Counted from the stretch's first letter, positions 1 through 32,000 are shown. The stretch: 32,000 bases of DNA from Candidatus Lokiarchaeum ossiferum (GCA_025839675.1 CP104013.1:5970001-6002000); one strand, 5' to 3'. The notes: generated from the letters alone by a model not told the origin. Translations and numbers: made by a program.

Positions 1-2
1 AG

Positions 3-521
3 AATCCTGGGGGGTGGGTTAAAAATAAAGAAATTTCTACACGTTTGAATGTGACTGCTCCATCTGTCACAAATATGCTTGAAAAATTATCTGGGGCTAA
101 GTTCATTGACTGGAAACCTCGTAGTGGTATCCGATTAACTGAAATTGGAAGAAATCGTGCGAAAAATTTGGTTACTTACCATATTGTAATCGAATTGTTT
201 CTTCAACGCATTTTAAAGATGGAAGATGTTGAAACAATTGATCGAATTGCGTGCGATTTGGAACATCATTTAACCGATGATATGAAAAATCGTTTTATTG
301 ATCTGCTCGGAATTACCGAGAATCTGACAAATGTGGATAATTTTATACTGGAAGATAAAATTCCAAAGCATATTGAAACGCGACCTGTTTATACGGAGAG
401 AGAATTATTCCAAATTCTCGCTAAGATTGAAGCTACAATTGATAAAGAAACAAATATTGAAAAAAAGCAATCAGACAAAATTCATTCGATTTTTGCTTCA
501 TTCAATCGACAGAATCAATAA
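3..521 (+). CDS. DtxR/MntR-family metal-dependent transcriptional repressor (5' end lies outside the window)
   Basis: The reading frame is open from the window edge (..NPGGWVKNKEISTRLNVTAPSVTNMLEKL..), so the track's TTG start at 45 is internal. The HTH recognition region APSVTNMLEKL is followed by YHIVIELFLQRIL...IACDLEHHL, the helix and His/Glu pattern typical of iron/manganese-dependent repressors. Confidence 0.8.
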   Translation, partial: NPGGWVKNKEISTRLNVTAPSVTNMLEKLSGAKFIDWKPRSGIRLTEIGRNRAKNLVTYHIVIELFLQRILKMEDVETIDRIACDLEHHLTDDMKNRFIDLLGITENLTNVDNFILEDKIPKHIETRPVYTERELFQILAKIEATIDKETNIEKKQSDKIHSIFASFNRQNQ

Positions 522-1680
522 TGGCGTAGGCTTCATTTATTGGAGAACATCCTCCACATCTTATGCATCCTGCTTTGTTTTTTAATGGATTTAAACCAAC
601 ACGTTTACATTCTTGGGCTGCAAATCTTACTATTTCTGAAAAATTCCTTGAATCTGTTTGGGGGATCCTTATTTGTACACCTTGAATATATCTTGCAGGA
701 GTAATTAGTGGGATGGCTCCGGCTTCAATCACTTGAGTTAGATTGGTCTTAGATTTTTCCAAATTTGATTCAAATCCTGTAATCACAAAGGTACTTACTT
801 GGTTTTTCCCAAAAATGCGATTTGCCTCATTCCAATGTTCAATATAAGTGCTAAAAGAAATTTTACTCTTCCCTGGGCAAATTTGATTCCGGAGTTCAGA
901 ATCCAAAATTTCTAAATGTATACCGATAGTATCTGCTCCTGCATCATGAGCTTGTTTATACCATGATTTATCCGCCATCGGTTCGATTTGAATATGAATT
1001 TGTATTTCTGAAAATGAAGATTTCAAAATTTTTAAAATTGGAATATATTGGGCAATTCCTTTATCTGGAGAAGAAGATGTTCCAACAGTTAATGTAAGAT
1101 GCTTGGCAAAGTTAGAGTTTTCCTTTCTAGCCTCTGAAATGGTTTCGACTAGCTGAGCTGCCGTTTTTATTTCAGTTGTAGCCCCATTGGCTAATGAAAA
1201 TTCAATTCCACAAAATTTACATTGTTGGTCGCCACGCCAATATTTACATCTTTGATTTATAGTGGTGGCTAAAGTTTCATCACCATGAATTAAGGCGATT
1301 TTACTGTACGGGATTGAATCTGAAGTTTTTTTAGAATAAAAGTGGGGAACCGGAAGAAGAAAAAGTTTTGGAAGTATTTTATCATCCTGAGTTTTATGTG
1401 TATAGATCACTTCATTAGTGGGTAAAATGTCCTGGATTATTAATGTTGTATCCTGATGGTCATCAATCCAAATAGGAGTACTTACTAAAGTACCTGTTGA
1501 GAATTTAAAATATCTTCCTCCTGCAGGACCTGCGCCTCCTTTTCTTCCTAAATTAAATTGAATGCCTCGCCTTTTGAGATCTTCAATAAGATCTTGAGAA
1601 ATAATTATCCCCTCACAGAGAAGAGTAATTTTGGTTTCTAAAACTAATTCCATAGCTGTTTTTTTTATTGAGGTCGTCAT
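502..1680 (-). CDS. Radical-SAM-like Fe-S enzyme, subfamily not identified
   Basis: 392-aa ORF with an ATG start. It has the Cys triad CKYWRGDQQCKFCG (Cx8CxxC, non-canonical spacing) and a C-terminal CIRCGGC (CxxCxxC). A TATA-like AAAATTTAAAAAAA lies about 27 nt upstream on the minus strand. The 3' end overlaps the convergent repressor gene by 20 nt. Confidence 0.5.
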   Translation of the reverse strand: MTTSIKKTAMELVLETKITLLCEGIIISQDLIEDLKRRGIQFNLGRKGGAGPAGGRYFKFSTGTLVSTPIWIDDHQDTTLIIQDILPTNEVIYTHKTQDDKILPKLFLLPVPHFYSKKTSDSIPYSKIALIHGDETLATTINQRCKYWRGDQQCKFCGIEFSLANGATTEIKTAAQLVETISEARKENSNFAKHLTLTVGTSSSPDKGIAQYIPILKILKSSFSEIQIHIQIEPMADKSWYKQAHDAGADTIGIHLEILDSELRNQICPGKSKISFSTYIEHWNEANRIFGKNQVSTFVITGFESNLEKSKTNLTQVIEAGAIPLITPARYIQGVQIRIPQTDSRNFSEIVRFAAQECKRVGLNPLKNKAGCIRCGGCSPINEAYAIIDSVD

Positions 1681-1764
1681 TCAATGTCTAGGTTATTAGA
1701 TGAACAAAATTTAAAAAAATCTTGGGTTTAGATTATTAGCTATTACAAAAATAGCACTTCTGAA

Positions 1765-2394
1765 TCAGATATGCTTTTTGTAATTCCACTCTTTTTTCAA
1801 TAACGCATAAAAAAACTCGTCACCCCATGCTCCCTTAAAAAATATATTTTCAATGTAGTGTCCTTCTCGTCGAAATCCTAATTTTTCAAGCAATTTGAAA
1901 GAACTATAATTCTTGCAATCACATGAAGCGTATATTCTGTGCAGATTTAACTTATTAAAAGCAAAATCTATGATCGCTGAGACCGCTTCTGTTGCAAATC
2001 CCTGTTTTTGAAATTTAGTTGCTAAAGTATATCCAATTTCTGCTTGTTTTGCATCTTCTGTGACAAATAATGCGCAATCTCCAATATGTTGGCCCGTTTC
2101 TTTTAGTTTCCAAACAATTTGATTCCAATTTCCAGGATCCCCAATTTTTTTACTTACTAAATTGTTTATAAAATTGTAACCATAGGCTTTATCTAAATTC
2201 GGTTCCCAACTCTGATATCTTGCAACTTCTGGTTCATTCCGATATTGGAGAAATGAATCAAGCTCATAAAGTGATATATTTCGAATTATTAACCGCTTTG
2301 TTTCAATTAAAACAGGTGGTTCTAGTGGATTCCCTTGAATTTGTTCTTTAGGTAGGTTCATAGCATTCACACAATGTTGCTGTAGATGTATCAA
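1765..2394 (-). CDS. GNAT family N-acetyltransferase (RimJ/RimL-like)
   Basis: KRLIIRNISLYELDSFLQYRNEPEV.. is an N-terminal pattern of Acetyltransf_3-type GNATs. The core QKQGFATEAVSAIIDFAFNKLNLHRIYASCDCKNYSSFKLLEKLGFRREG is an acetyl-CoA binding motif A/B pattern. The codon at 2394 is TTG. The first ATG (MNLPKEQ) is at 2361 and may be the true start. Confidence 0.8.
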   Translation of the reverse strand: MIHLQQHCVNAMNLPKEQIQGNPLEPPVLIETKRLIIRNISLYELDSFLQYRNEPEVARYQSWEPNLDKAYGYNFINNLVSKKIGDPGNWNQIVWKLKETGQHIGDCALFVTEDAKQAEIGYTLATKFQKQGFATEAVSAIIDFAFNKLNLHRIYASCDCKNYSSFKLLEKLGFRREGHYIENIFFKGAWGDEFFYALLKKEWNYKKHI

Positions 2395-2655
2395 AACTCG
2401 AAATGAAATGCTTACTAGCAGATTAATATTTGTTAGGATTCATTTTTTTTTTAACTTTTCACATTTATCCTATTCCAATAAAAATTTCCATTTTCTTTCA
2501 TGAAATGTATATAAATCTACATCTTTTTCCAGATTTTGTCATTTTTTGATTGCCTTGGATAAATCTCTTACTCCTTTCAGTTCATAAAAAAATGAATAAT
2601 GATTTTGCAAATTTCTCTATATTTTTATTGGATCAGTACCTTAATAGAATATAGG

Positions 2656-3207
2656 ATGGATACTGAAACCCGATTGTTTGATGAACCAGTTCGATATATT
2701 GAAAACCAGATTGTTGAGTTCTTCGTGGAAAATGTTGATATTTTGAAAAACGATTCACAATCAAAACTCATCTATGCTTACTATTTAATTCATCATAAGT
2801 TAAGCAAAGACAACTTGATCATATTGACCGGTTTTGATCCACAAGATATTTCCTCATCCTTAAAAGTTCTTGTGAAGATGGGGTGCATACGTCAATATGC
2901 AAAATCTGAATCCACATACGTTTTAGAAGATTTCACAATCACACCCATTTCTTTCTCATTTGTTGACAAAATGCTTTTAGATCAAGGGAAAGTAAAGGAG
3001 TGGAGACCACGATTTCGAAATATAAAACAAACTTTAGTATCTAATGTGCAGAATATTAATATTTTACACGGATACTATGCAGTATATACTTGGGTTGTCA
3101 AAATTTTGGATTTAATGCCTGGTTATGATGAAAACTATATTGATATCAATACAGTAAAAGATCGTAATTTTGCCTATTTGCCATTTTCCAGATTTTTCAC
3201 CGTATAG
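2656..3207 (+). CDS. Hypothetical protein, possible winged-helix DNA-binding fold
   Basis: The ORF 2599-3207 has a hydrophobic, odd-looking first 19 codons. MDTETRLF at 2656 has a TATA-like TATATTTTTAT about 27-37 nt upstream. LSKDNLIILTGFDPQDISSSLKVLVKMGCIRQY resembles a wHTH (TrmB/MarR-like) segment, but this is only a weak pattern match. Confidence 0.4.
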   Translation: MDTETRLFDEPVRYIENQIVEFFVENVDILKNDSQSKLIYAYYLIHHKLSKDNLIILTGFDPQDISSSLKVLVKMGCIRQYAKSESTYVLEDFTITPISFSFVDKMLLDQGKVKEWRPRFRNIKQTLVSNVQNINILHGYYAVYTWVVKILDLMPGYDENYIDINTVKDRNFAYLPFSRFFTV

Positions 3208-3311
3208 GACTGAAGTTTTGTTTTTTTGTTTCTCATATTTTAGCAAGGTTTATTTCGCTTTTCATGCCCGTTTCATTGACAAATGCCTTCTTCTATGACA
3301 TCTTTGTTAAT

Positions 3312-3815
3312 TCATGCAATTATTTCCCAATTTTTCACGATCTGCTTGCACAAATTGTTTATTTTATCTAATATCACTTCATATCCGTGATAATCCATTC
3401 CATACGGGTCCTCAACATCGCCACTTAAACTTGCCCCTTCGGATAAAGTTTGAACTTTCCCATTTTTTAAAAAGTTACTTTCTTCAATATTATTTTTTCC
3501 AAACCTCGAAATTATGGTATCTTTCATATATTGTTCTAAAACATAAATAATATCTGATTCTTGGACAAGATCTTTCGATATTTTGGTAGATGAAAATTTT
3601 TGGATGTCTAACCCAATATTTTTTTTTTCAAGATACCTTTGGGAATTTAATGACATTTCACGAAAGGATGGATCTAAACCAGCGGATCTAATTTCAATTG
3701 ATTTCAGTGCTGAAATTGTGGAATTTTTTAAATAGTATTTTAACATATATTCTGCCACGGGGCTCCGGCAGATATTTCCATAACAGATTACTAAGACCTT
3801 TTGTGGAATTTCCAT
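3312..3815 (-). CDS. Low-molecular-weight protein-tyrosine phosphatase (or arsenate-reductase-type LMW-PTP fold)
   Basis: N-terminal P-loop VLVICYGNICRSPVAE (C-X5-R-S signature) and a C-terminal Asp loop DVEDPYG. The 167-aa size is typical of the family. Confidence 0.9.
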   Translation of the reverse strand: MEIPQKVLVICYGNICRSPVAEYMLKYYLKNSTISALKSIEIRSAGLDPSFREMSLNSQRYLEKKNIGLDIQKFSSTKISKDLVQESDIIYVLEQYMKDTIISRFGKNNIEESNFLKNGKVQTLSEGASLSGDVEDPYGMDYHGYEVILDKINNLCKQIVKNWEIIA

Positions 3816-3927
3816 AATAAATATTCTTTTTTTGTGCTAATAGGTTTTTACCTTAACACACTCAGATTTTAAAAATTGATTTTTTTAAGCAAGTGAATCG
3901 AATTGAAAATTATAAGTGATTTAAATA

Positions 3928-4955
3928 ATGAATGTCCAAAGTGCTACTAAACAAATATTATCAATAGAAAACATCAAGAAAGTTGTTCAAATACATTATG
4001 GTATTGATGTATCTATAGGAAAAATCATGGAATTGTCTGAAGGGTATTATTCAACTGCTTATTCCATTGAATTGCTTGATTTTGATTTTGATATTGTACT
4101 TAAGGCTGCTCCTATCGATAACTTGCATCAATTAACATACGAATTTCATGGAATTGAAACTGAGATCAAAATTCTTCAAATGCTACAGAATAAACTCAAA
4201 CACTTGTTAATCCCTTCCCCCAAGTTAATCACATTTGATTTAACATGTTCAAAAATCGACCTTAAATACTTCATCGTAGAAAAATTTACAGGGAAATCTT
4301 GGAAGAGCCTTAAAAAAACATTAAGTGATAAAGAAAAAGGTTCAATCCAAAAATCCCTCGGTTATATTCAAAAACAATTGAATTCAATACAAAATTCTCA
4401 TTTTGGACCAATTTTTGATCCTAACCATCCTGATGAGTTCAAACTTAAAACTCTCTCTTGGTCTAGAACGTTTAAGGGCTTGATGGACAATTTGTTTATC
4501 GATTCAGAAAGATTTGGTGTAAAAATCCCTGTTAATCATGAAAAAATGGATCAAATTCTTGCAAAGCTCATTCTTCCTTAGAGGAAATAACAACTCCAAA
4601 ATTAATTCATTGGGATTTATGGGAAGGAAATATTTTTCTAAGGAAAAATGGGGATGATTGGATAATTGAGGGTATCATTGATTTTGAACGAGGTATGTGG
4701 GGTGATCCACTTATGGAATTGTTTTTCCGCAATGAATTTCGAAACCATGCTTTTTTAGAAGGCTATGGATCTTTCTCATTTAGTGATAAATCAACTCGAG
4801 TTAGAGACCATTTGTACGATATTTACCTTTCCTTGATCTTTATTATTGAAAGCACAGCACGCCAATGTCAAATATGGCATAAAGTTGGTTTTAAAATATA
4901 TGGCTGGCTAAAATTTGCTCAGAATTGGCGAAGATTGAAAAAAATTTTAAAGTAG
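3928..4955 (+). pseudogene. Aminoglycoside/choline-kinase-type phosphotransferase (protein-kinase-like fold), interrupted by a frameshift near 4565-4581
   Basis: ORF 3928-4581 carries the N-lobe (VLKAAP Lys, ETEIKILQML helix) and stops at TAG 4579-4581. The -1 frame is open from 4542 and encodes SLEEITTPKLIHWDLWEGNIFL...IIDFERGMWGDPLMEL, which contains the HxDxxxxN catalytic loop and a DFE metal-binding motif, and continues into ORF 4695-4955. The two halves make one enzyme only if a 1-nt frame change is assumed. Confidence 0.7.
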
Positions 4956-5077
4956 GTCAACAAAGGATTTTCCATTGTTTGATTGAATTTGCTTGGAATG
5001 TGGTTTTTCTATTTTTTTTCTTCACCAGATACTAAATTGAATCTTCTCGTTGAATAATAACACTTCTATTTTTACTG

Positions 5078-6982
5078 CTAAAATAAAAATATATTTTGAT
5101 GGTCAATTTCAATGTCCGAAAGATATTTTACCTCCATTTTTATTATTTTTCCATCGACAATCTCGATATTTCGATACGCTCCGCTTTTTTCTGAGGATGA
5201 CAATTTTCGAATTCCCAGCGAAGGTGTTTGACAAACTAGGGGTAAATGATCCAAAATGAATTCCATGGGATACAATGAAGTATAATCATCATAATAGATT
5301 GAAAAAGGTTGACTTCGCCCCAGATCTTGAGGGGAATAAGAAAATCGAATTTCATTAGCTTCATGAGTATGCCCTGCTAAATTTATCATGTTATATTTTA
5401 ACATCAAAGCAAGAGTATTTTTCCAATTTCTACTAACCGACCCGTAATCGAATTCCAAATGCGGATCTGCTCTACCATTAGAAGTTCTTAACCTTTTTAA
5501 ATTGCGTTCCTTGAACATTGAAGGATGTAAATATTTCATTTTTTTAAAAATTTTGAGAAATTTTCTCAAAACGATATTTTTTATTATCGGGTTTAGCATC
5601 GGGCTGTGAGTCATAAAAAAATTATTTGTTTTCCCATCTTCTTTCATAATTCGTGAGGTAACAGTCTTCATAAATAAATATTGCCTATCAGAAAACCCTT
5701 TCGACGCAGGATTGGCCATCAAGAGGTCTTTCATTCTCAAGATTCGCTCACCCCGTGAATTCATCAACAAAAATCTATTTTTCCCAAATTCTATAAAGTA
5801 ATCATCAAAAGGATTTACATATTGATAATAGGGTCGGAGGCAATATTTATCAACGGCTAAGGCCTTGTAGTTCGCTCTTGGATATGGATCTTTGAAAGTC
5901 TGTGCCTCCAATAAATGGAGTCCGAAAGTCCGATAAAGTCCTGCAGTATGCAATGAGTAGGGATATATCCGAACATCATGATTTCCTGTAATCGTATAGA
6001 ACGGCACTGCTAACTCTTCATGTTCGACAATATTTTTTGCGGCAATCCCTTCTCGTAATTCGATCGGATCATTCAAAATTAAATTTAGAAATGTTTCCCA
6101 ATTGGATTCCGTTATTTTATATAGTTCCTTGCTCCGAATTGTGTTCTTAAGATAATAATCGATGATATCACCTGTCATGAAAATAACATCTAATTTCTCT
6201 AAACTTGCGCGATAATTGGCCCAGAGTATGAATTGTCGTAATTTATTATTTGGATTTTTAAAACGCGATTGAAGGTCGAGTTTCTGTATCAAGGGGGGAA
6301 GTTTATCAAAATTGATCTTCAGCTTATGTTTCGATAAAATATCTAAAAATTCATCATATCGCTTTCCAATATGAAGATCGGTGATTTGAATGAATTTTAA
6401 ATTATCCCAAGATTTCTTCCGGATAACTAACGAATGATAACATATTCGGTATATTGGATAATCTTTATGTGTATCTTGAGCTGAAAATGTTTGGTAAATA
6501 TCAAACATCAGAAATGGATGATTTTGTAGAAAAGTGGTGTTTTTTGAATCTTGATGAATCTGAAAAGTCCCGGTTGCAGAAAAAATACAGCGATTTGTCC
6601 CAAAAAAATTATGACGGAGAAGAAAAGATGGACGATCATCTTTCAATTGATAAAGATCTTGTAAACACTCGTTTTCTATACAAAGAGATAAGTTTTGTTT
6701 TATATCAGATAAATTAATGGGAATAGGGTAGCCCCGAATAAGTTTACGGGTTTGAGGATCGTGTTCATAAAGCGGAACCGCAAAAAGCTGATTTTTGAAT
6801 TGGTCTTTTAATTGAGTTAGGCTAATTTCCTCCTTTGCTACTATATTTAATTTGAATTCAAACTTAGGATGCTGGTTTATCGCTTTCTCTTCTATTTTTT
6901 CCACTAATATTGCAGGATACCCAATATTTGGAGAAGCAACAAAAGGAAAATCCATATAATCTTTGAATTCTGCATTCTTCAT
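5078..6982 (-). CDS. Calcineurin-like metallophosphoesterase with a ~190-aa N-terminal domain of unknown function
   Basis: All canonical MPE motifs occur in order: IQITDLHIG (DxH), FMTGDIIDY (GD), TITGNHD (GNHD), FFMTHSP (H), LAGHTHEANE (GHxH). ATG start at 6982. Confidence 0.85.
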   Translation of the reverse strand: MKNAEFKDYMDFPFVASPNIGYPAILVEKIEEKAINQHPKFEFKLNIVAKEEISLTQLKDQFKNQLFAVPLYEHDPQTRKLIRGYPIPINLSDIKQNLSLCIENECLQDLYQLKDDRPSFLLRHNFFGTNRCIFSATGTFQIHQDSKNTTFLQNHPFLMFDIYQTFSAQDTHKDYPIYRICYHSLVIRKKSWDNLKFIQITDLHIGKRYDEFLDILSKHKLKINFDKLPPLIQKLDLQSRFKNPNNKLRQFILWANYRASLEKLDVIFMTGDIIDYYLKNTIRSKELYKITESNWETFLNLILNDPIELREGIAAKNIVEHEELAVPFYTITGNHDVRIYPYSLHTAGLYRTFGLHLLEAQTFKDPYPRANYKALAVDKYCLRPYYQYVNPFDDYFIEFGKNRFLLMNSRGERILRMKDLLMANPASKGFSDRQYLFMKTVTSRIMKEDGKTNNFFMTHSPMLNPIIKNIVLRKFLKIFKKMKYLHPSMFKERNLKRLRTSNGRADPHLEFDYGSVSRNWKNTLALMLKYNMINLAGHTHEANEIRFSYSPQDLGRSQPFSIYYDDYTSLYPMEFILDHLPLVCQTPSLGIRKLSSSEKSGAYRNIEIVDGKIIKMEVKYLSDIEIDHQNIFLF

Positions 6983-7258
6983 TTCTATACCCTCATTGTT
7001 TTAGAAAACTCAATTATGGTAAATTTGAAAGAAATTATCCATGTGATAATAATACATTACCTAAGTTAAATTCACTTTTGCAAAAACTAATTAAAATGAA
7101 ATTAATAGATTGGTTTAGATTCATTAGATAAAAGAGAAATTATCGAAAAGGCAATCTTTTTTTAATTGTTTTGATTCCAATCAAGAAATACAATTTCACT
7201 GTTGAAATTCTTGTTCTTTTTTCCATTAAGATTAAACACTCAAATCCCGTTTAGGTTC

Positions 7259-8023
7259 TTAGACTTTTTTTCCCAATTCACTCTTTTCATTTTGTTTCCA
7301 ATACTCAAAATCATGATCCAAATCGTCCATATAGTGATCAATTGTTTCTGAAGATCCTGCATTGAAAAGTGCTTGAAAATCGTTTAATACTTTCTGATTG
7401 GCTTTTATTTCTTCTATTATCTTTGGAAAATTGAAGGATATTGCTTCTTGCAAAATTTGATCCAAAATTTGAGTTGCTTGAGTATATTGATGGTAGGAGA
7501 TCAGTTCGGGGATTTTTTTAAGTTGTGATTTTATTTCTTTTTGTTTATTCGCCTCTTCTTCGAGTAAATCTTGATGGAGTGCGGTTATAACTTCGATCAA
7601 ATTTTGATCTATAAACTGGCTAATCTTTTTTGAGTATAAATTCTGTTTAAATCTTCGGGTAAGTTGAATCGCTTCTGTCTTTCTGTTTTGTTCAATTAGA
7701 GTTTCAATTTTATCTTTCAATTCTAAAAATTGTACATTTATTGCAGTTTTTTTTGATAGATAAACTAAAGTGGTTGAGTTAAGACTGACATCTTCAAGTC
7801 GAAACTCCTTCTTCACTGTTTTAAGAATTGATGAAGCTTGGTCAAATTTTTTTTCTGAAATCGCTTGATTGATTTCTTCAATCTCCCTATGATGAATATC
7901 CATCAAGTGGTGGATTAGTTCATCTTGTTTGTTAGGAATCCGATCTGCGATCAGTTTCGCCAAAATTATTAATACTGCAAATATGAATATAAAAGTTATT
8001 CCAGATGGCATTTGATTGATCAT
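7259..8023 (-). CDS. Single-pass membrane protein of the 'LDxDFxxW-x7-LGKK' family (TM + cytoplasmic helical-repeat domain + conserved C-terminal peptide)
   Basis: N-terminal TM GITFIFIFAVLIILAKLIA, then a ~220-aa helical region with TPR-like segments (ISEKKFDQASSILKTV; ISYHQYTQATQILDQILQEA). The C-terminus is HYMDDLDHDFEYWKQNEKSELGKKV-stop. It is a paralogue of 25611-26399 and of the C-terminal third of 19727-21421. Confidence 0.75.
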   Translation of the reverse strand: MINQMPSGITFIFIFAVLIILAKLIADRIPNKQDELIHHLMDIHHREIEEINQAISEKKFDQASSILKTVKKEFRLEDVSLNSTTLVYLSKKTAINVQFLELKDKIETLIEQNRKTEAIQLTRRFKQNLYSKKISQFIDQNLIEVITALHQDLLEEEANKQKEIKSQLKKIPELISYHQYTQATQILDQILQEAISFNFPKIIEEIKANQKVLNDFQALFNAGSSETIDHYMDDLDHDFEYWKQNEKSELGKKV

Positions 8024-8181
8024 CTCTTCAAGTGATATATGAAATGACGTTATATAAAATTAGGTATGCATGATATCAATGCTTCTCCATCATTTCTGTT
8101 AGTTTGAACTTTTTTTATCGTAAAATTAATCCATTCGCATTATCACTCAACACTGAATTCCCGTGCACGAATGAAAAAACC

Positions 8182-8189
8182 TTTTTAAT
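8182..8189 (+). promoter_or_regulatory. TATA-like box (TTTTTAAT) ending 23 nt upstream of the ATG at 8212
   Basis: The spacing matches other genes in the window, where a box ends 21-26 nt before the start codon. This is consistent with an archaeal leaderless transcript. Confidence 0.35.
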
Positions 8190-8211
8190 CCCAAACAGAT
8201 TGAAACAAACA

Positions 8212-9006
8212 ATGGAAAAGAAATTCCTCATAACGAACCAACGTGATTATGATCTACACACCATCCATTATTCCCGTTTGGAACAATTCAATCCAACACT
8301 CCCCTTAGTGATCCTTGTTCATGGATACTGCGGGGATAAAGAAAATGCGGGTTATAATAATCCTAATTTTGATAAAGGAAGATACCACAAATTGGCTACT
8401 GCATTATTGGAAGTCGGGTTTGAAGTTCTAGCTTTTGATCTGTCTGGGCAAGGTGAAAACATTCGCGAACCCATTAGAATTTCCCATGCCATCCAAGATT
8501 TAGAGGATGTTTATATCTATGCTCAAAACCTAGGTTATCATACCATTGGAACTGTGGGGTATTCTATGGGGGGATTAGTGTCCCTCCATGCTCGGCTTCC
8601 CGATCGCAAGGTCGCCGTGTTTTGGGCTCCGGCTTTCTATCCTTCTAGAGCGGCCAGTAAATTGAAGCGAAAATTGTATTCTCTCATATTATCCTTGCGA
8701 AGAAAACCAATCAAGGCGGGGGCAAATTTTCAAGATGTGTTAATAGATAAGAAAAGTTTTCAAGAATCGCTCTTGGGAACTCCTGACGTTATGTTGCAAC
8801 AATTTACTATTCCGACCCTAATATTGCAAGGCGATTGTGATCCAACAGTCCAACAAGCATGGACTGAAGAAGCCTTCCATAAAATGCCGCAAGATGCAAA
8901 TCACCGCATAAAGATTATTCCTCGCGCAGAACACCACTTTCATCGGGAAATTTTACAGGAATTTATCACCTTTACTAGAGATTTTTTCCTTAAGCATCTT
9001 AAATAA
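8212..9006 (+). CDS. Alpha/beta-fold hydrolase
   Basis: Nucleophile elbow GYSMGG (GxSxG), oxyanion-region VILVHGYCGDK, and late DCD and HH residues consistent with a Ser-Asp-His triad. The track start at 8104 is TTG. The in-frame ATG (MEKKFLITNQ) at 8212 has a properly spaced TATA-like box. Confidence 0.8.
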   Translation: MEKKFLITNQRDYDLHTIHYSRLEQFNPTLPLVILVHGYCGDKENAGYNNPNFDKGRYHKLATALLEVGFEVLAFDLSGQGENIREPIRISHAIQDLEDVYIYAQNLGYHTIGTVGYSMGGLVSLHARLPDRKVAVFWAPAFYPSRAASKLKRKLYSLILSLRRKPIKAGANFQDVLIDKKSFQESLLGTPDVMLQQFTIPTLILQGDCDPTVQQAWTEEAFHKMPQDANHRIKIIPRAEHHFHREILQEFITFTRDFFLKHLK

Positions 9007-9269
9007 TTTCCTTGGAGATTCTTTTTTTAATTCCAGGAAATCCATCTATTTTTCCGATCTTTTAAGTAAATCCCCAACATAATGAACTTGTCTATTTGTT
9101 CTCCCTAATTTGAAAATATTTTCTGAAACGGTTTAAATTTTCTTCCTTCTGTTTTTTATTTTGATACTCTCTGAAAATAATTATGAAATGTCTCTATTCC
9201 TCTTTTTCCAATTATCCCTCTCGAGTTGTTCACCTCTTCTTCCTTTGTTTTTTTTCGACAGAGTTGAAA

Positions 9270-9277
9270 TTTATATA
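9270..9277 (+). promoter_or_regulatory. TATA box (TTTATATA) ending 23 nt upstream of the ATG at 9300
   Basis: Near-consensus archaeal TATA sequence at leaderless-mRNA distance from the start codon. Confidence 0.45.
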
Positions 9278-9299
9278 CCCTTTTTGTTAATAATAGATC

Positions 9300-17786: not shown

Positions 17787-18117
17787 TTGAGTGAATCGTA
17801 CTTTTTGTAATTTTCACTTTTTTTAGTAATTTATCACCCATTGGCTTTGAATCCCCCATTTTATACCACATTTAATTTTGTCGAGCAAAAGTGGACACGT
17901 TTTTTAGCATTCACAAAATTTCCCGTTTGCTAGGCCAAATTAGTGGATCTTAAATGATCTGATGATGAGCATAAAATCATGCCCAATTTCAAGATTTTAG
18001 ATAATATAAAAACCAAAACAATTTTATTCTTGTTTTCCTTACACTAATATATTCAATATCTGGGGTGCATCAGCTATTCTAATATTCAAATATCGACGAC
18101 GGCCTTCAATATATCAA

Positions 18118-18600
18118 ATGCAGTTACATGATTATATCGGTCTGAAATCAACTCAAATACTTGAAATGTGGATTCCAAAGACATATCGCTATGTATATAA
18201 AAAATTTAAATGGTTTCCATTCAAGCGTCACGCCCGGAAAGCCCCTTCATTGATAGTTTCTAAATCCCAAACACGATTAGAGCATTATATATACGGAAAT
18301 ATTGCACATATTCTTCCCAAACGGAAGTACTTCATGCGATTTCGCAATCTTGGGCAAACAACTTATGATGATTATGCAAAAGGCATACTTCCGCAGTCAG
18401 AGTGGGATATGCTCCACACGCTACCAAAATTTTCAGGATATTTCAATCATATCTTTGAAATGAATGATCTTAGTTACTTTGATAAAATTCAAGATGAATT
18501 GGAGATACAGGGAGTTCATTTCAAAGGAATGTTCCTTCATGATATTATCGCATTTGAACTACTTCGTCGCCGCTTGGATTCAAAGATTATTCAGGTTTAG
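18118..18600 (+). CDS. IS transposase N-terminal ORF (putative DNA-binding part)
   Basis: 160-aa basic ORF ending 5 nt before the catalytic ORF, which is in the -1 frame. The two are separated by TAG plus an A6 run. No motif is recognised. The assignment rests on position only. Confidence 0.5.
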   Translation: MQLHDYIGLKSTQILEMWIPKTYRYVYKKFKWFPFKRHARKAPSLIVSKSQTRLEHYIYGNIAHILPKRKYFMRFRNLGQTTYDDYAKGILPQSEWDMLHTLPKFSGYFNHIFEMNDLSYFDKIQDELEIQGVHFKGMFLHDIIAFELLRRRLDSKIIQV

Positions 18601-18605
18601 AAAAA

Positions 18606-19607
18606 ATGTCATATTTTATTGGTGATAATCCTTTGAAGGGGATTTTACATGATTCTTACTACTTTCCCTCCGCGGATGATATCAGTTATATTATGAATCG
18701 TATCCCTCTTTCCCGAGTCATGGATTATTTTCATAACTTAGTTCGTGAAGCTATTGATCTTAGGATAATCATTCCTAGAATCATGATTTTTGATGGTCAA
18801 TTTGTCAGAACGAACTGTAACAACAATAAAAATTCAAAAACAACAAAGTATAATGATAGTGATGCTGGATATTATCGTCATTCAGGGAAGAAGCTTGGTG
18901 TTGGATTTGTTCATTGGACACTTTATGCGTATTGTGGGAGCTGGAAACGGGCACTTCCAATACATTTTGAGACTTTTCCAGGCAATATGAACGATAAACC
19001 AGCATCCCGCAAAACCTTTACCGCTTTTAATAATCTTAAAATTGGAGAGTGGAAGATGGTGATGGGTGATACAGGTACGTATTGTAAGAAAAGTCTGGAA
19101 TTTTATCAAGATCGGGGCATTTTTCCTTTGCTTCGTGCACCAAAACACCTTAAAACTCATCCAACTCGGGAATTAAAAAAAGGATTTTGGTTTAATTCCG
19201 ATTATTTTCCACCTGGATGGACAGAGCAAGACATATTATTAATGTATGCTCAACGACCTTTAGTTGAAGCAGGTCAATCTGCAAACCCTACATTTTATAA
19301 TCAAAAACGATTAAATACTCGTGGATTGAATATGGCCCACCTTCATCGTACCTTAACATATATACTGGATTTAATGCGAGCAATTACAGCATATAAATTA
19401 GGTAGAACTGACTTATTGACGAAATTAAGTGCATTTTCAACTGGAAGGGAGTTTAAAACAAACTCTATGTGGATTAAACTAGCACGAGATTCAGGTTTTT
19501 GTCAACTTCAAGAGATTGCTTTAAATCCACGACAAAAAGCATTTTGGGATAAACGTCGGAAGTGGGAAGCAGAATTAAGAAAAAAACGAAAAAACGGTAA
19601 ATTTTAA
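18606..19607 (+). CDS. DDE transposase catalytic ORF (IS4-like, Y-x2-R-x3-E signature)
   Basis: Candidate DDE residues are in IMIFDGQFV (D), VMGDTGTYCKK (D) and YAQRPLVEAGQS (Y(2)R(3)E). The C-terminal part is typical of the family: ..LNTRGLNMAHLHRTLTYILDLMRAITAYKLG. Confidence 0.8.
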   Translation: MSYFIGDNPLKGILHDSYYFPSADDISYIMNRIPLSRVMDYFHNLVREAIDLRIIIPRIMIFDGQFVRTNCNNNKNSKTTKYNDSDAGYYRHSGKKLGVGFVHWTLYAYCGSWKRALPIHFETFPGNMNDKPASRKTFTAFNNLKIGEWKMVMGDTGTYCKKSLEFYQDRGIFPLLRAPKHLKTHPTRELKKGFWFNSDYFPPGWTEQDILLMYAQRPLVEAGQSANPTFYNQKRLNTRGLNMAHLHRTLTYILDLMRAITAYKLGRTDLLTKLSAFSTGREFKTNSMWIKLARDSGFCQLQEIALNPRQKAFWDKRRKWEAELRKKRKNGKF

Positions 19608-19726
19608 GTTTTTAAAATTCACTCAATTAGTTTTCTTTTTTTCCGTGTATCATTCAATCTAAAATTTTTATTCCATTTGTTATTTCGGAACACTTATTAA
19701 TACAAATTTATACTAATAAATTAATT

Positions 19727-21421
19727 ATGAAGCGATTCGAAAAAGACATCATTACATTATTCATAAGACGATTTTCTGTCTTTCAGTCTTCCAGAAATGT
19801 TATATTTACATTTCTTTTATTGTTGACCGTCTATCTCTCTACTTTTTCTCAAATTTTTCGAAGTTCTGCTTCCACAGATGATACTCAATATTTTCTAACT
19901 ATAGATGGTAATTCCGAATTAGTTGCCTATTGTTATGGATCGGGCGATGGCACTGCTCAAAATCCTTATATCATCAATGACTATCGAAAAGGATTGCAAA
20001 GTGGATCGGGAATTCACATTAAAAATACTGACAAATACTTAATCCTAAATCACATTTTCATTTATACATCCGAATATACTGGTCTTTCCCCCTACGATGT
20101 AGGATTGAAACTTGAAAATTGTGAAAATGTTCTAATTCAAGAATCTATCCTCGAAAGATTTGATTTGGGAATCATCGTTTCCAATTGCACGTCCATTGAA
20201 ATTAAGAGAACTTATCTTACGAACAATTTCCCCAATCTTCGAGTTGAAGATGGATCCCAAAATATTTCAATTCATGAAAATTATATCAACGGAGGTACCT
20301 TTGGAATTCAATTCTTGAATATCGATCCATCCCATAGCATCGTTTTCAATAATTGTCTGCTTGATATTCAATTCGCGATTGATCTATTTTCATCCTCCGC
20401 CCAAGTCTACAGTAACTATTTTTATAATTGTGCTGAAACCTATCGTCTTTTAGGATCTGGGCATAATACCTTTACTGGTAGCGAAGAAAATTCTATAGAT
20501 AATATTGAAATCTTCCAAGCTCAACTCTATGCAATCGGTTATCAATTCTTTAACAATAATTCCCATTTTCCTCTATCTTATGTTACTAAAACAACATCTA
20601 CTTCCACCACTACAGCTTCTTTAACTAATTCCAATTCTTCTCCATCGAATAATAATGGTGATTTAATGGTCTTCATATTACTTGTTATTTTACTTCTCGC
20701 GTTATTGAGTCTTGTATATTTAAAAAAAATTAACTCCTTGATAAAAAGCAAGAGCATCGATCGCCAATGGAAAGTATTTCAGCATGAATTTCACACCCAA
20801 TTAAATGAACTCCAATCCCTTTATTCCCAGTATCACTATGAAGACGCCTTCAACCTTTATCGAACCTTGGAGTCAAATATCGAGTCCAATCTAATTTCCA
20901 AACTCACCGATTTTCTAGGTTTCACTCAAAAACAGATTTATCTTCATCTTTCTATCATCCAACAAAAGAACCATGTTCAAGAACTGATTAATGCTGCTGA
21001 ATATTCTTATGCCTATCAAACCATTCAGTCATTAATGGAAAAGATCGACCAAAATTCCTCGCCTCTTCAAGATCCTTCCCTTTATCAAGAATTACAAGCT
21101 CAATACAAATTCCTCCAAAATGAAAAAGATCAAACTCATGCTGAATATAGTTCCAAATTATCTGAAATACTTCTGCTTGTCCAAGACCAACAATATGACC
21201 AAGCACTCAACGATTTTGCTCACTTACAGAATAAATTAGAAAAATGGGATTTCACTGATCTCCTTTCTGTTGTAAAAAAACAAGTGCAAACCTTGAGCAA
21301 TTTTCGACAAACTTTTCAATTAGACACAAAGGTGTCTTTAACCTCATATATTGAAGACTTGGATGACGATTTTGAGGAATGGAATACCAATATCGGACTC
21401 CATCTCGGTAAAAAAAAATAG
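19727..21421 (+). CDS. Type-I membrane protein: right-handed beta-helix (NosD/PbH1-like) ectodomain, S/T-rich stalk, TM, cytoplasmic helical-repeat domain and LDxDFxxW-x7-LGKK C-terminus
   Basis: N-terminal hydrophobic segment VIFTFLLLLTVYLSTFSQIF. GDGTAQNPYIINDY is followed by beta-helix turns (IHIKNTDKYLILNHIFI, LKLENCENVLIQESIL, IIVSNCTSIEIKRTYL..). The stalk is TKTTSTSTTTASLTNSNSSPSNNNG and the TM is LMVFILLVILLLALLSLVYL, followed by KKINSLIKSKS (positive-inside). Three helical hairpins (SQYHYEDAFNLYRTL; AAEYSYAYQTIQSL; QDQQYDQALNDFAHL) precede the end ..SYIEDLDDDFEEWNTNIGLHLGKKK-stop. Confidence 0.85.
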   Translation: MKRFEKDIITLFIRRFSVFQSSRNVIFTFLLLLTVYLSTFSQIFRSSASTDDTQYFLTIDGNSELVAYCYGSGDGTAQNPYIINDYRKGLQSGSGIHIKNTDKYLILNHIFIYTSEYTGLSPYDVGLKLENCENVLIQESILERFDLGIIVSNCTSIEIKRTYLTNNFPNLRVEDGSQNISIHENYINGGTFGIQFLNIDPSHSIVFNNCLLDIQFAIDLFSSSAQVYSNYFYNCAETYRLLGSGHNTFTGSEENSIDNIEIFQAQLYAIGYQFFNNNSHFPLSYVTKTTSTSTTTASLTNSNSSPSNNNGDLMVFILLVILLLALLSLVYLKKINSLIKSKSIDRQWKVFQHEFHTQLNELQSLYSQYHYEDAFNLYRTLESNIESNLISKLTDFLGFTQKQIYLHLSIIQQKNHVQELINAAEYSYAYQTIQSLMEKIDQNSSPLQDPSLYQELQAQYKFLQNEKDQTHAEYSSKLSEILLLVQDQQYDQALNDFAHLQNKLEKWDFTDLLSVVKKQVQTLSNFRQTFQLDTKVSLTSYIEDLDDDFEEWNTNIGLHLGKKK

Positions 21422-21600
21422 AAGTATCAAAACCTGAACCTACCACTTCATCTCCCATATAAAGATTATCACTGGCTTTTTTCCGCCCATTGTGAAAATT
21501 TTATAGGGACTACTCAACTCTTTATCCGTGATTTTTTCACAATGGGCGTAAATGAGAATTTTCCATGATGTTCCTTTTCCTATTTTCCGCTTCCTTTGTT
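21422..21600 (+). repeat. Flank-repeat copy C (internally rearranged, contains a 15-bp perfect palindromic pair)
   Basis: CTCCCATATAAAGATTATCACTGGCTTTTTTCCGCCCATTGTGAAAATT matches CTCCTATATAAAGATCGAGGCTGAC.TTTTCCCGCCCATGGTGAAAATT of copies B and D. TTCCATGATGTTCCTTTTCC matches CTCCATGATCCTTTTCCC. The middle segment is replaced. Confidence 0.6.
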
Positions 21601-21747
21601 ATTTTACTCCACGATTAATATTTCTACAAAATCAAAGGAGTTTTTAAATTGTAAATATTTTTTCTTTCAATATTTGGTATTATTGGTGGTTTACTACCGT
21701 CAAATTTATTATTGTTATTCAGTAATATTTAGTTAGGTGAGTTCACT

Positions 21748-24075
21748 GTGAAATTGGTTCACACATATTCCAAAAAGCAGAAAATCAGTTTTATCACTAT
21801 ACTATCGATAATTATTGCATCGGCAATAACAATACCAATTATTCTTCATAATTCCAAAAATTCCATAGAAGATCAAACTCCTCCAAATAAACCTCAAATA
21901 CTTGAATCTCTCTGTTTTACAAATAATTCCGCACTTGATTCCTTTTTTGAGAACTCCAACAAGACAGGGTTAAATGATGAAAATTCTTATCAATTGAAAA
22001 ACCTCGTTTTCAATACTACCGAGAATTACAATCCCCATTACGGTTCTTTTTCTTTTGCCTATAATATTGCTGTATCTTTGACCAATATTACTCGTTTTGT
22101 TAAAATTATTAATTGTACTTTTCAAGGATATTCAGATGCTATCTCTTTAATAAACTCTGAAAATATTGAAGTTTCAAATTGTTCATTTATTCAATGTCTC
22201 GATTCAATTCATATAATTGAATCTAAAAAAATCCAGATCAGAAGCAGTGTTTTTTTCCAATTTTATCAAGCAGTAAAATTATATAATTCTACAGATTGTG
22301 AAATATTTGACAATTATGGGTCGGATGGACAAAATGCAATATCATTGCGCGGAAGTCCATTGAATGAGATCAAAAATAATGAATTTTTCTTAGCTAAATC
22401 AAATAATAAATTACAAAGGGTTTATAGAGGTATTGCTTTATTCGAATCAAATCAAAATTCAATTCTTGATAATACCGTTGGATTACCTGCTGGCTTTCGA
22501 TTACATGGTCTTCGGTTGGAAAGTTCTAATAATAATAATGTATCATACAACTCACTTCTTAATTGTTCGATACTTTTTTTAAAAAGTCAAAATAATTCAA
22601 ATATCTCAAGTAACACATATAACGGTGGTGCTCTCACATATCTAGAAAATCAAAAAGATTTTCAATATCACGACACCTCTGGAAGTTTACTTGTGCTTAA
22701 TAATTGTTCCAATGTGAATATTTCAAGCATTGACTTTATTTCTGATAGTTATGGGGTGGTACTACATAATTGCTCATCTATTAATCTAGATCGTCTCTCA
22801 TTTACTTCTAATTTAAAAAATCAAAAATTTGCATCTGCAATTTGGATAGAAGAATCAAAACAAATCAACATAACCCACTCAAATTTCACTTACCGATTTA
22901 ATGCAATTTTTGCACACTATTCAGATTACTTAAACATGAATAATAATATATTTGATCAATGTGATTCAAGCCTTGAAGCATCTGATGCGACTAGTGTGTA
23001 TTTCTCGAATAATCAAATGGAAAACTCTACATTATTGTTGGATACATATACAAATTTAGCTCTCCTCGAAGATAGATCTCAATTTTACTCAAATAGAATA
23101 AATGGAAAAAATTTAGTATTTCTATTTAATCAATCCAACTTAATTTTTACTGATCCCTTAGATAATTCCACAATATTTGCTTATCATTGCCACAACATTT
23201 CAATCGGAGATTTTTCAGTTGCAAAAACATCAGGTATCTTGCTAAGAAAATGTACTGAAGTTTCTATAAGAAATGTAAATTTCACAGACAACTTTAATTT
23301 TGGAATTTATTTGATGAATTCTGACTATGTAAAGATCGAAAAATCTCGGTTTCAAAATCAGAAGTTTGGCATTTTCACAAATTATGGGACAATAATTAAA
23401 ATCCATGACAATTCCTTCATTTCAAATGGAATCGGGGCATCATTATGTAGTCTTCGCATATTAGAGTTCAATAATAATCTTCTCGAAAGAAATGGGGATG
23501 GTATAAAACTATGGGATATAACTGGTGGGGAATTTTACCACAATGTCGTCTCACACAATTTTAAAAACGGGATAAATACAGCAAATTGTGAGGATATTAA
23601 TATTCAATCCAACGAGATCTCAAATAATGATGCATCTGGCATATTAATTGTAGGAACTGATGATAATTGTTTTATAATTGAAAACATCATTTCCCAAAAT
23701 CAAGAAAACGGAGTTTCTATTTTCAGCTCTCGAGAGATATGCCTTTCAGAAAATATCATCAATATGAATAAATTTTATGGTCTTTTCTTTTCAAATTCAA
23801 TAGAAAATATTGTCTATTTTAATGAAATTCGAAATAATTCCTTGACCTCAATTCGAGAAGATATAAATAATCATACGATCTGGCTCGATGATTCGTTCTA
23901 TCTTGAATCCACTGTGATTATTGCGAATGAGGGAAAATACTCTTACTCTCGGTCTAGATCCATTAGTGGTGGATGGTATAATTTCTTTGAATTTCAAATT
24001 CAGTTTAACTGCGAAACAACAATTGATACCGAACTATATTCAGGAGAGAAAAATACTTATGTTAAAAACACCTAA
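21748..24075 (+). CDS. Large N-terminally anchored right-handed beta-helix (PbH1/NosD-like) surface glycoprotein
   Basis: GTG start. The signal-anchor is ISFITILSIIIASAITIPIIL. More than 20 parallel beta-helix repeat turns follow (e.g. INCTFQGYSDAISLINSENIEVSNCSF.., NGDGIKLWDITGGEFYHNVVSHNFKNGINTANCEDINIQSNEISNNDASGILI). By eye there are about two dozen N-x-S/T sequons. There is no C-terminal TM. Confidence 0.85.
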   Translation: MKLVHTYSKKQKISFITILSIIIASAITIPIILHNSKNSIEDQTPPNKPQILESLCFTNNSALDSFFENSNKTGLNDENSYQLKNLVFNTTENYNPHYGSFSFAYNIAVSLTNITRFVKIINCTFQGYSDAISLINSENIEVSNCSFIQCLDSIHIIESKKIQIRSSVFFQFYQAVKLYNSTDCEIFDNYGSDGQNAISLRGSPLNEIKNNEFFLAKSNNKLQRVYRGIALFESNQNSILDNTVGLPAGFRLHGLRLESSNNNNVSYNSLLNCSILFLKSQNNSNISSNTYNGGALTYLENQKDFQYHDTSGSLLVLNNCSNVNISSIDFISDSYGVVLHNCSSINLDRLSFTSNLKNQKFASAIWIEESKQINITHSNFTYRFNAIFAHYSDYLNMNNNIFDQCDSSLEASDATSVYFSNNQMENSTLLLDTYTNLALLEDRSQFYSNRINGKNLVFLFNQSNLIFTDPLDNSTIFAYHCHNISIGDFSVAKTSGILLRKCTEVSIRNVNFTDNFNFGIYLMNSDYVKIEKSRFQNQKFGIFTNYGTIIKIHDNSFISNGIGASLCSLRILEFNNNLLERNGDGIKLWDITGGEFYHNVVSHNFKNGINTANCEDINIQSNEISNNDASGILIVGTDDNCFIIENIISQNQENGVSIFSSREICLSENIINMNKFYGLFFSNSIENIVYFNEIRNNSLTSIREDINNHTIWLDDSFYLESTVIIANEGKYSYSRSRSISGGWYNFFEFQIQFNCETTIDTELYSGEKNTYVKNT

Positions 24076-25276
24076 AAGAAACTGGATTTCATTCGCCTTT
24101 CTATTAATTATTGTAGGATCTACCATATCAGTAGGGGGTGTTTCCTTTGATAGTACATCTCAGAGAAATAAAGTTATTTCTACAATTATTGCATCATCTG
24201 ACGAATTTATGTTTGATCCACTGATAGAATTTACGGACGAGGGGATTATTTCTGCTTTAGATTTAAAAAACCACTTATTTGGCAATGGAACTGAGCAAGA
24301 TCCGTATATTTTGAAAGATTTAAGTCTGAACATACAGGACTATCGACCTGAGTATGAATTATATATACGCTTTAGTTACTCCAATAAACACGTACGAATT
24401 GAAAATTGCTCTTTTAAGTATAGTTATTCCAGTTATTCATGGCCGGGAGATCCTAGTGGTGGAATTTACATCCATGGAAGTAAGAATGTCCATATTAATA
24501 ATTGTACATTTCTTAAAATGAGTGTTTTCCCAACAGCCATATATAATTCCAGCCATATCATCATTTCGAATTCGTCCTACTACTTGAATGACAATATAGC
24601 TATCACTGTTCTCGGTGGCGATTTCATCAGCGTGTTGAACTCAACATTCAAATCCACTGCTGGTGGAATTAAAATGAAAGATGTAAATAACAGTTACATT
24701 GATGGGAATTCTCTTATCCTTAATCAAAACCCTGGAATTATATTCACTGGAAATTCTAAGAATATTTCTATTTCTCATAATCATATCAAACAGAATACCC
24801 TAGGAATTGTGATATCTGGATCTGAAGAACGATGGTATAGTAACGGGGTCTTAACAAGTGAGACTATTAAATTCGTAGAAAATGTCTCTATTTTCCAAAA
24901 TATTGTCGAATATTCTACACTACAAGGGATTTCGATCTGGAAAACAATTAATTGCTCCATTTGGGGGAATCTGCTTAATAATAATATTGAAAATGGGATC
25001 CTGTTAGATGAAGTTGATAAGGTTCTCGTCCAAGAGAATAATATCTCTCATAATTTAAAGTACGGTGTTAATATTGTCAATTCAACCAATATTAATCTAA
25101 TTGATAATTACTTCACACAAAATGGTATTTCTAATATCTTTGGAAAATATGAGGACTCCCTAAAAACTTCTTCATTCAAATGGGGATATTGGCTCTTCGC
25201 TTCTCTTGGTGTCATTGCTGTCCCAATCTTGATTATTGTAGTGAAAAAATACCAAAATCAAAAAAAAACGATCTAA
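24059..25276 (+). CDS. Right-handed beta-helix surface protein with N-terminal signal/TM and C-terminal TM anchor
   Basis: The ATG at 24059 (MLKTPKRNWISFAFLLIIVG) overlaps the upstream stop by 17 nt and is preceded by GGAG 12 nt upstream. GTEQDPYILKDL is followed by PbH1-like turns (IYIHGSKNVHINNCTF, NPGIIFTGNSKNISISHNHI, ENGILLDEVDKVLVQENNISHNLKYGVNIVNSTNINLIDN). The C-terminal TM is WLFASLGVIAVPILIIVV followed by KKYQNQKK. The track's start at 23921 is read-through in the overlap frame. Confidence 0.8.
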   Translation: MLKTPKRNWISFAFLLIIVGSTISVGGVSFDSTSQRNKVISTIIASSDEFMFDPLIEFTDEGIISALDLKNHLFGNGTEQDPYILKDLSLNIQDYRPEYELYIRFSYSNKHVRIENCSFKYSYSSYSWPGDPSGGIYIHGSKNVHINNCTFLKMSVFPTAIYNSSHIIISNSSYYLNDNIAITVLGGDFISVLNSTFKSTAGGIKMKDVNNSYIDGNSLILNQNPGIIFTGNSKNISISHNHIKQNTLGIVISGSEERWYSNGVLTSETIKFVENVSIFQNIVEYSTLQGISIWKTINCSIWGNLLNNNIENGILLDEVDKVLVQENNISHNLKYGVNIVNSTNINLIDNYFTQNGISNIFGKYEDSLKTSSFKWGYWLFASLGVIAVPILIIVVKKYQNQKKTI

Positions 25277-25582
25277 ATCTTCATGGGTACAAATTTTTTA
25301 AATTCCTTGTTCCCTCAACTCTTCTGGATTAGGAACAAAATAAACCCATCTGTTTTTTACAATTACTTCTATATCTGTTCAAGATACCACCGCTTGTTTT
25401 TGTTATGGCTTTTGCGTAAACGCATTGATGACATGATGATATCTCAACTTCACAGCCATTAACTAATTGTTGTTCAATTTCCCTTCTGCGCTCCTCCTCC
25501 CTCTCCATATGGGTTCTTGTGGATATTATGGAAATGATTGATTTTGGTATAATCCCTTCAGCTATATGACGAAAGCAAAATC

Positions 25583-25590
25583 GATATAAG
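25583..25590 (+). promoter_or_regulatory. TATA-like box (GATATAAG) ending 21 nt upstream of the ATG at 25611
   Basis: Sequence and spacing match the other putative leaderless promoters in the window. Confidence 0.4.
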
Positions 25591-25610
25591 AATCCAAAAA
25601 GTAATTTACA

Positions 25611-26399
25611 ATGAAAAATGAAGCAAGCTATAATCAAGATGGGTTAGTTATATTCCTCTCCCTCTCATCCATTATCCTATGTGTGATGATACTTAGTACA
25701 ATCATCGAAAATCTCAAGAAAAGGCAGACAAAAGAAGAGCTTTGGCAGAAATTTCTACGAAAAAATCAATCTCACTTAATACATGTTCAGGATTTATGCG
25801 ATGCAGGTCATTTTGAGGAATCTAGTAATCTTTACAGATCGGTAAGATCCAAAATCAATCGCTCATGTCTAAAAATCTTGGAAGAACATTTAAAACCCGT
25901 TTTGAAGAAAAATCATCTCAATCTACGTGTAAGTCAAAATTCCACCCAAATTCATGCATTATTAGACGATCAACAATATATTGAAGCATATCGAAAAACT
26001 CAGGTTATTTTGCATGAAATTGAGAATGCAGATGTATCTTTACTTAACAATCCTCAACTAATTATTGAATTAAAATCAATTCACACCGAATTAAAACAAC
26101 AAATTTGTGAAAAACGTCAAGATATTCAAGAAAGAATTAACGCCACCTCCCATTTAATTAAATCACAGCAATACGATCTTCTTATTTGTAAATTTGATGA
26201 ATTACTCCAGGAACTTCAGCAATGGCCCTTTATTGTTCTTAAAAAAGAATTAAATGAACGTTATCAACTCTTTCTTAAATTCCAAAAAACTTTCCAACTA
26301 AATAGAGATGATAGATTAACCAATTTTCTTGAAAAGCTCGATACCGATTTTCAAGATTGGACATCCAAAGAAATAGCCACATTTGGTAAAAAAATATAA
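25611..26399 (+). CDS. Single-pass membrane protein of the LDxDFxxW-x7-LGKK family (short ectodomain, TM, cytoplasmic helical-repeat domain)
   Basis: MKNEASYNQDG, then TM LVIFLSLSSIILCVMILSTII, then ENLKKRQTKEE. The helical hairpins are CDAGHFEESSNLYRSV, DDQQYIEAYRKTQVIL and KSQQYDLLICKFDELL. The end is ..NFLEKLDTDFQDWTSKEIATFGKKI-stop. Confidence 0.8.
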   Translation: MKNEASYNQDGLVIFLSLSSIILCVMILSTIIENLKKRQTKEELWQKFLRKNQSHLIHVQDLCDAGHFEESSNLYRSVRSKINRSCLKILEEHLKPVLKKNHLNLRVSQNSTQIHALLDDQQYIEAYRKTQVILHEIENADVSLLNNPQLIIELKSIHTELKQQICEKRQDIQERINATSHLIKSQQYDLLICKFDELLQELQQWPFIVLKKELNERYQLFLKFQKTFQLNRDDRLTNFLEKLDTDFQDWTSKEIATFGKKI

Positions 26400-26900
26400 A
26401 TTTGCATACATTATCTCATATTCGAAGAGCTGGGAGATAAATTAATTCAAAATAACACGTATTTTTTTCCCATTGGCTTCTTTCCTTCACTCTCGAACTT
26501 ACCATTTTCTCGCTGCTTTTTCCTAATCTATTGCATCTTCTCCTATATAAAGATCGAGGCTGACATTTTCCCGCCCATGGTGAAAATTCCTTTTGCATCC
26601 GCTTAAATTTCCATCCGCCTCTTTTTCGAGGTGATCTTTGAGGAAGATCCTCCAAAATGCCCCTTTTTCTCGTTTTCCGATCAGTTTTCTCTCGCATTCC
26701 ACCCATTTCTTTCCCCTCGGATCTCTCCATGATCCTTTTCCCCTCCTTACATGATCCTCCCTTCAACACTTCTTGCATGATTTTCTTCAATCCCCGATCA
26801 TTTTAGCTCTTCCAATGATCCTTCTCCGCTCATTGTTCCCCCTCCCCTCTCCCCTCCCATTCCCGATCGGTTATCACTTCCCACCAAAATCACAGCCTTT
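26400..26900 (+). repeat. Flank-repeat copy D (longest copy), strongly pyrimidine-rich on the + strand
   Basis: It shares 26421-26480 and 26553-26755 with copy A, 26500-26650 with copy B, and both ends with copy C. It contains the box TATATAAAGATCGAGGCTGAC (26544-26564) and the tract TTCCCCCTCCCCTCTCCCCTCCCATTCCC (26836-26864). Confidence 0.75.
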
Positions 26901-27121
26901 CATATCAAACTTTAAAGTTTTGTTGCAAAATGATCATCTTTTTTTCACATTCCGATGAACCACATGCGATTTTTCGTTTTTAAGGGTGTCAAATGAAAAT
27001 CGTTTCACAAATTTTAAATAAAAACGAACGAATTCTTAATCACTCTTAGTACGACCGCATCCATTTGGGTAACGGTTATACTAATATCTCTCGTAATGAA
27101 TTAAAAAGAGTGAATAACATC

Positions 27122-29140
27122 ATGTCTGAAAGTGATAAAGAAAAACAAAAACTCTACTATCCTTCCCCTGAGCTTGCGACCACCGCACGTGTCAAAAACA
27201 TGGAAGAATACAAGAAAATTTGGAAACATTCCGTGGAAAAACCACGCGAATTCTGGGCTGAAGAAGCTAAAATGGTTGACTTCTTTACTCCTTATAAAGA
27301 AGTATGGACTGGTTCCACCGATGATGACTTTGTAGGCAAATGGTTTACCGAAGGGAAACTCAATGTTGCGTACAATTGTATTGATCGCTGGGTTGAAAAA
27401 GGTTTTGGTGATGAAGAATCCCTTATCTGGATGGGTGAAGATGATACTATTAAATCTTATTCCTTCAGCCAATTAAAGGATGAAGTTAGCAAAGCAGCCA
27501 ACGCATTGAAATCACTCGGTGTCAAAAAAGGAGATCGTGTCTGCCTCTGGCTCCCTATGATTTCTGAACTCGCCATTATTATGTTAGCCTGTGCCCGAAT
27601 CGGTGCCATTCACTCTATCGTCTTTGGTGGATTCTCTGCTGAATCAGTGAAAGACCGAATTGATGATTCTGAATGTAAAGTCCTCGTTGTGGCTGATGAA
27701 GTCAAACGAGCTGGCAAAGCCAAACCAATGAAAATTAACTTGAAAGGTATTATTGAACAATGTCCATCCATCGAACATGTTGCTGTTGTCAAAGTTACTG
27801 GCAATCCAACCTACGAATATGAAAAAGACGTTGATTTCTCTGCTTTAATGGCTACACAATCTGCCGATTGCCCATGTGAACCAATGGATTCTGAAGATGT
27901 CCTTTTCATCCTCTACACCAGTGGAACCACCGGCAAGCCAAAGGGTGTTGTGCATACCACCGGAGGCTACCTCGTTTATGGAATGTCCACCAACAAATAC
28001 GTCTGGGATTACTCTTGTCTTCTAGACCTCAAAGGTGCCGAACCAAAAGATCGTGATGTCTGGTACTGCACCGCTGACATTGGCTGGATTACTGGTCATA
28101 CTCAAATCATCTATTCCCCTCTTGCACTCGGTGCTAAAACCGTTATGTATGAAGGTACCCCCACATGGCCACACAAAGGTCGTTTCTGGGAAATTTGTCA
28201 AAAATTAGGTGTTACTCATTTCTACACCGCACCAACCGCTATTCGTGCTCTCATGAAATACGGAGCTGAAGAAGTAAATAAATGGGATCTCTCCAAGCTT
28301 AAAATGTTAGGCACCGTAGGAGAAGTCTGCAACTGGCCTGAGTGGAAGTGGTACTGGGATGTTGTAGGAAAAGGAACTGGTGGAGAAAAACCAGTCGGTC
28401 GTCCAATTGTCGATTCTTATTGGCAAACAGAGACCGGATCTTATATGATGGTCAATTTTGGCTCTATTACCCCAATGAAGCCTGGATCTTGTACATTCCC
28501 ATTCTTCGGATGCAATCCAGTATTATTAAATGAAGAAGGTGAAAAAATCAACACTCCTATGACCCAAGCCTACTTTGCCTATGATATGCCATGGCCAGGT
28601 TTAATGCGAACCGTCTGGGGAGATCATGACCGATTCGTGTCCACCTACTTAACCAAATTCAAGAACCATTACTTCACTGGTGATTATGCTCAAATTGATG
28701 AAAAAGGCTATTACTTTATCTTAGGGCGATCCGATGATGTAATCAAGGTGTCTGGCCATCGCTTAGGGTCTGCGGAAGTGGAAGCAGCAATTAACTCCCA
28801 CGATGCAGTTGCCGAAAGTGCAGTCTGTCCATACCCACACTCAATGAAAGGATCCACCATCTTTGCTTATGTAACCTTAATGAGCGGAGTAGAAGGAAAT
28901 GAAGAATTAAAAACCGACATTGTGAAACACGTACGTGCGATGGCTGGACCTGCTGTGAAGCCTGAAGTCATCATGTTCTCTGATGCGTTACCAAAGACCC
29001 GATCCGGAAAGATTATGCGACGTGTCTTAAAGGCTATTGCCCTCCAAGGCGATATTGGCAACGTAATGACTTTAGCTAACCCTGAAGTTGTCCAAGCATT
29101 AGTGGACGAGCGTGCCAAACTCGGCGAAATCAAATTCTAA
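27122..29140 (+). CDS. acs: Acetyl-CoA synthetase (AMP-forming)
   Basis: Full-length match to the Acs pattern: PREFWAEEAK..., AMP-binding motif YTSGTTGKPKGVVHTTGGY, WITGH, YWQTETG, GRSDDVIKVSGHRLG and SGKIMRR near the C-terminus. The ATG at 27122 (MSESDKEKQKLYYPSPEL) aligns with typical Acs N-termini. The track's 27065 is TTG. Confidence 0.95.
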   Translation: MSESDKEKQKLYYPSPELATTARVKNMEEYKKIWKHSVEKPREFWAEEAKMVDFFTPYKEVWTGSTDDDFVGKWFTEGKLNVAYNCIDRWVEKGFGDEESLIWMGEDDTIKSYSFSQLKDEVSKAANALKSLGVKKGDRVCLWLPMISELAIIMLACARIGAIHSIVFGGFSAESVKDRIDDSECKVLVVADEVKRAGKAKPMKINLKGIIEQCPSIEHVAVVKVTGNPTYEYEKDVDFSALMATQSADCPCEPMDSEDVLFILYTSGTTGKPKGVVHTTGGYLVYGMSTNKYVWDYSCLLDLKGAEPKDRDVWYCTADIGWITGHTQIIYSPLALGAKTVMYEGTPTWPHKGRFWEICQKLGVTHFYTAPTAIRALMKYGAEEVNKWDLSKLKMLGTVGEVCNWPEWKWYWDVVGKGTGGEKPVGRPIVDSYWQTETGSYMMVNFGSITPMKPGSCTFPFFGCNPVLLNEEGEKINTPMTQAYFAYDMPWPGLMRTVWGDHDRFVSTYLTKFKNHYFTGDYAQIDEKGYYFILGRSDDVIKVSGHRLGSAEVEAAINSHDAVAESAVCPYPHSMKGSTIFAYVTLMSGVEGNEELKTDIVKHVRAMAGPAVKPEVIMFSDALPKTRSGKIMRRVLKAIALQGDIGNVMTLANPEVVQALVDERAKLGEIKF

Positions 29141-29178
29141 GTCTGAGCAATCAGAACTTATTATTTATCTTTTTTTTT

Positions 29179-29967
29179 CTACCTTATGATAAAAAAACCA
29201 TTTTCGATATTGATGGCATTATTTTTGTCCAAGTGGGAGATATCTTCTTTGATGCGTTTATCCTGATGAAGTCTCCGTTCTAAGAAATCACGAAAGGATA
29301 AATTGGCATAAATTCTAATGAAATTATGTTCCATCGGGTCCAATTTTGAGTTTTGTAAGATTTTTTCAAAGATCTGAATTAAGCAATCTTCGATCCATAA
29401 GCTTTCTTGATAATTTTGCATTGTTTCAAAGGAAGGAAATGGAATATAATTGAGGCGGGTATCAAAGCTAATATCAAAATTTTCTGAAATTAATCCAATG
29501 GCTTGATCCCAATCACCTTCTTGACCGCTAAAACAAAGAACAACCTCAGGAAAAAAATAACGGTATAATATTAAACAGGCTTCCACCATCATACCATAGG
29601 GTCTTCGTCCTGTATTTACAATGTCGCATATATCAATGGTTAGACAAAGGGGTTTAACCCGAAGAATTTCCAAAGGATCCATTGCTAAATCATGGGAATC
29701 CCGATTATACCATTCTTGATCATCGTCATCATAATAGCGTTGAGTTCCATCCCCACCTCCAAAGACAACCATCCGTGAATTGAATTTTGGTTTTTTGTAT
29801 TGATAATCTCCATCCAGAAAGAGTGGAGATCTCCAATATTCGGGAGCTGCAGTATACGAATATCGGGGCATTTTTCGGTAGATTCGTTTGCAAGCTTGAA
29901 TAAATTTCAACCATGTGGTGCGGGAATGCACCCGATAAGGGGAGTAGTATAGGTGGGTGTAATCCAT
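29179..29967 (-). CDS. Hypothetical protein (aromatic/acidic-rich, no recognised domain)
   Basis: Uninterrupted ORF. The first ATG (MDYTHLYYSPY..) is at 29967 and a TTG lies at 29985. It has non-repetitive, globular-looking sequence. Confidence 0.55.
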   Translation of the reverse strand: MDYTHLYYSPYRVHSRTTWLKFIQACKRIYRKMPRYSYTAAPEYWRSPLFLDGDYQYKKPKFNSRMVVFGGGDGTQRYYDDDDQEWYNRDSHDLAMDPLEILRVKPLCLTIDICDIVNTGRRPYGMMVEACLILYRYFFPEVVLCFSGQEGDWDQAIGLISENFDISFDTRLNYIPFPSFETMQNYQESLWIEDCLIQIFEKILQNSKLDPMEHNFIRIYANLSFRDFLERRLHQDKRIKEDISHLDKNNAINIENGFFIIR

Positions 29968-30083
29968 AGTATTGTGATCATTCAAGATTATTTAAACCCG
30001 AAAAGAAAGGAAGGGACGAATTTGGGTCAATTATCTGGAATAGTGAATTATTTTAATTTAACGGAGACATCGGAAACAGATCA

Positions 30084-30452
30084 TCAACTTCCGGTTAGAA
30101 TGAAAAAAGAAGGGATAGATGTCGGTTTTTTAATCCGAGATAACCCTTCAAAGAAATAATGGTGGGGATCCAAGTGAAAGTATTCGCGATACCAATGATG
30201 CACATCATACATTAAAACAAGAGCAGAAAAACCATCCGGTCGCAAGCTATGGATACTAAGAAATTCATCTCCTTGGGGGGCTTCTAGCACGATTTCTCGA
30301 TAGGGAAAAACAATTTGATCTGGATTCCAAGGATGTTTCGGATCCACATCCCGATTGTAAAGTTCAATTTCCACTTGGAATTCGTCAAAAGTATATTCTT
30401 CGGTTGAGAATCCCCAACACACATGTTGTAAGAGATGGTTATATTGTTCCAT
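30084..30452 (-). CDS. Hypothetical small protein (~122 aa, His/Trp/Tyr-rich)
   Basis: ATG (MEQYNHLLQHVCWGF..) at 30452. It is on the same strand as, and 98 nt upstream of, the previous ORF. No recognised motif. Confidence 0.5.
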   Translation of the reverse strand: MEQYNHLLQHVCWGFSTEEYTFDEFQVEIELYNRDVDPKHPWNPDQIVFPYREIVLEAPQGDEFLSIHSLRPDGFSALVLMYDVHHWYREYFHLDPHHYFFEGLSRIKKPTSIPSFFILTGS

Positions 30453-30533
30453 AGTATGTGATAAAAGGAAAGAATTTAAAACAAAACTTTTAATGAGCAA
30501 AGATGTTTAATGAAATGGATTATATATAAACGC

Positions 30534-31541
30534 TTAGTTTAGTCTCTTTATCTTCCTTTTGGATTTGGATTTCTGTTTTTTCTCCTTCAAAAGTTCGCGT
30601 ACATCAACAAGTCGATGTTTACCATAGTGTTTCTCGAATAATTTCTTCAATTGATAGTTATTGAGATGAAAATGTTCTTTGAGTTGAGCGTGAGATAAAT
30701 TCTGATTTAATTGAGTCGATAGATCATTCTCTGGAATTTTCAGATATTCATAGTCTTTTGTACTAGATTGAGATATTTTTTTATTGCGATCATCAAGTTT
30801 CCCTTTTGAAACGTGATACTTTTTTCGAATATCAGATAAATTTCGGGTTCCTTCGGCCCAATACATGAAATTTCGGATATAATTTTGAGAAATATTAAAC
30901 TTGTCACAGAGTTCTTTATAGGTTTTACCTGCTTTAATATGATCTATTAATTCATCCTTTTTGGCTTGAATATCGGATTGAACAGAAGAATTATTCTTGT
31001 TTGCCAGATGGTGAGAGTCAAAAAAAGAAATTTCCTTAGTGGAACATTGTTTGTCGACTTGAGGGACTGTTTCTCGAATGTTGGCTGCTAATTTTCCCTC
31101 GGAAATATGTTTACAATGTTCTTCAGGTAATTTCTGTTTCCAATTAGGATGATTTTCCCCCTTAATAAGTTCGCTCAATAATTTTCGAGTCTTATCTGAC
31201 ACATCTCTACCAATTTGAGAAGCAGCAATATTATCTTTATGTTCTTGAGATAAATTTTTTCCTCCATTCCATGCTTTTCTTCCTTTTGAGCTCTTTGATT
31301 TTCTTCGACAGGTTTCCTCGGATTGCTTTTTTCCCGTATTAGATTGCCTTGTTTTTTCATTTTGCTCTTCTGTATTGAACCCTCCACTGCCTCCAATGCG
31401 CATGTTATAGCCAACAGCCGGATTTAATGTGTTATATTTCACCATATAATAGCCTTCCAACCGTTGCATGGTCCATTTATTAATATTTTTCACCGAATGG
31501 ATCTTTTTCATGTAAAAATTCGAAGGACCGTACTTCGCCAT
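30534..31541 (-). CDS. GIY-YIG-derived homing-endonuclease-like DNA-binding protein with NUMOD3 repeats and C-terminal HTH modules (catalytic N-terminus missing or decayed)
   Basis: KYGPSNFYMKKI...QRLEGYYMVKYNTLNPAVGYNMRIGG parallels the second half of the I-TevI-type GIY-YIG domain (KHGNVFECSILEE...ERENFWIKELNS..NGYNI). Repeated NUMOD3-like units follow (GKKQSEETCRRKSKS, GRKAWNGGKNLSQEHKDNIA, GRDVSDKTRKLLSE, GENHPNWKQKLPEEH). HTH-like segments are GKTYKELCDKFNISQNYIRNF and LSHAQLKEHFHLNNYQLKKLF. Confidence 0.75.
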   Translation of the reverse strand: MAKYGPSNFYMKKIHSVKNINKWTMQRLEGYYMVKYNTLNPAVGYNMRIGGSGGFNTEEQNEKTRQSNTGKKQSEETCRRKSKSSKGRKAWNGGKNLSQEHKDNIAASQIGRDVSDKTRKLLSELIKGENHPNWKQKLPEEHCKHISEGKLAANIRETVPQVDKQCSTKEISFFDSHHLANKNNSSVQSDIQAKKDELIDHIKAGKTYKELCDKFNISQNYIRNFMYWAEGTRNLSDIRKKYHVSKGKLDDRNKKISQSSTKDYEYLKIPENDLSTQLNQNLSHAQLKEHFHLNNYQLKKLFEKHYGKHRLVDVRELLKEKKQKSKSKRKIKRLN

Positions 31542-31810
31542 AGCATGAGCAAGATGCGTTTTACGAAACGTTGGAAGACAGGGATTTTATATTTCTCCTG
31601 ATGTAGATTTCAAATCAATAATAAAAATTTACCAAAATGAAATCCAAAGTTTTCATAACGAAATTCTGTTATGAGAAGTTCATGAGTTGAAGAATTTCGC
31701 TTATTTAGTTCAGAAAAGAAAGGATTAAAAAAAAAAAAATTTATTCATAATTTGAAGTACATATATTCAGAATACGTCATTGCACATAATCATCTTTATT
31801 GTTTGAATCA

Positions 31811-32000
31811 TCATTTATCTTTCAAATCAATTTGTCCAAAAACAATTATACTTAAAATGATGAGAAATATGGGCATTAGCAATTCTGGATAAATTTGTCT
31901 AAATAGAGAAATAAATTCCACAGTATTCCCATCTATAGTTTTTGGTCTTAAGTAATTAATTTGCGAATCCATTAGAAAACGGATAGTAATATTACTTAAA
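31811..32000 (-). CDS. 3' end of a minus-strand ORF entering from beyond the window (C-terminal TM tail)
   Basis: The reverse strand is open from the window edge: LSNITIRFLMDSQINYLRPKTIDGNTVEFISLFRQIYPELLMPIFLIILSIIVFGQIDLKDK-stop (TGA complement at 31811-31813). The hydrophobic segment MPIFLIILSIIVFG suggests a C-terminal anchor. The ORF is not in the supplied track because it has no start in the window. Confidence 0.3.
   Translation of the reverse strand, partial: LSNITIRFLMDSQINYLRPKTIDGNTVEFISLFRQIYPELLMPIFLIILSIIVFGQIDLKDK

Follow-up and report, generated by a model that had tools for sequence, protein, structure and literature searches.

What is the role of a peptide that recurs at the extreme C-terminus of several membrane proteins encoded within a single stretch of DNA? 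The question is raised by a 32,000-nucleotide stretch (hereafter the window) of the genome of Candidatus Lokiarchaeum ossiferum (GCA_025839675.1, CP104013.1:5970001-6002000). This organism is among the few cultured Asgard archaea and displays surface protrusions and an actin cytoskeleton. An initial annotation had described the peptide in three membrane proteins and two gene fragments, and had proposed that it could be a short linear motif coupling surface proteins to a cytoskeletal or membrane-remodelling partner. The features of the window that bear on the question are the following.

7259..8023, minus strand: PA, 254 aa; short N-terminus, TM helix (residues 9-26, nt 7946-7999), helical cytoplasmic domain of ~228 aa and terminal 25-mer (nt 7262-7336, HYMDDLDHDFEYWKQNEKSELGKKV)
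13981..15498, minus strand: IS110-family transposase (Transposase_20, DEDD_Tnp_IS110)
17038..17210, plus strand: Fragment 1, a 3' remnant of ~58 codons with an internal frameshift and stop
17483..17786, plus strand: Fragment 2, a 3' remnant of ~100 codons, frameshifted at an A7 run near 17605
18118..19607, plus strand: DDE transposase split in two ORFs (18118-18600, 18606-19607), between Fragment 2 and PB
19727..21421, plus strand: PB, 564 aa; signal/anchor, NosD-type beta-helix ectodomain, S/T-rich stalk, TM helix (residues 313-332, nt 20663-20722) and cytoplasmic helical domain (nt 20723-21418) with the terminal 25-mer (nt 21344-21418)
25611..26399, plus strand: PC, 262 aa; TM helix (residues 12-32, nt 25644-25706) and cytoplasmic helical domain (nt 25707-26396) with the terminal 25-mer (nt 26322-26396)
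26494..26776, plus strand: repeated intergenic element, starting ~95 nt past the PC stop

All five copies of the peptide translate as claimed. L, D, F, W, G, K and K are invariant in the five, the spacer from W to [LFV]GKK is 7 residues in each, and GKK is followed by one residue and the stop codon in four of them, the fifth (17136-17207) reading on without a stop as GKKLEYSAYF... The coordinates first assigned had to be amended, each falling one codon short at the N-terminal side of the peptide listed (in PB, 21347 is the start of Y, and S occupies 21344-21346). The strict pattern was matched 5 times in the six-frame translation of the window and 0 times in 300 shuffles, the expected number of chance matches being 8e-7 (analytic). 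The 25-mer is also the conservation maximum of the domain, with a mean pairwise identity of 0.50 versus 0.19-0.33 elsewhere. Moreover, its invariant codons vary at synonymous sites (TTG, CTC, TTA or CTT for L, GGT or GGA for G, GAT or GAC for D), so that the conservation is at the protein level and does not stem from recent gene conversion. Altogether, the identity peak and the varying synonymous sites show that the 25-mer is a conservation peak under purifying selection and not a product of mere paralogy.

PA, PB and PC are single-pass membrane proteins with a common all-helical cytoplasmic domain of ~230 residues, and their homology spans this whole post-TM region (tblastn E 1e-19 to 1e-32, 18-27% identity). 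PC is identical to NEF87_005085 of Ca. Lokiarchaeum ossiferum, PA has an ortholog (P0002) in a second Lokiarchaeum genome, and PB, which corresponds to P0004 in the exhaustive profile search and whose ectodomain matches NosD in Pfam (E 7.6e-6), has a 48% identical ortholog on a syntenic contig (L001, 6527-8227). The terminal peptide is cytoplasmic, in agreement with the initial annotation. Lys/Arg counts favour the C-terminal flank of the TM helix in the three proteins; the order of signal/anchor, NosD beta-helix, S/T-rich stalk, TM helix and K/R-rich flank in PB leads to the same placement; and the module of the relatives either follows an ectodomain and a TM helix or is borne by soluble TIR, GTPase or WD40 proteins. 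In PGF-CTERM and PEP-CTERM sorting signals, the signature motif precedes a hydrophobic TM helix, and a basic cluster closes the protein. A signal of the PGF/PEF-CTERM type, discounted from the outset for want of a hydrophobic tail, is indeed excluded: the residues after the motif are hydrophilic (NTNIGLHLGKKK and similar) and end one residue after GKK, and the nearest and sole TM helix lies ~230 residues upstream. A membrane-binding amphipathic helix is likewise ruled out by the net charge of the Lokiarchaeum terminal helices (-1 to -7).

The two gene fragments do carry the peptide; both are 3' remnants with frameshifts, located between IS elements. The tail of Fragment 1 (DYLEELDDDFEEWTSKKTSKVGKK) has lost its stop codon, and the fragment displays ~78% DNA identity to the 3' end and flank of the P0005 gene from the other strain. 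Its orthologous remnant in L128 reads ...LDKKL before the stop, the G being replaced by D, which is a sign of decay. The last 71 codons of Fragment 2 form an ORF (17571-17786) ending in AYIENLDENFTEWNANFTHHLGKKN and a stop, listed in the protein collection as P0009. The similarity of the five loci was found to extend beyond the 25 residues to which the earlier framing had confined it; in the fragments, it reaches 17038-17210 and 17483-17783 through the frameshifts (tblastn). The other strain lacks the IS110 transposase, which here marks the decayed stretch containing the fragments; it also lacks the ~8-kb segment (17276-25316) to which the DDE transposase belongs. The intergenic element recurs at 12583-12811 and, ~100 nt past Fragment 1, at 17309-17461; its copies (D1, D3, D4) show 76-87% identity and lie at the borders of segments differing between strains. 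Rfam gave no match anywhere in the window.

The initial annotation recognised in the peptide no named domain or signal, and searches of Pfam, NCBIfam and the PDB sequences bear this out, the PDB returning only spurious matches, including de novo designed helical proteins. The cytoplasmic module as a whole is uncatalogued: neither Pfam nor NCBIfam contains a model of it, and none of its relatives has a solved structure. The AF2 model of PC is all-helical, and the motif corresponds to helix 236-258, which ends just before G259; the models thus show the terminal peptide in a helical conformation and, rather than the free-standing short linear motif that had been proposed, as the last helix of a folded helical domain. 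In the Lokiarchaeum subfamily, this domain comprises three TPR-like helical repeats and a fixed 8-residue turn before the terminal helix, the linker being of 8 residues in all Loki-type members. Aromatic residues are co-conserved on the two helices preceding the tail (W-x-F and F-x3-F, with F177, F194 and F198 invariant in alignment A2). The terminal helix has its hydrophobic positions at -7, -4, -3, L0, F+4 and W+7, an acidic N-terminal and a basic C-terminal part, and polar positions among which D+1 is invariant and E+11 present in most members, the distance to G-K being fixed. It is capped by Gly +16, located directly after the predicted helix end in PC and 2-3 residues after it in P0016, and then come Lys and 1-2 more residues. 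The pLDDT of the terminal helix is below that of the core (68-77 versus >90 in PC, 61-76 versus 81-94 in P0016), a difference that may merely reflect the shallow alignments (8-9 sequences). Lower confidence is common for helices stabilised by a partner.

Relatives were collected with an exhaustive profile search and by scanning metagenomes with a DNA pattern. They have in common the core [YF]-h-x-x-L-D-x-x-F-x-x-W-x8-G-K, usually 1-2 residues before the stop, its invariance in the metagenome set being partly a retrieval effect since L, F, W, E, G and K were part of the DNA pattern. The core h-x2-[YF]-h-x2-L-D-x2-F-x2-W-x8-G-K is common to the Loki-type and the winged-helix-type subfamilies, whose identity elsewhere is <25%. 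It is also kept in members found via the winged helix alone, namely a LamG protein of L128 ending in LDLQFEEWDKKSFKKEGKI and a stop, and three further L030 paralogs, while some members found without the tail pattern (L030b, L030d, P0018) lack G-K but keep L-D-x2-F-x2-W. The core up to W (h-x2-[YF]-h-x2-L-D-x2-F-x2-W) lies near the C-terminus, after helical repeats, in the 5 window copies, in 7 further Lokiarchaeum-type and in ~22 winged-helix-type members, and the motif persists in distant metagenomic relatives with a GC content from 28% to 59%. In most distant relatives, a winged-helix domain of ~46 residues is found directly upstream of the tail; according to alignment A5, it is inserted at the turn before the tail, and PA, PB and PC are devoid of it. 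The consensus of the wider family is LDKQFxEW...GK[IV], with a mostly polar residue before G; the hydrophobic-GKK and the strongly acidic face occur only in the Lokiarchaeum subfamily.

The module is carried by membrane proteins with beta-helix, DUF285/BspA, LamG, PKD, Fn3-like or propeller ectodomains, and by soluble TIR, Rag/Arf-like GTPase, LRR, WD40 and TPR proteins. A restriction of the tail to surface or TM proteins, which the first proposal implied, therefore does not hold, ~9 of the ~22 recovered proteins with winged helix and tail being soluble. Its position at the very C-terminus is confirmed in part: most hits lie within 1-2 residues of the stop, but several have 6-294 residues after G-K. 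At least seven members and four remnants are found in ~75 kb of Lokiarchaeum DNA, and there are several paralogs per genome. No recurrent partner gene was seen in the neighbourhoods of five relatives; a UFC1-like E2 gene (weak match, E 2e-4) adjoins the L030 cluster of four paralogs with winged helix and tail.

Other searches were less informative. Word-indexed protein searches with the Loki-type profile, the winged helix plus tail (A3) or 19 sequences (A7) returned almost only self-hits and failed to retrieve sequences that the collection does contain, so that they carry little weight for the distribution; alignment A5 was too diverse for designing a pattern. Two scans of a species-representative genome collection, in which the source genome is apparently absent or masked, gave unconfirmed matches only, and the tail pattern had one candidate match among the viral contigs scanned. 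About half of the metagenome pattern matches belong to an apparently unrelated marine protein family with a triple repeat ('FDVEFNEWAEQEMMSHGK'), and were set aside as a by-product of the degenerate pattern.

How could these features be accounted for? Proteins whose N-terminal parts are unrelated terminate in the same helix, for which a common handle is the most economical reading. We thus propose that the terminal helix is a shared docking or assembly handle, that is, a protein-protein interaction element of the cytoplasmic module, and we give this proposal about an even chance of being correct. The conservation peak at the tail with its synonymous variation, the core kept across <25%-identical subfamilies and in members found without the tail pattern, the closeness of the tail to the stop (1-2 residues in most members), the helix confidence below that of the core, the several paralogs per genome and the non-significant fold matches to PCI subunits, whose C-terminal helices bundle, all count for it. 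On the other hand, the constant linker length and the co-conserved preceding aromatics equally fit an intramolecular packing, the similarity to the PCI fold is weak (E >= 0.04), the winged helix of the module is unrecognised by the Pfam PCI model, and no conserved neighbouring gene points to a partner in the five loci. Intermolecular binding by the helix, and the nature of its partner, are inferred. The tail would either form bundles with its counterparts (helices or modules) in other members of the family or bind one shared cytoplasmic hub; in both cases, many surface and signalling proteins would be brought together at their cytoplasmic ends.

A first alternative is that the C-terminal helix is a structural cap that closes its own alpha-solenoid/winged-helix core and has no partner-binding role. 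One would then expect what is indeed observed, i.e. an 8-residue linker constant across paralogs of 20-27% identity, aromatics co-conserved on the two preceding helices, a regular AF2 helix of moderate confidence, a Gly no more than 3 residues away from where the helix is predicted to end and an acidic-N/basic-C charge pattern that stabilises the helix. However, a cap leaves unexplained the invariant polar positions and the near-fixed distance to the carboxy terminus, and the helix survives the deletion or insertion of the whole adjoining winged-helix domain. Moreover, the tail is better conserved than any core repeat and its pLDDT is below that of the core. We consider this explanation possible but rather unlikely.

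The original proposal, a cytoplasmic short linear motif docking surface proteins to Lokiactin in a WH2-like manner or to the MIT domain of Vps4 in a MIM1-like manner, now seems quite improbable. MIM1, (D/E)xxLxxRLxxL(K/R), lies at the C-terminus of a Snf7-fold protein and binds the MIT domain. The resemblance to eukaryotic docking helices stands as regards a C-terminal amphipathic helix, acidic in the Lokiarchaeum copies, and the i/i+4/i+7 spacing that L-x3-F-x2-W shares with MIM1, but the defining residues of MIM1, LD and WH2 motifs are missing. The MIM1 Arg is absent, the hydrophobic residues are L, F and W, and Pfam detects no Snf7 domain, hence no ESCRT-III parent fold; the paxillin LD motif (LDxLLxxL) requires L-L at positions +3/+4, which are here D/N/Q and F; and WH2/thymosin motifs need a contiguous LKK[TV], which the Gly of [LFV]-G-K-K interrupts. 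PIP-box, LIR and HbYX motifs were rejected on spacing. The identity of the source as L. ossiferum, the cytoplasmic C-terminal location of the peptide, the hydrophobic-G-K-K of the window copies and the report of PCI-like winged helices on membrane proteins in archaeal ESCRT loci (PMC10936438) speak for such a link. Yet a hydrophobic residue ahead of G, like the second K, is found in the Lokiarchaeum subfamily only, x-G-K-[IVL] being the form seen in the wider family; the tail also ends soluble GTPase, TIR, WD40, LRR and TPR proteins; and an actin or ESCRT gene is linked in none of the loci inspected.

One could also imagine a regulatory end-signal, in which a C-terminal degron or a modification of the conserved Lys near the carboxy terminus controls turnover. 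The fixed spacing between W and G-K, with usually no more than 1-2 residues left before the stop, speaks for this, and the UFC1-like gene beside the L030 cluster would fit as well. Nevertheless, the members that extend 6-294 residues past G-K, those that lack G-K yet keep L-D-x2-F-x2-W, and the absence of a linked protease or ligase from the Lokiarchaeum loci make this very improbable indeed. Finally, the peptide could be a chance pattern, or the unselected product of recent paralogy or gene conversion, as five copies within 19 kb of a region rich in IS elements and rearrangements could have suggested. This is refuted by the chance expectation given above, by paralogs that are 18-27% identical overall versus ~50% in the tail, by the synonymous differences and by the retention of the motif in metagenomic relatives of widely differing GC content.

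The present analysis defines an uncatalogued cytoplasmic module whose most conserved part is a terminal helix common to membrane proteins with unrelated ectodomains and, in relatives, to proteins with typical signalling domains. If this helix is a docking or assembly handle, it offers a concrete, testable entry to a hub beneath the Asgard cell envelope; if it is only a structural cap, the module is still a new domain family, of ordinary interest.

Several parallels can be drawn with known systems. Eukaryotic docking helices reside in disordered tails, whereas a turn of fixed length connects the Lokiarchaeal helix to a folded domain. TPR-type alpha-solenoids are, like the PC model, made wholly of helical hairpins; TPR proteins (LGN, kinesin light chain, alpha-SNAP) are the best PDB fold matches of PC, at non-significant values (E > 0.3, TM ~0.2), and window proteins have weak TPR_19 matches in Pfam, but the 34-residue TPR signature is absent from them. 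ArnB_C (PF18677), from the archaellum regulatory network of Sulfolobus, has a similar helical repeat of ~65 residues with a 'QQYDQA' helix, and is a cytoplasmic interaction surface binding the FHA protein ArnA (PMC6509490). PA matches it with 16.9 bits (E 0.006), and the best E-value among 9 Loki-type members is 0.0013; the window proteins are below the 26.3-bit cutoff, which the distant relative P0012 alone passes (37.4 bits). The likeness concerns the helical repeats and not the terminal peptide, and the window proteins, unlike ArnB, have no vWA domain, beta-sandwich domain or linked FHA or kinase gene.

The wider family also resembles PCI proteins (CSN8, Rpn12, eIF3; PF01399) in its order of helical-hairpin repeats, winged helix and C-terminal helix. 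In these proteins, the C-terminal helices bundle and thereby drive complex assembly, a mechanism that we also favour for the helix described here. The top Foldseek matches of the P0016 module (repeats, winged helix and helix) are the PCI subunits CSN8, Rpn12, eIF3 and CSN2, at non-significant values (E 0.04-0.3, TM 0.3-0.4), and in the relative L057 the tail is immediately followed by a winged helix that Pfam does recognise as PCI (E 1e-8). By the Pfam model, however, neither the window proteins nor the winged helices of the module belong to PF01399: PA, PB and PC, which also lack the winged-helix segment, give no PCI match (cutoff 22 bits), and the winged helices of the relatives match in 1 of 19 cases (E 0.095), P0012 reaching E 0.023. 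The PCI domain has a role in oligomerisation (PMC10936438). A more ambitious hypothesis, which we consider unlikely, would be that a membrane-proximal Asgard scaffold of many subunits, built on the PCI principle, is assembled through the tail, with or without the winged helix. Dozens of interchangeable subunits (surface adhesins or receptors, TIR, Rag/Arf-like GTPase, LRR, WD40 and TPR proteins) would meet on one hub through lateral winged-helix contacts and a bundle of C-terminal helices. Such a scaffold would be a prokaryotic forerunner of the eukaryotic signalosome/adaptor-type organisation and possibly a relative of the lid/CSN/eIF3 ancestor. The family differs from the known PCI proteins in that the L-D-x2-F-x2-W-x8-G-K signature is not a PCI feature and that its carriers are membrane-anchored or signalling proteins, not subunits of the lid, CSN or eIF3.

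The peptide shared by five loci of the window is real, non-random and under selection, and it forms the final helix of a conserved C-terminal module. Despite deep divergence, loss or gain of an adjacent winged helix, and shuffling onto many N-terminal architectures, this helix has persisted, nearly always at the extreme C-terminus. Translation of all five intervals gave this tail as the initial annotation had described it, but the coordinates begin one codon past the first residue listed there:

21347-21418, plus strand, tail copy 1 (PB): YIEDLDDDFEEWNTNIGLHLGKKK, stop
26325-26396, plus strand, tail copy 2 (PC): FLEKLDTDFQDWTSKEIATFGKKI, stop
7262-7333, minus strand, tail copy 3 (PA): YMDDLDHDFEYWKQNEKSELGKKV, stop
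17139-17207, plus strand, tail copy 4 (fragment 1): YLEELDDDFEEWTSKKTSKVGKKLE..., no stop there
17712-17783, plus strand, tail copy 5 (fragment 2): YIENLDENFTEWNANFTHHLGKKN, stop

The alignment confirmed that L, D, F, W, G, K, K and the spacer length are constant in all five copies, and a stop indeed follows GKK plus one residue in four. The strict pattern matched five times in the six-frame translation of the window and never in 300 shuffles, the analytic chance expectation being 8e-7. The carriers and their transposon neighbours are:

7259-8023, minus strand, PA, intact ORF of 254 aa
19727-21421, plus strand, PB, intact ORF of 564 aa
25611-26399, plus strand, PC, intact ORF of 262 aa
17038-17210, plus strand, fragment 1, 3' remnant reaching upstream through frameshifts
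17483-17783, plus strand, fragment 2, 3' remnant reaching upstream through frameshifts
13981-15498, minus strand, IS110 transposase, on one side of the fragments
18118-19607, plus strand, split DDE transposase, on their other side

Homology of the three intact proteins is not confined to the 25-mer: it spans all ~230 residues after the TM helix (tblastn E 1e-19 to 1e-32, 18-27% identity; alignments A1 and A2). In PB an N-terminal signal or anchor precedes a beta-helix ectodomain of NosD type (Pfam E 7.6e-6), which an S/T-rich stalk and a TM helix connect to the domain. PA and PC are "headless", with the TM helix at the start. K/R residues on the N- versus C-terminal side of the TM helices number 0 versus 4 in PB, 1 versus 6 in PC and 0 versus 2 in PA. 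This excess, together with the architecture of PB, places the domain in the cytoplasm, as had been proposed. The suspected Asgard source is likewise confirmed, PC being identical to NEF87_005085 of Candidatus Lokiarchaeum ossiferum. Two beta-helix (NosD/Beta_helix) surface-protein ORFs (21748-24075 and 23921-25276) overlap by 155 nt, the second lying directly upstream of PC and ending with a TM helix and a short basic tail. Of the proteins in the related contig L001, P0006 is the most similar to PC, and it unites beta-helix, TM helix and domain in one chain of 556 aa, which suggests gene fission or fusion.

When a 25-residue window was slid over the alignment of the Loki-type subfamily, mean pairwise identity was 0.50 in the last 25 residues versus 0.19-0.33 across the domain. 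At the DNA level the invariant residues are coded by differing synonymous codons. Conservation of the tail thus reflects purifying selection on the protein and not recent conversion.

An exhaustive HMM search with the domain profile against 1.84 billion representatives returned only 17 matches at E <= 1e-3. The close ones (P0004-P0009) come from Lokiarchaeum-like genomes or metagenomes and all carry the motif at the extreme C-terminus of beta-helix, DUF285/BspA or headless architectures; further members are a 566-aa PB ortholog (L001), a 916-aa SBBP-propeller protein (L129) and others in L128. The distant ones (P0010, P0013-P0017; P0013 is annotated as Promethearchaeota) align via several helical repeats, and their tail reads ...LD(S/R/N)QFxEWxxxExxKxGK(I/V). 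Precisely where the last repeat helix would meet this tail, they carry an insert of ~46 residues, KxKIDDxxxxLxMxRxxLxxLxxxWxxxLxGFKIDGDYL (alignment A5). AF2 predicts this insert as a winged helix (strand-helix-helix-strand-strand, pLDDT 81-94) and the following motif as a helix (residues 111-131, pLDDT 61-76), with the extra acidic tail modelled as disordered. Such acidic-aromatic extensions past G-K-I (EDFNMDDFEI, EDFDF, EDFDTGY), found in P0015-P0017, P0019, L016 and L012 and disordered in AF2, may form a second short motif.

A scan of metagenome DNA for sequences able to encode L[DN]xxFx[DE]WxxxExxxxGK gave at least 120 stretches in two classes. Among the matches listed, the first class is the true family, with winged helix and tail, a stop usually 1-2 residues past GK, and GC from 28% to 59%. 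Its members there include membrane proteins (Fn3-like, PKD or propeller ectodomain+TM; Zn-ribbon+TM; TM+TIR) and soluble ones (Gtr1/RagA/Arf-like GTPase, TPR, WD40 and LRR proteins); in one, the tail is followed by a genuine Pfam PCI winged helix. Contig L057, of this class, encodes archaeal RadA and FEN1. The second class, among the matches listed, is an abundant marine family whose proteins have a triple FDVEFNEWAEQEMMSHGK-like unit; we take its presence to be an artefact of pattern degeneracy. These very large proteins (at least ~68 ORFs over L009-L127, e.g. L060, L033, L029 and L082; TARA and other marine data) have modules parted by AESFEA-like linkers, Zn-ribbons, a C-terminal TM anchor and the conserved unit FDVEFNEWAEQEMMSHGK-DISFKDWAEDEGMKHG-...ITEWAQHEDESHDARYGAE, and are probably unrelated to the tail family.

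Since the pattern itself forces L, F, W, E, G and K in its matches, an HMM of the winged helix only was run on all fetched loci. It found four members outside the tail-pattern selection (three L030 paralogs and the Lokiarchaeum LamG protein); L-D-x2-[FY]-x2-W is kept in all four and G-K in one. Counting from the tail's Leu, the robust core is therefore h(-7), [YF](-4), h(-3), L0, D+1, F+4 and W+7. Many members, though not all, also have E+11 and G+16-K+17; a strongly acidic face and an ending of hydrophobic-G-K-K-x belong to the Lokiarchaeum subfamily only.

Two neighbourhoods deserve mention. In L030 (LAZR01002578.1, 120-9522), a Ras-family GTPase, four WH+tail paralogs with TPR or LRR repeats, another TPR protein and a weak UFC1-like E2 are clustered in tandem and could be a self-contained system around the module. 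In L077, a four-TIR protein and a RelA/SpoT-like protein (4288-6135 and 11022-13676) adjoin a TM+TIR+WH+tail protein, a defence-island-like setting.

The two window copies initially read as gene fragments are frameshifted 3' remnants between transposases. A second Lokiarchaeum genome, CP163304.1 (L128, L129), has flanks 89-95% identical to the window. Window segment 17276-25316, which holds fragment 2, the DDE transposase, PB and two beta-helix genes, is absent there. Reciprocally, at L128 9806-12798, between the PC ortholog and an acetyl-CoA synthetase gene, this genome has P0005 and a protein that joins a LamG ectodomain to the full WH+tail module. The locus is a hotspot of surface-protein gene turnover. 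Fragment 1 is common to both strains, its GKK decayed to DKK in CP163304.1. The PC ortholog there (P0003, 229 aa; L128 8883-9667) is shortened by a frameshift that is a sequencing error or else arose very recently; its tail is still intact in the next frame (...FLEKLDTKFQDWSSKETSALGKKL, stop). An intergenic repeat of ~150-290 nt (~230 nt; 76-87% identity) lies at window 12583-12811, 17309-17461 and 26494-26776 and at L128 6198-6413 and 12799-13027. It marks borders of strain-variable segments, also occurs ~95-100 nt downstream of two family tails, has no Rfam match and could be a MITE-like element or recombination hotspot. The 3' end and flank of an LVIVD/TSP3 surface-protein gene (9300-10928) are duplicated ~2.1 kb downstream (10675-10963 and 12802-13091; 74-85% identity). 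Conserved right beside the family remnant in both strains (window 16288-16920, minus strand; L128 7589-8221) is a protein of 210 aa that has a TM helix at its N-terminus and a beta-rich ectodomain and matches nothing in Pfam.

The simplest account, to which we give an even chance, is that the tail is a putative protein-protein interaction handle. It could serve self- or hetero-assembly among family members, much as C-terminal helices do in PCI subunits, or docking to one shared hub. Constant linker length and aromatics co-conserved on the preceding helices favour the main rival, a purely structural capping helix, which we think possible but rather unlikely. The initial annotation had suggested that the tail could couple surface proteins to a cytoskeletal or membrane-remodelling partner. 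Such cytoskeleton or ESCRT coupling is improbable and conceivable only as a special case. The likenesses to WH2, LD motif and MIM1 lack defining residues or are confined to the Lokiarchaeum subfamily, and the tail is carried by soluble as well as membrane proteins. A degron or modification signal is more improbable still. Unselected paralogy or chance is effectively excluded by the tail's identity peak and varied synonymous codons.

The module, undescribed before, is archaeal and chiefly Asgard. That no named domain had been recognized agrees with our searches: Pfam has no model for domain or module, NCBIfam and PDB sequences gave nothing, and a search of the literature turned up no account of the motif. 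PA scores weakly for ArnB_C (16.9 bits); only the distant P0012 exceeds the cutoff (37.4 bits). PMC10936438 notes that membrane kinases in archaeal ESCRT loci end in PCI-like winged helices and that Asgard ESCRT-related proteins contain HTH/PCI domains; for our module these are context, not identity. Pfam detects PCI in one of 19 module winged helices (E 0.095). Although by sequence not a member of the PCI family, the module is laid out like PCI-type scaffolds.

Follow-up and report, generated by a model that had tools for sequence, protein, structure and literature searches.

How the surface proteins of Lokiarchaeum ossiferum, one of the few cultured Asgard archaea, are linked to the cell interior is a question raised by four consecutive + strand genes, g1 to g4, in a stretch of 32,000 nucleotides (the window) from Candidatus Lokiarchaeum ossiferum B35. 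An earlier note on this DNA had read the four genes as one system, in which beta-helix proteins and tail-only proteins would work together as a split version of the fused protein g1. In cryo-ET, this organism displays unordered surface proteins and no S-layer (PMC9834061), and a motile network of actin-filled protrusions lies beneath its coat of surface proteins (PMC9834061; bioRxiv 10.1101/2025.11.30.690169).

Architecture of the four proteins

All four open reading frames were recovered at the coordinates first assigned to them, and each matched an NCBI protein of Ca. L. ossiferum B35 (NEF87_005082 to NEF87_005085). According to ORF, Pfam, hydropathy, AF2 and Foldseek analyses, g1 (positions 19727-21421, + strand; NEF87_005082, 564 aa) runs from an N-terminal hydrophobic signal or anchor through a NosD-type right-handed beta-helix and an S/T stalk to a TM segment and a tail. 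A hydropathy scan detected the N-terminal hydrophobic segment and placed the TM at residues 313-331, while the proposed stalk was confirmed at residues 276-311, which are disordered in the AF2 model (pLDDT ~27-32). The protein ends with a ~230-aa all-alpha cytoplasmic tail and the terminal motif YIEDLDDDFEEW-x8-GKKK, and its orthologue is a 566-aa protein of a metagenome relative (L003:6527-8227; 54% identity over the full length). Pfam and hydropathy analyses described g2 (21748-24075, + strand; NEF87_005083, 775 aa) as a long Asn-rich beta-helix protein with one N-terminal hydrophobic segment only and no tail, and g3 (24059-25276, + strand; NEF87_005084, 405 aa) as a protein with an N-terminal signal or anchor segment and a C-terminal TM (377-395) followed by a 10-aa basic tail. 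The fourth gene, g4 (25611-26399, + strand; NEF87_005085, 262 aa; BLASTP, hydropathy and AF2), codes for a 13-aa exterior stub, a TM (14-32 in the hydropathy scan), three helical-hairpin units and the motif helix FLEKLDTDFQDW-x8-GKKI. A tail-only paralogue elsewhere in the window, 7259 (7259-8023, - strand; NEF87_005068, annotated as 250 aa), combines a TM, the tail and YMDDLDHDFEYW-x8-GKKV.

The assignment of g1, g2 and g3 to right-handed beta-helix membrane proteins held, as all three scored above the Pfam gathering cut-off: g1 with NosD (PF05048; 25.9 bits, cut-off 23.6), g2 with Beta_helix (PF13229; 128.4 bits, cut-off 25.9, E = 2.5e-37) as well as NosD (E = 1.3e-31), and g3 with Beta_helix (76.4 bits, cut-off 25.9, E = 2.5e-21). 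The structure model covers g1, for which residues 55-242 are all short beta-strands (pLDDT ~80-94) and the best Foldseek matches are pectate lyases, GH87, the capsule depolymerase VexL and the adhesin PfbA (probability ~1.0, E 1.5e-3 to 1e-2); the assignment of g2 and g3 comes from the Pfam profile scores. This NosD/pectate-lyase fold suggests that the ectodomains belong to glycan-binding or adhesin-like surface proteins. The g1-g3 ectodomains resemble PfbA, capsule depolymerases and phage tailspikes, which have the pectate-lyase fold, in their beta-helix fold or profile; unlike these families, g1-g3 are anchored in the membrane by a TM, and only g1 carries a 230-aa cytoplasmic domain. Two more specific assignments were rejected. 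As an orthologue of NosD, involved in nitrous-oxide reductase maturation, g1 reached 19.2 bits with TIGR04247 against a cut-off of 300, and no nos gene, whether nosZ, nosF, nosY or another, was found among the Pfam-annotated B36 neighbours or the window ORFs. The C-terminus of g3 (...SSFKWGYWLFASLGVIAVPILIIVVKKYQNQKKTI), read directly, lacks the PGF/PEF/VPXXXP signature of an archaeosortase-type anchor; in g1 and g4, in contrast to such an anchor, the TM is not C-terminal, since 230 aa follow it.

At the level of sequence, g1 had no BLASTP match to g2 or g3 at E≤1e-3 but did match orthologous fused proteins. Each of the three is a singleton at 90% clustering, and database searches returned no relative of g2 better than E = 3e-13. 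NosD/Beta_helix proteins make up one of the genome's 25 largest orthogroups (orthogroup 24 of a list apparently ordered by size). The count of about two dozen sequons in g2 was borne out (23 N-x-S/T), whereas the proposed sequon richness was not, being mostly compositional (19 expected at 14% Asn). Observed and expected numbers were 12 and 7.6 for g3, and 5 and 7.7 for g1.

A cytoplasmic tail on different ectodomains

The cytoplasmic part of g1, g4 and 7259 had been proposed to be paralogous, in agreement with BLASTP alignments of g1 residues 302-563 to g4 residues 2-261 (E = 3e-28, 28% identity) and of g4 to the product of 7259-8023 (E = 1e-13). The three tails are all-alpha, ~230 aa long and end in Y-x-E-x-LDxDFxxW-x8-GKK, with L-D-x-D-F-x-x-W and G-K-K invariant among the paralogues. 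The pattern L-[DNE]-x-x-F-x-x-W, then 8 residues and G-K at or near the C-terminus, lies on the cytoplasmic side in all three. Its copy number in the window had been given as three and proved to be five (0 expected in shuffles), the extra two being decayed fragments. No described family matched the tail in Pfam, NCBIfam or PDB, in keeping with the earlier note, which was aware of no described system with this architecture; Pfam and NCBIfam profile searches found no enzymatic or known signalling domain in it, and HMMER, run over all 1.84 billion representatives, recovered only 8 close members. The AF2 model of g4 is all-alpha (pLDDT 88.2) with a long continuous TM-to-cytoplasm helix (H5-64), and bears a weak likeness to TPR proteins, two 26S proteasome chains being among the weak matches. 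The motif helix is modelled with a pLDDT of ~84 in g1 and 59-79 in g4; as read here the AF2 models carry no contact information, so this helix could pack intramolecularly.

Related proteins confirmed the tail as a genuine cytoplasmic domain of modular character, joined to differing ectodomains, and the fused, short-ectodomain and tail-only forms were each found in related genomes. A NosD beta-helix precedes the tail in g1, the 566-aa metagenome protein and P0006, DUF285 in P0008, an SBBP propeller in a 916-aa protein (on L006) and a short ectodomain (~100 aa) in P0005, while g4, 7259 and P0007, a tail-only form from another species, have no ectodomain. Distant relatives share the terminal motif and have NHL, TSP3 or NosD+fn3 ectodomains, and altogether the tail is joined to at least six ectodomain types.

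By profile alignment, the terminal motif is homologous to that of a wider Asgard module composed of a PCI/HTH-like winged helix (WH) and LDxQFxxWxxKExxKxGK (probability 93% and E = 3.3e-7 over the last 32 columns when Lokiarchaeum tails were aligned with the module in hhalign). In Asgard MAGs, this module terminates MFS transporter, Gtr1/Rag-Arf-like GTPase, TIR, LRR, fn3 and SBBP proteins, and a small TM+WH+motif protein shows conserved synteny with surface-protein genes absent from its neighbourhood. With one genome per species (185,579 species), a relaxed motif pattern occurred in six places, three of them in two MAGs labelled Sigynarchaeum and Promethearchaeota and three in one 'uncultured archaeon' MAG; it was also present on 16 JGI metagenome contigs. 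The winged helix, a segment of ~45 aa, is absent from the tail proteins of the window, whose mechanism may thus differ from that of the wider module.

Several known systems offer partial parallels. PCI-domain proteins of the proteasome lid, CSN and eIF3 combine helical repeats, a winged helix and a C-terminal helix that becomes part of a helical bundle, and DDRGK1/UFBP1 is a membrane-anchored WH protein. In the wider Asgard module the parts follow one another likewise: TPR-like hairpins come first, then a winged helix containing a 'GFKIDGDYL' hairpin, and last a conserved terminal helix. However, with the PCI domain (PF01399; cut-off 22 bits) it scored 19.7 bits at best, and the window proteins, which have no WH, did not match; a single DDRGK match passed its cut-off, on a second WH of L012. 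The window proteins also differ from PCI proteins in being integral membrane proteins, some with ectodomains, and assembly through their terminal helix would be by analogy. The hairpin repeats of a distant relative, P0011, passed the cut-off for ArnB_C (PF18677, from a Sulfolobus archaellum regulator; 37.4 bits, cut-off 26.3), whereas 7259 scored 16.9 bits and g1 and g4 had no match; unlike ArnB, the window proteins are membrane-anchored, lack a vWA domain and have no ArnA-like partner nearby. Eukaryotic type I adhesion receptors have conserved docking tails, as with integrin beta and talin or cadherin and catenin, and the VSPs of Giardia join a variable ectodomain to an invariant TM-CRGKA tail. 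The window proteins share neither sequence nor fold with any of these, and the likeness would lie in the plan, where a single TM links an ectodomain that varies to a cytoplasmic tail conserved among many paralogues.

Strain variability and putative transcription units

The sister strain B36 shares 97.2% ANI with B35 (bioRxiv 10.64898/2026.02.13.705702). Synteny by blastn aligned positions 8620-9694 of the B36 contig L002 with 16199-17275 of the window, and 9707-10923 with 25317-26534. The B35-specific segment in between (17275-25317), absent from the syntenic B36 locus, contains a tail pseudogene, a DDE-type transposase, g1, g2 and g3. B36 thus lacks g1-g3 here and keeps g4 with 294 nt of its own upstream region; it also keeps a gene of the same island for an LVIVD/TSP3 surface protein with a C-terminal TM (9300-10928, + strand). 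The DDE-type transposase, at the left of the segment, consists of two + strand ORFs in different frames (18118-18600 and 18606-19607; DDE_Tnp_1 E = 4e-4, below cut-off). An IS110-like transposase, assigned by eye (13981-15498, - strand), lies inside another B35-specific insertion (~13910-16199). Two decayed tail fragments were recognized on the + strand. The one at 17094-17375 is the 3′ remnant of a P0005/P0006-like tail gene (HMM positions 192-228, E = 2.6e-13; 71% identity with the 35 C-terminal aa of P0006) that retains the motif YLEELDDDFEEWTSKKTSKVGKK and has lost its stop codon; the second, a frameshifted pseudogene at 17450-17786, covers HMM positions 131-175 and 170-228 and ends with YIENLDENFTEW-x8-GKKN. 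Sequence comparison also revealed a repeated intergenic element (26494-26776, + strand; core CCTATATAAAGATCGAGGCTGAC...ATGGTGAAAATTCC) with other copies at 12583-12811, 17309-17461 and 21448-21500, located past the stop codons of tail genes and at the borders of strain-specific segments; it had no Rfam match and no covariation. The region is a strain-variable surface-protein island, a hot-spot.

The tail of g4 is nearest those of P0005 (45%) and the fused P0006 (42%), compared to 27% for g1. With such ectodomain-bearing relatives, g4 appears to descend from a protein with an ectodomain and to have lost it, and a search upstream of g4 found no ectodomain remnant. Its B36 orthologue is 82% identical with a dN/dS of 0.55 (0.05-0.29 for neighbours) and carries a 1-nt deletion in a poly-A run, causing a frameshift downstream of which the motif is still readable. 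The frameshift could be a sequencing error, and g4 of B35 is intact with all motif residues present; nevertheless, fast evolution and a frameshift in B36 fit decay as well as function. By comparison, 7259 and P0004, its counterpart in B36, are identical except for 3 of 250 residues (~99% conserved), and the genes on either side of 7259 code for a Metallophos protein and a hydrolase, not for a beta-helix protein.

The gaps of 326 nt between g1 and g2 and 334 nt between g3 and g4, together with the T-runs after g1, argue for three putative transcription units (g1; g2-g3; g4), and AT-rich TATA-like boxes precede g2 and g4. A single g1-g4 operon is disfavoured on account of these gaps and T-runs and of the g4 upstream region kept in B36 without g3. 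The predicted translational overlap of g2 and g3 amounts to 17 nt (g2 stop at 24075, g3 ATG at 24059), and the two genes are probably co-transcribed. Two of g2, g3 and g4 were detected in 16/16 proteomes (GNAMCCOK_05123 and 05124; gene mapping, anchored on the 75.3-kDa ACS as GNAMCCOK_05126, is uncertain by ±1), and neither identifier appeared in the Lokiactin co-IP rows examined, at the same mapping of ±1 gene.

Explanations for the shared tail

We give a probability of about 0.5 to the reading that a strain-variable island encodes surface proteins that are independent of one another and have in common a tail for docking or assembly. Thus, g1, the g2-g3 pair and g4 would be separate transcription units, each encoding its own membrane-anchored protein or proteins, with surface exposure inferred. 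Some members would bear a lineage-specific tail of three TPR-like helical hairpin units and an amphipathic acidic-aromatic end helix (LDxDFxxW ... GKK), behaving as a portable module that within the genus appears on beta-helix, DUF285, SBBP-propeller, short or no ectodomains. A motif that stays invariant while its surroundings change most likely acts in trans, either by docking the proteins to one common cytoplasmic partner or by bundling the tails together, as C-terminal helices of PCI proteins do. As ectodomain-less members of the family, g4 and 7259 would show the same tail at the membrane as a scaffold, competitor or co-assembling subunit, and would not be dedicated adaptors for g2 and g3.

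The split receptor, in which g2 and g3 would associate in the membrane with g4 or 7259 to rebuild a surface-to-cytoplasm link like that of g1, is weakly supported and forms the weakest part of the original idea; we consider it quite improbable. The Rosetta-stone argument drawn from g1 stands as far as the tail homology of g1 and g4 goes, but g2 and g3 are related to the g1 ectodomain only generically and both parts are promiscuous. The domain-fusion method is unreliable for promiscuous domains, and with NosD, DUF285, SBBP, NHL and TSP3 fusions of the tail the inference is weak. Although the fused g1 adjoins the split forms, pairing of TM helices is geometrically possible between g3, with its short C-terminal tail, and g4, with its outer stub, and two of g2/g3/g4 are expressed (within ±1 gene), g4 and 7259 persist in B36 without g2 and g3, g4 retains its own upstream region where g3 is missing, no beta-helix gene flanks 7259, and tail-only TM proteins of the wider family occupy conserved neighbourhoods free of surface-protein genes. 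In its favour, B36 has ectodomain-only beta-helix genes (962 and 888 aa) no more than a few kb away from tail genes, as does the metagenome relative (839 and 1045 aa), so that with B35 included such neighbours occur in 3/3 Lokiarchaeum-type genomes examined. This adjacency in every island examined leaves room for a looser functional coupling.

Evolutionary debris would be a further explanation: tandem duplication, recombination and IS activity would have reduced fused genes to g4 and the fragments, which would be decaying and without a function. The crowding of two transposases and two or three tail fragments in decay into 5 kb, a repeated element flanking strain-specific indels, nearest g4 relatives that carry ectodomains, and the elevated dN/dS and frameshift of B36 g4 all point that way. 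We nonetheless find it unlikely, given an intact B35 g4 with the full motif, a dN/dS below 1, a frameshift of one homopolymer base with readable motif, the conservation of 7259 between strains, the tail-only P0007 in another species and the lack of an ectodomain remnant. Signalling receptors, in which ligand binding would alter the conformation or oligomeric state of the tail and so reach cytoplasmic effectors, with tail-only forms as regulators, seem to us very improbable. The type I architecture with its continuous TM-to-cytoplasm helix, the co-occurrence of the wider module with TIR, Rag/Arf-like GTPase and LRR domains and the weak similarity to the regulatory interaction domain ArnB_C are consistent with them, yet the window proteins stay below the ArnB_C cut-off, neither an enzymatic nor a known signalling domain is present in the tail, and the same motif terminates a transporter and small TM proteins.

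A broader and speculative proposal, which we hold doubtful, is that the LDxxFxxW ... GK helix is a portable Asgard sorting, docking or assembly signal read by one conserved cytoplasmic machinery, g4 and 7259 being membrane-tethered subunits or regulators of that platform. Candidate machineries would be the cytoskeleton, a trafficking or ESCRT-type system, or a PCI-like assembly platform. If true, type I beta-helix, propeller and LRR surface proteins would be prokaryotic counterparts of eukaryotic adhesion receptors or of tail-motif cargo.

What is new here is a cytoplasmic tail common to many different ectodomains. The locus gives concrete candidate surface proteins, and an invariant peptide of 20-25 residues usable as bait for a cytoplasmic partner. 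The surface-protein repertoire varies between strains of 97% ANI, a difference of consequence for contact between cells, for syntrophy and for the host range of viruses, and surface-to-cytoplasm linkage in L. ossiferum bears directly on models of eukaryogenesis.

Gene architecture and the shared cytoplasmic tail

An exact look-up identified the four consecutive + strand genes at 19727-21421, 21748-24075, 24059-25276 and 25611-26399 (g1 to g4) as NEF87_005082 to NEF87_005085 of strain B35, g4 being 100% identical to NEF87_005085 of Candidatus Lokiarchaeum ossiferum, and the paralogue at 7259-8023 (-), hereafter 7259, as NEF87_005068. All four ORFs lie where the earlier note had placed them. The products of g1, g2 and g3 are beta-helix proteins, matching NosD/Beta_helix above the Pfam gathering cut-offs, and those of g4 and 7259 have no Pfam match. 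A hydropathy scan bore out the proposed topologies, including the 10-aa tail of g3, and the overlap between g2 and g3 is real (17 nt). In the AF2 model of g1 (pLDDT 76.8), an ectodomain made of strands only (residues 55-242) is followed by the predicted S/T stalk, disordered at 276-311, a TM helix and a confident all-alpha cytoplasmic domain; Foldseek matched the ectodomain to pectate lyases, a capsule depolymerase and the adhesin PfbA. The ectodomains do contain the sequons noticed earlier, but their richness results largely from an Asn-rich composition. Anchoring of the PGF-CTERM type was ruled out by the absence of the motif.

g4, 7259 and the cytoplasmic part of g1 are paralogous (E=3e-28 and 1e-13) and share the invariant residues L-D-x-D-F-x-x-W ... 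G-K-K at the end of an all-alpha domain of ~230 aa, which we call the tail. Since Pfam domains, topologies, the g1 model, tail paralogy and the common motif agree, the original observation is confirmed. The motif copies reported earlier are present, but their count is five in the window with a strict back-translated pattern (0 in shuffles), two further copies being decayed gene fragments at 17094-17375 and 17450-17786.

In a full HMMER search of 1.84 billion representative proteins, a profile built from the three tails retrieved only eight close members, and more members came from an HMM scan of related loci. Word-indexed homologue searches yielded no more than 2-4 proteins for the tail and nothing useful for g2, which has no meaningful relatives. 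The strict motif pattern gave 0 matches in the genome-contig and metagenome-contig collections, which evidently do not include L. ossiferum, and sequence searches of Pfam, NCBIfam and PDB linked the tail to no known family. The AF2 model of g4 (pLDDT 88.2) consists of a long TM-plus-cytoplasmic helix, helical hairpins, an 8-residue loop and a terminal helix bearing the motif; against PDB, Foldseek gave weak, generic TPR-like matches alone (best E=0.38).

The tail is attached to a NosD beta-helix ectodomain in g1, in its 54% orthologue from a metagenome relative (L003:6527-8227) and in the tail relative P0006, to DUF285 repeats in P0008, to an SBBP propeller in L006:16246-18996 and to a stub of about 100 aa in P0005, and stands with essentially no ectodomain in g4, in 7259 and its counterpart P0004 from the sister strain B36, and in P0007. 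L006 (CP163304 5338756-5361683) is a second tail-gene island in B36. An 888-aa beta-helix/PKD gene lies there between P0008, which carries a duplicated tail behind its DUF285 ectodomain, and the SBBP-propeller-tail protein of 916 aa; the island also contains a tail fragment (19172-19453) as well as several genes for glycosyltransferases and UDP-glucose dehydrogenase.

Strain variation and the origin of g4

B36 and B35 share an ANI of 97.2% (bioRxiv 10.64898/2026.02.13.705702). Synteny mapping revealed that the flanks of the locus are 89-96% conserved in B36, which lacks window positions 17275-25317 (the second tail pseudogene, a DDE transposase, g1, g2 and g3) and carries instead a 962-aa beta-helix gene, P0005 and a Laminin_G_3 protein. 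The genes g1, g2 and g3 form singleton 90% clusters. Two neighbouring genes of the island, both coding for proteins predicted at the surface or membrane, are conserved in B36. The one at 9300-10928 (+) encodes an LVIVD/TSP3 protein whose TM is C-terminal, and the one at 16288-16920 (-) a 210-aa N-terminally anchored protein with the UniRef label DUF1616, which is 96% identical in B36.

Two transposase loci occur in this part of the window. An IS110-like insertion recognized by eye at 13910-16199 (ORF 13981-15498, -) is specific to B35, B36 lacking it at the syntenic locus. A DDE-type transposase occupies two ORFs that differ in frame (18118-18600 and 18606-19607, +) and is either a pseudogene or subject to a programmed frameshift. 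A search for terminal inverted repeats of 17275-25317 found none, and we rejected a composite transposon. An intergenic element of about 100-280 nt, with copies 76-94% identical, is repeated in the window (12583-12811, 17309-17461, 21448-21500 and 26494-26776) and in the syntenic B36 locus L002 (7316-7531, 12294-12426 and 13917-14165), and is conserved in a second species (L003 8303-8381, 17893-17985 and 18838-19007). It sits just 3' of tail-gene stops and at junctions of strain-specific segments. The invariant core, CCTATATAAAGATCG...CCATGGTGAAAATTCCTTTTG, has a T-run after it and resembles a TATA box with a short transcribed unit, and the element may be a promoter or a small RNA, serve as a substrate for recombination or represent a MITE; a structured RNA was rejected, as neither an Rfam match nor covariation was found. 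GC skew is strongly negative (-0.23 to -0.36) in 20001-22000 and 26001-27000, stretches covering the g1 tail with its downstream region and the region downstream of g4 including the repeated element.

The earlier note had proposed that the ectodomain-only proteins of g2 and g3 and the tail-only proteins of g4 and 7259 rebuild a g1-like protein. That the four genes encode one such split surface receptor is very unlikely: the idea fails most of the available tests, and g1 to g3 are missing in B36 while g4 and 7259 are kept. Beta-helix genes do lie near tail genes in 3/3 genomes, a pattern indistinguishable from general surface-gene clustering, and NosD/Beta_helix proteins appear to form one of the genome's largest orthogroups. 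BLAST detected no similarity of the g1 ectodomain to g2 or g3. Intergenic distances of 326 and 334 nt, together with T-runs after g1 and TATA-like boxes, suggest that the cluster may comprise three transcription units, and the retention in B36 of 294 nt of g4's own upstream region argues for independent transcription. In a published proteome table (bioRxiv 10.1101/2025.11.30.690169), whose GNAMCCOK identifiers we mapped through the molecular weight of ACS, the abundant 75.3-kDa GNAMCCOK_05126 fits the ACS gene at 27065-29140. With the numbering anchored in this way, detection of GNAMCCOK_05123 (log2 about 18.0) and GNAMCCOK_05124 (about 16.7) in 16/16 samples indicates that two of g2, g3 and g4 are expressed, the assignment being uncertain by one gene. 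Neither is among the Lokiactin co-IP rows listed.

The g4 tail is 45% identical to P0005, 42% to the fused P0006 and 27% to g1, and a fused gene holds the corresponding position in the metagenome relative, so that g4 seems to be a member of the family whose ectodomain was lost rather than a purpose-built adaptor. Fission of a P0006-like fused gene into g3 and g4 was rejected, given that the g3 ectodomain resembles those of P0006 and g1 only in generic fold, that the TMs differ and that tblastn found no ectodomain remnant upstream of g4 (25277-25610). Plain decay of the tail-only copies is unlikely, if less so than the split receptor. B35 and B36 g4 are 82% identical with a dN/dS of 0.55, versus 0.05-0.29 for neighbour genes, and a 1-nt deletion in a poly-A tract of the B36 orthologue (L002 10001-10800) truncates the annotated P0002 at 229 aa; the motif can still be read in the shifted frame (...FLEKLDTKFQDWSSKETSALGKKL), and either the deletion is an error of sequencing or the gene was inactivated very recently. 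The other tail-only gene, 7259, is about 99% conserved between the strains.

Related modules in other Asgard proteins

Weaker HMMER matches to the tail are type I proteins with an NHL-propeller, TSP3 or NosD+fn3 ectodomain, an S/T stalk, a TM and helical hairpins; one belongs to a Promethearchaeota MAG, and one relative, P0011, matches ArnB_C at 37 bits. Their C-terminus comprises a HTH/winged-helix-like segment of ~45 aa ('RIKIDDIA...GFKIDGDYL') followed by LDxQFxxWxxKExxKxGKI. A pattern for this motif, run on one genome per species for 185,579 species, gave six matches. A Ca. Sigynarchaeum springense MAG and a 'Promethearchaeota archaeon' MAG had one each, and the rest fell in one unclassified 'uncultured archaeon' MAG, where three were confirmed and the fourth was not confirmed as a motif-bearing ORF. 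The pattern also matched 16 JGI metagenome contigs.

The module ends MFS transporter, Gtr1/Rag-Arf-like GTPase, TIR, LRR, fn3 and SBBP proteins. Fusions at L025:327-1289, L026:6577-8907, L021:1795-3249, L023:67-1251 and L012:3361-4932 include a Gtr1/Rag-Arf-like small GTPase, a TIR-domain TM protein, an LRR protein and an MFS transporter of 12 TMs, at whose end the module stands. In addition, the module adjoins a DDRGK-type winged helix that scores above the cut-off (34 bits) and is accompanied by zinc ribbons. A small protein made of a TM and the module has the same synteny in the Sigynarchaeum MAG, the Promethearchaeota MAG and a metagenome contig (L008 4273-4917, L011 2742-3341 and L018 7604-8539), with no surface-protein neighbours; the shared neighbours, namely a 158-aa protein, a metallophosphoesterase-like protein, a 431-437-aa protein and membrane proteins, suggest a housekeeping family member.

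In a profile-profile comparison, the Lokiarchaeum tails matched the module over their last 32 columns (probability 93%, E=3.3e-7). The winged helix is absent from the tail proteins of the window, either lost or never present. Searches of Pfam, NCBIfam and PDB found no family for the module, and for the winged helix Pfam yielded sub-threshold PCI/HTH hints only and PDB nothing. PCI proteins consist of helical repeats, a winged helix and a terminal helix, and their terminal helices bundle, nucleating complexes. The module has the same order of elements, a likeness that we take as a lead and not as a claim of membership.

The locus is an island that varies between strains and has been shaped by duplication, indels and IS elements; its membrane-anchored beta-helix proteins, predicted to lie at the surface, are encoded independently of one another. 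To the reading of the locus as one of modular tails we assign a probability of about 0.5. What is new here is the cytoplasmic tail, above all its portable terminal helix, whose invariance across unrelated protein contexts argues for a signal that would act in trans, in docking or assembly.
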